From positions 1 to 64,000 of the forward strand of contig CAVXTP010000015.1 in the NCBI GenBank assembly GCA_963764715.1: a DNA stretch of 64,000 bases, read 5' to 3'. Both the position numbers and the translations under genes were made by a program. Below, in pieces: positions 1-64,000 of the stretch. Within the stretch, counting starts at the first letter, position 1; each line of letters begins with the position of its first letter. The notes below the pieces were generated by a model that was not told the origin of the DNA, did not search any database, and worked only from the letters and a program-made list of their open reading frames with translations. The stretch is from an uncultured Acidobacteriota bacterium (GTDB lineage: Bacteria > Acidobacteriota > Thermoanaerobaculia > UBA5066 > Gp7-AA6).

Positions 1-1
1 A

Positions 2-1432
2 CCCCACCGTCGTCTCCTGGCGCTCGATCGCGAAGAACTGCAGGTCCATGACCTCGTCGACCATGTCCCAGAAATAGCGGCCGAGAACCAGGATGCCGAC
101 GGCGAGCGAAACGCCCAGGACCGACAGGGCGAATCGGATGGGACGGCGCGCGAGGTTGCGAACGACCATGCGCGCCGACGGCGAGAGCCGGCGCGCCGGC
201 CGGAGGCCCTCCAGGAAGCCGGCGCGAAACCGCGCCGGAGCCTCGGGACGCATCGCCTCGGCCGGCGGCAGCGAGACGGCACGGTTCACGGCTCCGACCG
301 CCCCGAGCACCCCGGCGCCGATGCTTCCGAGGACGGAAATGGCCAGGGTTTCGAATCCGACCTCGTACCGGAGCAGGGGAAATCGGAAGTAATCGGCGTA
401 GAGACGGGTCAGGCCGCCGCCGATCCAGAACCCGACGGCCGATCCGAGCGCCACGCCGATGAAGACCATGGCGAGCACGAACTCGAGGAAGTGCAGTCCG
501 ATCGCGGGGTTACCGTAGCCGAGCGCCTTGAGGAGGGCGATCTGGTCGCGCTGCGTGTTCACGAGGCGCGTGACGACGATGTGGAGCAGGAAGACCGCGA
601 CGCCCAGGAAGATCGCCGGAACGATGCGTCCTTCCGTGCGCAGCTCCGCGAGCTCGTTATCCAGGAAATTGTTGGAGACCTGGTCTTCGCGGCCGTAGGC
701 GCCGAGGCTGCCGTAGGGCTCGAGCAGATCGTCCAGCGCCCGGATCACGTCGCCCTGGCTGGCCCCGGGCGAGAGCGCCAGGACGAGGTCGTTGAATCCC
801 CCTTCCATGTCGAACGCCGGACCGAGCGCGTCCCGGCTCATCCAGAGCACGCCGAAGCGCCGGTTGTCCGGGAGAATCGAGGAGATGCCCCGGATCTCGT
901 AGACGTACTCGGGCGAGAGGGCGATGCCCACGATTCGCAGGGACGTCCAGCGGCCGTTCAGGACGGCCCCGATGCGGTCTCCCACGGAGAGCCGGTTGGC
1001 CGTCGCGAAGGACTCGCTCGCGAGCACCTCGTCCCGGCGGCCGCCGTCGATGAACCGGCCGCGGCGGATCACGAGCCGGTTGAGCTCGGGGCCCGCGCCC
1101 TCCGGCACTGAGACGATGCGGCCCGTGGCCGGTTCCGCCAGGCCCGGAACGTCGAGCGTCACGTCGACGACGACGCGCGCGTCCACGAGCGCGACGCCAG
1201 GAATGGCCGCAACACGCTTGAGGAGGGCATTGGGCGCGCGCTTGAGACTGACGAATACGTCGGCGAAGCGGTAGCGCCCGTAGTAGTCGTCGCGCGACAG
1301 CAGAATCGAGCGGTAGGCGGAGCGCGTCATGAGAAAGCTGGCAACCCCGCAGGCGACGACGAGCGCCACGGCGACCGCCTGCCCGCGATGGTGCCAGAGA
1401 TCGCGGAGGAGCTTGCGCGAGAGGGCCGTCAT
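2..1432 (-). CDS. ABC transporter permease (FtsX/MacB-like), runs off the window start
   Basis: Manual translation from ATG at 1432: [33 protein letters not shown]..., with hydrophobic segments. Directly downstream of an ABC ATPase. Confidence 0.88.
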   Translation of the reverse strand, partial: [477 protein letters not shown]

Positions 1433-1439
1433 GCGCGCC

Positions 1440-2186
1440 TCACCACTCGAGCTCGTCGGGAGAGAGCTTCTTCTCGTTGGCGGCCACGCTCACGATCTGG
1501 CCGCTCACCATGCGGATCACCCGGTCAGCCATGCCGGCGATCGAGGCATTGTGCGTGATGACGGCCGTCGTCGTGCGGAGCTCCCGGTTCACGCGCGCCA
1601 GGACCGCGAGCACGAGCTTTCCGGTCTGGAAGTCGAGGGAGCCGGTCGGCTCGTCGCAGAGGAGGACGTCCGGGCGCTTGGCGATCGCACGCGCGATGGC
1701 GACGCGCTGTTGCTCGCCTCCCGAGAGCTGCGCCGGGAAATGGTGGAGGCGGTCCCCGAGCCCGACCAGGCGCAGCGACTCCTCCGCCGGAAGGGGATTC
1801 GTCGCCACTTCGGTCACCAGGACCACGTTCTCGAGCGCCGTGAGGCTGGGGATCAGGTTGAAGAACTGGAAGACGAAGCCGACGTGTTCGCGGCGGAAGC
1901 GCGTGAGCTCCCGGTCGTCGGCCGCGGTCAGGTCGTGATCGAAGAACCGGACCGAACCGCTCGTCGGCACGTCGAGGCCGCCGAGAATGTTCAAAAGCGT
2001 CGACTTTCCGCCGCCCGAAGGGCCCAGGATCACGACGAACTCGCCCTCGTAGAGATCCAGGTCCACCGAGCGGAGGGCGACGATGTCGACCTCGCCCATC
2101 CGGTACGTCTTGGTAAGGCCGCGGGCCCGAAAGACGGCGCCTCCGTGCCGCGTGGTCGGCCCCGATGGGCTCGTCCGATCGGTCAC
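1440..2186 (-). CDS. ABC transporter ATP-binding protein (LolD/MacB-like)
   Basis: Walker A GPSGGGKS, signature LSGGEQQR, Walker [11 protein letters not shown] start overlaps the stop of the P-type ATPase (GTGA). Confidence 0.95.
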
Positions 2187-4900
2187 GAGAGCGGCCCCGC
2201 CGGCCGCGGACCCGGCACGAGCGCCTTTCCTGCTTCGACGACCGCGAGCGCCAGGATCGTCATGGCGACCACGTGAAGCCAGTCGGCGGGAGACAGAGGG
2301 GCCGTCGGCAGAAGGGACGCGAGCGGGCCCCAGAAGACCGCAAGGGCCTGCAGCGCGAGGCCTCCGGAAAGGGCGAGCCAGAACGGAGACGTCAGGCTCC
2401 GGCTCATCGCCCAGAACGGCCTTTGGTCGGAAAGCGCCGCCAGCGTCTGAGCGAGCAACGCCAGAGCGAGCGTCGCCATCGCGAGGGTCTGGCTCCGCAG
2501 CGGGTCGTCCCGGTCGCCGCCCGTCGTGAAGATCCACAGCACGGCGGCTGCGACGACACAGCTGCGCAGCGCGATCAAGCCCGTCGCGCGCCACGTCAGC
2601 AACGGCTCGCGGGGATCGCGCGGCGGCTGGCGGAGCAGGTCGGGCTCGCCCGGCATGACCACCAGAGCGATGGCCGGGAAGATGTGCACCACGAGATTCA
2701 GCCAGAGGATCTGGAGAGGGCTCATCGGCAACGGAAGGTTCGCGACGACCGACACGAGCATGACGCCGATCGTCGAGAAGCTGCAGAGAATCAGGAAGTG
2801 GACCGACCGGCGGATGTTCGCGTAGATCCGTCGCCCTTCGGCCACGGCGGTCGGGAGGGTTCCGTAGTCGCCGCTCGTTACGACGAGATCGGAAGACTCG
2901 CGGGCCACGTCGGCGGAGCGGAGGCCGATCGCGATCCCGATGTCGGCGGCCTTGAGCGCGGGCGCGTCGTTGATGCCGTCGCCTGTCATCGCGACGATGT
3001 GGCCCGCCGCCTTGAGCGCGCGGACGATGGAGAGCTTGTCCTCGGGCGAGACCCGAGCGAAGACGGCCGTTTGGCGCAGATCCTCCCATCTGCGCTCGCG
3101 GACGAGCTCGGCGAGTTCGCCGGAATCGACGCAGAGGTCGCCCGGGCCGGCGATTTCGAGCTCTCGCGCGATGGCCATGGCGGTCCCCTTCTGGTCGCCC
3201 GTGACCATGACGGTCCGGATCCCGGCGCCACGCAGTTCCGCGATGGCGTCGCGCACGCCCGCCCGCGGGGGGTCGACGAGGCCCGCCAGGCCCACCCAGG
3301 TGAGATCCTCCTCTGCGACGTCCAGCTCCCGTGCGGACGGAAGCGATCGGAAGGCGAAGGCCAGCACGCGGTGGCCGCACTCGCCGAGAGCGCGCGCCCG
3401 TGCCAGTAGACGTGCGCGCTCCTCCGGGTCGAGCGGTCTCTCGCGACCCGAGGCGAGCACGCGCGAGGAAAGCGCGAGGAGAGCCTCGGGAGAGCCCTTC
3501 ACGAATGTCCAGACCGCGCCCCCGGCTTCCCGGACCACGACCGCCATGCGTTTGCGGCTGGACGTAAAGGCGATGTCTTGAAGGCGTTCGTAGCGGGCCG
3601 AAAGCACCGTGGGGTCGGCGCCGCCCTTCCGGGCCAGGGCGAGGAGAGCGCCTTCCGTTGAGGAGCCGTGAATGTGCCACCCGTCGTGGGGCTCCAACCG
3701 GGCGTCGTTGCAGAGCGACGCGATTTCGATCAGCCGCCCGAGTGCGGGGTCGTCGTGGGCGGCGACGGCGCGCCCGTTCTCGAGGATCTCTCCGTCCGGC
3801 GAGTATCCCGAGCCGGTCACCTCGAGCTCGCGCTCCGAGAGCCAGATGCGGGTGACGCGCATGGCGTTCTCCGTCAGAGTTCCGGTCTTGTCGGTGCAGA
3901 TGACCGACGTGCAGCCGAGCGTCTCGACCGACCCGAGTCGCCGCACGAGGCTGTGCGCCCTCGCCATCCTGCGCACTCCGACGGCCAGGGCGATCGTCGT
4001 CACCGCGGGAAGCCCTTCCGGAATCGCCGCGATGGCGAGGATCGCCCCCGTCTCCACCATGAGCCATAGGGAACGGCCCCTCAGGATGCCGAGCAGCGTC
4101 ACGGCCGCGGAAAGCAATATCGCCACGGCGGCGAGCCTCCGGCCGAGCTGCTCGGCGCGCCTCTCGAGCGGCGTCGGCTCCCTCTGCTGCGCGGCGACGA
4201 GCTCGCCGATGCGTGACAGTTCGGTCTGCCCCGGCGCCTCGGTCACGATCATTCGACCCCAGCCACTCAAGACGGTCGTTCCGGCGTAAGCCATGTTGGT
4301 GCGCTCGGGCAGGGGAGCGGCGCCCGCAATCACCTCCACGGCCTTCGTGACCGGGACACTCTCGCCTGTGAGGGCCGACTCGTCGATCTGCAGGTCGCGC
4401 ACCGCAGCCAGCCGCCCGTCCGCGGCGACGACCTGTCCGGCGGAGAGAATCAGAAGGTCGCCGCGGCGGACATCGTCGGTCCGGATCTCGCGCTCGAGCC
4501 CGCCCCGAACGACTCGCGCGGTCGGCGCCGAAAGGGTGCGCAATGCCTCGAGCGCCCTCTCCGCACGCCAGTCGGTGGCGAACCCGAATGCGACCGAAAA
4601 GGCGACCGATGCAACGATCGCCAGTGCGTCGCTGGTGTGTCCGAGCAGGATGGAGGCGGCACTGGCGACGAGCAGCACCAGGATCACCCCGCCCTTCAAT
4701 TGTGTCCAGAGGATCCGCCAGATCAGTCGGGAGGTCGAGGCCCGGGAATCGACCGTTCGAGAAGGAGCCGGGAGGTTCTCGATAGCCAGGCCCCTCTCCG
4801 AGTGGGTTCGAAACTCCCCAGCCACGTCCGCCGAGGTCCGGGCGTGCCATGCCGGTCGCGGATTGACCGAACGGTCCTCTCTCCGGCTCATCGCGTTCAC
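2183..4900 (-). CDS. Cation-transporting P-type ATPase (type IIA, Ca2+-like)
   Basis: TGES, PEGLP, DKTGTLT, TGD and [10 protein letters not shown] motifs. Confidence 0.96.
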
Positions 4901-5076
4901 CCTAGTCGAGGGACGGCCGGGTGTCGAGATTCAACCGGACCGGGAGGCCGGGCGGGCGCCTTTGATTCAAGGCGCGGGGTCCCGAGCTCCGCGAGCTTCT
5001 TCGACCGTTCCCCCGGGGCGCACCGGCGCCGGCATTCCGGGTGCAGAATGAAAACGTCATTCGAAGGAGGTTCCCG

Positions 5077-5229
5077 ATGGGTACCATCCTCTTGGTCGTC
5101 CTGGTGCTGCTTCTCCTCGGAGCGTTCCCTCGCTGGAATTACAGCAAGAACTGGGGCTATGGGCCGAGCGGGATTCTCGGCGTCATCCTGATCATCGTCC
5201 TCATCCTGCTCTTGACCGGTCGACTCTAG
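5077..5229 (+). CDS. DUF3309-family small membrane protein
   Basis: MGTILLVVLVLLLLGAFPRWNYSKNWGYGPSG...LLLTGRL, with an AAGGAGG RBS upstream. Confidence 0.9.
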   Translation: MGTILLVVLVLLLLGAFPRWNYSKNWGYGPSGILGVILIIVLILLLTGRL

Positions 5230-5248
5230 AGTCGACCGGGACCCCTCG

Positions 5249-8286
<3,038 letters not shown>

Positions 8287-8289
8287 GTC

Positions 8290-9243
8290 GTGAAGCTTAC
8301 ACGGGTCGCGCCGGCGGCGGCCGTCCTCGTCGTCGCGGCCTGCGCCGCGCTGCCCGCGCCCCGCGCCCCGGTGCGGCTCGAGGTCCGCGCGCCGAAGCTC
8401 CCGGTGAGCGAATCGGCGCCCTCGGGCGCCCGGCCGACCGATCCGGTCGCCTCGGCGGTCTTCGACCGCATCAACGCGGACCGCGCCGAGGCCAACCTGC
8501 CGCCCGTCGCCTGGGACGAAGCCGCCTCGCTCGTCGCGAAGGCCTACACGGCGGCGCAGGTGGCCGAAGGCACGACCGGCCACTTCCTGACCGACGGGAT
8601 GCCTCCCTACGCGCGGACCGGCTTCGCCGGCATCTTCGGCATGGGCTCCGAGAACGCCGTCGCCTGGCACACGACCGGCAAGTCCTTCAGCGACTCGGCC
8701 ACCGAGCTCGCGCTCTCCGGCCACGAAGACATGATGCGGGAGACTCCGCCGAACGACGGCCACCGCCGCACGATCCTCGACCCCGAAGCGACGCACGTCG
8801 GCGTCGGCTACGCGCTGCACGGCGGGAGCTTCCGGATGGCCGAGGAGTTTCTCGTTCGGCGCCTGGCCGAGCTGACCATCCAAAAAGAGGGCGACAGCCT
8901 GTCGGTCAAGGGCCGCACGCAGTCCGGACGCACGCTGAGCTTCGTGACGATCGCGCACGAGCCCACGCCGAAACAGCTGACGCGGGGGGAGGCCCGCTCG
9001 CGGACGACGTACTCCTATCCCGAGCCGCAGTGGGCGTTCGTTCCCGAGGGCCACAAGTCGATCCGGGTCGTCGGCACCGAGACGGAAGACCGCATCCGGG
9101 TCGGCGTCAACGGAGAGTTCGCGTTCCGCTTCGCTCCGTCGAAGCCGGGGCTCTGGACGTTCGTCTTCTATGCGACAGACGGCCGGCAGAGGTCCCGGCC
9201 GGGCGGCGCCGCGGTCGTGTGGCTGGAGCCCGCCTCGCGATGA
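8290..9243 (+). CDS. CAP (SCP) domain secreted protein or lipoprotein; start uncertain
   Basis: Signal-like N-terminus, INADRA, ENAV and GHRRTILDP...HVGVG, typical of CAP domains. Confidence 0.8.
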   Translation: MKLTRVAPAAAVLVVAACAALPAPRAPVRLEVRAPKLPVSESAPSGARPTDPVASAVFDRINADRAEANLPPVAWDEAASLVAKAYTAAQVAEGTTGHFLTDGMPPYARTGFAGIFGMGSENAVAWHTTGKSFSDSATELALSGHEDMMRETPPNDGHRRTILDPEATHVGVGYALHGGSFRMAEEFLVRRLAELTIQKEGDSLSVKGRTQSGRTLSFVTIAHEPTPKQLTRGEARSRTTYSYPEPQWAFVPEGHKSIRVVGTETEDRIRVGVNGEFAFRFAPSKPGLWTFVFYATDGRQRSRPGGAAVVWLEPASR

Positions 9244-9566
9244 TGACGATCCTCGCCGTCGGCGCCGAAACCGAACGGCTCGCTGCCTTCGGCGCGTCGC
9301 ATCCGTCGGTCGAGATCGTGACCGCGGACGGCGCCGAGGACGCGCTCGAGCGCCTGGCGCGCAACCGCCGAATCGACGCGGTCCTGATCCTCGCCTCGCC
9401 CGGCGCGGCCGAGACCGCGCGGCTCGTGCGCGAGGAGGATCCCGGAGCTCCCCCGCTCTTCGCGCCGGCGGCGGCGGGGGCGATCCAGGGCGTGCGCAGC
9501 CTATCGGGGACGGGCGGGGCGGAGCTCGTCGAGGAGCTGCTACGAGTGCTCGGCCCCGGTTCGTAG
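9240..9566 (+). CDS. Small protein with a degenerate receiver (CheY)-like pattern
   Basis: MMTILAVG...TADGAEDALERLARNRRIDAVLIL. ATGA-coupled to the CAP gene. The phospho-acceptor Asp is not evident. Confidence 0.6.
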   Translation: MMTILAVGAETERLAAFGASHPSVEIVTADGAEDALERLARNRRIDAVLILASPGAAETARLVREEDPGAPPLFAPAAAGAIQGVRSLSGTGGAELVEELLRVLGPGS

Positions 9567-10115
9567 GGGCGGCCCTTGTGGCCGCCCGTCACAACGGGAG
9601 GGGACAAGCCCCTCCCCTACGAAGACGTCGACATTCCCGGTGCCAACCGCGGCCCACGTTCGTAGGGGCGGCCCTTGCGGCCGCCCGTCACAACGGGAGG
9701 GGACAAGCCCCTCCCCTACGAAGACGTCGACATTCCCGGTGCCAAACGCGGCCCACGTTCGTAGGGGCGGCCCTTGCGGCCGCCCGTCACAACGGGAGGG
9801 GACAAGCCCCTCCCCTACGAAGACGTCGACATTCCCGGTGCCAACCGCGGCCCACGTTCGTAGGGGCGGCCCTTGCGGCCGCCCGTCACAACGGGAGGGG
9901 ACAAGCCCCTCCCCTACGAAGACGTCGACATTCCCGGTGCCAAACGCGGCCCACGTTCGTAGGGGCGGCCCTTGCGGCCGCCCGTCACAACGGGAGGGGA
10001 CAAGCCCCTCCCCTACGAAGACGTCGACATTCCCGGTGCCAAACGCGGCCCCCGTTCGTAGGGGCGGCCCTTGTGGCCGCCCTCCATTGGAAGAGACAAG
10101 CCCATCCCTACGAAC
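9560..10115. repeat. Tandem array of 99-bp units, each a GTAG-REP doublet (REPIN/BIME-like): 5 full units plus a variant sixth
   Basis: GTAGGGGCGGCCCTTG(C/T)GGCCGCCC starts at 9563, 9662, 9761, 9860, 9959 and 10058. The first five are paired with an inverted GGGAGGGGACAAGCCCCTCCCCTAC; the sixth partner is diverged. Confidence 0.95.
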
Positions 10116-10132
10116 CCGCTTTGCAGGAAATG

Positions 10133-10156
10133 AAAAAGGGCGGCTAACGCCGCCCT
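10133..10156 (-). terminator. Intrinsic terminator
   Basis: Minus strand reads AGGGCGGC-GTTA-GCCGCCCT followed by a T run. Confidence 0.85.
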
Positions 10157-10225
10157 CGAAAGTCAGCGCGGAAAGTCTTGCTGCCCGCGCCCTCCTCCTC
10201 GAGCCCCTCGCGGAGCCCCACCGGG
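10133..10225 (-). ncRNA. Candidate ~90-nt small RNA
   Basis: Bounded by a TTGACA-N17-TAGCTT promoter and an intrinsic terminator. Contains internal hairpins and no start codon after its AGGAGG. Confidence 0.65.
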
Positions 10226-10230
10226 GCCTA

Positions 10231-10259
10231 AGCTAAGACTCCCCGCACCCGCTGTCAAG
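10231..10259 (-). promoter_or_regulatory. Sigma70-type promoter of the candidate sRNA
   Basis: TTGACA (10259-10254), 17-bp spacer, TAGCTT (10236-10231). Confidence 0.8.
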
Positions 10260-10362
10260 AAGAACAGGGGTCGAAGTCCACCTGTCCTAACGGACAGGGA
10301 ATCCGAAAGGCCTGCCCGATTCGGCGGGCCGGGGCGGCGGGCTCATGGTAATTTCGAGCCCT

Positions 10363-11106
10363 ATGGGTGGCTGTGGCACAGGCGGCGGCTGCGGGGTCGG
10401 GAATGCGTACAACCCGGGCCAGTATGTCGGGATCCGGATCAACGAGCACGAGGACGGCCGGAACGTCCTCTGCGACACGATGGGCATCGAGGTCTCCCGC
10501 GGCCAGCGGGTGATCGTCGAGGCCGACTCGGGCATGGAGCACGCCGAGGTGACCAACCTCCAGCCCATGATCCTGAAACAGTGTCAGTTGCGGGATTCCA
10601 AGCGCCTCGTCCGGGTCGCCACCGACACCGACCTCGCCTCCTACCGCTCTAAGGTCTCGCGGGAGCAGCGCTTCCTCTCGGACACCCAGGCTCTCGCCTT
10701 CGAGAAGCGGCTGGCGATCAAGGTCGTCCGGGCCGAGGAGACCTTCGACGGCCGAAAGGTCACGGTTTATTACACTTCTGAGGCCCGGATCGACTACCGG
10801 AAGCTCGTTTCGGACCTCGCGATGAAACACCCCGTCCGCATCGAGATGCGCCAGGTCGGGCCCCGCGACGAGACCAAGATGCGGGGAGGGATCGGTCCCT
10901 GCGGCCTGACCCTCTGCTGCTCGACCTTCCTCAAATCCTTCCACCCGGTAACCATCAAAATGGCGAAAAACCAGAATCTGTCGCTCAACCCCTCAAAAAT
11001 CTCGGGGATGTGCGGCCGGCTGATGTGCTGCCTCGCTTACGAGGACGAAGGACCGTCGTCTTCGGCCCCCCGAAAGCAGAATAATCCCGCCGAACTGCCG
11101 GTTTAG
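10363..11106 (+). CDS. ricT: PSP1 / RicT (YaaT) family Fe-S regulatory protein
   Basis: RIEMRQVGPRDETK, GGIGPCGLTLCCS, KMAKNQNLSLNPSKISGMCGRLMCCLAYE. Start chosen after a TAATTT -10 box. Confidence 0.9.
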   Translation: MGGCGTGGGCGVGNAYNPGQYVGIRINEHEDGRNVLCDTMGIEVSRGQRVIVEADSGMEHAEVTNLQPMILKQCQLRDSKRLVRVATDTDLASYRSKVSREQRFLSDTQALAFEKRLAIKVVRAEETFDGRKVTVYYTSEARIDYRKLVSDLAMKHPVRIEMRQVGPRDETKMRGGIGPCGLTLCCSTFLKSFHPVTIKMAKNQNLSLNPSKISGMCGRLMCCLAYEDEGPSSSAPRKQNNPAELPV

Positions 11107-11151
11107 CCTCTCAAAGCGTCCCACCTTTACCCGGGACCGAGAGAGACAGCC

Positions 11152-11526
11152 GTGGTCAACCGTAACACCGGCGGAGCCTTCCGAGGCGAAGACGAGGGTC
11201 CCGCCAACCGCAAGCTGATCCGCCCCAACCTGTCCGAGCTCGCCGACCGCTACCCCACGCGCTCGTTCGCCCAGCGCAAGCAGGTCCCGCCCGAGCAGAC
11301 CAATGCCGAGAGCTACTACTACCTCAAGCAGATGGCGGCCAAGACGCCGATGGTGGTGGTGCTCACCGACGGCGAGGAGATCCACGGCTGGATCGAGTGG
11401 TACGACAAGGCCTGCCTGAAGGTGAACCGGGAGAAAGGGGCCAACCTCCTGATCCCGAAGGCCTCGATCAAGTACATGTTCAAGGAGTCCGAGAGCGGGG
11501 AGCCGGAGAGGGACGGGAACCGGTAG
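11152..11526 (+). CDS. Hfq-like Sm-fold RNA chaperone with N-terminal extension
   Basis: KTPMVVVLTDGEEIHGWIEWYDKACLKV...LLIPKASIKY aligns by eye to the Hfq Sm1/Sm2 motifs. Confidence 0.78.
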   Translation: MVNRNTGGAFRGEDEGPANRKLIRPNLSELADRYPTRSFAQRKQVPPEQTNAESYYYLKQMAAKTPMVVVLTDGEEIHGWIEWYDKACLKVNREKGANLLIPKASIKYMFKESESGEPERDGNR

Positions 11527-11588
11527 AACGGTCCATCACCACTCGCCCTGGTCGGAACGTCGGCGATGGACCCCTCCGGCTCAGGTTC

Positions 11589-11652
11589 GTAGGGGCGGGG
11601 CTTGTCCCCGCCCCTGTTGCGTTTGACGGGCGGCCACAAGGGCCGCCCCTAC
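11589..11652. repeat. GTAG-REP doublet (REPIN) between convergent genes
   Basis: GTAGGGGCGGGGCTTGTCCCCGCCC ... GGGCGGCCACAAGGGCCGCCCCTAC. Confidence 0.9.
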
Positions 11653-11662
11653 GACCGGAGAG

Positions 11663-13096
11663 TTACCGGGCCCCGCGCCCAGACAGCACGGCCGGGACTG
11701 TTTTCAGCAGGATCTTCAAGTCCAGTAGCGGCGACCACGTGTCGATGTACTTGAGGTCGAGCGCCATCCACCGGTCGAAGTCGACCTCGCTCCGTCCCGA
11801 GACCTGCCAGAGGCACGTCAGCCCCGGCTTCATGCTCAGCCGGCGCCGCTGCCAGGGCTCGTAGCGCGAGACCTCGTCCGGCAGCGGGGGCCGCGGGCCG
11901 ACGAGGCTCATGTCGCCCACGATGACGTTCCAGAGCTGCGGGAGCTCGTCGATCGACAGGCGCCTCAGGAGCCGGCCGACGGGGGCCAGCCGGGGGTCCC
12001 GGGAGGCCTTGAAGACGGGCCCGGTCATCTCGTTCAGGTGCGAGATCTCCGACAGCTGCTCCTCGGATCCCGGCTTCATCGTGCGGAACTTCAGCAGGGT
12101 GAAGTGACGCCCGTTCAGGCCGCAGCGGACCTGGCGGAAGAACACCGGCCGGCCCGAGGTCACCAGGATCCCGAGAGCCGCCAGGAGCTGGATCGGCAGC
12201 GTCACCAGGAAGAGAACGAGCGACAGCCCGAGGTCGAGCGCCCGCTTGGCGACGAGCTCCACCGGGTTCGAGGGCGTCGTCGTGAAGGAGAGCAGCGGGA
12301 TCCCGTCGAGCTCCTCGAGAACGGGCCGCGCCAGGACGTGGGGGAAGATGTCGAGCGACACGTGCGCCCGGACGCCGTGGCGCTCGGCCGCGAGCAGCGC
12401 CTCTTCGTACTCGCCGAGCTTTCCCTTCTCGATGACGAAGATGACCTCGTCGACGACCTCCCGCACCAGGATCGACTCCATGTCGCGCAGGCCTCCGAGG
12501 CACGGCCAGCGGCCGCTCAGGCCGATCTCCCCGCCGTTCTCGTCCTCGACGTAGCCGAGCACGCGGAACCCCCAGTGCGGGTGGGCCTCGAGGAAGTCGG
12601 CGAACTGCGAGGCCTTGGGACCCGTCCCGACGATCACGGCGGTGCGGAAGTTGAAGCCGCGCGAGCGCACCCAGCGCGAGGTCAGTCGCAGCGCCGTCTT
12701 CTCGCTCGCGAGGAAGAGGAAGTTGACGCCGCCGAAGAGGACCAGGAACCAGCGGCTCACGAAGTCGAGCCGCAGGCCGTAGATGAGGAGCACCAGGATC
12801 GCCGTCCCGCCGAACGATACCCGGGCCGCCGCCCAGAGCTCCTCGCCGAGCGGCAGGGTCCGGTGGCTGCGGTAGAAGCCCGCGGCGTAGAGCAGCAGTC
12901 CCCAGATCGGGAGGATGAAGAGCAGGAGCGGCAGGTACTGGTTGAGCGGTGCCAGCGGCAGAGGAAAGAGCTCCGGAACGGCCGACGTGAGGTAGCCGTG
13001 CCGGAAGATCCAGGTCAGCGGGAGGGACACCGCCGTCAGGGCGAGGTCCGTCACGAGTACCCCGAGGGCAACGGCGCGGGCTTTCTGTCTCAGCAT
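11663..13096 (-). CDS. Polyprenyl-phosphate sugar-1-phosphate transferase (WcaJ/WbaP-like priming transferase)
   Basis: N-terminal TMs, KRALDL, KFRTM, SIDELPQLWNV..GDMSLVGPRP and KPGLT.LWQV motifs. Confidence 0.95.
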   Translation of the reverse strand: MLRQKARAVALGVLVTDLALTAVSLPLTWIFRHGYLTSAVPELFPLPLAPLNQYLPLLLFILPIWGLLLYAAGFYRSHRTLPLGEELWAAARVSFGGTAILVLLIYGLRLDFVSRWFLVLFGGVNFLFLASEKTALRLTSRWVRSRGFNFRTAVIVGTGPKASQFADFLEAHPHWGFRVLGYVEDENGGEIGLSGRWPCLGGLRDMESILVREVVDEVIFVIEKGKLGEYEEALLAAERHGVRAHVSLDIFPHVLARPVLEELDGIPLLSFTTTPSNPVELVAKRALDLGLSLVLFLVTLPIQLLAALGILVTSGRPVFFRQVRCGLNGRHFTLLKFRTMKPGSEEQLSEISHLNEMTGPVFKASRDPRLAPVGRLLRRLSIDELPQLWNVIVGDMSLVGPRPPLPDEVSRYEPWQRRRLSMKPGLTCLWQVSGRSEVDFDRWMALDLKYIDTWSPLLDLKILLKTVPAVLSGRGAR

Positions 13097-13138
13097 CGAA
13101 CTCGACCGGGGCGGGACGACGGGACGACCGCGCCGATG

Positions 13139-14242
13139 TTATGGGATGGCTCTCCCCGCATCAAGGACGGCCTCGTACCGGTCCACCACATCATGCCAAC
13201 GATATCTCTCCCCGACGCGTTCGCGCGCCCGTTCCTTCCATACGGAGTGGCCGGCCGGATCATCCAGCACACCGGCGAGAAGACGCGCCAGGCTGCCTTT
13301 TTCGTGCACATCGAACGGGAGCGCCGCGCCGCCCGCGACCTCCTCGTTCTCGGGCGTGGAGTGGTAGCAGACCACGAGGCCGTACCCGAGCGCCTCGACG
13401 AGGGCCGGGTGCGTGCCTCCGACCTCGGTCGCCTGGACGTAGATGCCGGCGCGCGAGAGAAGCTGCCGGTAGCCCTCGCCGTAGATGGCGCCGGGCAGGA
13501 TGACCCGGCGGTCGGCCGCGGCGCGGATGCGCGCGATGTAGCCGGCGGCGTAAGGCGCGTCGCCGACGACGACGAGCGGGACGTCGCCGGGCACGTCGCG
13601 GTACTCGCGGACGACCTCTTCGGCGTTGTTCTCGGGTTCGAGGCGCGACACGTACAGCACGTACTTTTCGGAGACGAGGCCGAGTCGATCGAGGGTGTCG
13701 ACGCCGGCGGGCGCTGGCAGGTCGCCTCCGTAGGGGATGAAGACCGAGGCGAGGCCGTGCCGCTCGCGGTAGTAGTCCTGGATGACCCGCGCGTCCGAGA
13801 CGACGACGTCCGGAATGCGCGTCGAGAGCGACTCGGAGATCCGGTACGCGAGCTTTCCTGCCGCGCTCCACTTTCGCCGATTGCGCTCGAGTCCGTCGAC
13901 GTTCAGGACGACCCGCGTCCTTCCGGAGAGGCGGGGCAGGAACGACGTCGCGGCGTTGATGGCGTTGCAGACGAGAACGGCGTCGAAACGCTCGAAAGCG
14001 GCATCGACGCCGGAGAGAAAGCCGTGGACGACCGTATCGAGGTACTTCGTCGGGATCGTGGGCAGCACGCGGATCTTCGCGCCGCGCCACTCCCGGAGGC
14101 CGGGCTCGGCGTAGCGGGTGCGCGTGTACACCGTGACGTCGTGGCCGCGCGCCGCGAGACCCGCGGAGAGCTCCTCGGCGAGCGTCTCGAAGCCGCCGTA
14201 GCGCGCGGGGATGCCGCGGGTACCGAGGATGCCGATGCGCAT
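13139..14242 (-). CDS. GT4 glycosyltransferase (DUF1972 type)
   Basis: MRIGILGTRGIPARYGGFET, RLEPENN and EVGGTHPALVEA motifs. Confidence 0.93.
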   Translation of the reverse strand: MRIGILGTRGIPARYGGFETLAEELSAGLAARGHDVTVYTRTRYAEPGLREWRGAKIRVLPTIPTKYLDTVVHGFLSGVDAAFERFDAVLVCNAINAATSFLPRLSGRTRVVLNVDGLERNRRKWSAAGKLAYRISESLSTRIPDVVVSDARVIQDYYRERHGLASVFIPYGGDLPAPAGVDTLDRLGLVSEKYVLYVSRLEPENNAEEVVREYRDVPGDVPLVVVGDAPYAAGYIARIRAAADRRVILPGAIYGEGYRQLLSRAGIYVQATEVGGTHPALVEALGYGLVVCYHSTPENEEVAGGAALPFDVHEKGSLARLLAGVLDDPAGHSVWKERARERVGERYRWHDVVDRYEAVLDAGRAIP

Positions 14243-14270
14243 GCGGAAGGGACGCTATCAGGGCTGAACC

Positions 14271-14414
14271 GGGCGGCCGCGACCCGGCCACCGGAGGACG
14301 ACCCCCGGCCGGAGGGAACGCCGGCGAATGCCGGCGGTAACGCCGCCCCTACGACCTCTTGGCAGATGCGGACTTCGGGGCTTCGGTCGTAGGGGCGGGG
14401 CTCGTCCCCGCCCT
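14271..14414. repeat. Two GTAG-REPs; the left one (minus strand) carries a 58-nt insert in its loop
   Basis: 14271-14352 is the reverse complement of GTAGGGGCGGCGTT-[insert]-GCGGCCGCCC. A second REP starts at 14389. Confidence 0.85.
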
Positions 14415-15359
14415 CCCCGCCACCTTCGCCCGGATCTCCCTCCGCTTCGCCCACAGGCGCTTGCGGTTCCTCCACAACCACCCGAACGCCGGCAGGGAGC
14501 TTCGCTCGACGGTCAGGCACGCCCCGAGGACCACGACGTCGCGCGCGAGCGTCGGGACGAGCGTCCGCGCGAACTCGCCCGCGGTCTGGTTGTTGATCCG
14601 CAGGATGAATCGGTTCTTGACCGAGTGCAGGTTGGCGAGCGCGGTCATCTGCCGCCGCCGTTCGGGCACGTTGCGCCGCCGGTGGTACGCCACGGCCGAC
14701 GGGACGTAGAGCGCCCTCCAGCCGAGCTTGCGCAGCCGCCAGGCGAGGTCCGCGTCCTCGCGGTAGAGGAAAAAGTCGGCGTCGAAGTAGCCGGTCGAGA
14801 TCTTCGCGCCCTCGAGCGCCGCGCGCCGGTAGAACCCGGCCGCGCCCGACGCCCCGAAAACCTCCTCCTCCCCGCCGTATCGCCCCGCCGCCGGCTCGCC
14901 CGCGCCGCGATCGAAGTGCCGGCCCGCCGCGGTGAAGCGGATCCCGGCCGAGTCGAGAAGCCCGTTTTCCGAGAGCCGCGCGCCGTCGCCCCGCAGGAGC
15001 CGCCCCGAGGCCGAGCCGACGTCGGCGGCGTCTTTCGCGTCGAGCCGCCGCGTCAGGATCGAGGCGAAGTCGGGCTCGAGGCGGCAGTCCGGGTTCAGGG
15101 CGAGGACGTAGCGCCCGGACGAGGCGTCGATGCCGGCGTTCATGGCCGCGGCGAAGCCGACGTTCTCGGGAAGGGCCAGGACCCGAACGTCCGACGACAC
15201 GCTCCGCGCGACCTCCCGCGAGGCGTCGGCGGACGCGTTGTCGACGAGGAGGGTTTCGCAGGCGATCCCCGACTGGGCGAGGGCCGAGCCGAGCGAGACC
15301 GGTAGGTCCGCCGCGTCCTCTTTGGATACGACGATGATCGAGACGTCGGGCGAGGTCAT
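14349..15359 (-). CDS. GT2 glycosyltransferase
   Basis: VDNASAD, NVGFAAAMN, LNPD and FFLYREDADL motifs. The C-terminus reads through REP sequence. Confidence 0.92.
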   Translation of the reverse strand: MTSPDVSIIVVSKEDAADLPVSLGSALAQSGIACETLLVDNASADASREVARSVSSDVRVLALPENVGFAAAMNAGIDASSGRYVLALNPDCRLEPDFASILTRRLDAKDAADVGSASGRLLRGDGARLSENGLLDSAGIRFTAAGRHFDRGAGEPAAGRYGGEEEVFGASGAAGFYRRAALEGAKISTGYFDADFFLYREDADLAWRLRKLGWRALYVPSAVAYHRRRNVPERRRQMTALANLHSVKNRFILRINNQTAGEFARTLVPTLARDVVVLGACLTVERSSLPAFGWLWRNRKRLWAKRREIRAKVAGRAGTSPAPTTEAPKSASAKRS

Positions 15360-16348
15360 GCGGCGCCGAGGCCGAGGGCGAGCGTCAGCACCCGGAAGTA
15401 GGCGCGGGCCGCTTCGGGGCGCGGGCGCGGAACGCTCCCGCGAAACGGCAGGAGGAGGAGGCGAAGCGCCATGCCCTTGACGAGGAGCAGCCGATAGACG
15501 GCGCGAGCGGCCGCGCCGTAGTGCGCTTGCCGGTACCGGATCGCGTTGCGGTAGAAGATCGGCAGGAATCGATCGTAGCCGAGGCGCGCCGCGGCGTCTC
15601 CGCCGCGATGCCGGAACCGGGCCTCCGGCAGATACAGGATCCGCCCCTCCCGACCGAGCCTCGCGCACAGGTCCACGTCCTCGTGCCAGGCCGGCACGAA
15701 GCGCTCGTCGAACCCCCCGACCCGCGCGAAGACGTCCGCCCGCACCGCGAGCGCCGCGGCGGCCGCCTGCTCGACCGCGAAGGCGCGCCCGCGGTCGGCG
15801 TCGGCGTAGCGGGCGGCGCGGCGCCCGGAGTTGTTCGGACGCAGATGATCGAGGAGCAGAAGCTCGCGCGCGTCCGAGCGGAGCGTCGGGAGCCGGCGCA
15901 GCTGAAAGGTCGCCTGGTCTTCCCGTCCGGGCGGCGCGAGGCGAAGCGGGCCGCCCGGCGTTTCGCCGTTCATCTCGATCAGGCGCGGCGCCGCCGCCAC
16001 GACGCCCGGATCGGCGTCGAAGGCCGCGGCGATCGCCGAGAAGGGATCGCCCTCCGCCCGCGTGTCGGGGTTCAGGAACAGGAACACGTCCGCCGGGGCC
16101 AACCGCGCCGCCTGGTTGACCGCCGGACCGAAGCCGCGGTTCTCCGCGTTGACGAGGATCGAGGCGTCCGGCCAGAGGGCGCGGACAGGCTCGCTCGGCA
16201 GGCCCGCCCCGTTGTCGACGATCGTGAGCCGGACGTCGACTCCGCCCGGCGGGATGCGCCGGCGCGCCTGCGCGAGCGAGGCGACCGCCTCCCGCAGCTC
16301 CTCGCCGTCCCGCCAGGACACGTAGACGACCGCGATCTTCCGGATCAC
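15356..16348 (-). CDS. GT2 glycosyltransferase
   Basis: VDNG, NRGFGPAVN, FLNPD and GGFDERF...EDVDLC motifs. Confidence 0.92.
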   Translation of the reverse strand: MIRKIAVVYVSWRDGEELREAVASLAQARRRIPPGGVDVRLTIVDNGAGLPSEPVRALWPDASILVNAENRGFGPAVNQAARLAPADVFLFLNPDTRAEGDPFSAIAAAFDADPGVVAAAPRLIEMNGETPGGPLRLAPPGREDQATFQLRRLPTLRSDARELLLLDHLRPNNSGRRAARYADADRGRAFAVEQAAAAALAVRADVFARVGGFDERFVPAWHEDVDLCARLGREGRILYLPEARFRHRGGDAAARLGYDRFLPIFYRNAIRYRQAHYGAAARAVYRLLLVKGMALRLLLLPFRGSVPRPRPEAARAYFRVLTLALGLGAA

Positions 16349-17289
16349 GCCGCGCCCGGTCCAGTCCCCGGAAAGCGCGCCAGCCGACGCGCCTCGTCGC
16401 GCGACCGCATCGCCATGGCCGGCAGCCGGGGCCAGACGAGGAGCGGCAGCGCGAGGCCGCGCCATCCGACCTGCCGGACGTGCGCGAGGTCCGCCGCGAG
16501 GAGCGGCCCGAGGTGCCGCGCCAGCAGGCCCGGCTCGAAATTGCGGAAGAGCGTGCGCCAGCGGTTGCGCGCGGTCCAGAACGCTCGCCGCCAGGGGGTG
16601 CGTCGGCCCGTCAGCGAGCCCTCGTGCCGCGCGACCGCGCGCGGGTCGCACACGAACCTCCAGCCGGCCCGCGTCAGGCGGAGCGAGAGGTCGACGTCCT
16701 CGTAGTAGGCGAAGTACGAGTCGTCGAAGACGGCGCCCGTCGCGGCGACCGCGTCGAGGGCCTCGCGCCGGTACAGCGTCGCCGTCGCCGAAACGCCCGG
16801 AACCTCGAACGGCTCGCGCGGGACGTGCGAGGCGTCCGCGCCGCCGTAGATCGGCACGGCCTCGCCGCGGCGGTTCCAGCCGATCCCCGCCGTGTCGACG
16901 AGGCGGCCGTCCTGCGACAGAACGAGGCCCTGGGCTGCGGCGATCCGGTCGTCGCCGCCGAGCCGGGCCGCGAGCCTCGCCGCGTAGTCCGGCTCGAGCA
17001 CGGCGTCGTTGTTCAGCAGCAGGACGAAGGGCGCCCGCGTCCGCGCGATGCCTTCATTGGCGGCCCCGGCGAAGCCCAGGTTGCGCGAGAAGCCGATGAC
17101 GCGGGCCGAGGGGGCCTCGGCGCCGAGGCGTCCGCGCTCCTCGGGCCGGGAACCGTTGTCGACCACGACGGCCGAGAGGTGGACGTCCGTCTGACGCTCC
17201 AGGGAGGCCAGGGCCCGGAAGAGCGCGTCGCCGCCGTCGCGGTTGACGACGACGCAATCCACGTCCGGCGTTCGGGAGGGCCCGCTCAA
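16345..17289 (-). CDS. GT2 glycosyltransferase (start uncertain: TTG 17289 or ATG 17349)
   Basis: VDNGS, NLGFAGAAN, LLNNDA and YFAYYEDVDL motifs. Confidence 0.9.
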   Translation of the reverse strand: MSGPSRTPDVDCVVVNRDGGDALFRALASLERQTDVHLSAVVVDNGSRPEERGRLGAEAPSARVIGFSRNLGFAGAANEGIARTRAPFVLLLNNDAVLEPDYAARLAARLGGDDRIAAAQGLVLSQDGRLVDTAGIGWNRRGEAVPIYGGADASHVPREPFEVPGVSATATLYRREALDAVAATGAVFDDSYFAYYEDVDLSLRLTRAGWRFVCDPRAVARHEGSLTGRRTPWRRAFWTARNRWRTLFRNFEPGLLARHLGPLLAADLAHVRQVGWRGLALPLLVWPRLPAMAMRSRDEARRLARFPGTGPGAA

Positions 17290-17347
17290 GCGGTTGACTC
17301 GATTGCGGTTGACTCGATCGGCGTGCGCGATATGAAATCGCGTTTTC

Positions 17348-18604
17348 ATGCTACCACGCGAGTACCTGCGGGAGAACGCGGCCCGCCTGCTGCAGGAGAT
17401 GCCGGAGCGCTTCGGCGGCGCGAGCCTCGAGACGTATACGGAGCTCGACCGCGAGCGTCGCGAGGCGGTCACGCTGCTCGAGGAGAAGCGCCGCCGCCGT
17501 AACGAGCTCACGTCCGTCCGCGGCAAGCCCTCCCCCGAGGCCCTCGAGGAAATGAAGGCGCTCAAGGAGGAGATCCGCGCCCTCGAGGAGCGCGTCGAGG
17601 AGGCCGACGGCATGCTCGCCGCGGTCGAGAAGCAGGTCCCCAACGTCCCGCAGGACTCGGTCCCGCGCGGCGCCGACGAGACCGCCAACCGCGTCGAGCG
17701 CCATTGGGGCGAGCCGCGGAAGTTCGACTTCGTGCCGCAGGCGCACTGGGACCTCGGGCCGGCCCTCGGCATCCTCGACTTCGAGCGCGGCGCGAAGATC
17801 GCGGGAGCGCGGTTCACCGTCCTCTCCGGCGCCGGGGCGCGGCTGTCCCGCGCGCTCATCAACTTCTTTCTCGACGTGCACGTCGAGGAGCACGGCTATC
17901 GCGAGCTCCTGCCGCCCTTCCTCGTCAACGCGGACTCGCTCTTCGGGACGGGCCAGCTCCCGAAGTTCGAGGACGACCTCTTCAAGACCACCGCGGGCTA
18001 CTACCTCGCCCCGACAGCCGAGGTGCCCGTGACGAACCTTCATCGCGACGAAATCCTGAAGGCCGAGGAGCTGCCCAGGCTCTACACCGCCTACACGCCG
18101 TGCTTCCGCTCGGAGGCGGGCGCCGCGGGGCGCGACACGCGGGGAATGATCCGACAGCACCAGTTCGACAAGGTCGAGGTCGTCATGTTCGTCCGGCCCG
18201 AGGAATCGGCCGCGGCGCACGAGGTCCTGACCGACCATGCCGAGGAGCTCCTGCGCCGGCTCAATCTCCCGTACCGGGTCGTCACGCTCTCGACCGGCGA
18301 CCTCGGGTTCGCCTCGGCGAAGACGTACGACATCGAGGTCTGGCTTCCCGGCATGAGCGCGTACAAGGAGATCTCGTCCTGCTCGAACTTCGAGGCGTTC
18401 CAGGCGCGGCGCGCCTCGATCCGCTTCCGCCGGGCCGAGGGAGACAAGCCCGAGTTCCTCCACACGCTGAACGGCTCGGGGCTGCCGGTCGGCCGCACGA
18501 TGGTCGCGATTCTCGAGAATTATCAGCGGCCGGACGGATCGGTCGAGATCCCCGAGGTCCTGCGTCCGTACATGCGCGGCCAGACGGAGATCCGCCGGGC
18601 CTGA
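17348..18604 (+). CDS. serS: Serine--tRNA ligase
   Basis: [37 protein letters not shown] and HTLNGSGL motifs. Confidence 0.98.
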
Positions 18605-18620
18605 CCGGTCGGGCGCGTCG

Positions 18621-19481
18621 GTGCCGCAGAAGCACGTCCTCGAGGCGGTCCTTCGCGCGGCGCGCGGGCGGCCGGGCTACCCGAAGCTCCGGGTCCTCGA
18701 CCTCTCGGCCGGGCGCGGCGAGATCGCGTCGGCGCTCGCGGCGGACGGGTGCGCGGTCCGCGGGACGCACTTCCGGGCCGACGACTACAAGCTGACGGAC
18801 CCGGCGAAACCGCCGCAGACCGCCGGCCTTCCGATCGACGCCGACGTCGACCTGACCCGCCCGTTGCCGTACGCCGACGCGGCGTTCGACCTCGTCATCC
18901 TCTGCGAGGTGGCCGAGCACCTGACGACCTGGATCCCCGTCGTCTCGGAGATCGGCCGCGTGCTCGCGCCGGGCGGAAGCCTCGTCCTCTCGACGCCGAA
19001 CGTGGCGCGCCTTCATTCGCGCTGGCATTTCTTCTGGACCGGGACCCACAAGCTGATCCGCCGCCGGACGGGCTGGGACCTCTCGGCCGACGAGCTCTAC
19101 GCCTACCACATCAGCCCGGTCGACTTTCCGCTGCTCCACACGCTGCTTCGCCAGGCGGGCCTCTCGGTCGAGCGGATCGACGTCACGCGGTTCAAGTGGA
19201 AGCACGCCTGGCTCTTCCTGCTCTATCCCTTCGTCTGGCTCTCGACCCGCCTCGAAACCCGGCGCCACCGCGGCGGCTCCGAGCACGCGCGCGGCGAGGA
19301 CGACCTCTTCCACTGGATGACCCGCCCCGCCATGCTCGGCAGCGAGCAGCTGCTCCTCACCGGGGTCAGGTCTTCAAATTTCGGATCCGCAAAAATGAAA
19401 AATGAAGACCTGACCCCCATTTCCAACCGCGCCAGAACGGGCGAAAGCGAAATCGGCGAATCGGGATTTCCGCAGAACTGA
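18621..19481 (+). CDS. Class I SAM-dependent methyltransferase
   Basis: VLDLSAGRG, LPYADAAFDLV, EVAEHL and RVLAPGG...STPN motifs. The last ~40 codons run through a repeat element. Confidence 0.85.
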   Translation: MPQKHVLEAVLRAARGRPGYPKLRVLDLSAGRGEIASALAADGCAVRGTHFRADDYKLTDPAKPPQTAGLPIDADVDLTRPLPYADAAFDLVILCEVAEHLTTWIPVVSEIGRVLAPGGSLVLSTPNVARLHSRWHFFWTGTHKLIRRRTGWDLSADELYAYHISPVDFPLLHTLLRQAGLSVERIDVTRFKWKHAWLFLLYPFVWLSTRLETRRHRGGSEHARGEDDLFHWMTRPAMLGSEQLLLTGVRSSNFGSAKMKNEDLTPISNRARTGESEIGESGFPQN

Positions 19482-19503
19482 AAAATGAAGACGACCTGAC
19501 CCC
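19362..19503. repeat. GGGGTCAG-ended inverted-repeat element (REP/MITE-like)
   Basis: GGGGTCAGGTCTTCA (19362-19376) / TGAAGACCTGACCCC (19403-19417), plus a third GACCTGACCCC at 19493-19503. The interior is AT-rich. Confidence 0.8.
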
Positions 19504-20103
19504 CTAGCGGGGCGGGACGAGGGCGCCGGCGGAGACGATCATCTTCATGGCCTGCTCCGGCGTCATGTCGAGGTAGGTCACCTTCTCCTCCGGCACGACG
19601 AGGAGAAAGCCCGTCGTTGGATTGACGGCGCTCGGGATGAAGAGGCTGCAGAGCTTACGACCCGTCTTCTCGCTCGCCTCGCTCGCGGCGGTCGACGTCA
19701 CGAACCCGAGGCCCCATGTGCCCGGCGACGGGAACTCGACAATCGCCACGCGGCCGAAGGCGCCGACGCGCGACGGCCCCAGCAGCAGCTCCGCGATCTG
19801 ACGAAGCGTCGCGTAGATCTTGTTGATGAGCGGCACCCGGTTCATGAGCCGGTCCCACAGGCCGAAGAGCCGCTTCCCGAAAAAGTTCGCCGCGACGAAC
19901 CCGAGCAGAAGGATCAACGCGTTCAGCAGCACGAACCCGAGCCCGAGGACGGAGATGCCGCGGGCGCGCAGCTCCCCTCCGAGGATGTCGTCGAAGAATT
20001 TGAAGAGCTTCCAGACGACCCACGCCGTCAGCGCCGTCGGCGCGAGAACGAGAATGCCGGCCACGTAGTAGCGCCGCAGTCGGGTCCCGAAGGTCGCCGC
20101 CAT
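19504..20103 (-). CDS. DUF502 family membrane protein
   Basis: AGILVLAP, RVPLINKIY, VEFP, FIPSAVNPTTGFL and AMKMIVSAG motifs. Confidence 0.92.
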   Translation of the reverse strand: MAATFGTRLRRYYVAGILVLAPTALTAWVVWKLFKFFDDILGGELRARGISVLGLGFVLLNALILLLGFVAANFFGKRLFGLWDRLMNRVPLINKIYATLRQIAELLLGPSRVGAFGRVAIVEFPSPGTWGLGFVTSTAASEASEKTGRKLCSLFIPSAVNPTTGFLLVVPEEKVTYLDMTPEQAMKMIVSAGALVPPR

Positions 20104-20135
20104 CGATTTCATCCTAACCCGTACAATGGACGTCG

Positions 20136-21173
20136 ATGCGATTCCGGCGCGCCGCGCTCTGCCTCCTCGCGCTGCTGACGCCAGCCGCCGCCGTCCGGGC
20201 CGCCTGGCAGACCTCGGGACCGGCGGGCGCGCGCGCCAACGCGGTCAGCGCGGCGGGCGGCGAGCCGGCCGTCGCCTACGCCGCCGCGACGGTCCTCGAG
20301 TCCTCGACGAGCGCGCTCTACCGGACGGACGACGGCGGGCAGTCGTGGACGGGCCTCGTCGAGGCCGCTCGCGGCGACTCCTACGCGCAGGTCTACGCGG
20401 ATCCCCGCGGCGGCGGACGCGTCTTCGCCGCGCTCCAGAAGGGAACCGGCGCTACCGACATCCTGCGCTCGGTCGACCATGGCGACAACTGGAGCACCGT
20501 CCTCACCGTCTCGACGCGCTGCGTCCCGTCCTTCGAGACGGGCGCGGGCCCGGACTCGGTCGTCTTCTCCTGCGGGACCCGCTTCTTCCGGACGACCGAT
20601 GCCGGCCTCTCCTGGAACGAGCCCGCGACGCCCTTCGGCGAGAACGTCCGCCTGGCGGCCGGAGGCGGCGGAGTGCTGTACGCCTACGGCGTCTCGCACA
20701 TCTACCGAAGCGTCACCGGCGGTTCCACGTGGGTCGAGGCCGGCGCCGCGCCACCCGCCTGCCCCGGGCTCCTCTCCCTCCGGATCGACCCCGCCGATCC
20801 CTCCGTCTTCCTCGCCGGGACCGGCATGGTCGGCGCCGGTGGCTTTCAGTGCGGCGGCGTGTATCGCAGCGCCAACGCCGGAGCAAGCTGGTCGGCGCCC
20901 GGGCTTTCGGGCGTCTACGTGACGGACCTCGCCTTCGATCCGACGGATTCCTCGCGCGTCTACGCCTGCGCGAGCTACGTCGCCGGCATCCTTCCCCCCG
21001 GCGGCGTCTACGCCAGCGGCGACGGCGGGCGCTCCTTCGGGAACCTCCGCCTGCCGACGACCGGCGCCCTCGACCTCGCCGTCTCCGCCAACGGCGGGAT
21101 CGTGCACGCGGCGACCGGGCTCGGCGTCTACGAGGATCGCATTCGGAAGACGCGCGTCGTGCCGCCGCGGTAG
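20136..21173 (+). CDS. Secreted BNR/Asp-box beta-propeller protein
   Basis: Signal peptide and repeated (R/S)xDxGxSW Asp-boxes. Confidence 0.85.
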   Translation: MRFRRAALCLLALLTPAAAVRAAWQTSGPAGARANAVSAAGGEPAVAYAAATVLESSTSALYRTDDGGQSWTGLVEAARGDSYAQVYADPRGGGRVFAALQKGTGATDILRSVDHGDNWSTVLTVSTRCVPSFETGAGPDSVVFSCGTRFFRTTDAGLSWNEPATPFGENVRLAAGGGGVLYAYGVSHIYRSVTGGSTWVEAGAAPPACPGLLSLRIDPADPSVFLAGTGMVGAGGFQCGGVYRSANAGASWSAPGLSGVYVTDLAFDPTDSSRVYACASYVAGILPPGGVYASGDGGRSFGNLRLPTTGALDLAVSANGGIVHAATGLGVYEDRIRKTRVVPPR

Positions 21174-21188
21174 GAATCCCGGATTAGC

Positions 21189-21340
21189 AAGTGGCGGAGA
21201 GGACGGGATTAAACGCCGCGATTCGCGCGACGTTCCCTACTGCCGGGGGTCTGCGATACCGCCGCGCGTTGCGCGGCGTTCCCTACTGCCGGGGGTCTGC
21301 CTCCGGTGGTCGGGTCGGTGGTCGGGTCGAACCCGTCGTA
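21189..21340 (-). pseudogene. Copy of the tRNA-Ser(GCT) 3' part (T-arm, acceptor strand, CCA) with a 118-nt insert in the T-loop
   Basis: 21189-21210 is identical to 21352-21373. GAACCCGT resumes at 21329. Confidence 0.8.
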
Positions 21341-21354
21341 CAGCTCGGCGAAAG

Positions 21355-21448
21355 TGGCGGAGAGGACGGGATTTGAACCCGTGGTAGAGGTTTAAGCCCC
21401 TACGGCGGTTTAGCAAACCGCTGGTTTAAGCCACTCACCCACCTCTCC
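21355..21448 (-). tRNA. tRNA-Ser(GCT)
   Basis: GGAGAGG/CCTCTCC acceptor stem, anticodon arm GCGGT-TTGCTAA-ACCGC, long variable arm, GGTTCAAATCC, encoded CCA. Confidence 0.97.
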
Positions 21449-21494
21449 GCGAGCGACCGTCGGGCGGATGTTAGCGCATCGGCTTCGCTCGGGA

Positions 21495-21603
21495 ACCAGC
21501 GGTTCGGCGCTTCGCGGCGCCGCTGGGTTAGCGCCGGCCAAGCCGGCGCTGCCTCGGCGCTTCGCGCCTCGACTCAAGCCACTCACCCACCTCTCCGCGA
21601 GCG
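21495..21603 (-). pseudogene. Copy of the tRNA-Ser(GCT) 5' part with hairpin inserts in the D-loop and anticodon loop
   Basis: 21576-21603 is identical to 21428-21455. After a ~46-nt insert, AACCCAGCGG...AACCGC resembles the D-stem end and anticodon stem. Confidence 0.72.
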
Positions 21604-21663
21604 GCCTGAGAGGGCATCCTAACCCGAAAGATCTCGTTCACCTTCAGGTTAGGATCGCCCGTC

Positions 21664-23848
21664 ATGTCGGGTCGGAAATTGCTGATCGCCCTGGTCTTGG
21701 CAGCAATCGCGGCCGGAGGCGTCTGGGTGTATCGCAACTCCTCCATCGAACGCCTGCGGGCGGAGTTCCGTCCGTGGATGGCGAGGCTCGAGCGGTGGCG
21801 GGACGCGAACGAGGCGATCCGGTGGGCGCTCCGGAGCCGCGAGTCGACGCCGGCGGACCCCGGAGGAATCGCGGAACTCCGCGCCTGGGCCTGGAACGGA
21901 ATCGAGAAGCTCGCCTACGTCGACTACCGCGTCGAGAAGCCGGCGCACGACGGCGAGTCGACGACGGGGCGGGTGGAATTCACCGTCGGAGGCTTCCGGC
22001 CGGACGGCGCGCGGGTCGAGCGGACGGCGACCGCGCTCGTGACGAGCGAGGCACCCCCGGGCCGCGTTCGGCTGCGGTTCGAGAGGTCGCTGACCGATCG
22101 GGTCGAGTCCTCGCCCCGCTTTCGCAACACCACCGCCGCGGCCGGTCTCGGCGCGCCGCGGCGGGACCCGCCGATCGACAAGGTCAACCACCTCGTCGCG
22201 GACCTCTGGCCGGGTTCGGGCGTCGCGGTGCTCGACTTCGATCGGGATGGCGCCGAGGACCTCTTCGTCGGCGACGGCGTGCGCTCCATCCTCTACAAGG
22301 GCGACGGGACCGGGCGCTTCACGGACGTCACGGAGAAGGCGGGCCTGGCGAAGTCTTCGACCGAAGGCATTCCCGCGACCGGGCTCGCGGCCGGCGACGT
22401 CGACGGGGACGGCTATCCGGATCTGTTCGTCACGAACGCGTTCGGCCCGGCGCGGCTCTTCCGCAACCGCGGCGACGGGACCTTCGAGGAGACGACCGCC
22501 GCCTCCGGCATCGCGGTGCCCGCGAACGCGCGTTCCGCCGCCTTCGCGGACGTCGACGGCGACGGGGACCTCGATCTCTTCGTGGCGGTGACCGGCGACT
22601 ACTACAGCCAGATGCCGGATCCGGCCTTCGACGCGAAGGACGGCCGCGCGAACTTCCTGTATCTGAACGACGGACACGGCCGCTTCACCGACGCCACGAA
22701 GGCCTGGGGCATCGCGGGCGAGACGCGCTGGACGCTCTCGGCCCTCTTCCAGGATTACGACCAGGACGGCCGCGAAGACCTCATGGCGACGAACGACTTC
22801 GGCTTGAAGAACCTCTACCGCAACGTCGGCGGCCGCTTCGAGGACGTCGCGAAGAAGACCGGCACTCTCTCGCGCGCCTATGGCATGTCCGGCGCGTGGG
22901 CGGACTACGACGGCGACGGCCGGCCCGACATCTACGCCACCGGGACCGACACGCAGTGGTACTTCCTCCACGAGTACCCCTCCATCCCCGTGACCTTCTG
23001 GGGCCGTGTCTTCCTGCGGACCGCCGTCCAGTGGTGCGAGGACATGGCCTCCGGCAACACCCTCCTCCTTCAGCGGCCCGACCACACGTTCGAGGACGCG
23101 ACCGCGCGCTCGGACGCAAAGCACGCCGGCTGGAACTGGAGCTCGATCGCCGCCGATCTCGACGACGACGGCTGGCCCGACATCTACGCCACCAACGGCC
23201 TCTGGGGCGACGGCCGGGACCGGGACGTCGCGCTCGAGTTCTGGTGGCAGACGCTCGCGTACTGGGACGACTACGTCGCCGGAACGAAGACGTTCGACCG
23301 GAAGGGCGCCGGGATCAATGGCATCGAGCGCGACCGGTACTTCCGCAATCGCGGCGGCGCCGAGGCGGGATCGCCGCTCTTCGAGGAGCGGGCCTTCCTC
23401 GACGGCCTCGACCTCGAGTCGAACGGCCGCGCCGTGGTCGCCTTCGACGCCAACGGCGACGGCGCGCTCGACCTCTTCGTCCGCTCGGTGCAGGCGCCCG
23501 AGGCGCTCTTCCTCGGCTCGCGCCGTCCGGACGAGCACTACCTCCGTCTGCGACTCTCCGGCACGCCCGGCGTCGACAACCGGGACGGCCTCGGCGCCCG
23601 TGTCGAGGCGACGCCTGCCCGGCGGCCGCCGCATCGTGACCGAGAACTCCAACCCGAGCGGTTATCTCTCGACGGGCAGCCCCATCGTTCACCTCGGGCT
23701 CGGAAAGGCCCGGGCCGTCGAGAGCCTCGTCGTGACGTGGCCCTCCGGCAAGGCCCAGAATCTGGGACGGATCGACGCCGTCGACCGCGAGCTGCGCGTC
23801 GACGAAGCCGCTCCCGTCGTCCAGGTGTCGGCGGCGCGGCCGCGTTAG
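21664..23848 (+). CDS. CRTAC1-family protein (FG-GAP/VCBS repeats plus ASPIC/UnbV), frameshift near 23610
   Basis: Multiple DxDGDGxxDL repeats. The C-terminal GYLS...VHLGLG...VTWPSG ASPIC motif continues in another frame. Confidence 0.88.
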
Positions 23849-23861
23849 ACTAGACGGACCC

Positions 23862-25457
23862 ATGGAGACCCCGACCCGCGATCCTCTCCATTACGACGTC
23901 GTCGTCGTGGGCGGCGCCGTTTCCGGCGCTTCGACCGCAATCCTCCTGAAGCGCGGCAAGCCGGACCTGAAGATCCTCGTCGTCGAGAAGACCGACAAGT
24001 TCGACTGGAAGGTCGGCGAGTCGACCGTCGAGATCTCCGCGTACTTCCTGACGCGCGTCCTCAAGCAGTACCGCCACCTCTCGCAGGACCAGCTTCCCAA
24101 GCAGGCCTTCCGGTTCTGGTTCCACAACGACGACGTCACGCGCCTTCAGGAGGCCTCGGAGACCGGGCCGACGATGCTCGCGCGCACGCCGTCCTTCCAG
24201 CTCGACCGCGCGAAGCTCGACGAGAACCTCCTCAAGGTCGCCCGCGAGGAGGGCTCCGAGGTCTGGCGGCCCGCGAAAGTCGCCGCCTGGACGCTCGGCG
24301 AGGGCGCGGCCCCGAACACGTTGACGATCGAGAAGAGCGACGGCACGACCGTCACCGTCACCTCGCGGTGGCTCGTCGACGCGACGGGACGGCAGGCGAT
24401 GCTCGCCCGCAAGCGCGGCGGCGTGACGCCCATCGACTCCCACCCGACCTCGGCGATCTGGGTGCGCTACGACGACGTCAAGGACATGGACGGCGTCGAC
24501 ATCGCGGGGACCGACCCCGCCAACCCGTGGTCGCGCGCCGTGCTGACGGCCCGGCGCCTGGCGACGAACCACTTCACCGGCTGGGGCTACTGGATCTGGT
24601 TCATCCCGCTCCAGGACGGCCAGACGAGCGTCGGCCTCGTCTGGGACAAGCGCCTCGTGAATCCCGAGGGCCGCACGCCGCTCGAGAAGCTGACGCGGTT
24701 CCTCGACGGCAATCCGCTCTCCCGCCAGTTGATCGAGGGCGCGACGCCGATCGAGGGCGACTGCCGCTACTACGCGCACCTGCCGTACTTCGTCGACAAG
24801 TTCGTCGGCCCGGGCTGGGCGCAGGTCGGCGACGCGGGCGGGTTCCTCGATCCCTTCTACTCTCCCGGCCTCGACCAGATGGCCTTCTCGGTCTGGACGC
24901 GCACGCGCCTGATCCTGAAAGAGCTCGGGGGCGCGCCGTCCGCGGAGATGACGAAGTCCTACGCAGAGCACAACCGGCAGTACGACCGGTTCTTCAAGTA
25001 CTTCTACGAGTCGATCTACCGCGACAAGTACTACGTCATGGGCGACTACGACACCATGACGATCGCGTTCCTCCTCGACACGGCGCTCTACTACTTCGCG
25101 GCCGTCATGCCGATCTACCGTTGGTCGCACGAGCGGCTCGGGGTGCCTCCGTTCTTCGAGGACGGCGCCGAGGTCGGCTTCTACCCGATCCGCTTCTACA
25201 ACCGGCGCCTGGTGAAGATCGCGCAGCGCAAGAAGGCGCTCGGAATCTACGGCAACCACAACGCCGGGCGGCGGCCGAAGTTCGTGGGCTTCTCGATCCG
25301 AAGCTCCATGTGGGTCATGCTGTTCCACGGACTGCTCCGCTGGGGCAAGGCCGAGCTCGCCAACGCCTGGACTTACGTCGTCCGGCCGAAGCCGATGACG
25401 AAGCCCGAACCGGCGGCCGCCCCGGCCCCCGAACCGCAGAGCATCTCGGCGCGCTGA
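23862..25457 (+). CDS. Flavin-dependent halogenase-like oxidoreductase (tryptophan halogenase family)
   Basis: Rossmann VVVGGAVSG, KVGES, VDATG, WIWFIP (WxWxIP) and GDAGGFLDPFYSPG motifs. Confidence 0.82.
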   Translation: METPTRDPLHYDVVVVGGAVSGASTAILLKRGKPDLKILVVEKTDKFDWKVGESTVEISAYFLTRVLKQYRHLSQDQLPKQAFRFWFHNDDVTRLQEASETGPTMLARTPSFQLDRAKLDENLLKVAREEGSEVWRPAKVAAWTLGEGAAPNTLTIEKSDGTTVTVTSRWLVDATGRQAMLARKRGGVTPIDSHPTSAIWVRYDDVKDMDGVDIAGTDPANPWSRAVLTARRLATNHFTGWGYWIWFIPLQDGQTSVGLVWDKRLVNPEGRTPLEKLTRFLDGNPLSRQLIEGATPIEGDCRYYAHLPYFVDKFVGPGWAQVGDAGGFLDPFYSPGLDQMAFSVWTRTRLILKELGGAPSAEMTKSYAEHNRQYDRFFKYFYESIYRDKYYVMGDYDTMTIAFLLDTALYYFAAVMPIYRWSHERLGVPPFFEDGAEVGFYPIRFYNRRLVKIAQRKKALGIYGNHNAGRRPKFVGFSIRSSMWVMLFHGLLRWGKAELANAWTYVVRPKPMTKPEPAAAPAPEPQSISAR

Positions 25458-25470
25458 AGCCGGGGCGCGC

Positions 25471-26250
25471 ATGCCGACGGCACTCATCACGGGCGCCTCG
25501 AGCGGGATCGGGCTGGAGCTGGCTTCGGTCGCGGCGCGCGATCGGCACGACCTCGTCCTCCTCGCCCGCAACCGCGAGCGCCTCGACTCGATCGGCCGCG
25601 GCCTCCAGGAAGAGTTCGGCGTCCGGGTCTCGATCCTCGCGAAGGATCTCCGCGAGCCGGCGGCGCCGGCCGAGATCGGGCGGGAGCTCGCCGACCGCCG
25701 AATCGCGGTCGACGTTCTCGTCAACAACGCCGGTATTGGCCTCTACGGCTTCTTCGCGAACACGACGCTCGACCGCGAGCTCGAGATGATCCAGGTCAAC
25801 GTCGCCGCGCTGACGCACCTGACGAAGATCTTTCTTCCCGCGATGCTCGAACGCAAGAGCGGACGAATCCTGAACCTCGCCTCCACGGCCGCCTTCCAGC
25901 CGGGCCCGATCATGGCGGTCTACTACGCCACCAAGGCTTACGTTCTCTCGTTTTCCGAGGCCCTCGCCAACGAGACGGCCGGGACGGGGGTCACGGTCAC
26001 GGCCCTGTGCCCCGGCCCGACGCGCACCGAGTTCCAGCGGCGCGCGGGAATCGGGCGGATCCCGCTCGTCCGCGCGCCTCTCGTGTCCGAGGCCGCGAAC
26101 GTCGCGCGCGAGGGCTGGGACGCGATGAAGCGGGGCAAGCGCGTCGTCGTTCCGGGGATCGCCAACCGGGCACTCGTCCAGGCCGAGCGCATCACGCCGC
26201 GCCGGCTCGTGACCGCCATCGCACGAAAGCTCCAGGAGTCCAGAAAATGA
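25471..26250 (+). CDS. Short-chain dehydrogenase/reductase
   Basis: TGASSGIG, NNAG and YYATK motifs. Confidence 0.95.
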   Translation: MPTALITGASSGIGLELASVAARDRHDLVLLARNRERLDSIGRGLQEEFGVRVSILAKDLREPAAPAEIGRELADRRIAVDVLVNNAGIGLYGFFANTTLDRELEMIQVNVAALTHLTKIFLPAMLERKSGRILNLASTAAFQPGPIMAVYYATKAYVLSFSEALANETAGTGVTVTALCPGPTRTEFQRRAGIGRIPLVRAPLVSEAANVAREGWDAMKRGKRVVVPGIANRALVQAERITPRRLVTAIARKLQESRK

Positions 26251-26264
26251 AGGAGGCCGATCGC

Positions 26265-27728
26265 ATGACCCGCGCACGCCGGACCCTCGTGGCCCTGTTA
26301 ACCCTCGGAAGCCTCTCGATCCTCGCGGCCGCGTCGCCGCTCTTCGCCGCCAACCCGGCCCAGCCGCTCGCGCAGAACCCCGAGGTCGCCGCGGCGCTCG
26401 AGGTCTTCGACACGTGGGTGGACTGGACCGCGAAGAACCGCGACCAACCGGCCGTCTCGGTCGGAATCGTGTACGACCAGGAGCTCGTCTTCGCGAAGGG
26501 TTACGGCTACGCGGACCTCGGGCGGAAGATCCCGGCCACGCCCGCGACGGCTTACCGCATCGCGTCGATTTCGAAGACCTTCACGGCGCACGCCATCCTG
26601 CAGCTGCGCGACGCCGGCAAGCTGACGCTCGACGACCCGATCACGAAGTGGATCCCGGAGTTCAAGTTCTCCGGCGTCGACCCGGAACGGCCGGTCATCA
26701 CGATCCGGCACCTGCTCACCCACACCAGCGGCATCCCGCGCGAGGTCGACGGGACCTACTGGAACGACATGAAGTTCCCGTCGCGCGAAGCGATGGTCCC
26801 GATCCTCAACCGGATGGGCGTCGCGTTGCCGTCCGAGACCGAGTGGAAGTATTCCAACGTCGCCGTCGCCCTGGCGGGTTACATCGTCGAAGCGGCTTCC
26901 GGCGAGCCCTATGCCGAGTACGTCGCCCGACACGTCCTCGCCCCCCTCGGAATGACCGGCACGCGCGTCATCCCGCCGACCGACATGCCGTCGCTCGTCG
27001 TTCCCTATGGCCGGCGGATGCCCGGCAAGCCCCGCCGCGTGGAGCCGTTCTTCAACGGCGCGTACATGACTCCCGCATCGAACCTCGCGTCGACCGTGGA
27101 CGATCTCGCGAAGTACATCTCGCTCCAGTTCCGCACGGGCCCGGCCGGCGGCGCGCAGATTTTGAAGGGCACGACCCTCGCCGAGATGCAGCGGGTGCAG
27201 TGGCTGCAGCCCGACTGGAAGAGCGGATGGGGCCTCGGCTGGGGCATCTCCCGCCGCGACGATCAGACCCGCGTCGGCCACGGCGGAAGCGTGCCGGGCA
27301 ATCGCACGCAGATTTCGTTCGTGCCCTCGCAGAAGTTCGGCGTCATCGCGCTGACGAACTCCGAGGACGGCCGGCCCGGCCTCTACCTTAACCAGGCCTA
27401 CACGATCGTGGCGCCCGCGATCGCGAAGGCCGTCGCCGCGGAGGCGAAGACCCCGGTCGCCGATTCGGCCTGGAACAAGTACGTCGGCGTCTACACCTGG
27501 GAGGATGAGGAGATCCACGTTGCCGTCCTCGACGGCCGGCTCACGATGTTCGACCCGTCCGAGGACAACCCCTGGGAGTCCAAGGTCGTGCTCGAGCCCG
27601 TCTCCGCCAACGTCTTCCGCCAGAAGGGCGGCGACGCCACCGGCGAGACCGTCACGTTCATCCTCGACCCCGCCGGCAAGGTCGTCCGCTACGAGGCCCC
27701 CGGCTACTACATGTCCCGGAGGCCGTAG
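26265..27728 (+). CDS. Secreted serine hydrolase, beta-lactamase/PBP class C-like
   Basis: SISK, LLTHTSG, YSN and HGG motifs; AGGAGG RBS; signal peptide. Confidence 0.92.
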   Translation: MTRARRTLVALLTLGSLSILAAASPLFAANPAQPLAQNPEVAAALEVFDTWVDWTAKNRDQPAVSVGIVYDQELVFAKGYGYADLGRKIPATPATAYRIASISKTFTAHAILQLRDAGKLTLDDPITKWIPEFKFSGVDPERPVITIRHLLTHTSGIPREVDGTYWNDMKFPSREAMVPILNRMGVALPSETEWKYSNVAVALAGYIVEAASGEPYAEYVARHVLAPLGMTGTRVIPPTDMPSLVVPYGRRMPGKPRRVEPFFNGAYMTPASNLASTVDDLAKYISLQFRTGPAGGAQILKGTTLAEMQRVQWLQPDWKSGWGLGWGISRRDDQTRVGHGGSVPGNRTQISFVPSQKFGVIALTNSEDGRPGLYLNQAYTIVAPAIAKAVAAEAKTPVADSAWNKYVGVYTWEDEEIHVAVLDGRLTMFDPSEDNPWESKVVLEPVSANVFRQKGGDATGETVTFILDPAGKVVRYEAPGYYMSRRP

Positions 27729-27768
27729 GGGTGGGGATCGCTGCGTCTATGGAATCAGGGTTTCGGTC

Positions 27769-28000
27769 GTAGGGGCGGCGTTACCGCCGTGCTTCGCACG
27801 GCGTTCCCTACTGCCGGGGGTAAGCCTTCGGTGGCCGGGTCGTGGCCGCCCGTCATGGCGGGGAGGGGACAAGCCCCTCCCCTACGACCGGGGGCCCGTA
27901 ACGTTCCTTCTCCGGTCGTAGGGGCGGCGTTATCGCCGTGCTTCGCACGGCGTTCCCTACTGCCGGGGGCCTGCCTTCGGTGGTCGGGTCGCGGCCGCCC
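27769..28000. repeat. GTAG-REP cluster with two loop-expanded REPs upstream of tRNA-Ser(TGA)
   Basis: GTAG starts at 27769 and 27918, each with a 59-nt insert. An inverted REP ends at 27885. Confidence 0.9.
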
Positions 28001-28041
28001 TTGATGCCAACCTCGGAACGCCTCCGCTACACTGACGCGAC

Positions 28042-28131
28042 GGAGGAGTGGCCGAGTGGTTTAAGGCGGCGGTCTTGAAAACCGCTGTACCGGAAACGGT
28101 ACCGGGGGTTCAAATCCCTCCTCCTCCGCCA
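28042..28131 (+). tRNA. tRNA-Ser(TGA)
   Basis: GGAGGAG/CTCCTCC acceptor stem, GCGGT-CTTGAAA-ACCGC, variable arm GTACCG-GAAA-CGGTAC, CCA end. TACACT -10 at 28028. Confidence 0.97.
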
Positions 28132-28173
28132 GTCGATACGATCGGGTGACGACTTTCGAGTTCGAACCGGTCA

Positions 28174-29887
28174 ATGACCGGTCGCTTCGCTATAGAGTCC
28201 ATTTCGTTGCCCACCTCTCGAGGACTCCGGCTGTTGCGGCTATCGGCGCTCGCGTCCGTCAGCCTCGCCGTGAGTTTCCGTACCGCTGCCCCAGGACGCG
28301 GCCGTTGCGCCGCCGGCGCAGACCGCCGCGTTGCGGGACATCGTTGCGAGCGGCCGTCTCGCGGACCTGCGCTGGCCGGATTTTTCCGACTACAGGGTCA
28401 TCGTGGACGGCTTCTATGCGCCGGCCGGCTACGCGCCGGCCTGGGTCCGGGGAGGTCAGCCGTCCGCGTCGGCGCTCTCCCTGGTTCAGGCCTTCCGGGA
28501 CGCCTGGAAGAGGGGACTCGAGCCCGAGGACTACGACGCGTCCCGATGGGACGCCCGCCTCCAGGCCTTGAAGGGTCCGAATGCCGATCCCGCGCGCTTC
28601 GACGTGGCGCTCACGGTCTGCGCGATGCGTCTCGTGTCCGATCTTCACATCGGCCGGATCAACCCGCAGCACTTCCACTTCGGTCTGAGCGTCCAGGGGA
28701 AGAAGTACGACCTGCCGCTTTTCCTCCGCGAGCGGCTGATGACGGCCGCGGACATCTCCGCGGTGCTGGACGGCGTCGAGCCTCCGTTCGGCGGTTATCG
28801 AAGGACGGAGGCGGCGCTGGTGCGCTACACGGAGATGGCGCGGGGCGCTGCCGTGGAAACGCTTCCCGTCCCGGCGAAGGCCATCAAACCCGGTGAGACG
28901 TACGCCGGCGCGGCGGCGCTTCGCCGGCGCCTCGTCCTCCTGGGCGACCTCGAGCCCGATGCGACGCCGCCCGCCACTCCCGACGTCTACGGCGGCGCGC
29001 TCGTCGAAGGGGTCAAACGCTTTCAGCGCCGCCACGGCCTCGACGACGACGGCCGGCTCGGAGCGGGCACCGTCAAGCAGCTCAACGTCCCGCTCGCGGA
29101 TCGCGTCCGACAGCTGCAGCTCGCGCTCGAGCGCTGGCGCTGGCTGCCGGCGGAATTCTCGGCGCCTCCGATCGTCGTGAACATCCCCGACTTCCGACTG
29201 CGCGCGGCCGACGCGAAAGGCAACGTCGCCATGGAAATGCGCGTCGTCGTCGGCAAGGCCGCGCCGACCCAGACGCCGGTCTTCTCGAAGGACATGACCT
29301 ACGTCGTCTTCCGGCCATACTGGAACGTCCCGCCGAGCATCCTCCGAGGCGAGATCGTGCCCGCCATAACGCGAGACCGGAACTACATCGCCAACAAGCG
29401 CTACGAGGTCACCACCCCCGACGGCAAGGTCGTCACCGACGGCCCGATCTCCGACGACGTCCTCGCGAAGCTCAAGGCCGGCCGGCTCGCCGTGCGGCAG
29501 AAGCCCGGCCCGGCCAACGCCCTGGGGCTCGTCAAGCTGATCTTCCCGAACGAGTTCAACGTGTACCTGCACAGCACGCCGTCGGCCTCGCTGTTTGCGA
29601 AGAGTCGGAGGGATTTCAGCCACGGCTGCATCCGCGTCGAGAAGCCGGCCGAGCTCGCCGCCTGGGTGCTCCGCAACAATCCCGACTGGACGCTCGAGCG
29701 CGCGCGGGAGGCGATGCAGACGGGACCGGACGACGTGACCGTGAAGCTCGACCGCCCGGTGCCGGTCTTCATCGTCTATGCGACGGCGCTCGCCTACGAG
29801 AACGGCGAGGTGCACTTCTACGACGACATCTACGGCCACGACGCCGACCTCGCGCAGGCGCTGGCCAGGGGCTACCCGTACCCGTAG
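28174..29887 (+). CDS. L,D-transpeptidase (YcbB/LdtD-like: scaffold, PG-binding, YkuD); frameshift near 28270-28292
   Basis: FQRRHGL..DG, VNIPDF, VYLHSTP and SHGCIRV motifs. The signal-like N-terminus is in an adjacent frame. Confidence 0.9.
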
Positions 29888-29979
29888 GCGAGCGGTCCAC
29901 GGCGGCCGTACGGAAACGGCGGCCGACCCGGATCGATGCTTGATCATCGACAGCCCTCCGTGCGCCGAAACCGCGACGA

Positions 29980-32591
29980 CTAGCGCAGCCCGTCCACCAT
30001 GTAGAGCCGGGAGAGGGACCGCATGAAGCTGTAGCAGTAGGCTTTTGCCGTCCGGCGTCATCTGCAGCGCCGAGATTCGGGCGACTCCGGTGGGATCGGC
30101 CGGCGTCACTTCCCGGACCAGCGTGCGCTTTCCGGTCGCGATGTCGAGACGCTCGATGCGCATCGTGAGATCGCCGGAACGGACGTTGAGACTCTTTCCG
30201 GTGTCGTCGAAGCCGACCACCTCGTCCTGGCCCGGCCGCGTGCCCGAGATGGGCCGGGGATCGCCTCCCCCGTCGAGCGGATAGAGAGCCCACGCCTCCG
30301 TCTTCATGTTGGCCGCCGCGACGAGCTTCCCGTCCGGGGAGAGCTGGCCCGAGGCGACGCCTTCCGGCGTGATCGGGCGCGGCGCTCCCGACTCGAGGTC
30401 CCGCACCCACATTCGCCGTCCACGGCCGGGACTCGCGCCGGTCAGGAGCAGCCTCTTTCCATCGGGGAACCACGCGGCCCGTATGTATTGGACATCCTTG
30501 TCACGGATCGTCTTCGACTCGCCGGCGCCGACGGGCACCAGGTTGACCGCGCCGTCGACGACCTGGGCGACCAGCTTCCGATCCGGGGAGAGGGCCTGTC
30601 TCCGGATCCATCCGTCGGAGAGTCGCACGGCGGCCGACGAGCCGTCCGTCTTCCGGAGATAGGTGCCTCCCGTCGCGCCGGCGCCCGACCCGCCTTCGAC
30701 GAAGAGCAGGTCCTGGCCGTCGGCGGAAAGCGCCACGCTCTCGGAAAAGTCGAGCCAGGTCAGGTCGGCCTCGCGGGAAGCGCCGGGCGAAAGGCACATC
30801 ATCGTCTCGGGCCAGTCGTCGCTGCGGGCGAGAACGCGCCCATCCGGCGCGACGTCCTGGACGATGATCAGCTGCGGGTTCTGCGCGACGAGCCTCTCCT
30901 GGCCGGACAAGGAGACCGCGTGAAGCTCGACGACTCCGATGTGGTTGGTCCACTTGCGGCCGGAGAACCAGATTTCCTTCGCCACCGGATTCCACGCGAG
31001 CGAAGAGATGAACTCCCAGTCCGAGGTCAGGATCCTCGACTTCCCGGCGAGGTCGACGATCCCCACGGCCTGCACCCCCCGGCCCTGGCCTTCGCGTCCC
31101 TTTGCGACGAGGTAAGCGATCTGCTTGCCGTCCGGCAGAAACCTCAAGGCGAAGACGTGTGTGTCCGGGGCGGCCGGAACGAGCACCTTCCCGACCGGGA
31201 ACTCGAGCTGATCGTTGCGCACGATGGCCAGACGGTCCTCGCCCGGAGCGTAGTCCGCGACCTGCGAGGAGAACTGGAGCGCCTCGGGTGGATCCGCCGC
31301 GACGAGCTCCCGCGGCGCGCCTCCGGCGAGGGAGACCTCGGCGATCGCGGCGGGGTCCGAGCCGTGAAGAACGAGGATCGCGAGCTTGCCGGTCGCCGAG
31401 ATCGAGAGCAGGTCGGCGCTCGGCAGCGGAAGGGCCGTCGCCTCCGGCGAATCCACCCGCGTCGAATAGATCCGGGCGGGCTTTCCCTCCCAGGCGGCGG
31501 CGTAGAGGATCGTCTTGCCGTCCGGCGCGATTCGCGCGTTCCCGATCGCGCCGCGATGGAAGCTCACGGGGCCGGTACGTCGGCGGACCCTCGTGCGTTC
31601 TCCGCAGGGCGATCGCGGCGGCTGGCCGCTCCGACGACGAGACCGGCGATCCCCAGGACGAGGCCGAGCCGCGACGGCCGCTTCGCGGCCGGGAGCGGCG
31701 GTGGCGGTTCCCGAGAGGCTCCCGTCGGTGAGGCCGTCGCGCAGCCGCGCCAGGTCGTACGCGAGATCTCTCGTCGATGCATAGCGCTCCTCGCGCTCCT
31801 TCGCGAGGCAGCGCTCCACGATCCAGCGCAGCGGCACGGGGGAGCTCGGCGCCGCCTTGGCCAGCGGTTCCGGCTCCTCGCGGATGATCGCCGTCATCGT
31901 CTCCGGCGCGCTCGGGCGCGCGAAGGCGCGCCTGCCCGCGATCATTTCGTAGAGCATCGCTCCGAAGGAAAACTGGTCCGACCGGAAATCGAGAACCTGG
32001 CCGAGCGCCTGCTCCGGCGACATGTAGCCGACCGTCCCCAGCACGACGCCGGCCTCCGTCGCGGCCGAGACCGTCGGAGATTGCGTCACCTCGCCCGTCT
32101 CGCCGGTCGGCGACGTCAGCTTCGGCAAGGCCGAAGTCGAGGATCTTGACGATGCTCTCCCGCGTCACCATCACGTTCTCGGGCTTCAGGTCGCGGTGCA
32201 CGATTCCCGTGGCATGCGCTTTGGCGAGTCCCTCGGCCATCTGCCCGGCGATTCCCAGCAGCTTCTTCAGCGGCAGAGGCTCGGCCGACAGGAGCTTGCG
32301 CAGATTGTCCCCGTCGACGAGCTCCATCGCCATCCACGAGACGCCGTCCGTCGCGCCGATGTCGAAAACGGTGACGATGTTGGGGTGGCTCAGCGCGGAG
32401 GCCGAGCGGGCCTCCTTCTCGAAACGCTTGAGCCGCTCCTCGTTCGCGGCGAGATCCGCGGGAAGGACCTTGATCGCGACGTCCCGGCCCAGCCGCGTGT
32501 CCCGCGCCCGGTAAACCTCGCCCATCCCGCCGGCGCCGATGGGCGAGAGGACCTCGTATGGACCGAGTCGCGTGCCAACGGCGAGCGCCAC
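29980..32591 (-). CDS. Hanks-type Ser/Thr kinase with C-terminal TolB-like beta-propeller; several frameshifts (~32123, ~31590-31670, ~30040)
   Basis: [27 protein letters not shown] and [10 protein letters not shown] motifs; repeated SPDGK; ends ...[10 protein letters not shown]. Confidence 0.9.
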
Positions 32592-32787
32592 GAGTGCAGG
32601 GATTTTGTCAAATCCCCCGGCACAAGGAAACCGCGCGGCGTCCGGCGCATCGGGCCGCGGCGCTTGGACCAGAGCATGCGGGATATCGCGATAGCATCCT
32701 CATGCAGCGAGTTTCGGAGGCCGGACCGTGTCGTCGGTTGCTGGCCCGTCGTGGGGGATTTCCTCCCACTCGAGAGTCGGAGGTCCC

Positions 32788-33126
32788 GTGTCGCAAGATC
32801 CAGCCCTCGCTCCAGGACTCGAAGGCGTGGTGCTCGCCACGGCCCTCGTTGACTACCAGCCCGGAACCGTCGTCAGCCGCACGCTCGTGAAAAAGCCGGA
32901 GGGCACGGTCACGGTCTTCGCGTTCGATGCCGGCGAGGGCTTGAGCGAGCACACGGCGCCGTTCGACGCCCTGGCCCTCGACCTGGACGGCGAAGCCGAC
33001 ATTTCCATTGCCGGCACGGCCTACCGCCTCAGCCCAGGCCACCTTCTCAAGCTCCCTGCCGGACAACCGCACTCCGTGAAGGCAATCACTCCCTTCAAGA
33101 TGCTTCTCCTCATGATCAGGGCATGA
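32788..33126 (+). CDS. Cupin domain protein
   Basis: VFAFDAGEGLSEHTAPFDA...LPAGQPHSV; GGAGG RBS before GTG. Confidence 0.9.
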   Translation: MSQDPALAPGLEGVVLATALVDYQPGTVVSRTLVKKPEGTVTVFAFDAGEGLSEHTAPFDALALDLDGEADISIAGTAYRLSPGHLLKLPAGQPHSVKAITPFKMLLLMIRA

Positions 33127-33904
33127 GCCTCCGCCCGGAAGCGATCCATCCCGCAGCGCACCGGTCGTTCTCGAACGAAGAAATCGGGTCGGCGGAGCGT
33201 TTTCACTGACCGCAACCAGCCGGTGGGAGGAGGCGGGGACGGTCGGGAGCTTCTCCACGGCCGCCCCCAACAAAGTTCTCCTGGATTTCGTCCGTACAGA
33301 AATTGCTCGCCGCCCGGGGCTCCGCATCCTGGACCTGGGTTGCGGTGCGGCCCGCAACGCCGCACCCATGGCGGCACAGGGCGGCATCGTCGTCGGCACG
33401 GACGTGTCCTGGCCGATGCTCGAAGGAGCACGCCGGCGGGTCGCGTCGGAGGGCGTCGCCGGCCGAGTCGGTCTCGTGCTCGCATCCATGGATGACCTGC
33501 CGCTGCGCGACGCCACCATCGACCTCGTGGTCGCGCACGGAATCTGGAACCTCGCGCGCTCCGCCGCGGAATTTCGTCGGGCGGTCGCCGAGGCGGCCCG
33601 CGTCGCTCGGCCGGGCGCGAAACTCTTCCTCTTCACCTTCTCGCGGACGACGCTCGCCCCCGAGGACCGGCCCATCCCCGGCGAACCCTTCGTGTTCACT
33701 CAGTTCGCCGGCGAACCCCAGTGCTTCCTGACCGAGACGCAGCTGACGGAGGAGCTGTTCCGAGCCGGATGGGAGAAGGACCCGCCCGGGCCTCTCACCG
33801 AGTACAACCGCCCTGTCGCCGGTCGCTCGATCAGGCAAGGCGGTCCCGTCGTCTACGAGGGGACTTTCCGCCGGCTGCCGACAAACCTGCGAGGTACGCC
33901 GTGA
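33123..33904 (+). CDS. Class I SAM-dependent methyltransferase (start uncertain: frameshifted ATG 33123 or CTG 33206)
   Basis: The frame is open upstream of the listed ORF and contains LRILDLGCGAARN; also RVARPGA. Confidence 0.8.
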
Positions 33905-34287
33905 TGACCGAGCTCCTCCCGCCGATCTGGCTGATTCGTGTCGCCGTGTCCGCGGTGTGGCTCTACGAAGGACTCTGGTGCAAGCTCCTTCGCGGGCAGC
34001 CGCATCAGCTCGAGGTCGTCGGGGCCGTGCCTCGCTTCGATGCGCGGACGAGCGCGCTCTTCCTGAAGCTTCTGGGAGTCGTCGAAGTCGGACTGGCGAT
34101 CTGGGCGCTCTCCGGCGTGGCGCCGATTCCGTGCGCTGCGGCCCAGACGCTCCTGCTCGTGTCCCTGAACGCCGGCGGCCTCGTCTTCGCGAGGCGAATC
34201 ATCCACGACCCGGCCGGCATGGTGGTCAAGAACTTCGCCTTCCTGCTCCTCGTCTGGGTGGCGGCCGGCCTGCGCGGATGGCGCTGA
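33904..34287 (+). CDS. DoxX-like membrane protein
   Basis: AVWLYEGLWCKLL, LGVVEVGLA and VVKNFAFL; four TM segments. Confidence 0.75.
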   Translation: MTELLPPIWLIRVAVSAVWLYEGLWCKLLRGQPHQLEVVGAVPRFDARTSALFLKLLGVVEVGLAIWALSGVAPIPCAAAQTLLLVSLNAGGLVFARRIIHDPAGMVVKNFAFLLLVWVAAGLRGWR

Positions 34288-35183
34288 TGTCGAGCCTCGT
34301 CGGAACCGCCTGGGAGCGGGGGCGCCTCGACGCGCGCGCCGGCCCGAGCAAGCTCCTCTTCGGCCGCATGCACGAGGACGCGTCGATCGAGCTCGGCGCC
34401 TTCCGCCCCGGCGGGCGAATCTTCTGCATCGCATCGGCGGGTTGCACCGCCATGGCGCTGTCTCCCCGCCACGAGGTCGTTGCCGCCGACATCAATCCCG
34501 TCCAGGTCGCGTACGCGAGGCGGCGGTTCCTGGGTGAGCCCGGCGGCCGCGGCGCCGCGGAGCGCATGATGGCTTTCGCGCGCGGATTCGCGCCTCTGGT
34601 GGGCTGGTCGCCGGCGCGGGTGCGCGAGTTTCTCGAATTGACGGACACGGCGGAACAGCTGGCCTACTGGCGCCGGCATCTGGATACCCGGCGATTCCGT
34701 GCGGCGATGAACGCGGCCCTCTCGCCGGCGGTGCTGGCCTTGTTCTACGCGAGACACCTTCTTCGCTCCCTTCCCCGGAGGTTCGGGGAAGTTCTGCGCG
34801 CGCGCATGGTGCGATGCTTCGCCCGGCATCCCAATCGCGGCAACATCCACGCACGCTCGATGCTTCTCGGCGAATTCGCGGACTCTCCGGTACCCGCGCA
34901 GGCGACGCAGATCCGCCTCGTGCAGGCCGACGCCGCCACCTGTCTCGAGAACGAACCGCCCGGGAGCTTCGACGGATTCACGCTCTCGAACATTCTGGAC
35001 GGGGCCGGAGACGCCTATCGGCGGCGGTTGGCGGCCGCCGTCCGGCGGGCCGCGGCGCCGGGTGCGGTCGCGGTTCTCCGCAGCTTCGGCGAGCCGCCGG
35101 CCGACTTCCCGGGTAACCGGGCCGCCGAGGACCGCTCGATGCTGTGGGGGATCGTCGAAGTGAAACCGGCGGCGGCGCTGTGA
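34287..35183 (+). CDS. DUF3419 / BtaA-like SAM-dependent transferase
   Basis: FGRMHED, CIASAGCTA, ADINPVQ, FDGFTLSNILD and EDRSM resemble BtaA family motifs. Confidence 0.7.
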   Translation: MSSLVGTAWERGRLDARAGPSKLLFGRMHEDASIELGAFRPGGRIFCIASAGCTAMALSPRHEVVAADINPVQVAYARRRFLGEPGGRGAAERMMAFARGFAPLVGWSPARVREFLELTDTAEQLAYWRRHLDTRRFRAAMNAALSPAVLALFYARHLLRSLPRRFGEVLRARMVRCFARHPNRGNIHARSMLLGEFADSPVPAQATQIRLVQADAATCLENEPPGSFDGFTLSNILDGAGDAYRRRLAAAVRRAAAPGAVAVLRSFGEPPADFPGNRAAEDRSMLWGIVEVKPAAAL

Positions 35184-35705
35184 AGCTCGCCGGAGGCGGT
35201 CCGAACGCGACGACGTCGATCGTGACCGGCGCGCGGTTCTCCGCTTCACCCGATCAGGTCTGGAACGGCCTGATGTATTACGAACAGATACCGTACGTCG
35301 CCCCGCTCCATCTCCGCCTCGTGTTGCCGGCGCCCGTGCGGACCGAGGGCAGGCGATCTTCCGTCGGAGACGAAACCCGATGTGTCTACGACCGGGGCCA
35401 CCTGCTCAAGCGCGTGACCCGCATCGACCCGTCGCGGCACTATGGATTCGACGTCGTCGAACAGGACCTCGCCATCGGGGGAGGAATCCGGCTCATGGGC
35501 GGAAGCTACTACGTTGCGCGAGCTTCCCGACGGCTCGACCCGAGTCGCGCTCGAAACCCGGTACGTCAGCCGGGTGCGCCCCCGGTGGCTCGGCAGGCTC
35601 GTCGAGGCCGCCGTCTGCCACGCGTTCCATCGGCACATCCTCGACGCAATGCGACGCCAGGTGGAGTCGCGCGGATCCGAGTCGCGTCTCGCCGCGGCCC
35701 GCTGA
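35180..35705 (+). CDS. SRPBCC/START-like protein, frameshift near 35515
   Basis: FSASPDQVW N-terminus; C-terminal TRVALETRY...HRHILDAMR in the adjacent frame. Confidence 0.65.
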
Positions 35706-35730
35706 AGAGAGGGCCGAGGACCCTCGCCGA

Positions 35731-36039
35731 TCAGTTCTTGCGAAATGTGCGTCCCGCCCTTTCCTCGACGGAAGCCACATTGCGGATCAGCTTGTGATGC
35801 TCTCCTTCCTCGTCCTCGATCCGAATCGTGGTGAAGACGTGCGGGGCAAAGCCGCGCACCCGATCGTGGCACAGCCGAATGACCGGCATCACCTCGTCCC
35901 ACTCGCCTTCGATGCACGTTCCCGACGGTGTCAGCTGGTACGCAAGACCGGAGGCGTCCACGATCTTGAGAGCCTCGGCAATCCGCCCCGCCAGGTGGGC
36001 GTCTCCTCCCACAGGAACGATCGTCAATTCCGCCAGCAT
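35731..36039 (-). CDS. MTH1187/YkoF-like thiamine-binding family protein
   Basis: AELTIVPVG, SGLAYQLTPSGTCIEGEWDEVM. Confidence 0.9.
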   Translation of the reverse strand: MLAELTIVPVGGDAHLAGRIAEALKIVDASGLAYQLTPSGTCIEGEWDEVMPVIRLCHDRVRGFAPHVFTTIRIEDEEGEHHKLIRNVASVEERAGRTFRKN

Positions 36040-36309
36040 GTCGTCCTCCTCTCCGATCGGTCTCCAGGCCGATCCTGACGCGCCCGGGCGCGCGCGGAAA
36101 GATCCATTTGCCCCAGGCCCTGCCCGCGAGAAACGAACTCGTCACAGGCTCCGTACCGCCGTCTGATGCGAATGGACCAATCCTCCGGGGGAGGTGAGAG
36201 CACGCGCGCGTCGCGCTTCCCGGCATTCGCCGTTCTGACCTCCTTGATGCACGCGCATCTTGAGGCCTTCGCCGCCCGGCTGTAGCTTGGATTCGAGAGG
36301 GAGGAACCC

Positions 36310-36693
36310 ATGATTCTCAGCATTCACTTCCTCGACATGCCGAGCTCCGAGGCGATCGACGCGAAGATCCGGGAGAGAGCGGAGCAGCTGACGCGCTTTT
36401 CGAGCGATATCGTGAAATGCGAAGTTCGGGTCCAGTCTCCGCACGGGCACCACCGGAAAGGGAGCGTGAACGCACTCCACATTCGGCTGACGGTTCCGGG
36501 CGAAGAGATCGTCATCGAGCGCCAGCCTTCCGAGGACGACGTCTACGTTTCCATTCGCGACGCGTTCGACGCCGCGCGGCGAAAGGTCGAAGACTACGAA
36601 CGCCGACGCCGCGGCAAGGTCAAGACCCACCCGCGCGCACGAGGAGTCGCCGCGCCGCGGCGCCAGATCCCGGTGCGGTCCGAACGGGTCTGA
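36310..36693 (+). CDS. HPF/RaiA family ribosome-associated protein
   Basis: MPSSEAIDAKIRE, LTVPGEEI, DVYVSIRDAFDAARR, RGKVKTH; GGAGG RBS. Confidence 0.85.
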   Translation: MILSIHFLDMPSSEAIDAKIRERAEQLTRFSSDIVKCEVRVQSPHGHHRKGSVNALHIRLTVPGEEIVIERQPSEDDVYVSIRDAFDAARRKVEDYERRRRGKVKTHPRARGVAAPRRQIPVRSERV

Positions 36694-36704
36694 CGGCGAG
36701 ACGC

Positions 36705-37622
36705 TCAGTCCGCGCGCTCGGCGGCGCCAGTCTCGATCTCGAGACACTCTTTCTCCCGCCCGCGGACGACGCGCCGGCCCCGCAGCTCTCCTCCCGTCTC
36801 CGTGACGACGGTCCACTGACGCTCGCCCCGCGCCCCGTCGGCATAGAGAACGACCCAATCCCGTGAGCGTCCGAGCGCATGAGCGCGAGAGGTGTTGGAG
36901 AACAGGGCCGTGTAGTGGCGGGGGCCGCGCTGGGTATGGAGCACGGGAAGCCAGGCCTCGCGGCGGGGATTGAAGCGGCGCGGGGCGATCCTCGGAAGGC
37001 GCCCCGCGGCCGCCGCCTCGCGGTATTCGCGGTCCACGTCGAGGATCTCGGACACCGTCGGCTCGGGGCCGTCGGCGGCCGGAGGGGGCCGGACCCTCGC
37101 GAGGCGCGACGCGAGGGAATCCCGGATCCCGGCGATCTTCTTGGGACCGAAGCCGGCGAGACTCTCGAGACGCCCGTCGTGAGCCGCCGCCTCCAGGTCC
37201 TCCAGGGTCGCCACACCGAGGTCGTGGTAGAGCCGGTCGGCGAGCGTCCGGCCGATTCCGGGAACCGAGGAGAGAATCGACGTCGGGTCGCTCTCGCCGC
37301 GCAGACGCTCGAGGATCGGAAGGCGGCCCGTGCCGAGCACGGCGTAGATCGCCCGGGCCAGAATCGGCCCGATGCCCGGCAGACGATCGAGGCCGCCGAA
37401 GCCTTCGCGGGCGAGAATCTCCGACAGCGGACGCTTCAACTCGCGCAGCGTGCGCGCGCCGCGACGGTAGGCCTCCACGCGAAACGGGTTTGCGCCCTGG
37501 CCCTCGAGCAGCGCCGCGACTTCCTCGAAGCGCGCGGCGACTCCGTGATTCTCGGGGATCACGCCGGCGTCCCGCTCCGACGCCTCCGCGGGCGCAGGGG
37601 TTTCGAGGCTCACGCCAACCAT
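36705..37622 (-). CDS. Helix-hairpin-helix DNA-binding protein (PolX-like N-terminus, no polymerase domain)
   Basis: ANPFRVEAYRRGA, LPGIG, VPGIG and LAGFGPK HhH motifs, followed by a distinct C-terminal region. Confidence 0.8.
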   Translation of the reverse strand: MVGVSLETPAPAEASERDAGVIPENHGVAARFEEVAALLEGQGANPFRVEAYRRGARTLRELKRPLSEILAREGFGGLDRLPGIGPILARAIYAVLGTGRLPILERLRGESDPTSILSSVPGIGRTLADRLYHDLGVATLEDLEAAAHDGRLESLAGFGPKKIAGIRDSLASRLARVRPPPAADGPEPTVSEILDVDREYREAAAAGRLPRIAPRRFNPRREAWLPVLHTQRGPRHYTALFSNTSRAHALGRSRDWVVLYADGARGERQWTVVTETGGELRGRRVVRGREKECLEIETGAAERAD

Positions 37623-37783
37623 TGTTCGAGATTGCGCGTCCGGCCGCCTGATCCGAAGTCATCAACGACGCGGACCGGGCACCGGCCTCCCGGATCTCCC
37701 GCCCGGACCCGGGGCTCGCCACCCGAGCCCCGCGCGTTAGAGTGTCTCCCGAGGTCGCCGACCGTCCTCCCCAGGAGTGAACG

Positions 37784-38254
37784 ATGCCCGAGACCCGACC
37801 GCCCGTGCCGCCCTTCACGCGGGAGACCGCGTCGCAGAAGGTGCGCCTCGCCGAAGACGCCTGGAACTCGCGCGATCCGGAGCGGGTCGCGCTCGCCTAC
37901 ACGCCGGACAGCCGGTGGCGCAACCGCGCCGAGTTCCTCTCCGGGCGCGAGGCGATCGTCGAGTTTCTCCGCCGCAAGTGGTCGAAGGAGCTCGACTACC
38001 GCCTGATCAAGGAACTGTGGGCCTTTCACGAGAACCGGATCGCCGTGCGCTTCGCCTACGAGTCGCACGACGATTCCGGCAACTGGTTCCGCTCCTACGG
38101 CAACGAGAACTGGGAGTTCGACGAGCACGGGCTGATGCGGAGGCGCATCGCCAGCATCAACGACCTGCCGATCGCCGAGGCGGACCGCAAGTATCGCTGG
38201 CCGCTTGGCCGCCGGCCGGACGATCACCCCGGCCTGTCCGATCTGGGTTTCTGA
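37784..38254 (+). CDS. DUF1348 (NTF2/SnoaL-like) protein
   Basis: [36 protein letters not shown]. Confidence 0.92.
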
Positions 38255-38266
38255 AGTCCCGAGCCG

Positions 38267-38605
38267 TCAGTCGAGCGAGACCGACTTGACCAGGATCTCG
38301 TCGCCCTTGCGCTCGCCGTCGACGGTCACGCGCAGGTGGTCCGTCTTCTTCGTCGCCTTCAGGGCGGCCGCGGCCTGGGTGTTTCCGGCGGCGTCGAACT
38401 TCAAGAACTTGCCGTCCGGCGTCACGATGCCGTAGCCGCTCTGTTGGCACTGGATGGCGCACTTGGCCGGATGCGCGTCCGGGTTCGCCTTGGCCTCGGC
38501 CTTGCCCGCGCACATCGCGTCCATCAGCGAGACGTTCTTCCAGGTCTCGGCCAGGAGAGGGGAAACGGCCGCCATCGCGAGAATCGCCAGAACCATCTTC
38601 TTCAT
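38267..38605 (-). CDS. Small secreted Cys/His-containing protein
   Basis: Signal peptide MKKMVLAILAMAAVSPLLA; DAMC...HPAKCAIQC. Confidence 0.8.
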   Translation of the reverse strand: MKKMVLAILAMAAVSPLLAETWKNVSLMDAMCAGKAEAKANPDAHPAKCAIQCQQSGYGIVTPDGKFLKFDAAGNTQAAAALKATKKTDHLRVTVDGERKGDEILVKSVSLD

Positions 38606-38652
38606 CGCGTTTCCTTTCGGTCCACGCCGGCGGAATCGCCGGACGCCAATCT

Positions 38653-39096
38653 CTAACGGGTCATCCCGTGGGCCAGATTCCCGCCCGGAACGCGGCGGGA
38701 CCCGTCGGTCTCGCCGGCCGCCTCCCGCACCTCCGTGAGGCGGGCCAGGGCGAAGGCGCCGATCGCGATCTCGAGATCCCGGACGGCCAGGTCGAAGAAC
38801 ATTCCGGTCGTCACCAGGTTGAGCGCGATCGCGACGAGCCAGGCCATCGCGACGTAGGCCCCGATCCTGGTCCAGCGGGTCAGAATCGCGAGGCCCACGA
38901 TCATCTCGATCACGCCGACGAGCTTCATGAAGGTCGGCACGCTGACCGGCAGAAGGCGGGTCACAGCCGGGCTCAGGTACATCTCCCAGTTGGCGAGCAG
39001 GTTGAAGAACTTGTCGAGACCCGCCAGAAACGGCCCCAGGCCGAGCCCGATACGCAGGGCCCACCAGGCCGAGTCGAGGTGTTTTTCGGTGGTCAT
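38653..39096 (-). CDS. DoxX family membrane protein
   Basis: AGLDKFFNLL, VGVIEMIVG, DLAVRD; GGAGG RBS. Confidence 0.88.
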   Translation of the reverse strand: MTTEKHLDSAWWALRIGLGLGPFLAGLDKFFNLLANWEMYLSPAVTRLLPVSVPTFMKLVGVIEMIVGLAILTRWTRIGAYVAMAWLVAIALNLVTTGMFFDLAVRDLEIAIGAFALARLTEVREAAGETDGSRRVPGGNLAHGMTR

Positions 39097-39171
39097 GGTC
39101 TGTCCTCCATCAACACTCTAGAGTCCCGGGGAGACATTCGGTTACCGCAATGCCAACTCCGTGCTCCGGGC

Positions 39172-39247
39172 GTAGGGGCGCCCCTTGTGGGCGCCCTCAG
39201 GTTGCACCCGTCGAAATGCACGAGGGCGGGGCAAGCCCCGCCCCTAC
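39172..39247. repeat. GTAG-REP doublet between divergent promoters
   Basis: GTAGGGGCGCCCCTTGTGGGCGCCC ... GGGCGGGGCAAGCCCCGCCCCTAC. Confidence 0.9.
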
Positions 39248-39316
39248 GACCGGGGCCCGCAGCCTAGTGCGCGGCGCAATGCCTGTCACCTTTCTTCGGA
39301 TTCCAGCTCTGTTAGG

Positions 39317-40033
39317 GTGAATCTCGAGATGGTGAGGCCCAGAGTCCTCGGAGAAAGGGAGCAGGATGCCCTCGCTGACGAGGAGGTCGTCCGGAGAGTT
39401 CGTGCGGGGCAGATCGACCTCTTCGAAGTCCTCATGCGCCGCTACAACCAGCGCGTCTACCGGATCGCCCGGGCCGTCCTTCGCAGCGACACCGAGGCCG
39501 AAGACGTCACGCAGGAAGCCTGGGTCCGCGCCTACGCACACCTCGATCAGTTCGCCGGGCGAGCGGCGTTCCGCACGTGGCTCGGACGGATCGCTCTCCA
39601 CGAGTCCTGGGCCCGTGCGCGCCGGGGCCGCCGCCAGGAAAGCCTGGAGCCCGCTCCGGGCGTCGAGGGTCGCAAAGTGAAGCCCGAGTCGCCGGCCCGC
39701 GACCCCGAGAAGGCGGCTTTCGACCGGGAGGTCCGCTCTCTCGTCGAGGCGGCCGTCGAAGGCCTGCCGGAGATCTACCGGACCGTCTTCATGCTGCGTC
39801 ACGTCGAGGAGCTTTCGACCTCCGAAACGGCGGAGCTCCTGGAGCTGAGCGAGGAGACGGTCAAGACGCGCCTCCACCGCGCGCGCTCGGCGCTCCAGCG
39901 GGAGCTGCTCGCGGAAGCGGGCGCGGGCATCCGCCAGGCGTTCCCCTTTCTCGGCGCGCGCTGCGACCGGATGGTCGCGTCGGTCCTCGCCCGCATCGCG
40001 AATCCCGGCTCCACGAACTTCTCGCCGCGATAG
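39317..40033 (+). CDS. ECF RNA polymerase sigma factor with Cys-containing C-terminal tail
   Basis: AEDVTQEAW, FRTWL, ETVKTRLHRAR; tail FPFLGARCDRMV. Start is GTG 39317 or ATG 39329. Confidence 0.92.
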   Translation: MNLEMVRPRVLGEREQDALADEEVVRRVRAGQIDLFEVLMRRYNQRVYRIARAVLRSDTEAEDVTQEAWVRAYAHLDQFAGRAAFRTWLGRIALHESWARARRGRRQESLEPAPGVEGRKVKPESPARDPEKAAFDREVRSLVEAAVEGLPEIYRTVFMLRHVEELSTSETAELLELSEETVKTRLHRARSALQRELLAEAGAGIRQAFPFLGARCDRMVASVLARIANPGSTNFSPR

Positions 40034-40093
40034 TCGGACGCGGGCGATACCCTTCCCCGGGGCCGTCCGATAGAGTCGGCGCACGACCCGACC

Positions 40094-41488
40094 ATGAAGC
40101 TCTCTTTGCTCGTCCTCGCCGCGACGCTCCTCCGACCGGCCGTGCCCGCGCCGCCGGCGCCATCGCTCGCGGTCGCCCACGTCACCGTCATCGACACGAC
40201 GGGCGGACCCGCGCGGCCCGACATGACGGTCGTCGTCGAGGGCAACCGCATCACGCAGGTCGTGCCGGCCGCCGGCGCCCGCATCCCGCAGGGCGCGCGC
40301 ACGATCGACGGCACGGGCAAGTTCCTCATCCCGGGCCTCTGGGACATGCACATCCACACGTTCTTCGGAGACTGGGTGCCGGGCGGACGCGAAGTTACGC
40401 TGCCGCTCTTCATCGCGAACGGCGTCACCGGCGTGCGCGACATGGGAAGCGATCTCGAGCCGATCCTCGCGGCCCGCCGCGACGTCGCCGCCGGCAAGCT
40501 GCTCGGCCCGCGGATGATCGTCTCCGGCCCGATGCTCGACGGGCCGAAGACCCAGTTTCCGGCGGCGCTCCCCATCGTGACGCCCGAAGACGGGCGCCGC
40601 GCCGTTCGGATGCTGAAGGAGCGCGGCGTCGACTTCATCAAGATCCAGTCCTATGTGCCGCGCGACGCCTGGTTCGCGATCGCGGACGAGTGCCGCCGCC
40701 AGAAGATCGTCTTCGCGGGACACGTCCCCGACGCCGTGCGCGCCTCGGAGGCTTCGACCGCCGGCCAGAAGAGCTTCGAGCACCTCATCGGCGTCTTCGA
40801 AGGGAGCACGCCGATCGAGGACCAGCTCATGAAGGGCCCGAAGGGGCCGGGCCGGTTCCTCGCTTCCTTCGACCCCGCGAAGGAGGCCGCGCTCATCGCC
40901 CTGCTCGCGACGAACGAGACCTGGCAGTGCCCCACGCTCTACTGGGAGCGGGGACAGTGGCTCGTCGACGTCGTCGACGTGAAGAGCGATCCCGATGCGA
41001 AGCTCGCGCCGGCCTCGTGGCGCGAAAAGAGCTGGCCCAGGTTCTCGGCCGGGATCCTGAAAGACCTCGCGACCGACCCTTTGCCGGTCCGCGAGAAATT
41101 CGTCCGGCACGAGCTCGAGATCGTCGCGCGGCTCCACAAGGCGGGGGTCCCGTTTCTCGCCGGCACGGACACGCCGGCCGGCGTCGACGTCGTGCCGGGC
41201 GTCAGTCTCCACCGCGAGCTCGAGCGTTTCGTCGCGGCCGGGTTCACGCCCATGGAAGCCCTCCAGACCGCGACGATCCTCCCGGCCCGCTTCCTCGAGC
41301 GAACGGGCGACTTCGGCTCCGTGGCGCCGGGCCGCTTCGCCGACCTCGTCCTGCTCGACGCCGACCCGACGAAGGACATCTCCAATACGAGGAAGATCTC
41401 GGCCGTCGTCGCGAACGGCCGCCCGTACGCGCGGCCCGATCTCGACCGGATGCTCGCGGACGTCGAGGCGTACGCCCGCACCCACTGA
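40094..41488 (+). CDS. Amidohydrolase family protein (secreted)
   Basis: PGLWDMHIH, AGTD and ADLVLLDADP motifs. Confidence 0.92.
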   Translation: MKLSLLVLAATLLRPAVPAPPAPSLAVAHVTVIDTTGGPARPDMTVVVEGNRITQVVPAAGARIPQGARTIDGTGKFLIPGLWDMHIHTFFGDWVPGGREVTLPLFIANGVTGVRDMGSDLEPILAARRDVAAGKLLGPRMIVSGPMLDGPKTQFPAALPIVTPEDGRRAVRMLKERGVDFIKIQSYVPRDAWFAIADECRRQKIVFAGHVPDAVRASEASTAGQKSFEHLIGVFEGSTPIEDQLMKGPKGPGRFLASFDPAKEAALIALLATNETWQCPTLYWERGQWLVDVVDVKSDPDAKLAPASWREKSWPRFSAGILKDLATDPLPVREKFVRHELEIVARLHKAGVPFLAGTDTPAGVDVVPGVSLHRELERFVAAGFTPMEALQTATILPARFLERTGDFGSVAPGRFADLVLLDADPTKDISNTRKISAVVANGRPYARPDLDRMLADVEAYARTH

Positions 41489-41531
41489 GAGCCGCAACCT
41501 TCCGGGACGGACGCGGGTTGTAAGGACCGTC

Positions 41532-42074
41532 ATGAGCGCCGCCGGCTTCACCCTCTTCGACACCGCGATCGGCCGGTGCGGCATCGCCTGGAGCGAGCGA
41601 GGGGTCGCCGGAGTTCACCTGCCGGGAGCGAGCGACGGGAAGACGCGCGAGCGCATTCTGCGGCGCTTTCCGGAGGCCGCCGAGACCGCGCCGTCGCCCG
41701 GCGTCCGGCAGGCGATCGACGGCATCACCGCCCTCCTCTCCGGCGAGCCTCGCGACCTCTCCTCCGTCGCGCTCGACATGGACGGCGTTCCCGAGCTCCA
41801 CCGGCGCGTCTACGAAGTCGCCCGGACGATCGCGCCCGGCGAGACGCTGACCTACGGCGAGATCGCGCGCCGCCTCGGCGATCCGCTGCAGGCGCGGGCC
41901 GTCGGGCACGCCCTCGCGCAGAACCCGTTCGCGATCGTCGTTCCGTGCCACCGGGTCCTCGCGGCCGGCGGCCGGACGGGCGGGTTCTCGGCGCCCGGCG
42001 GGACCGACACCAAGCTCCGCATTCTCGAGATCGAAGGGGCCCGGGCCCGCGCGATCCCGACGCTCTTTCGCTGA
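41532..42074 (+). CDS. ogt: Methylated-DNA--protein-cysteine methyltransferase
   Basis: TYGEIA, RAVG and VPCHRV active-site motif. Confidence 0.95.
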   Translation: MSAAGFTLFDTAIGRCGIAWSERGVAGVHLPGASDGKTRERILRRFPEAAETAPSPGVRQAIDGITALLSGEPRDLSSVALDMDGVPELHRRVYEVARTIAPGETLTYGEIARRLGDPLQARAVGHALAQNPFAIVVPCHRVLAAGGRTGGFSAPGGTDTKLRILEIEGARARAIPTLFR

Positions 42075-42096
42075 AGCGCGCCGTGGCGCGGCTTGA

Positions 42097-45000
42097 TTAG
42101 GGGCCGTAGAGAAGCAGGCCGAACGTCCTCGTCAGGAAGACCGCCATCTGCCCGCGGTTGTTGAGATTCGTCGGGCAGTAGAGGAGCGGGCTCGCCGAAC
42201 AGCCTCCCGTCACGGCCTCCGCGTAGAGCTGCTCCACCCAGTCGGCGAAGGTGCTCGGGCAGAGGACGTCGCCGAAGATCCCCGCGCAGGCCGGCGGAGA
42301 GTAGCCCGCCGGATGTTCCGCCTTGAGGAGAAAGACGGCCATCTGCTGGCGCGTCACGGCGTCGCCCGGGCAGTAGTTGCCGCCGCCGCAGCCGGCCGTG
42401 ACTCCCTCGACCGAGAGCTGCTCGATCCAGTCGGCGAAGGGCGAGGGGCACGGGACGTCGCCGAACACCCCCGCGCAGGCGGGAGGCGTGTAGGACGGGC
42501 CGTGCTTGGCCTTCAGCAGGAAGACGGCCATCTGATCCCGACGAACGGGACTCGACGGGCAATAGTTCCCACTCCCGCAGCCGTTCGTGACGCCGTTGTG
42601 GAAGATCCCCTCGATGAAGGAATAGAACGGGCTCGCCGGCGGAGCGTCGGCGAAGCTCCCGCCGACGTGCAGCGTCCAGGTCTTCGTCAGCCCCGTGGTG
42701 AGGGCTTCGTCGAACGTCGCGTCCCAGTGGCTCGCGGGCCTTGCGCCCGTCACCGACAGGACGTAGCAGTCGTGCGCGGCGGTCGCGCCGTAGCAGTCGG
42801 CCGTCATGCCGGGCGGGATCGTGGCGTAGTCGGCCGTGGCGTCGCCGATCGAATAGACGGGCCCCGCCGGGCCGGCAAAGCCCGACGCCGTCGCGGTGAA
42901 GGTCACCGGGGCGAGGAGCGTGTCCTTCCACGCGGGCTCGACCACGACCGACTCGCCGGACTCGAGCACACCGTTCCGGTTCGAGGTCGTTCCGGTGCCG
43001 TGGGCGTCGACTCGCATCGGCTGCGGCGCGCGCAGCTCCCCCCGCCGCGCGAATACGCCCGAAGCCGAGCCGTCCTGGCTGTAGTCCGTCCAGGCGACGA
43101 CGAAACGCCCGGCGTCGTTCAACGAGACCTCCGGACGTGCCTGCCCGCCCGCCGTGTACTCGTTCAACTGGAGCTCGGTTCCCACGGGACGCCCGGCGGA
43201 GTCGTAGTGCCGACCGAACACGCCGTAGCCCGAACCGTCCTCGAGCAGGCTCGTCCAGGCGACGACGAAGGTGCCCGAGGAGCTCATCGCGAGCCGGGGC
43301 CGGAGCTGGTCGTCGGCCGTCACGACGTTGATCGCGAAGCCGTCGTCGAGCGGGAGGCCGGCGGCATCGAAGCGGCGCCCGAAGATCCCGCTCCCTGAGC
43401 CGTCCTCGGAGCCGCTCGCCCAGGCGACGACGAACCGGCCGGCGGCGTCCATGCCGATGCTCGGATCGAGCTGCGCCCCGGTGGTGAACGCATTGACGGG
43501 GAACTCGCCGCCGATCGGCGATCCCGTGTCGTCGAACCGCTGCCCGGACACTCCCTCGAGCGACCCGTCCTCGGCGCTCGACCAGGCCGCGCTGAAGTTC
43601 CCCGAGGCGTTCATCGCCACTCCCGGCGGGCCGCCGGCGGCGGTCGACGTGCTGACGGTGATCTCGCCGCCCTGCGGTACCCCCAGCGGATCGAAGCGGC
43701 GCCCGACGACGCCCCGCGTCATGCCGAGCCCGTCGAAGGCCTGCCACACGACGACGAAGTCGCCGGCCCCGTTCCGGGCGACCTTCGGGAACGCCTCCAT
43801 CCCCGAGGTCGCGGTGCTGACCGGGAACTCGCCACCCTGCGGCGCACCCGCCGCGTTGAAGCGCCTCCCGACGATGCCGTCGCCGACCCAGGCCACGATG
43901 AAGTTTCCGAGACCGTCGACGCCGACGCTCGGATCGAGCTCGTTGCCGCCCGTAACGGGGTTGACCTGGAACTCGCCGCCGAGCGGGTCCCCGAAGGCGT
44001 CGTAGCGCTGGCCGAAGATGTCGCTGGCGGCTCCGAGCTGGCCGTTCGACCGCCAGACGATGACGTAGCGCCCTTCGGTATCCACGGCGACGCTCGGCGA
44101 ATACTGGTTGCCGGTCGTGTAGGTGTTGGCCTGGAACTCCGGACCCAGGGCGGGAATCAGGGCCTGCACCGTGAAGGCGATCGAGACGCAGGGCGAAAAC
44201 TGGGACGTCCGCTCGTAAGGATCGGTCGCCGTCGCCGTCAGCACGCCGGGAGCGCTCGCCGGCAGAGCGGCGGTGAACGTGCCGAGCCCCGTTCCGTCGG
44301 TCGTCACGGTGGCCGCGCCCAGGAAGATCTGGCCTTCGCCGCCTCCCGACGGGTCGCACGCCGGGCTCGCGAAGAACTCGATCCGGTAGGCGGCGTCGGC
44401 CGCACCCTGGAGGGATCCGCCGGCGAAGGTGCGAACCCCGTCGGACTCCGCGGACGAGAGCGCGGGAACGGGGCCGCCGGACTCGAGCCAGATGCCCAGC
44501 CCGCCGTTCGACCAGATGCTGTTCTGGGAAATCCGGGTTCCCGCCGACGGAGGGGCCGGAGGGGTGCTCACGAGGACACCGTCGCCGCCGTTGAAGGCGA
44601 CGACGTTCCCGACGACGACGGCGGACTGCACGACGGAGTCCACCACGATGCCCGGCCCGGTGTTGGGGATCGGGAGCGATCCCGTCGCGGTCGGTGCCGA
44701 CGAGGTTGCCCGCCACGACGTTGCCGGCGCCACCCACGTAGATCCCGAGGCCCTCGACGATCGTGCCGTTGCCCGAGACGAGATTCCCCTCGCCCGGACC
44801 GGTGCCGCCGATCAGGTTGCCGGCGCTCTCGACCAGAATGCCGCCGTTGTACATCGATCCCAGGGACGCCGTGCCCTGAGCGTTCGTGCCGACGTAGTTG
44901 CCCTGCACGACGTTGGAACCGAGCCCCGAGACGTACAGGACGCCCAGGTCGCCGCTGACGATCACGTTGCGGCTGGCGGGGTCGGGGCCTCCGACGACGT

Positions 45001-45586
45001 TGCCGCTGCCGCCGACCTCGAGGCCGGCCCGCGCGGGCGCGGCGATCATCCCCGTCGGGTCGGTTCCGATGAAGTTTCCCGCGATGGTGTTCGCGGAGCC
45101 ATAGAAGGCGATACAGGCCTCGATCCCGTAGCGGTTGACGACGAGCCCGCGGACCGTGTTGTTGTCCGAGAACGCGGTGATGAGGCCGGCGAAGCCCGAC
45201 GGGATGTCGGAGCCATCGACCTCGACGAGAAGGTGGGCGTCGTTGCCGCGGGCGAGGGTGTTCGGCGTCGCGCCCGGCTGCGTGTAGCCGTCGATGACGA
45301 CTCCGGCGTTGTCATCCAGAGAGGGAAGGTTCGACGTCGGCCGGATCGTGCGGACCCCGGCGCCCGAAAGGTTGAAGTGGATCGCGTCGGCACCGGGATG
45401 GACGTTGGCGTAGGTGATTGCGTCGCGCAGCGTGCAGGTCCCCGTGCCGCTCGTCGCGCAACCCGGACTGTGCAGCGCATCGCCGGCGTCGTTGACCACG
45501 ACGGTGGCGGCGTTCAGCGTTCGTCCGCCCAGCGACAGCGCCAGGGCCGCCCGGAACAGGACAGGACCCATTCGCCGTACGATCAT
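42097..45586 (-). CDS. Large secreted protein: beta-helix N-terminus, repeat region and C-terminal SLH-like repeats; frameshift near 44670
   Basis: CTLRDAI..AN, GNxIGT repeats, EFQVN/FVVAW repeats, three GVTxGC...RxQMAVFL repeats. Confidence 0.85.
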
Positions 45587-45644
45587 TCGCGGCCCTCTTC
45601 GTCGGTGTTTGCCGCGGCCATCATACGCGGCCTGAGCCGATCGG

Positions 45645-47681
45645 TCAGGGGTTCGTTTCGCGGCGCCGGTACTCCTCGAGGCTCTTCCGGTCGGTGACGT
45701 CGCGACAGACCGCCAGGGCGGCGAGCGTGCGGCCGAAGTCGTCGTAGAGCGGCACGATCGTCGTGTCGACCACGCCGGCGGTGCCGTCCTTGCGGACGAA
45801 CCGCATCTCCCCGCTCCAGCGACCGTCGCGGCGCATCGTCCCGAGAAGCTCCCGGGCCGTGGTCGTCACGTCCGCCGGCCGCAGCACGTCGGGGGTCTTG
45901 CCGAGCATCTCGTCCTGCACATACCCGAACATCTTCTCGGCGCCCGGGTTCCAGTCGACGATCCGCGCCTCGAGGTCCATCGTGATGACGGCGTCGGAGA
46001 TGTGGTCGAACGCGCGCGCGTGCCGGCGGATCGTGTCTTCCATCAGGCGCAGCCGCGTCACGTCGTGGAAGCTCCACACGCGTCCGACCGTCTTTCCCCC
46101 GATCTTCTGGGGCGAGGAGTAGCGTTCGAACATCCGGCCGTCCTTGAACTCCAGCCAGTCGTAGCTCTTGGCCTCGGGCTCGTCGTAGAGCTCGCGGACC
46201 TTCTTGACGAAGCGGTCCGGATCGCGGAGCTGATCGACCACGAACTCGATCGCGCGGGTGTCGTCGCGCGAGGCGATCACGTCGGCCGGGAGTCGCCACA
46301 TGTCGACGAACTTCTTGTTGAAGCTGACGATCCGGCCTTCCCGGTCGACGACCAGGATCCCGTCGGCCGTCGCCTCGAGCGTGGCCTTCAGCAGCGAGAG
46401 CGTCTCCTCGATCTCCTCCCCCCGTTGCGTGCGGTCGGTGACGTCCCGGAAGCTCCAGACGCGGCCGACGGTCCGGCCGTCGACGACCTGGGGCAGCGAG
46501 TCGCGCTCGATCAGGCGGCCGTCGGAGAGCTCGACGACGTCGTGGCTCGCGGCGGAGGGCTGCGCGTAGACGGTCATGACCTTCTTGACGAAAGCGGCGG
46601 GGTCGCGCAGCTTCCCGAGGACGAAGGCGAGCGCCTGGTTCTCGTCGCGGCTCGCGGCGACGTCTTCCGGGATGCCCCACATCTCCACGAAGCGCCGGTT
46701 GAAGTGCACCATCCGGCCGTTGGCGTCGACGACGAGGATGCCGTCGGCCGTCGCGTCCACGGTCGCCTTCAGGAGCGCGACCGAGCGTTCCAGCTCCGCC
46801 TGCGCCGCCTTGTGCTCGGTGACGTCGAACGCGACGCCCACGACGCCCCGGATGCCTCCGTCGGTGTCGTGCTGCGGCTCGACGTGCGACTGGAAGGCCC
46901 GCCCGTTCCACTCGATCTCGTAGGTCACCGACTCGCCCGCGAGCGCTCGCCGGTGGGCGGCGATCGGCAGGAACTCCGGGTCGGTCGTCTTGAAGTAGGC
47001 GAAGAGGCTCATCCCCAGAATGTCGTCCGGAACGCCGAGCGCCTTGCGGCCGGCGCCCATGCTCGCCGTGAAGCGCAGTTCGCGGTCGGTCGTCCAGAAG
47101 ACGCCCGGAAGCTCCGACGCCACGACCCGCAGGGCCTCCTCGCGACCGTAGATGACCTCGCCGGCCTCGGCGCGCTCGGCCTCCATGGTCCGCCGCAGCT
47201 CGAGCTGGGCCACCACTTGCCGCGAGAGTGCGCGCAGGGCGCCGGCCTGCGCGTCCGAGAGCGTGCGGGGGCGGCGGTCCATCACGCACAGCGTGCCGAT
47301 CGCATGGCCCTCCGGGCTCACGAGCGGCGCGCCAGCGTAGAAGCGGATTCCGTCGTCCTTGACGAGGGGATTGCCCGCGAAGCGCGGGTCCACGGAGGCG
47401 TCGGGGACGACGAAGAGCTCGTGGCCCAGGATCGCGTGCGCGCAGAAGGCGATCTCGCGCGGCGTCTCGGTTCGGTCGAAGTTGACCCGGGACTTGAACC
47501 ACTGCCGCGTGCCGTCGACGAGGGACACGAGCGCCACCGGCGTTCCGCAGATCTGCGACGCGAGCAGGGCCAGGTCGTCGAACGCGGCCTCGCCCGGAGT
47601 ATCGAGCACGCCGTAGCGCTCGAGGGCCGCGAGCCTCTCGGGCTCGGTCTCGGGAAGCGGCGCCTTCAGGACCTGGGTCAT
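45645..47681 (-). CDS. GAF plus four PAS sensor protein without output domain
   Basis: RLAAL..YGVLDT, FCAHAI and IRFYAGAPL (GAF); repeated ATADGILVVD...GRVWSFxDVT. Ends shortly after the last PAS. Confidence 0.88.
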   Translation of the reverse strand: MTQVLKAPLPETEPERLAALERYGVLDTPGEAAFDDLALLASQICGTPVALVSLVDGTRQWFKSRVNFDRTETPREIAFCAHAILGHELFVVPDASVDPRFAGNPLVKDDGIRFYAGAPLVSPEGHAIGTLCVMDRRPRTLSDAQAGALRALSRQVVAQLELRRTMEAERAEAGEVIYGREEALRVVASELPGVFWTTDRELRFTASMGAGRKALGVPDDILGMSLFAYFKTTDPEFLPIAAHRRALAGESVTYEIEWNGRAFQSHVEPQHDTDGGIRGVVGVAFDVTEHKAAQAELERSVALLKATVDATADGILVVDANGRMVHFNRRFVEMWGIPEDVAASRDENQALAFVLGKLRDPAAFVKKVMTVYAQPSAASHDVVELSDGRLIERDSLPQVVDGRTVGRVWSFRDVTDRTQRGEEIEETLSLLKATLEATADGILVVDREGRIVSFNKKFVDMWRLPADVIASRDDTRAIEFVVDQLRDPDRFVKKVRELYDEPEAKSYDWLEFKDGRMFERYSSPQKIGGKTVGRVWSFHDVTRLRLMEDTIRRHARAFDHISDAVITMDLEARIVDWNPGAEKMFGYVQDEMLGKTPDVLRPADVTTTARELLGTMRRDGRWSGEMRFVRKDGTAGVVDTTIVPLYDDFGRTLAALAVCRDVTDRKSLEEYRRRETNP

Positions 47682-47714
47682 CTTGTGCTCGGTGGAGAGG
47701 GAGGCGATCATAAA

Positions 47715-47784
47715 GCAGATTGCGGGCGGCAGACGGCGGACCGCGGAGGGCCACCGCTTACTGCTTACTGCTTATTGCTTACCG
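47715..47784. repeat. Opposed heptamer tandem repeats
   Basis: GCAGATT GCGGGCG GCAGACG GCGGACC GCGGAGG, then ACCGCTT ACTGCTT ACTGCTT ATTGCTT. Confidence 0.7.
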
Positions 47785-49621
47785 GCACCAAGGGCTTCCC
47801 GATCGCCGACAACAGGTCGGGCCGGGACGACTCCCGGACGAGCACCGGATACCGCTCTCCCCGGTGGTAGTCGGCCCGGCACACCTTGTACACGTCGGCG
47901 TTTTCCACGAGGAGCTCGATCGGCTCGGTCCCGCTCTTCGCGAGTCGCAGGGCGTCCCGCAGCCGGCGGCTGGTGTATCGGCGGCCCTCGACGGCGAGGA
48001 GCTTCATCCCGGCGCCCACGCCGGCCTGCGCCGCGGGCATCCCGGGAACGACGTCCGTGATGAGGCCGGGGCCGGCCGTGCCGTCCCCCTGCACCATGAT
48101 CCCGAGCGACTGCCAGAAATCGTAAGTCTCGGTCTCGTCCTCCTCGGCGAGGACCAGGGCCGGCGGCACGTCGGTGAAGCCCAGCTTCCAGCCGGCGTTC
48201 TCGAGGCCGCCCATCGGCGCGCGGGGCGCCACGTCGTACACGCGCTCGCGGAAGAATCCGGCCCAGTCGTTGGGCCAGACGGAGTTCAAGGCGGCATAGA
48301 CGTCTTCGGCCGTATAGGTTCGGACGTCCGACGCGCCGCCCGGCCCGCCGTGAAACGCCCGCACGAAGTCGTCGAGTGACTTCTTCCCTCCCGACTTGGA
48401 GCGGATCAGGACGTCGGCTTCGAGCCACACGAGCGCGCCCTCGGAGTAGAAATCCACGCCGCGCCGCCAGGAGGCGCCGTCGGGACGCCCGTCGTAAAGC
48501 AGCTGTGCGGCGACGGCCGTGTCGGCGAGCGGGCGCCACGCGCGCCCGGTCTGGCGGTCCATCCGCGCCGCGAAGAGGGCGAGCGCTTCCCGGAACTGAG
48601 CCGGCGTGCGCAGGCCGGACCGGGCGCCGAGCACCTCCCCGTAGTACTCCGTCAGGCCTTCGTAGACCCACAGCAGCTCGCTGTCGACCGGCGCCTGGTA
48701 GTCGTCGGTGACGCCCGAGACGAGGCCCGCCGGCGAGCGGAACTTTCCGTTCCAGGAATGAACGTACTCGTGGGACAGGAGCGTTCCGAGGTAGCGGCGG
48801 GCCGACTCGTCGATGAGCGCGCGCTCCGCCGCCCGGTTGTCGCTCGACTCGTGGTGCTCGAGGCCGTTGGAGGGAAAGAGGTCGGTCAGGGCGAGCAGAA
48901 GGTGATAGCTGCGATAGTGGCGCGTGCCGAAGAGCGCCTGCGCCTCGGCCACCAGGCGCCGGTAGTGCGCGACGTCCTCGTCCGGGATCGCGATCGATGC
49001 CGCGCCGTCGCCGGCGACGTCGAGGAAGTGACCGACCTTCTCGCCGGGCGAGAGGTCGATCGACCGGAAGTACTGGCCGACGAGGACGGGCGAGTCGATC
49101 AGCGTCACGAGCGAGGCGGGCGCGAAACTGACCGTGTCGCCCGCGGCCCGCTCGACGGGGAGCGCCGTGCCGAACTTCCAGCCCGCGGGAAGCGTCAGGG
49201 TCGGCCGGAACGTCGTGGCGTTCGCCGCGGGCCCCCGCGGGTACAGCATCACCGACCACCAGTTGACGTAACCGACGCGGGCGGTCGCCGTCGTGTACGC
49301 CGAGAGAGACGCGAGATAGTCGAAGGACACCTCGAGCGTCGAGACGTCCCCCGGCACCACGAGCTCGAAGTTCCACATCTCCTTCGGAGAACGCTTCCAG
49401 GGGACCGGCCGGCCCGCCGCGGTGATGGCGAGGCCCGTGAGGTCGGTGATCGGACCCGCCGCGGAGTGCTCGCCCGGAATCCACTTCGGATAGGCGAGCG
49501 TCAGGGGTCCCGGCGTGACCGGGATCGTCTCGCGCACCCGGAAGATCCGCCGCGGCGCGTCGCTCGCGTCGACCGAGAGCGCGATCGGCTGAGCGATCGA
49601 CCCGGCCGCCGCCACGAGCAT
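47765..49621 (-). CDS. M61 family glycyl aminopeptidase with PDZ domain (start uncertain)
   Basis: YPKWIPGEH, GLEH, HEYVH zinc motif, LWVYEGLT, PDZ-like C-terminus. Confidence 0.92.
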   Translation of the reverse strand: MLVAAAGSIAQPIALSVDASDAPRRIFRVRETIPVTPGPLTLAYPKWIPGEHSAAGPITDLTGLAITAAGRPVPWKRSPKEMWNFELVVPGDVSTLEVSFDYLASLSAYTTATARVGYVNWWSVMLYPRGPAANATTFRPTLTLPAGWKFGTALPVERAAGDTVSFAPASLVTLIDSPVLVGQYFRSIDLSPGEKVGHFLDVAGDGAASIAIPDEDVAHYRRLVAEAQALFGTRHYRSYHLLLALTDLFPSNGLEHHESSDNRAAERALIDESARRYLGTLLSHEYVHSWNGKFRSPAGLVSGVTDDYQAPVDSELLWVYEGLTEYYGEVLGARSGLRTPAQFREALALFAARMDRQTGRAWRPLADTAVAAQLLYDGRPDGASWRRGVDFYSEGALVWLEADVLIRSKSGGKKSLDDFVRAFHGGPGGASDVRTYTAEDVYAALNSVWPNDWAGFFRERVYDVAPRAPMGGLENAGWKLGFTDVPPALVLAEEDETETYDFWQSLGIMVQGDGTAGPGLITDVVPGMPAAQAGVGAGMKLLAVEGRRYTSRRLRDALRLAKSGTEPIELLVENADVYKVCRADYHRGERYPVLVRESSRPDLLSAIGKPLVPVSNKQ

Positions 49622-49629
49622 CAAGGCCA

Positions 49630-49882
49630 GGGTCAGCCCTGAAAGAATGAACTTTGGCCGTAACCCACTGGATGATCTGACTTTGCGGGCGACAACCGGG
49701 GTAACCGGCTGGCCCAGCCAGGGGGAGCTTCCCTCCCCGTCCACTGGCGGGAAAACCGCCGTTCGTCGGCTAACCTCTGTTGCGACAAGAGCTTCGTTAT
49801 CGATGGTTCCTGTCTCCCGGGCGACCCAATCTTTCAGACTTTCAGGGCTGACCCCAAGTTTCAGACTGTCAGGGCTGACCCC
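49630..49882. mobile_element. Inverted-repeat-bounded non-coding element (MITE/REP-like) with a hairpin-rich core
   Basis: Perfect 16-bp IR GGGTCAGCCCTGAAAG (49630-49645) / CTTTCAGGGCTGACCC (49839-49854). The right end is duplicated with a 27-bp period. Confidence 0.6.
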
Positions 49883-49886
49883 GGGC

Positions 49887-51170
49887 TTATTCATTGACGC
49901 TCCTGTCGGTCCAGTCGTCAGCGGCCTCGGGCGAGGGGTAGGCGCGCGTCAGGATCGGGGTCGTGATGACGGTGGTGAACAGGGCCATCGCCACGAGCCA
50001 GAAGAAGGCCGCCGGAGGGATCACGCCCATGTCGGCGCCGATGTTGATGACGACGAGCGCCATCAGCGCCCGCGTATTCATGAGGAGGCCGATCGCGAGC
50101 GACTCTTTCCACGGCAGGCCGGAGCCGCGCGCGGCGAGCGCGGTCGCGCCGAATTTCGACGCGCAGGAGACCGCGATGACCGCCGCGAGCGCCAGCCACA
50201 GGCGCGGATCCGACCCGAGCGAGCCGATGTCCGTGCGCAGTCCCGAGAACACGAAGAAGATCGGCAGGAAGAGCACCGACACGAGGTCCCCGATCGAGTG
50301 GCGCACCGCCTCCGTCAGCTCCCGGTTGAACGAGCCCGCGATGCCGCAGAGGAACCCGCCGAAGATCGAGAAGACGCCGAGCGCGTTCGTCACCGTTGCG
50401 GAGAGGAAGACGACCACGAGGACGGCCGCGAGCTGGCCCGCCGACAGTCCGCCCGTGGGCGTGCGCCGCACCCTCAGCCTCGCCATGCCGTAGCGGCCGA
50501 CCGCCCAGAACGCGACGGAAAGCACCGTCACGCCGGCGAACGACCGGGCGAGCGACGCGAGGTCCGCCTTCCCGTGCGTGACCATCGAGACGACGGCGCC
50601 GAGCAGGATCCACCCCAGCACGTCGTCGATCGCCGCGGCGGTGATCGAGGTCAGGCCCATCCGCGTTCGCGTCAGGCGCGTATGGATCAGGATCCGCCCC
50701 ATGATCGGGATCGCCGTGATCGATACGGCCGTCGCGAAGAAGAGGCGGTACGCGAGCTCCGGCGCAGCGACCGGCGCGATCCGGTAGAGCCAGCCCGCCA
50801 GCGCGTAGCTCGAGGCGAAGGGCACGGCGATGCCGGCCATCGCGACCGCCGTCGAGGCGCGGGCCGCGTGCTTCAGGCGCTCGAACGGGAACTCGAGGCC
50901 GATCAGGAACATCAGGAGCACGAGGCCGATCTGCGCGATCGCCGACAGGACCGACGACGCCTTCGGCGTCAGCATCGTCGCGATCGCGGCCGGATAGAGC
51001 CGGCCGAGGAGCGAGGGCCCGAGGATGACGCCCGCGAGGATCTCGCCGACGACGGGCGGCTGACCGACCTTCCCGAAGAGCCAGCCCGACACGCGGGCGG
51101 CGCCGATGATGATGGCGAGGTCCGCGCAGAGCAGAAGCAGGGTCTGTTCGAGCGCCAGATACGAGTCCAC
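49887..51170 (-). CDS. Cation:proton antiporter (CPA2 family)
   Basis: QPPVVGEILAGVILGPS, AAAIDDVLGW, FLPIFF and MNTRALM motifs. Confidence 0.93.
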   Translation of the reverse strand: MDSYLALEQTLLLLCADLAIIIGAARVSGWLFGKVGQPPVVGEILAGVILGPSLLGRLYPAAIATMLTPKASSVLSAIAQIGLVLLMFLIGLEFPFERLKHAARASTAVAMAGIAVPFASSYALAGWLYRIAPVAAPELAYRLFFATAVSITAIPIMGRILIHTRLTRTRMGLTSITAAAIDDVLGWILLGAVVSMVTHGKADLASLARSFAGVTVLSVAFWAVGRYGMARLRVRRTPTGGLSAGQLAAVLVVVFLSATVTNALGVFSIFGGFLCGIAGSFNRELTEAVRHSIGDLVSVLFLPIFFVFSGLRTDIGSLGSDPRLWLALAAVIAVSCASKFGATALAARGSGLPWKESLAIGLLMNTRALMALVVINIGADMGVIPPAAFFWLVAMALFTTVITTPILTRAYPSPEAADDWTDRSVNE

Positions 51171-51182
51171 GACGCTCCTGCC

Positions 51183-52337
51183 CTACGGCGCCGCGGGGGC
51201 GGGCGCCGCCGTCGCCGCGAGCCGCTCCTTGATCGACCTGGACAGGGGCACCAGCCCGCTGCCCTTCACGCTCGCAGCTTGCTCGTACGCCTCGAAGAAC
51301 GCGCGGGGCCCGCCCGCGAGCGCGGCCCGGTAGGCCTCGAGGCCCGAAGCCTGGATGATCCCGTCGGCCAGGAAGGCGCCGGCCGGTCCCGCCACCCGCG
51401 CGGCGAAGTCGGGCTTCTTGATCTCGGCGGCGACCTCCATGCGGGCGTCGAGATCCGCCTCCGCCGACAGGAGCCGGTCCGCCACGCGGTTCACGTCGTC
51501 GATCGAGGACTTCATCGGCTCGCGCAGCCACACCGACAGCGGAAAGAAATTCTCGTCGATGCTGTAGATGGCGACCGGCCCGGCGTCGGCCACGGCCAGC
51601 AGGAGCGGCTCGAGCTGGCCGAGCGTCGCATCGTGCCGGTTCCACGCGGGGCTCCCGGCGCGGTACTCGGCCCACGCGCGCTGGTACGCCTCGCTCGCCA
51701 TGAGCCGCGACAGGTGCTTGATCTGGTCGGCCGGCGTGGAGGTCTCGACGTCCGAGAGCGCCCGCGCCAGGTCCACGACGACGCCCCACTCGGCGCCGCC
51801 GGCGCCCTGCACCAGGATGTGGTCCGCCCGCCCCGGCAGGCCGAAGGTCAGGAAGAAGGGCAGCGTCACCGAGACGACGCGGTCGGCCGGAAGAAGCGCC
51901 CGGGCCCGGTCCGACGTGAGCTTCGCGAGCTCGACTTCGCGTGTCGAGATCATCGCGATCAGGTCCTCCCAGCGGGCGTTGTCCTCCCGGATCTTCCGGA
52001 AGTCGAACACCGCGATCCGCGTCTGCTCGTCGAAGGCGGCGGCGAGATCCCGCTCGAAGGTCTCGGGCGGCCGGTTGGACTCGCGGATCGCATACTCGAC
52101 CGCGGGAACGGTCTCGAGCTGCTTCGCGTCGGCCGAGGAGAACGAGGGACGGACGAGGAGCGCCAGGATCTCGCGGGCCGCGCGCATGTCGATCGTGACC
52201 CGGACGGTGCCGCTCGCGACGGGCGGCAGATCGTAGGGCGCCCGCGACGCGCCGCCCGGAGGGGCGGTGAACGGAGGCGGACCCGGGGCCGCGGCGCAGC
52301 CGGCGCAGAGCAGCACGGCGGCGACGAGCCGCTTCAT
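51183..52337 (-). CDS. Lipoprotein, possibly a DUF5700-like inactive metalloprotease homolog
   Basis: Lipobox CAGC; operon position; high-GC3 coding frame. Confidence 0.6.
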   Translation of the reverse strand: MKRLVAAVLLCAGCAAAPGPPPFTAPPGGASRAPYDLPPVASGTVRVTIDMRAAREILALLVRPSFSSADAKQLETVPAVEYAIRESNRPPETFERDLAAAFDEQTRIAVFDFRKIREDNARWEDLIAMISTREVELAKLTSDRARALLPADRVVSVTLPFFLTFGLPGRADHILVQGAGGAEWGVVVDLARALSDVETSTPADQIKHLSRLMASEAYQRAWAEYRAGSPAWNRHDATLGQLEPLLLAVADAGPVAIYSIDENFFPLSVWLREPMKSSIDDVNRVADRLLSAEADLDARMEVAAEIKKPDFAARVAGPAGAFLADGIIQASGLEAYRAALAGGPRAFFEAYEQAASVKGSGLVPLSRSIKERLAATAAPAPAAP

Positions 52338-53053
52338 CCCAGAATCGCCTCGACGGCGCGTGCGGTGTCCGAGAAGTCCGGCAGCAGGGCGTCGGGGCCC
52401 TCGGCGCCGAGCCGCTCGACGCTCGTGATTCCCGTCGCGACCGCGACCGCCCGCACGCCGAGCGCGCGCCCGCAGGCGACGTCGTGCACCGAGTCGCCGA
52501 CGATCACGATCGACTTCCCGGCGTAACGCCGGCCCGTGTGCGCCAGGGCCCGCTCGACCGCCACGGGCGGAAGCGTGTAGCGGTCGGCGGAGTCGCTGCC
52601 GTAGGCGCCGAACGGGAAGTACCGGTTGTAGTCGGGCGGAGCGAGCTTCAACCGCGCGCCGCGCTCGAGGTTCCCGGTCAGGAGGCCGAGCGTCACCCGG
52701 GGCTCCGAGGCGAGACGCTGGAGCAGCGGGGTGATCCCGGGCTTGGGTACGACGACGCCGGGGACGAGGCCCCGCTCGAGCTCCTCGAGGTAGAGGTCGA
52801 GGGCGCGCGCGAGCCCCGCCTCGAAGCGCTCGGGACCGACGTCCTCCGCCACGAGCTCGCGGACGATCTGCGGGTCGGTCTTGCCCGAGAAGTCGAACCG
52901 GCCGCGGTCCTGGTGGACCTCGCCGGCCTTCCAGCCGAACGCCGTTTCGAGCGCCTTCAGGATCGAGTCGCGCGCCACCCGGCCCGCCGAAAGGAGGGTT
53001 CCGTCGATGTCGAAAAGAACGAGTTTGTGGCCGTTGAGGGATGGCTCAGACAT
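52334..53053 (-). CDS. HAD-family hydrolase
   Basis: FDIDGTL, LLTGN and IVGDSVHD motifs. Confidence 0.93.
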   Translation of the reverse strand: MSEPSLNGHKLVLFDIDGTLLSAGRVARDSILKALETAFGWKAGEVHQDRGRFDFSGKTDPQIVRELVAEDVGPERFEAGLARALDLYLEELERGLVPGVVVPKPGITPLLQRLASEPRVTLGLLTGNLERGARLKLAPPDYNRYFPFGAYGSDSADRYTLPPVAVERALAHTGRRYAGKSIVIVGDSVHDVACGRALGVRAVAVATGITSVERLGAEGPDALLPDFSDTARAVEAILG

Positions 53054-53976
53054 CACTCCGCATCATATTCAAAGCGCCGACCGTGCCACCGGAGGATGTC
53101 CATCATCGCCCCCCGCCAGTACTTCCAGTCGTGCGTGCCGGGCTCGATGACGACCGTCGTCGGGACGCCCCGCTCGTTCAGGAGCATGCCGTACTGGGCG
53201 GCGACACGCTCGAGCCCGTAGATGTCCTCGGAGCCGCCGCGCATGTGGACAACGAAAGGCGGCGCGACGAAGCAGCGGCCCCACAGGACGTTCCACGCGT
53301 CGTTCTCGTCCAGCGAATTGTCATGCGCGTCCTCGCCGAAGATCCGCTTCAACGAGTACCGTGCGACGAAGTTGTAGCGCTTGAGGTCCTCCCACCCGAA
53401 GGGGATCAGCGCCCCCGAGAGCGACGAGACCGACCCGTACAGGTCCGGGTGGCGGAGCGCGGACTTGACGGCGCCGTAGCCTCCCATCGAAATCCCCGTG
53501 ATGCCGCGGCTCGCCTGGCCGGTCAGGACCCGGTACCGGGAGGCGACCCAGAGCGGCAGGTCGGCCGTGAGGAACTTCTCGTAGAGCATCTTTCCGTCGT
53601 GCGAGTCGGAGAACCAGCTTCCCGAGCCGTCCGGCGCGACGATCAGGAACTCGGGCAGCCGGCCGTCGCGCATCCGCTCGAGCGCGTCCGCGGCGACGCC
53701 GCGCCGCTCGAGCGTCCGGCCGTCGCCGTAGCCGTCGTGCAGAAAATAGAGGACCGGGTAGCGCCGCGAGGGCGACGCGGCGTACGAGGGCGGAAGGATC
53801 ACCAGGCAGCGGACGGCCGAGGGCATCGAGGACGTCTGGACCCGTTCGTAGCTGATGCCCGGCGCCCCGCCGGCGGCGCGCGACGCGGCCGCGAGCAGCA
53901 AGGCGAACGCGACGATCCGAACCCGAACCCGGACGGTCCGGGCCGGCCAGGGCGCGCCGCGCTCCCGCGCTTCCAT
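53053..53976 (-). CDS. Putative esterase (alpha/beta hydrolase)
   Basis: YPVLYFLH, GISMGG and GTHDWKYW motifs. Confidence 0.9.
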   Translation of the reverse strand: MEARERGAPWPARTVRVRVRIVAFALLLAAASRAAGGAPGISYERVQTSSMPSAVRCLVILPPSYAASPSRRYPVLYFLHDGYGDGRTLERRGVAADALERMRDGRLPEFLIVAPDGSGSWFSDSHDGKMLYEKFLTADLPLWVASRYRVLTGQASRGITGISMGGYGAVKSALRHPDLYGSVSSLSGALIPFGWEDLKRYNFVARYSLKRIFGEDAHDNSLDENDAWNVLWGRCFVAPPFVVHMRGGSEDIYGLERVAAQYGMLLNERGVPTTVVIEPGTHDWKYWRGAMMDILRWHGRRFEYDAE

Positions 53977-54013
53977 CGCCGGATCATAGGCCGGACCCCG
54001 ATACACTGGAGCC

Positions 54014-54493
54014 GTGGCGGACCTGGAACGAATGCCCAAAGAGCTGCATCGCGCCCTGGCGGGCGACGGGTTCCGGCGGCGCCGACGCCAGGTCCTGCCC
54101 CTCCTGACGACCGATCCCGAAGGATTCCCGCGCGTCGCCCTCCTGACCCTCGCGGAGATCCGGGCAAACTCTCCGAGCGAGCTCTGCGTCGCCGTCCGCG
54201 CCGGCAGCCGCACCGCGTTCAACCTCGTCCGCCGCGGCACCGCGACCGTTCTCTATCTCCACCGCCTCCTGACCGCGTCGGTCCAGGCGCGGGCGGGCCG
54301 AGCGCGCGTCTGCGGGACGGACCCCGGCCGCCAGCTCTTCCCGCTCCGCGTCGAGCGGGTCCGCGTCGATCGCCCCGACGCCGCGGAGGGACGCGTGGCG
54401 CTCCTGACGGGGCCGACGTTCGGCGGCGCCGACGCCAACGGCCTCTTTTCCGACGAGCTCTTCGCGGAGCTCGGAAAGGCGACACCCGAATGA
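54014..54493 (+). CDS. Pyridoxamine 5'-phosphate oxidase-like split-barrel protein
   Basis: LLTTDPEGFPRVA, SRTAFNLVRRG. Confidence 0.72.
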   Translation: MADLERMPKELHRALAGDGFRRRRRQVLPLLTTDPEGFPRVALLTLAEIRANSPSELCVAVRAGSRTAFNLVRRGTATVLYLHRLLTASVQARAGRARVCGTDPGRQLFPLRVERVRVDRPDAAEGRVALLTGPTFGGADANGLFSDELFAELGKATPE

Positions 54494-55221
54494 CGTTTCA
54501 GGACCGCACCGTGCTCGTGACGGGCGCCGGCCGCGGCATCGGCCGCTCGATCGCCCTGCGGTTCGCCGAGGAGGGCGCGCGCGTCGCCCTCGTCGCGCGG
54601 ACGCTCGCCGATCTCGAGGAAACCGCGGCGCGCATGTCTTCGTCCGGGGGACGCGGCCTCGCCATCTGCGGCGACATCACCGTGCCGGGCTTCGCCGAAG
54701 AGTGCGTCGCCCGCACGGAGAGCGAGATCGGCCCCGTCGACGTCCTCGTCAACAACGCGGGCGTCTTCATCTGGCGCCCGTTCCTCAAGATGAGCCCGGC
54801 CGACTGGGACCGCGTGATCGCGACGAACCTGAGCGGGGCCGCGGCGTTCTGCCGCGCCGTCCTGCCCGGGATGGTCGAGCGCCGGCGAGGGCGCATCGTC
54901 AACGTTTCGTCCATTCACGGAATGCGCGGCGACGCCAACGTCGCCGCCCAGGCGGCCGCCAAGTTCGGCCTCATCGGACTGACCCAGAGCCTCGCCCGCG
55001 AGTTCCGCTCCCACAACATCGCGGTCAACGCCGTCTGCCCCGGCACCGTCGAGAACAAGAAGGAGGAGGGCGAGGCGGTCCACGCCGAGCCCCTCGCCGA
55101 GAAGCTCTGGCCGAAGGACGTCGCCCGGGCCGTGCTGTTTCTCGCCTCCGACGACGCCGCCGCGATCACCGGCACCGCGCTCGAGGTCTTCGGCGGGACG
55201 CACCTGACGATCCAGCCGTAG
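54490..55221 (+). CDS. Short-chain dehydrogenase/reductase
   Basis: TGAGRGIG and NNAG motifs. The catalytic motif reads QAAAK rather than YxxxK. Confidence 0.92.
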   Translation: MTFQDRTVLVTGAGRGIGRSIALRFAEEGARVALVARTLADLEETAARMSSSGGRGLAICGDITVPGFAEECVARTESEIGPVDVLVNNAGVFIWRPFLKMSPADWDRVIATNLSGAAAFCRAVLPGMVERRRGRIVNVSSIHGMRGDANVAAQAAAKFGLIGLTQSLAREFRSHNIAVNAVCPGTVENKKEEGEAVHAEPLAEKLWPKDVARAVLFLASDDAAAITGTALEVFGGTHLTIQP

Positions 55222-55317
55222 GCGAAACGCGGAACCGCGGCGACGGACCGGCCGCCGCCGCGGTCGTGAAACCCAATCACACTGGTCAGCCCGGGAAACC
55301 GCCTTGGCCGTGGGCGC

Positions 55318-56634
55318 TCATCGCTGCGCCGTGAAGAACTCCGCCGGAGGGATCGGGTCGAAGCCGTCGTTGGTCTGGGCGAAGGCGTTCGCGCTGCCGA
55401 CGATCTCCAGCCGATTCCCGGTGCCGAGGCCCCCCGCCGAGTGCGCATACTGGTTCGCGCGGAGTCCGCTGCCGGACGCCTGACGCATTACGACGTGCAC
55501 GGTGTTTTCATCCCCCGGAGAGACGCTCGGGACGAACGTTGCAGCCCCGAGCAACTCCAGGTCCGCAACCGTCGTCTGAAGGAGCGTCCCCTGAAGATCG
55601 AGCTCGAGGCGGTTCCCGGAGCTCGATTCGGAAAGGAGACTCATCCGCACGCTCCCGGCGGCGGATACACCCAGCCCGAAGCCCTCAATGCGATCGTCAG
55701 TGGAATGAAGCCGCAGCGAATTGGAAGTCGTGGCCTGTGACACTAGACCAGGAAGCGGAGCGCCCGTTCCGCCCAATAGGTTCCAGCCGATCGCCGCCGG
55801 CACGGAACTGTCCGACCGATACAGGTTCCGGCGGGACTGGATAATCGTGCTCGATCCGGTCACGCCATCCGGTCGGCTGATGCCGCCGCCCGCATCCAAC
55901 CCTCCGCCGATCGTGTTGTCCTCGAGGTCGAGGTCGATCCCGGCGTGCGATGCAAAGTTGAACGCGAAGATGCCGGTCCCTGCACCCGGTGAGCGCACGA
56001 TCGAACGCGCCATTTGCAGCCGGAGCTCGGCGCCGTCGTGAGGAGGCGGCTCGAAGCCCAGATTCGGATTGGTCGTGTAGACCACCACTCCGCGGCCTGT
56101 GGGGCCCCGCGGCGTTCTCCCCGGCGGGTTGGGATTGACGATCTCGCACTCCTCGATGTGCACGGAAACGAAATCCCCGGCCGCTCTCGAAACCACGGCG
56201 ACGGGGTTTCCCGTTTGCCTGCCCGGAACGTCCTCGATGACGAGACCTCGTACGGTGGTGCCATCGCCGAGCGTCAGGACGTCCCCCACGAGAGCCGCGG
56301 TGCTCCGGAGGAGCGTTCGGCCGGACGGCTCGAATCCGGTCGGCAGCCCCGAATCGTCGAAGCTCATGACGCCCTCGCCGGCCAACGTTGCTTGATCCGG
56401 CAGGGTCAGCGCGTGGCTCAGATCGTAATCGCCGGCGCGAACGACGATCTGCGCTCCCGCATTGGACGGCGTGAGTGCCGCCTCCAGCTCGGCTGTGGTC
56501 GTGACGACGAAGGTCGCCGTGGGCCCGTTGGGCCGAGCCTGGGCATCACCCGGAAGAAGCGACGAGGCCAGGCAGGCCGAGACGATCCAGAAACCCGAGG
56601 TCGCCCGTTTCACACAGCGCCGAGTCCGGTTCAT
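55318..56634 (-). CDS. Secreted hypothetical protein, probable beta-helix
   Basis: Long ORF, AGGAGG RBS, signal peptide, and a VTTTAELEAAL...VRAGDY opening typical of pectin-lyase-like folds. Confidence 0.7.
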   Translation of the reverse strand: MNRTRRCVKRATSGFWIVSACLASSLLPGDAQARPNGPTATFVVTTTAELEAALTPSNAGAQIVVRAGDYDLSHALTLPDQATLAGEGVMSFDDSGLPTGFEPSGRTLLRSTAALVGDVLTLGDGTTVRGLVIEDVPGRQTGNPVAVVSRAAGDFVSVHIEECEIVNPNPPGRTPRGPTGRGVVVYTTNPNLGFEPPPHDGAELRLQMARSIVRSPGAGTGIFAFNFASHAGIDLDLEDNTIGGGLDAGGGISRPDGVTGSSTIIQSRRNLYRSDSSVPAAIGWNLLGGTGAPLPGLVSQATTSNSLRLHSTDDRIEGFGLGVSAAGSVRMSLLSESSSGNRLELDLQGTLLQTTVADLELLGAATFVPSVSPGDENTVHVVMRQASGSGLRANQYAHSAGGLGTGNRLEIVGSANAFAQTNDGFDPIPPAEFFTAQR

Positions 56635-56878
56635 TCGAATCCTCCTGTCGGGACGCTTTGAGATTCGCCCGATTCTCAATGTGTGCCCGATGGACGACGG
56701 GCGTTACTTCACCGCCACTTTCCGGCGCGAAGGAGAATCTGCCTTCCCGAGTGGAAGTAACCCCGCCTCGCGAGGACCGGTCGATCCGAGGGTGCGGGCG
56801 CGCAACCTCACCTCGGGATTTGCGTAGTAATCTCCCGCGGGCCCTGGCCCTTCGATACCCTTGCGCACGGAGGAATTC

Positions 56879-57649
56879 ATGCGGAGACTCACCGGAATCC
56901 TCGGCGGCCTTGCGCTCTCCCTGACTGCCACTCTTCCCGCCCAGACCGCAACGGCGCCGCCGCCGCAAAGCGCCGACGAGATCGTCGCGAACTACGTCAA
57001 GACGATCGGCGGCATGGAAAAGATCGACGCCATCAAGTCCCTGAAGAAGACCGGCCGTTACACCGGAGGGGGCGGGTACGAAATCCGGGTCGTCGAGGAG
57101 AGCAAGCGGCCGGACCTCGTGCGGCAGGAGACGTTTCTCCAGGGGATGGTCGGGGTCACGGCCTGGGACGGCAAGACCGGCTGGAAGATCGAGCCCTGGG
57201 AGGGCAAAAAGGACGTCGAGCCGCTCGGCGAGGAGGAGCTCAAGCAGATCGTCGAGGACTCCGACTTCGACGGTCCGCTCGTCCATTACAAGGAGAAGGG
57301 CAACTCGGTCGAGCTCGCGGGCACCGAGCCCGTCGAGGGGACCGACGCTTTCAAGCTCAAGGTCACGCTCAAGAACGGGGACGTGCGCTTCTACTTCATG
57401 GACACGGACTACTTCGTTCCGATCAAGATCGAGACGAAGCGAATGATCCGGGGCGCGGAGCGCGAATCGGAGACCTCGCTCGGCGACTACAAGGAAGTCG
57501 CGGGCGTCTACATGCCCCACTCCTTCGAGACCGGCGCGAAGGGAAGCACCCGCCGGGCCAAGGTCGTCTACGACCGCATCGAGGCCAACGTACCGCTCGA
57601 CGACGCCCTGTTCCATCCCCCCGCGCCTCCGGCCGGGGCGGCGAAGTGA
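56879..57649 (+). CDS. Secreted LolA-like (outer-membrane lipoprotein-sorting type) protein
   Basis: Signal peptide, ADEIVANYVKTIGG, AWDGKTGW, DYKEVAGV.MPH, NVPLDDALF. Confidence 0.78.
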   Translation: MRRLTGILGGLALSLTATLPAQTATAPPPQSADEIVANYVKTIGGMEKIDAIKSLKKTGRYTGGGGYEIRVVEESKRPDLVRQETFLQGMVGVTAWDGKTGWKIEPWEGKKDVEPLGEEELKQIVEDSDFDGPLVHYKEKGNSVELAGTEPVEGTDAFKLKVTLKNGDVRFYFMDTDYFVPIKIETKRMIRGAERESETSLGDYKEVAGVYMPHSFETGAKGSTRRAKVVYDRIEANVPLDDALFHPPAPPAGAAK

Positions 57650-57657
57650 GGCCCGCC

Positions 57658-60600
57658 ATGAAGACGAAGACCTCCATCATCGGTTCCTCTCTCCTCGCCG
57701 TCGCCCTCGCGGCGCCCGCGCAGACCGCCGCGCCTTCCGCGACGGTCAAAGTCGACTCGGAAACGATCTCCGGCCTCGGCGCCCGCAACATCGGGTCGGC
57801 CACGATGAGCGGCCGCGTCGCGGCGATCGACGCGGTTCGCGACGGCGATCGGCTGACGGTCTTCATCGGAGCCGCGTCGGGCGGCGTCTGGAAATCGGTC
57901 AACGGCGGCACGACCTACAAGCCCGTCTTCGACAAGCAGCCCGTGCAGTCGATCGGGGCCGTCACGATCGATCCGACGAACCCGAAGGTGGTCTGGGTCG
58001 GCACCGGCGAATCCTGGACGCGCAACAGCGTCTCGATCGGTGACGGGATCTACAAGTCCGTCGACGGGGGCGAGAGCTGGACGAACGTCGGCCTCGGGGG
58101 CACCGAGCGGATCGTCAAGATCCTCGTCGACCCGACGGCGCCCGACACCGTGTACGCCTGCGCTCCCGGAAAGCTCTGGTCCGACAGCGACGATCGCGGC
58201 GTCTTCAAGACGACCGACGGCGGCAAGACCTGGACGAAGGTCCTGGCGGGCCGGAACCTCTCGACGGGCTGTTCGATGATCTCCCTCGACCGCAAGGATC
58301 CGAAGACGCTCTACGCCGGCATGTGGGACTTCCGGCGCAAAGGCTGGACCTTCCGCTCGGGCGGCGACGGCGAGAACGCCCCGAGCGCGAGCGGCCTCTT
58401 CAAGTCGCAGGACGGCGGCTCGACCTGGAACGAGCTCGACGAGAAGACCGTGAAGGGACTGCCGCCGAAGCCCTGGGGCCGCGTCGCGGTGACGCCCGCC
58501 CCCTCGAAGCCCAGCGTCGTCTACGCGTTCATCGAAGCCGCCGTTCCGAAGAACGGCCTCTACCGCTCCGACGACGCCGGCGCCACTTGGCAGGCGATGG
58601 ACCGCAGCCAGTTGATGGTCTGGCGCCCCTTCTACTTCGCCAACCTCATCGTGGACCCGAAGGACGAGAACAAGGTCTACAAGCCCGACCTCTCGCTCAT
58701 CGCCTCGAACGACGGGGGCAAGAGCTTCTCGGACATCGGAGGCGGGGCGCACGGCGACTTCCACGACGTCTGGATCGACCCGGCGAACACCGACCGTCTC
58801 ATCGCCGGCGACGACGGCGGCGTCTGGTATTCCTACGACGGCGGGAACAAGTGGTGGAAGGCGGACAACCTGCCGATCTCGCAGTTCTACCACGTGAGCG
58901 TCGACATGGAGCGGCCGTACAACGTGTACGGCGGATTGCAGGACAACAGCTCCTGGGTCGGCATGTCCGCGTACCCCGGCGGCATCACGAACGCCCAGTG
59001 GGAAAACATGTACGGCGGCGACGGCTTCTGGATGTTCGCCGACACCGCCGACTCGACCTACATCTACGCCGAGTCCCAGGGCGGAGAGATCGGGCGCGTC
59101 AACCGCAAGACGCACGAGACGCGGTCGATCAAGCCCCTCGCCGGCTACAAGGAAGGCAAGCTCCGCTACAACTGGAACACGCCGATCCACATGAGCCCGA
59201 CGCAGAAGGGCGTCGTGTACATCGGCGCGCAATATCTCTTCCGATCGCGCGACCACGGCCAGACGTGGGACCGCATCTCGCCGGACCTCACGACGAACGA
59301 TCCGGAGAAGCAGAAGCAGGAGCAGTCGGGCGGCGTCACGGTCGACAACTCGGCCGCCGAGATGCACACGACGATCTACGCCATCGCCGAATCGCCGCGG
59401 GACCCCAACCTCGTCTGGGTCGGCACCGACGACGGCAACCTGCAGCTGACCCGGGACGGCGGAAAGACCTGGACGAACCTCTCCGGCAACATCGCCGGGC
59501 TCCCGAAGAACGCGTGGGTGTCCTCGGTCGAGCCCGGCCACTTCGCCGCGGGGACGGCGTACGCCACCTTCGACCTCCACACGTCCGGCGACATGAAGCC
59601 GTACGTGTACCGGACGACCGACTTCGGCAAGACCTGGACGGCACTCGCGCCGGCCGACGGCTCGATGAAGGGCTACGCCCACGTCGTCAAGGAGGACCCG
59701 GTCGACGCCCGGCTCCTCTTCGTCGGCACCGAGCTCGGCCTCTGGGTCTCGCTCGACGGCGGAAAGCGCTGGGCCCAGTACAAGGGAGGCGATCTCCCGA
59801 ACGTCGCCGTCCGCGACCTCGCCGTGCACCCGCGCGACGCGTCGCTCGTCATCGCGACGCACGGGCGAGGCATCTGGATCGTCGACGACATCACGCCCCT
59901 GCGCTCCCTGACCGACGAAATGCTCGCGCGCGACGCGACGTTCGTGCCCGGACAACCCGTCGTCCAGCGCATTCGCGCGTTCGGCGGCTGGGGTTACGGC
60001 GACGCCTCGTTCGAAGCGCCCAATCCCCCGTCCGACGCCGAGATCGTCTACTACCAGAAGAAGCGGCACATCTTTGGCGACCTCAAGATCGAGGTCCTCG
60101 GCCCCGACGGCAAGCTGCTGACCACCCTGCCCACGAGCAAGCGCCGGGGCCTCTCGCGCTCGACCTGGTCCATGCGCCTCAAGGGTCCCCGCGTTCCCCC
60201 GGCGGCGACCGTGGCCTACGGCGCCAACCTCGGACCGCGCGTGCTGCCCGGGACCTACACGGTCCGCATGACGAAGGACAAGAAGGTCTACGAGACGAAG
60301 CTCCAGCTCGTTCCCGACCCGCGCTCCAAACACACGCCCGAGGACCGCAAGGCGCAGTTCGCTCTCGCCATGAAGCTCCACGGGATGCTCGGCGACATGA
60401 CGTTCGCCGTCGATCGCATCAACGGTGTCCGCTCGGCGCTCGAAGAGCGCGCCGGGAAACTCCCCGCGGGCGATCCGCTCGCCGCGCAGCTCCGGAAGGC
60501 TTCGTCGGACGCCGACACGCTCCGCCAGAAGATCGTCGCCACCAAGGAGGGCGGCATGATCACCGGCGAGGAACGCCTGCGCGAGTACCTGACCGATCTC

Positions 60601-60870
60601 TACTCGAGCGTCGTCTTCTACGAGGGCCGGCCCTCCGCGACGCAGGTCCAGCGCGCCGACGCGATCGGCCGGGAGCTTTCCGACGTCGTGAAGGATTTCG
60701 ACGCCTGGGCGGGCAAGGAGCTCGCGACGATCAACCAGGCTCTCGAGGCCAAGGGGGCTGCCCCGATCGAGCTCCTGACCCGCGAGAAGTGGGAAAAGGC
60801 CGCGGCCGACCCAGGTGGTGCGGGCGCCGCGGGCGCAATCGAAGAGGCGAGGTTCGGCGAGCGGGACTGA
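57658..60870 (+). CDS. Large secreted BNR-repeat / Vps10-sortilin-like glycosyl hydrolase family protein
   Basis: RNIGSATMSGRV, many SxDGGxTW boxes, GGLQDNS, ISPDLT. Confidence 0.9.
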   Translation: MKTKTSIIGSSLLAVALAAPAQTAAPSATVKVDSETISGLGARNIGSATMSGRVAAIDAVRDGDRLTVFIGAASGGVWKSVNGGTTYKPVFDKQPVQSIGAVTIDPTNPKVVWVGTGESWTRNSVSIGDGIYKSVDGGESWTNVGLGGTERIVKILVDPTAPDTVYACAPGKLWSDSDDRGVFKTTDGGKTWTKVLAGRNLSTGCSMISLDRKDPKTLYAGMWDFRRKGWTFRSGGDGENAPSASGLFKSQDGGSTWNELDEKTVKGLPPKPWGRVAVTPAPSKPSVVYAFIEAAVPKNGLYRSDDAGATWQAMDRSQLMVWRPFYFANLIVDPKDENKVYKPDLSLIASNDGGKSFSDIGGGAHGDFHDVWIDPANTDRLIAGDDGGVWYSYDGGNKWWKADNLPISQFYHVSVDMERPYNVYGGLQDNSSWVGMSAYPGGITNAQWENMYGGDGFWMFADTADSTYIYAESQGGEIGRVNRKTHETRSIKPLAGYKEGKLRYNWNTPIHMSPTQKGVVYIGAQYLFRSRDHGQTWDRISPDLTTNDPEKQKQEQSGGVTVDNSAAEMHTTIYAIAESPRDPNLVWVGTDDGNLQLTRDGGKTWTNLSGNIAGLPKNAWVSSVEPGHFAAGTAYATFDLHTSGDMKPYVYRTTDFGKTWTALAPADGSMKGYAHVVKEDPVDARLLFVGTELGLWVSLDGGKRWAQYKGGDLPNVAVRDLAVHPRDASLVIATHGRGIWIVDDITPLRSLTDEMLARDATFVPGQPVVQRIRAFGGWGYGDASFEAPNPPSDAEIVYYQKKRHIFGDLKIEVLGPDGKLLTTLPTSKRRGLSRSTWSMRLKGPRVPPAATVAYGANLGPRVLPGTYTVRMTKDKKVYETKLQLVPDPRSKHTPEDRKAQFALAMKLHGMLGDMTFAVDRINGVRSALEERAGKLPAGDPLAAQLRKASSDADTLRQKIVATKEGGMITGEERLREYLTDLYSSVVFYEGRPSATQVQRADAIGRELSDVVKDFDAWAGKELATINQALEAKGAAPIELLTREKWEKAAADPGGAGAAGAIEEARFGERD

Positions 60871-60874
60871 ACCT

Positions 60875-60905
60875 TTGACATCTGATGCGAAACTAAATAG
60901 CATCA
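60875..60905 (+). promoter_or_regulatory. Sigma70 promoter with overlapping palindromic operator of the TA operon
   Basis: TTGACA-N17-TAGCAT; inverted repeat TGATGC...GCATCA. Confidence 0.8.
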
Positions 60906-60911
60906 CACATC

Positions 60912-61178
60912 ATGCCGCGCACCACGGTCGACATCGACGGCCCGGTTCTGGAGGACCTGAAGCGGATCCAGAAGCGTGAGGGTAAGAGCCTGGGGCGGAC
61001 CGTCTCCGATCTGCTCGCAGAAGCCGTCTCCCGCTACGGCGGTTCCAGGAAGAAGCCGGCCGCGTTTCGCTGGATCTCGCGCCCCATGAAGGCGCGGGTC
61101 GATCTTGCCGACAAGGAGGCCGTGCGCGCCGCGGCGGACGCGGGATTGCTTCCGGACTTCTCCAAACCACGTCGTTGA
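60912..61178 (+). CDS. vapB: VapB-type antitoxin (ribbon-helix-helix)
   Basis: MPRTTVDID...KSLGRTVSDLL; overlaps the start of the PIN gene. Confidence 0.85.
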   Translation: MPRTTVDIDGPVLEDLKRIQKREGKSLGRTVSDLLAEAVSRYGGSRKKPAAFRWISRPMKARVDLADKEAVRAAADAGLLPDFSKPRR

Positions 61179-61618
61179 GCTACGCGATCGACGTCAACGT
61201 CCTGCTCTATGCCTCGGACGCATCGAGCCCGTTCTCCAAGCCCGCGCGAGCGTTTCTCGAAGAGTGCGCCGCCGGTCCCGAGGTCCTCTGCTTCGCCTGG
61301 CCGACCCTCGTCGCCTATCTGCGCCTCTCGACGCATCCCGCGGTTTTCGCGAGCCCGCTCTCGCCCGACGACGCGGAGGCGAACGTGCAATCGCTGCTGA
61401 CACTCCCCCACGTTCGAGTTCTCTCCGAGAAGGAGGGATTCTGGGACGTCTACCGCGGCGTCACCGGGGGCCTCGCCGTTCGCGGCAACGACGTGCCGGA
61501 CGCGCACCTCGCGGCGCTGCTGCGACAGAACGACGTCCCGACGCTCTATACGAACGATCGGGATTTCCGGAAGTACGCATTCCTAAAGGTTGTGAACCCG
61601 TTGAAGGATTCCGACTAG
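61175..61618 (+). CDS. vapC: VapC PIN-domain toxin
   Basis: IDVNVLLYA, VPDAHLAAL and TNDRDF motifs. Confidence 0.92.
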   Translation: MSYAIDVNVLLYASDASSPFSKPARAFLEECAAGPEVLCFAWPTLVAYLRLSTHPAVFASPLSPDDAEANVQSLLTLPHVRVLSEKEGFWDVYRGVTGGLAVRGNDVPDAHLAALLRQNDVPTLYTNDRDFRKYAFLKVVNPLKDSD

Positions 61619-61920
61619 CGTGCCGATCGACTGAGATCGAGCCATTCTTCCGCCGGTCCAGTACAGACCGGGCGGGATGACCCGTAACGATCGCCGCCCT
61701 GCGGGTACTTGGATCGCGAGTGGCGAGCACCGTCGGATCCAAGCCTGTCGACGCGCGGGGGGCGAGCTCCCCCGGGGATCTTCTGACCCGGGCTCAGACG
61801 ACGGCGCGACCCGGCCGGCAGGCCCCGGCCCGCGCGGCCCGCCTCGAGGTCGTGCCGGCTCCGGAACGGCGTCCCCCCCCTCCCCCCGCTCCCCCGCCGG
61901 CAAGACCCGCCTGCTCTAAG

Positions 61921-62514
61921 ATGACCTTTCCAATGGCGATCGGGCGTGAAACGCCATCCGACGGACCTGTCGAAGCGCCCGGAGCCCTGGACTCGACGCT
62001 TGGATCGCTCGAGGGGTTCCGGGACCGGCTGAGGCTCTTCGCGGCGCGGCGCCTGCGCGACTGGGGCGCCGCCGAGGACGTGGCCCAGGAGGCCATCTCG
62101 CGCGCCCTCGAGGCGATGCAGGGGGGGCGGATCGAGAAGCCCGAAGCGCTTCCGGCCTTCCTCTTCCAGACGGCGCTTCACGTCTGCCTTCGCCGCATCC
62201 GGTCGGCCGGCCGGGAGCGAAAGGCCCTCCAGAAGTTCGGCGCCTCCGGCGCGGGGGACGGCGGCGAGAGCCCCCTGTCCGCGCTGCTCTCGGCGGAGCG
62301 GCGCGCGAGCGTCCTGAAGGCGCTCGAACGGCTCGATTCGGACGACCGGCAGCTTCTGGAAATGACCTACCGGGACGACCTCGACTCGGAGGACATCGGC
62401 CGGCGGCTCGGGGTCACCCCGGGTGCGGTGCGGGTTCGCCGGCACCGCGCCTTGAAACGGCTGGCCTCGGCCCTGGGCGTAACGCGGATCGCCGACGGGG
62501 CACTTGATAGGTGA
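61921..62514 (+). CDS. ECF RNA polymerase sigma factor (start uncertain, 61720-61933)
   Basis: AAEDVAQE, DIGRRLGVTPGAVRVRRHRALKRL. Confidence 0.9.
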   Translation: MTFPMAIGRETPSDGPVEAPGALDSTLGSLEGFRDRLRLFAARRLRDWGAAEDVAQEAISRALEAMQGGRIEKPEALPAFLFQTALHVCLRRIRSAGRERKALQKFGASGAGDGGESPLSALLSAERRASVLKALERLDSDDRQLLEMTYRDDLDSEDIGRRLGVTPGAVRVRRHRALKRLASALGVTRIADGALDR

Positions 62515-63131
62515 CCATGCCGAACGAAAGCCGCTGCCGCCGGGGCGAGGAGCACGACCTCGCGATCCGGTACCTCGCCGGAAAGCTGCCGGAGGCCGAG
62601 GCGGAAGCCTTCGAGAGGCACTACCTCTCGTGCGATCGCTGCTGGGGCGAAGTCTCGCAGGGGGCGCAGCTCCGCACCGCCTTCGGGAATGCTCCCGTGG
62701 CCGGGGCGGCGCTCACCGCGGCTGCCGGACGGCGGGACTACTGGACCCCGCTCGCGGCCGCGGCCGTCGTGGCCCTGGTCGCCTTCGGTCTCGCCCGGAC
62801 GGCCGCGACTCCCTCCATTGCTCCCCAAACCAGCACGGTCCTCCGGGGCTCGGGAGCGAATCGGCTCGAGTTGACGATCACGAAGGCGCCGGCGGCGCAC
62901 GCGATCCTGGAGTGGACCTCGGACCCCGAGGCGGCGACTTATCGCATCCAGATCATGCGCGCCGACGGCGTGCCGGTCCTGACGAGCGAAACTCCCGACG
63001 CCACGCTCCGGCTCGACGTCGGCGCTCTGCCGGGCGAGCCCGGTCAGCCCCTCGTCGCCAGGATCGAAGCGGTCGACGCGATGGGGCGCATCGTGTCGAC
63101 GACCGACTCGGTGCCCCTGCCCGCCTTCTAG
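62511..63131 (+). CDS. Zinc-finger (zf-HC2) anti-sigma factor
   Basis: FERHYLSCDRC (HxxxCxxC), TM helix, periplasmic domain. Confidence 0.85.
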   Translation: MTMPNESRCRRGEEHDLAIRYLAGKLPEAEAEAFERHYLSCDRCWGEVSQGAQLRTAFGNAPVAGAALTAAAGRRDYWTPLAAAAVVALVAFGLARTAATPSIAPQTSTVLRGSGANRLELTITKAPAAHAILEWTSDPEAATYRIQIMRADGVPVLTSETPDATLRLDVGALPGEPGQPLVARIEAVDAMGRIVSTTDSVPLPAF

Positions 63132-63157
63132 CCCCCGCCCTTCCGCTGAGTGTTCGA

Positions 63158-64000
63158 TCAGCGGCTCGCCGCGCGGACCGGTCCTGCCGCGGGCCGCGGG
63201 GCGATCTGCTTCGCGGCCGCGCGCAGCGTGTTCGTCGCCTCGGGCTCGCGCTGCATCACGTGCTTTCCGTAGCCCTTCTTCGTCACGTAGTGCACGTCGA
63301 CCTGCTGGTACGGGACGCCGCCCGGCAGGCGATCGCCGCGGTAGACCCAGACCTCGAGCTCCGAGGACGTCTCCGGAGCTTCGTTGGCCGGGCCGTCGCT
63401 CAGGTACGGCATCGACTGGATCTTGCTGGAGCCCATCGCCGCCGACTTGCCCGACGACTTGGGCTTTCCCGGCAGCGCAGCCTCCCGCGATGCCACGGCG
63501 TACATTCCGGACGGGTCGTTCCTGTCGTCTCCCGTGCGCAGGGGCCGGCGGCTGGCGAACGTCGGCGGACCGAGCAGGATGAAGACCATCCCGCGGTCGG
63601 TCAGGCTGCCCCTCGTTTCTCCGTCCTGCTCCAGGCGCGCGTCCGCGAACGCGACGCGCCTCTCGTACTCCTGCCGGAACGTCCGTCCGTCCGCGCCCGG
63701 CAGCGTGACGCGCGCTTCCCAGAATTCCTCGACGAAGGCGACGCGGGCGTTGGCGTCGGTGAGGCCCGCCCAGGTCTTCTTCTCCTCGTCGGTCATGATC
63801 CACTGCACGGGGCCATCCGCCCAGTACTGGTCGACGGGATCGCGATCGACCGCGTCGACGGGCACCTGGAACCTCGCGTAGGCAAACGCCAGAGACGTCG
63901 GCGGCTCCGCGAATTGCGTGCGCGCCTTCGCGAAAGCGGCGACGGCCTTCTTCGAGTACATCGTCGCGTCGATGATCGCGTCCGGCTTGACGCCGAGGAA
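63158..64000 (-). CDS. GWxTD domain protein (5' end outside the window)
   Basis: FVEEFWEAR, EYERRVAFAD, GSLTDRGMVFILLGPP, EVWVY. The frame is open to the window end. Confidence 0.88.
   Translation of the reverse strand, partial: FLGVKPDAIIDATMYSKKAVAAFAKARTQFAEPPTSLAFAYARFQVPVDAVDRDPVDQYWADGPVQWIMTDEEKKTWAGLTDANARVAFVEEFWEARVTLPGADGRTFRQEYERRVAFADARLEQDGETRGSLTDRGMVFILLGPPTFASRRPLRTGDDRNDPSGMYAVASREAALPGKPKSSGKSAAMGSSKIQSMPYLSDGPANEAPETSSELEVWVYRGDRLPGGVPYQQVDVHYVTKKGYGKHVMQREPEATNTLRAAAKQIAPRPAAGPVRAASR

Follow-up and report, generated by a model that had tools for sequence, protein, structure and literature searches.

The 64,000-nt stretch of contig CAVXTP010000015.1 analyzed here (the window), from an uncultured Acidobacteriota bacterium, contains copies of a structured module of about 58-62 nt, which we judge to be a small non-autonomous mobile repeat with a preference for loops. 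With middling confidence, we suggest that the module represents a family of small, non-autonomous mobile DNAs confined to one genus, and that it inserts, in single-stranded form or into a single-stranded target, at a short T-rich site. The structure of the module, the range of its settings, its presence or absence at matched sites, and its junction rule, orientation rules, and taxonomic range are established by direct observation.

Module copies in the window

Module copies are found at 14280-14340 (-), 27781-27843 (+), 27930-27991 (+), and 21210-21328 (+), and all four places given in the first-pass annotation of this DNA were real. A gapped core pattern has three exact matches in the window, compared to none in each of 100 shuffles. 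The features concerned are as follows.

9563..9587, + strand: plain REP of the module-hosting type, empty form
14270..14352, - strand: GTAG-tagged REP with a module copy (14280-14340) in its loop
21192..21211, + strand: acceptor and T-stem half of a partial copy (antisense) of the tRNA-Ser(GCT) 3' end; left flank of the insertion
21210..21255, + strand: outer module copy A, 5' part (hairpin 1, P2 5' strand, P3 5' strand)
21256..21316, + strand: inner module copy B, within the last small loop of copy A
21317..21328, + strand: outer module copy A, 3' part
21329..21354, + strand: 8 nt that complete the split T-stem, then 18 nt of spacer reaching the intact tRNA
21355..21448, - strand: intact tRNA-Ser(GCT), adjoining the interrupted partial copy
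27769..27851, + strand: GTAG-tagged REP with a module copy (27781-27843) in its loop
27918..28000, + strand: GTAG-tagged REP with a module copy (27930-27991) in its loop
28042..28131, + strand: intact tRNA-Ser(TGA)

As previously claimed, three of the copies interrupt the loop of a REP; the host is the GTAG-tagged type, whose plain form lies at 9563-9587. The predicted fold of 27769..27851 consists of the host stem, hairpin 1, and P2/P3. The REP-hosted copy at 27930-27991 is only 2 bases apart from a copy outside any REP (C21:330481-330544). The site matching 14270..14352 is a plain REP in the genomes G017, G018, and G055, while in G041, the closest relative of the studied genome (G000), it holds the same module copy with an internal deletion of 22 nt.

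The fourth site splits the T-loop of a tRNA-Ser, also as claimed, the tRNA being a partial copy of the tRNA-Ser(GCT) 3' end. What had been read as a tandem pair at 21211-21328 turned out to be a nested one, with the inner copy in the loop of the outer copy. At the matching site in G041 and in G013 the outer copy stands alone, the inner copy being present in G000 and absent from both relatives. The tRNA-fragment arrangement is common to the three assemblies (G000, G041, and G013), which excludes the assembly chimera that had been considered. The nested form was found again at C21:253108-253220 and in G012 and G023. Another tRNA setting is seen in G041 (two units), G013, and G017, where a duplicated 5' piece of tRNA-Ser(TGA), promoter included, carries the module in its D-loop; the tRNA-Ser(TGA) locus of the window is without this module-bearing duplication.

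Structure and ends of the module

The module lacks coding capacity and terminal inverted repeats. The fold, formed by one strand, has three helices: hairpin 1 (8 bp, capped by a TNC triloop), a long-range stem of 3 bp, and a third helix of 10 bp in which G.T/G.U pairs abound. Pairing amounts to 97.3% over 43 copies, against 87.3% in shuffles. In hairpin 1, 98.5% of the cells are paired and both sides change in 4 of 8 pairs, which upholds the earlier statement that differences in the first stem mostly preserve pairing; C|TNC|G loops close this hairpin in 63 of the 93 parsed copies. Covariation is seen in hairpin 1 and in the long-range stem, a pair of which is G-C in 22, C-G in 13, and U-A in 8 of the 43 copies. 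The third helix, with 3-5 conserved G.U pairs, is maintained solely through G-C to G-U changes and therefore exists on one strand only. A further pairing joining the two ends (5' ACCGCCG with 3' CGGTGGN) was compatible in 88% of cells, with covariation not above that of shuffles, and was dropped.

The ends are sharp on the consensus G|TTACC...GGS|TC. Across 97 distinct copies, G occupies position -1 in 85, and T and then C follow GGS in 79 each. The rule proposed earlier, insertion after TT and before G, is literally true of the four copies in the window and gives way to this consensus in the family as a whole. Copies that are nearly identical in sequence and lie in unrelated flanks have exactly the boundaries G|TTACC...GGSTC in common. 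The 5' side is ragged, with 5'-truncated and 5'-extended copies, and some copies have an additional conserved 5' stretch of about 12 nt which looks like flank picked up from a tRNA setting. The module matches no Rfam covariance model of known RNA families, including small ribozymes: in a gathering-level search of the window with Rfam 15 only the two tRNAs passed, and nothing credible appeared over 27650-28050 at E up to 10.

Host settings and orientation

A genome-wide search with tabulation of the flanks, as proposed in the first-pass annotation, revealed 56-60 copies in the studied genome (52 of them full) in diverse settings. REP loops of two stem types host 30 of the 52 full copies, in one orientation throughout, the GTAG arm lying 5' of the module in 30/30. 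The genome has 278 REPs in total, 212 of which have a 5-nt CTYGY loop. The other 22 full copies are located in the T-, anticodon-, and D-loops of partial tRNAs, in other hairpin repeats, in other copies of the module, or just 3' of gene ends; the two REP stem types and these 22 copies show that the module is not tied permanently to a single REP subtype. The hosts thus span tRNA loops of three kinds, hairpin repeats of at least three further families, and the module's own loops; ten or more kinds of host site are mutually non-homologous. The partial tRNA copies that host the module adjoin intact tRNA genes, and in 7/7 distinct tRNA-loop settings the module is antisense to the tRNA.

The proposal that the module targets stem-loops stands for these many loop settings, but not for about 13 of the 52 full copies, which are positioned just past gene ends with no evident host hairpin, nor for one host repeat in which the site lies within a stem strand. 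The broader description, a minimal non-autonomous element that hitch-hikes on REPs, is borne out in part: the unit is discrete, structured, and non-coding and occurs in many unrelated settings, but loop targeting was overstated. Permutation of the flanks gave a host-stem energy of -15.5 kcal/mol observed against -12.1, a control spoiled by the resemblance of REP flanks to each other, so that the assignment of host hairpins relies on the listing of individual copies. In a poorly resolved tree, REP-hosted and non-REP copies are intermixed (13 label changes compared to 17 when shuffled, of which only at least 2 are forced). Of the 51 intergenic copies, 35 are oriented like the upstream gene, as judged with a crude gene caller. 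Module orientation relative to GC skew is split 30 to 30, skew being uninformative here (rho -0.07 with gene orientation).

Filled and empty sites

Empty alleles, which the first-pass annotation had suggested looking for in relatives, include the plain REPs of G017, G018, and G055 described above and a clean filled/empty pair between G041 and G000 (ACTAT|TCGCG), in which no base was lost and none duplicated. At matched sites the insertion point is T|T(C) and target duplication is absent. Within G041, paralogous REP units with identical flanks include one filled and one empty unit. The tRNA-Ser(CGA) gene was located in 29 genomes (30 loci); its T-loop is filled in 8 of them and plainly empty in, for example, G013. 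Orthologous empty sites can be read at base level for a minority of copies only, because whole host repeats differ between species.

Junctions in REPs are imperfect, with 1-2 host bases replaced. Most REP-hosted copies share one junction type, and they may therefore derive from few insertions that then spread with the REP. Copies are frequently accompanied by short duplications of local sequence (12-66 nt, with 66 nt at the uvrB end) or by 80-170-nt tandem units. These features and the ragged 5' side could reflect transposition, but template switching or recombination during copying would explain them equally well. A target-site duplication of fixed length was rejected, as the clean pairs have no duplication and those seen at other copies vary from 12 to 66 nt, and a classical MITE is not supported either, given no covarying end pairing and no fixed duplication. 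A simple staggered-cut model for the tRNA arrays was discarded because the module is inside the second partial copy rather than between copies. In G010, a REP with only the module ends in its loop resembles a footprint; it was read as an internal deletion, since an intermediate deletion in a second copy ends at the same point and all copies of G010 are degenerate.

Distribution and the search for a mover

The module was found in all 25 genomes of the genus that were searched, with 1-111 copies each. It was absent from 16 genomes of other families of the order, and 140 other genomes of the phylum gave one weak match (E 4e-4), the only one in the approximately 156 genomes searched outside the genus. 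Apart from this weak match, the family was seen in a single genus of soil Acidobacteria.

Among candidate movers, Y1/HUH enzymes were the one class seen in the studied genome. Across 25 genomes, many of them incomplete assemblies, Y1_Tnp gene counts bear no relation to module counts (modules/Y1 of 111/0 in G005, 48/0 in G022, and 2/4 in G024), and the HUH role put forward earlier gains no support from them. The studied genome has five Y1 matches, four without a module within 3 kb. The remaining one, a RAYT at C17:16470-16937, is about 2.5 kb from one module. This is the sole REP-flanked RAYT, and it is flanked by plain REPs only. Searches of the studied genome for TnpB (PF07282), an IS110-type DEDD transposase (PF01548; controls matched in six genomes), and a Y2 transposase (PF04986; the control genomes gave none either) had no match, and RVT_1 was detected in just one of the genus's 41 genomes, which is not the studied one (controls matched in three genomes).

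Proposed mechanism and alternative explanations

We infer single-stranded DNA as the substrate and a nuclease acting in trans. A new copy would be single-stranded itself or would be placed in a single-stranded target, at T|T or T|TC and with the target left unduplicated; the T-rich sites would be those exposed in loops and junctions of self-folding DNA. Such exposure would explain copies in the loops of REPs, other repeats, tRNA genes, and the module itself, as well as their fixed orientation. Inside a REP, the module could additionally travel with its host. At essential targets such as tRNA genes and gene 3' ends, the survivors would be those events that left an intact copy beside the interrupted one.

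The module could instead have arisen a few times within repeats and been copied passively by RAYT, by slippage or template switching, or by gene conversion, which we think unlikely though far from negligible. Consistent with this, REP-hosted copies have junction types in common, filled and empty REPs in otherwise identical paralogous units fit conversion, and the nested double has one junction in G000, G012, and G023, which implies that it spreads as a unit. The 5' flank that is carried along, the tandem units and 12-66-nt duplications next to copies, the short T...TC microhomology at junctions, and the lack of a mover gene in the Y1, TnpB, IS110, Y2, and RVT_1 searches point the same way. Against it are the sharp, identical ends across unrelated flanks, the one clean insertion in which nothing was lost and flanking homology is at most 1-3 nt, the ten or more kinds of host site without common homology, and the strict orientation rules. 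Alternatively, selection may act on a functional structured RNA, such as a 3'-UTR stabiliser or a protein-binding element, with spread being secondary. The conserved G.U pairs of the third helix, confined to the given strand, point as much to RNA as to DNA; the predicted fold of that strand as RNA reaches -33.8 kcal/mol (z -3.6) compared to -26.8 (z -2.0) for the other, and the co-orientation of 35/51 intergenic copies with the upstream gene, by the same crude caller, agrees. This explanation is nevertheless rather improbable, as the tRNA promoter would not make the module strand in any of the 7/7 antisense settings, copy number varies from 1 to 111 within a genus with copies nested in each other, and Rfam gave no match. 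The TNC triloop is moreover the complement of GNA, which would favour the other strand, as DNA. GNA loops closed by C:G are a very stable type of DNA mini-hairpin.

A recombination site used by a site-specific recombinase on folded single strands (attC/CTX-type), with the duplications as att-type repeats of miniature elements, would account for the intact tRNA or gene end that is always restored beside the interrupted partial copy, as at integrase targets, for crossover-like junctions with a 1-3-nt shared core, and for a strand-asymmetric, imperfect fold. We consider it very unlikely, because the duplicated segments match each local target and no single attP could carry them, the units are gene-less and merely 80-170 nt, REP and MITE hosts show simple insertion without duplication, and attC end motifs are not apparent in a comparison by eye with the consensus. 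A SINE-like retroelement, its RNA copied by target-primed reverse transcription, would be expected to have the sharp 3' and ragged 5' ends, the 5'-truncated and 5'-extended copies, the flanking duplications of variable length (e.g., 66 nt at the uvrB end), the RNA-like G.U helix, and the TC microhomology at the 3' junction that are seen here; the RVT_1 result, with its matching controls, brings it close to refutation, and because the 5' tRNA pieces were duplicated together with their promoter, these duplications arose as DNA. We give this explanation almost no weight.

Within our preferred reading of a mobile module entering single-stranded DNA, a bolder form is tentative and on balance doubtful, namely that the module represents a hitherto undescribed kind of very small mobile DNA that recognises its target by nucleic-acid shape and not by sequence, with oriented single-stranded entry and with a host or domesticated nuclease in place of its own transposase. 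Entry would then occur into short T-rich loops of any folded DNA, whether in REPs, in further repeat families, in tRNA genes (D-, anticodon-, and T-loops), or in the module itself. A description of a comparable element was not found in full-text searches of the openly available literature.

Comparison with known systems

IS200/IS605 elements have neither terminal inverted repeats nor target duplication, insert in an oriented manner at a short target, and have structured ends; PATEs are their gene-less derivatives. The module likewise has structured ends and no terminal inverted repeats, and a single-stranded DNA substrate, as in IS200/IS605, would explain its liking for loops. The resemblance in insertion is partial: the clean pairs have a T|T(C) junction and no duplication, and orientation is fixed relative to REPs (30/30) and tRNAs (7/7), but the target amounts to only 2-3 nt, rather than a fixed tetra- or pentanucleotide, and 1-2 bases are replaced at REP junctions. 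In contrast, TnpB is absent, the two hairpins of the module are dissimilar, and a full-length parent with the module's ends was not seen.

GTAG-tagged REPs/REPINs are associated with RAYT (Y1 HUH) enzymes (Bertels & Rainey 2011, PMC3116915; Ton-Hoang et al. 2012, PMC3333891), and REP families with long self-complementary loops, up to 27 bp, are described by Di Nocera et al. 2013 (PMC3733652). Like REPs/REPINs, the module is a short, GC-rich, structured, non-coding intergenic repeat, 30/52 copies of which are in REPs, in a genome with one REP-flanked RAYT gene. Unlike them, it is a three-helix unit rather than a 20-40-nt palindrome and has no GTAG tag, 22/52 copies lie outside REPs, it nests in itself and in tRNA loops, and its numbers do not track those of Y1 genes, a comparison weakened by incomplete assemblies. 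Mobile DNA landing inside REP hairpins is known from IS1397/ISKpn1 (IS3) and from IS621 and others (IS110), which aim at REPs according to Tobes & Pareja 2006 (PMC1525189). Those elements are autonomous and 1-1.5 kb long, whereas the targets of the module are far more varied than one REP sequence; the DEDD transposase of IS110 was not found in the studied genome. Rickettsia palindromic elements and other small structured repeats that occur within genes, including tRNA-related ones (PMC3733652), are similarly tolerated within functional sequences. They are in-frame in coding regions, whereas the module occupies loops of non-coding hairpins and spare tRNAs with an intact gene alongside.

The 3' repeats of E. 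coli tyrT (rtT RNA) are tandem units of about 170-180 nt after a tRNA gene, each with the last ~19 nt of the tRNA. The arrangement at C1:65270-65610 is similar, with a tRNA followed by tandem units each containing its last ~19 nt. To our knowledge, the tyrT repeats, whose origin has never been explained, have no structured module nested within a split T-loop, whereas arrays of the module family do. The element rttR is treated in 10.1101/2024.07.17.603846.

Implications

Small structured repeats fill bacterial intergenic DNA, and in very few cases have a mover and a target rule been established. In the module family the target rule is unusually clear (short T-rich loops, fixed orientation, absence of duplication, and a series of nested insertions), which makes the mechanism testable with oligonucleotides and a few candidate nucleases. 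Such repeats break assemblies and mislead the annotation of tRNAs and small RNAs in Acidobacteria genomes. The module may also account for the pattern, known since the E. coli tyrT repeats, in which intact tRNA genes adjoin partial copies and tandem tRNA-tail units, and if shape-targeting is true, the puzzling arrays of partial tRNAs beside intact genes would be explained.

Copies and hosts of the module

The module is a structured, non-coding repeat of about 60 nt in the genome of an uncultured Acidobacteriota bacterium (assembly of 26 contigs, 4.36 Mb, 70% G+C). Within the window, which spans positions 1-64000 of contig C15, it is found in the loops of REPs, which are GTAG-tagged hairpin repeats, and in a partial tRNA copy.

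Module copies and related features in the window
9563-9587: plain REP, of a type identical to the module-hosting REPs
14280-14340, minus strand: module in the loop of a GTAG-tagged REP
21210-21328: module site splitting the T-loop of a partial 3'-end copy of tRNA-Ser(GCT)
21210-21255 and 21317-21328: outer module copy
21256-21316: inner module copy, within the last small loop of the outer copy
21355-21448: intact tRNA-Ser(GCT), next after the interrupted partial copy
27781-27843, plus strand: module in the loop of a GTAG-tagged REP
27930-27991, plus strand: module in the loop of a GTAG-tagged REP

The unit that the first-pass annotation had reported at four places was present at all four on inspection. 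Both the three REP-loop copies and the plain REP at 9563 are seen in the sequence, and the fourth site was rightly placed in the T-loop of a tRNA-Ser copy. The supposed tandem pair at 21211-21328, however, is an inner copy nested in an outer one. A gapped core pattern gave 3 matches in the window and 0 in 100 shuffles.

A profile made from the first 28 matches gave 60 genomic locations of the module at E < 0.001 (52 near full length), and a covariance model found 56 copies. This genome-wide search with tabulated flanks, which the first-pass annotation had proposed, turned up non-REP settings besides REP loops. REPs of two stem types host 30 of the 52 full copies, with the GTAG arm 5' of the module in all 30. 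The remaining 22 lie in loops of partial tRNA copies (3), inside other module copies at two distinct positions (5), in another hairpin repeat (1), or directly after or before genes without an evident host hairpin (13). By sequence pattern the genome contains 278 REPs; a plain CTYGY loop of 5 nt is present in 212 of them, and in about 27 the loop measures 60-69 nt and is the module. One module (C21:252751-252808, adjoining tRNA-Gln(CTG)) carries an extra small hairpin in its own hairpin-1 loop.

That the module is a fixed part of one REP subtype is contradicted by its other hosts and by near-identical copies in and outside REPs. The REP copy at 27930 and a non-REP copy at C21:330481-330544 differ by two bases. 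When the 52 copies are placed on a tree, REP and non-REP labels need 13 changes, compared with 17 when the labels are shuffled; the tree is built on few columns, and its well-supported branches force just two label changes. In relatives, the module occurs in at least three further hairpin-repeat families distinguished by their terminal arms, in one of which it takes an equal position in both arms, within the stem strand and not the loop. At the site in genome G023 matching window 25466-25470, where two genes nearly abut in the window, there is a hairpin repeat of about 250 nt from another family with one module per arm in mirror positions. Orthologues of window 14245-14395 (loci L079-L104) and loci L213-L215 carry hairpin-repeat families that differ by species, with at least four kinds by terminal arms within the genus, so that such spacers turn over very fast.

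Settings at tRNA genes and gene ends

Partial tRNA copies with a module in the T-loop are those of tRNA-Ser(GCT), Ser(CGA), Ser(GGA), and Ala(GGC); partial Ser(GGA) and Ser(CGA) copies also hold it in the anticodon loop, and a duplicated Ser(TGA) 5' piece that includes the promoter holds it in the D-loop. In every tRNA setting an intact tRNA gene adjoins the interrupted piece, and the module runs antisense to the tRNA in each of the seven distinct settings. G041, the closest relative, has the Ser(GCT) arrangement of the window too, as does G013, with two tandem units; it is absent at the matching site in G017 and G023. The sharing indicates that the arrangement is old and is not the assembly chimera that the first-pass annotation had allowed for. 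Of 30 Ser(CGA) loci fetched, one (G007) was without an anchor; the gene was located in 29 genomes, 8 of which carry a split T-loop downstream of it. In others, such as G013, the gene passes straight into native flank; such sites are examples of the empty alleles that had been sought in relatives. The interrupted Ser(CGA) piece comprises a T-arm, a degenerate variable arm, and some ten bases of native trailer. It is therefore a partial copy of the gene that arose by local duplication, and the loop of this spare copy holds the module. A simple long staggered cut was also considered for the tRNA layout, and did not reproduce this arrangement.

The final 21 codons of uvrB occur twice at its end (C22:402576-402639), near-identically, around eight bases and a module. 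The two ends (locus L046, C22:402300-402900) differ in their stop codons, TGA and TAG. At this site the repeat is missing from G003, which does have the module, and two tandem units are present in G013. Several copies on contig C21 and one in G004 likewise show a conserved gene end, the module, and a second gene-end copy. Local duplication beside module copies is therefore common but not constant. Modules also recur between paralogues of a large tandem gene family (C21:318000-394000 and C13:127800-137400), whose genes have a conserved C-terminal end (...VKTFNLQ stop).

Insertion junctions

The cleanest filled and empty pair is at C3:22427, filled in G041 and empty in the source genome (ACTAT|TCGCG). 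Here the unit sits between two T's with zero loss and zero duplication, and the Ser(CGA) and Ser(GGA) T-loops are consistent with this T|T rule. The position after TT and before G given by the first-pass annotation is borne out in the four window copies; over 97 distinct copies the module ends read G|TTACC...GGS|TC, with a sharp 3' end and a less sharp 5' side. In REP hosts the module takes the place of one or two bases where arm and loop of the host meet, and its final base is the last base of P2, directly before host TTGT. This replacement was seen in two otherwise identical paralogous G041 units and in two pairs between G041 and the source genome. Some copies have an extra conserved stretch of about 12 nt, matching a degenerate anticodon-stem half of the tRNA-Ser settings; at C18:51306 most of a repeat retained in three relatives has given way to this stretch together with the module. 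Flank can thus travel along with the module.

Fold and strand

Structural elements in an alignment of 43 module copies
Hairpin 1: 8 bp; 98.5% of cells paired; 4 pairs with changes on both sides
P2: 3-bp long-range stem; outer pair G-C in 22, C-G in 13, and U-A in 8
P3: up to 10 bp; 91.8% paired; 3-5 conserved wobble pairs

The values for hairpin 1 agree with the earlier remark that first-stem differences preserve pairing. P3 variation consists nearly entirely of G-C to G-U changes, and because of the conserved wobble pairs P3 is formed only by the strand as written. RNA folding gave -33.8 kcal/mol (z -3.6) for this strand and -26.8 (z -2.0) for the other, whereas in DNA folding the two were near-equal (-16.8 and -15.4). 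Of 93 parsed copies, 63 have C|TNC|G as the hairpin-1 loop; the complement of this loop is C|GNA|G, the very stable DNA mini-hairpin type to which the first-pass annotation referred. The written strand is favored by P3 and the RNA fold and the other by C|GNA|G, and with such mixed signals the working form may be either one DNA strand or RNA. No Rfam family matches the module.

Candidate enzymes

Five Y1_Tnp matches were found in the source genome, comprising one RAYT (the Y1-type gene linked to REPs), three larger proteins, and one fragment.

RAYT and larger Y1 proteins
C17:16470-16937: RAYT, 155 residues, flanked by plain REPs
C6:495318-496274, C4:28583-29557, C7:33483-34445: Y1 proteins of about 320 residues with HUH and Y motifs

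In the three larger proteins a Y1 (HUH) transposase domain at the N terminus is followed by a long C-terminal extension, and neither REPs nor modules flank their genes. The nearest module to the RAYT is about 2.5 kb away, and the other four matches have none within 3 kb. A nuclease gene of RAYT/Y1 type flanked by the module, which the first-pass annotation had proposed to look for, was thus not found among these five matches. Y1 counts do not follow module counts across 25 genomes. TnpB and IS110-type transposases had no match in the source genome, nor had Y2 transposase, though the Y2 search had no working control. Reverse transcriptase genes occur in one of 41 genus genomes (G010); this near-absence, together with the promoter-containing duplications, makes an RNA-copying route unlikely. 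GC skew carries no information in the source genome. Among Y1, TnpB, IS110, Y2, and reverse transcriptase, nothing qualifies as the mover.

Taxonomic range

The covariance model matched all 24 same-genus genomes sampled, plus G041 (29 copies), with 1 to 111 copies per genome within the genus. In two further families of the order, 16 genomes gave no match. Another 140 genomes, representing 101 other genera of the phylum, gave one weak match (E 4e-4), and a second genus of the family to which the module-bearing genus belongs is among those without a match. These figures refer to genome samples in which many assemblies are incomplete. In G010 every module copy scores poorly, as though the family were decaying there, and REP loops at loci L070 and L095 hold only module remnants, with internal deletions that have a common end point.

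Nature of the module

The main rival to transposition is passive copying of the module by REP spread, template switching, and conversion. In its favor are the junctions shared among REP-hosted modules, the flank that can accompany the unit, and the duplications next to copies; we nevertheless regard it as unlikely, and the clean insertion at C3:22427 speaks against it. That the module is primarily an RNA in role seems improbable, and a folded recombination site more improbable still. A retroelement is the least credible of these, since reverse transcriptase was found in one of 41 genomes and some duplications include a promoter.

The nearest known systems are GTAG-REPs and REPINs with their RAYTs, gene-less IS200/IS605 derivatives, REP-aiming insertion sequences, Rickettsia palindromic elements and, for the tRNA arrays, the E. 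coli tyrT repeats. Wherever a defining test of these systems gave a clear outcome, it went against the module. Di Nocera et al. (PMC3733652) reported REPs with long self-complementary loops but no unit that also occurs outside REPs, and a full-text literature search found no account of such an element.

Sharp shared ends, clean insertion, and presence or absence at matching sites argue for a mobile element, as do self-nesting, the strictness of the orientation rules, and a copy number that varies widely. We give about an even chance to the module being a small non-autonomous mobile element that favors short T-rich single-stranded stretches in folded DNA. Its substrate would be single-stranded DNA, and its mover may be an HUH-type enzyme.
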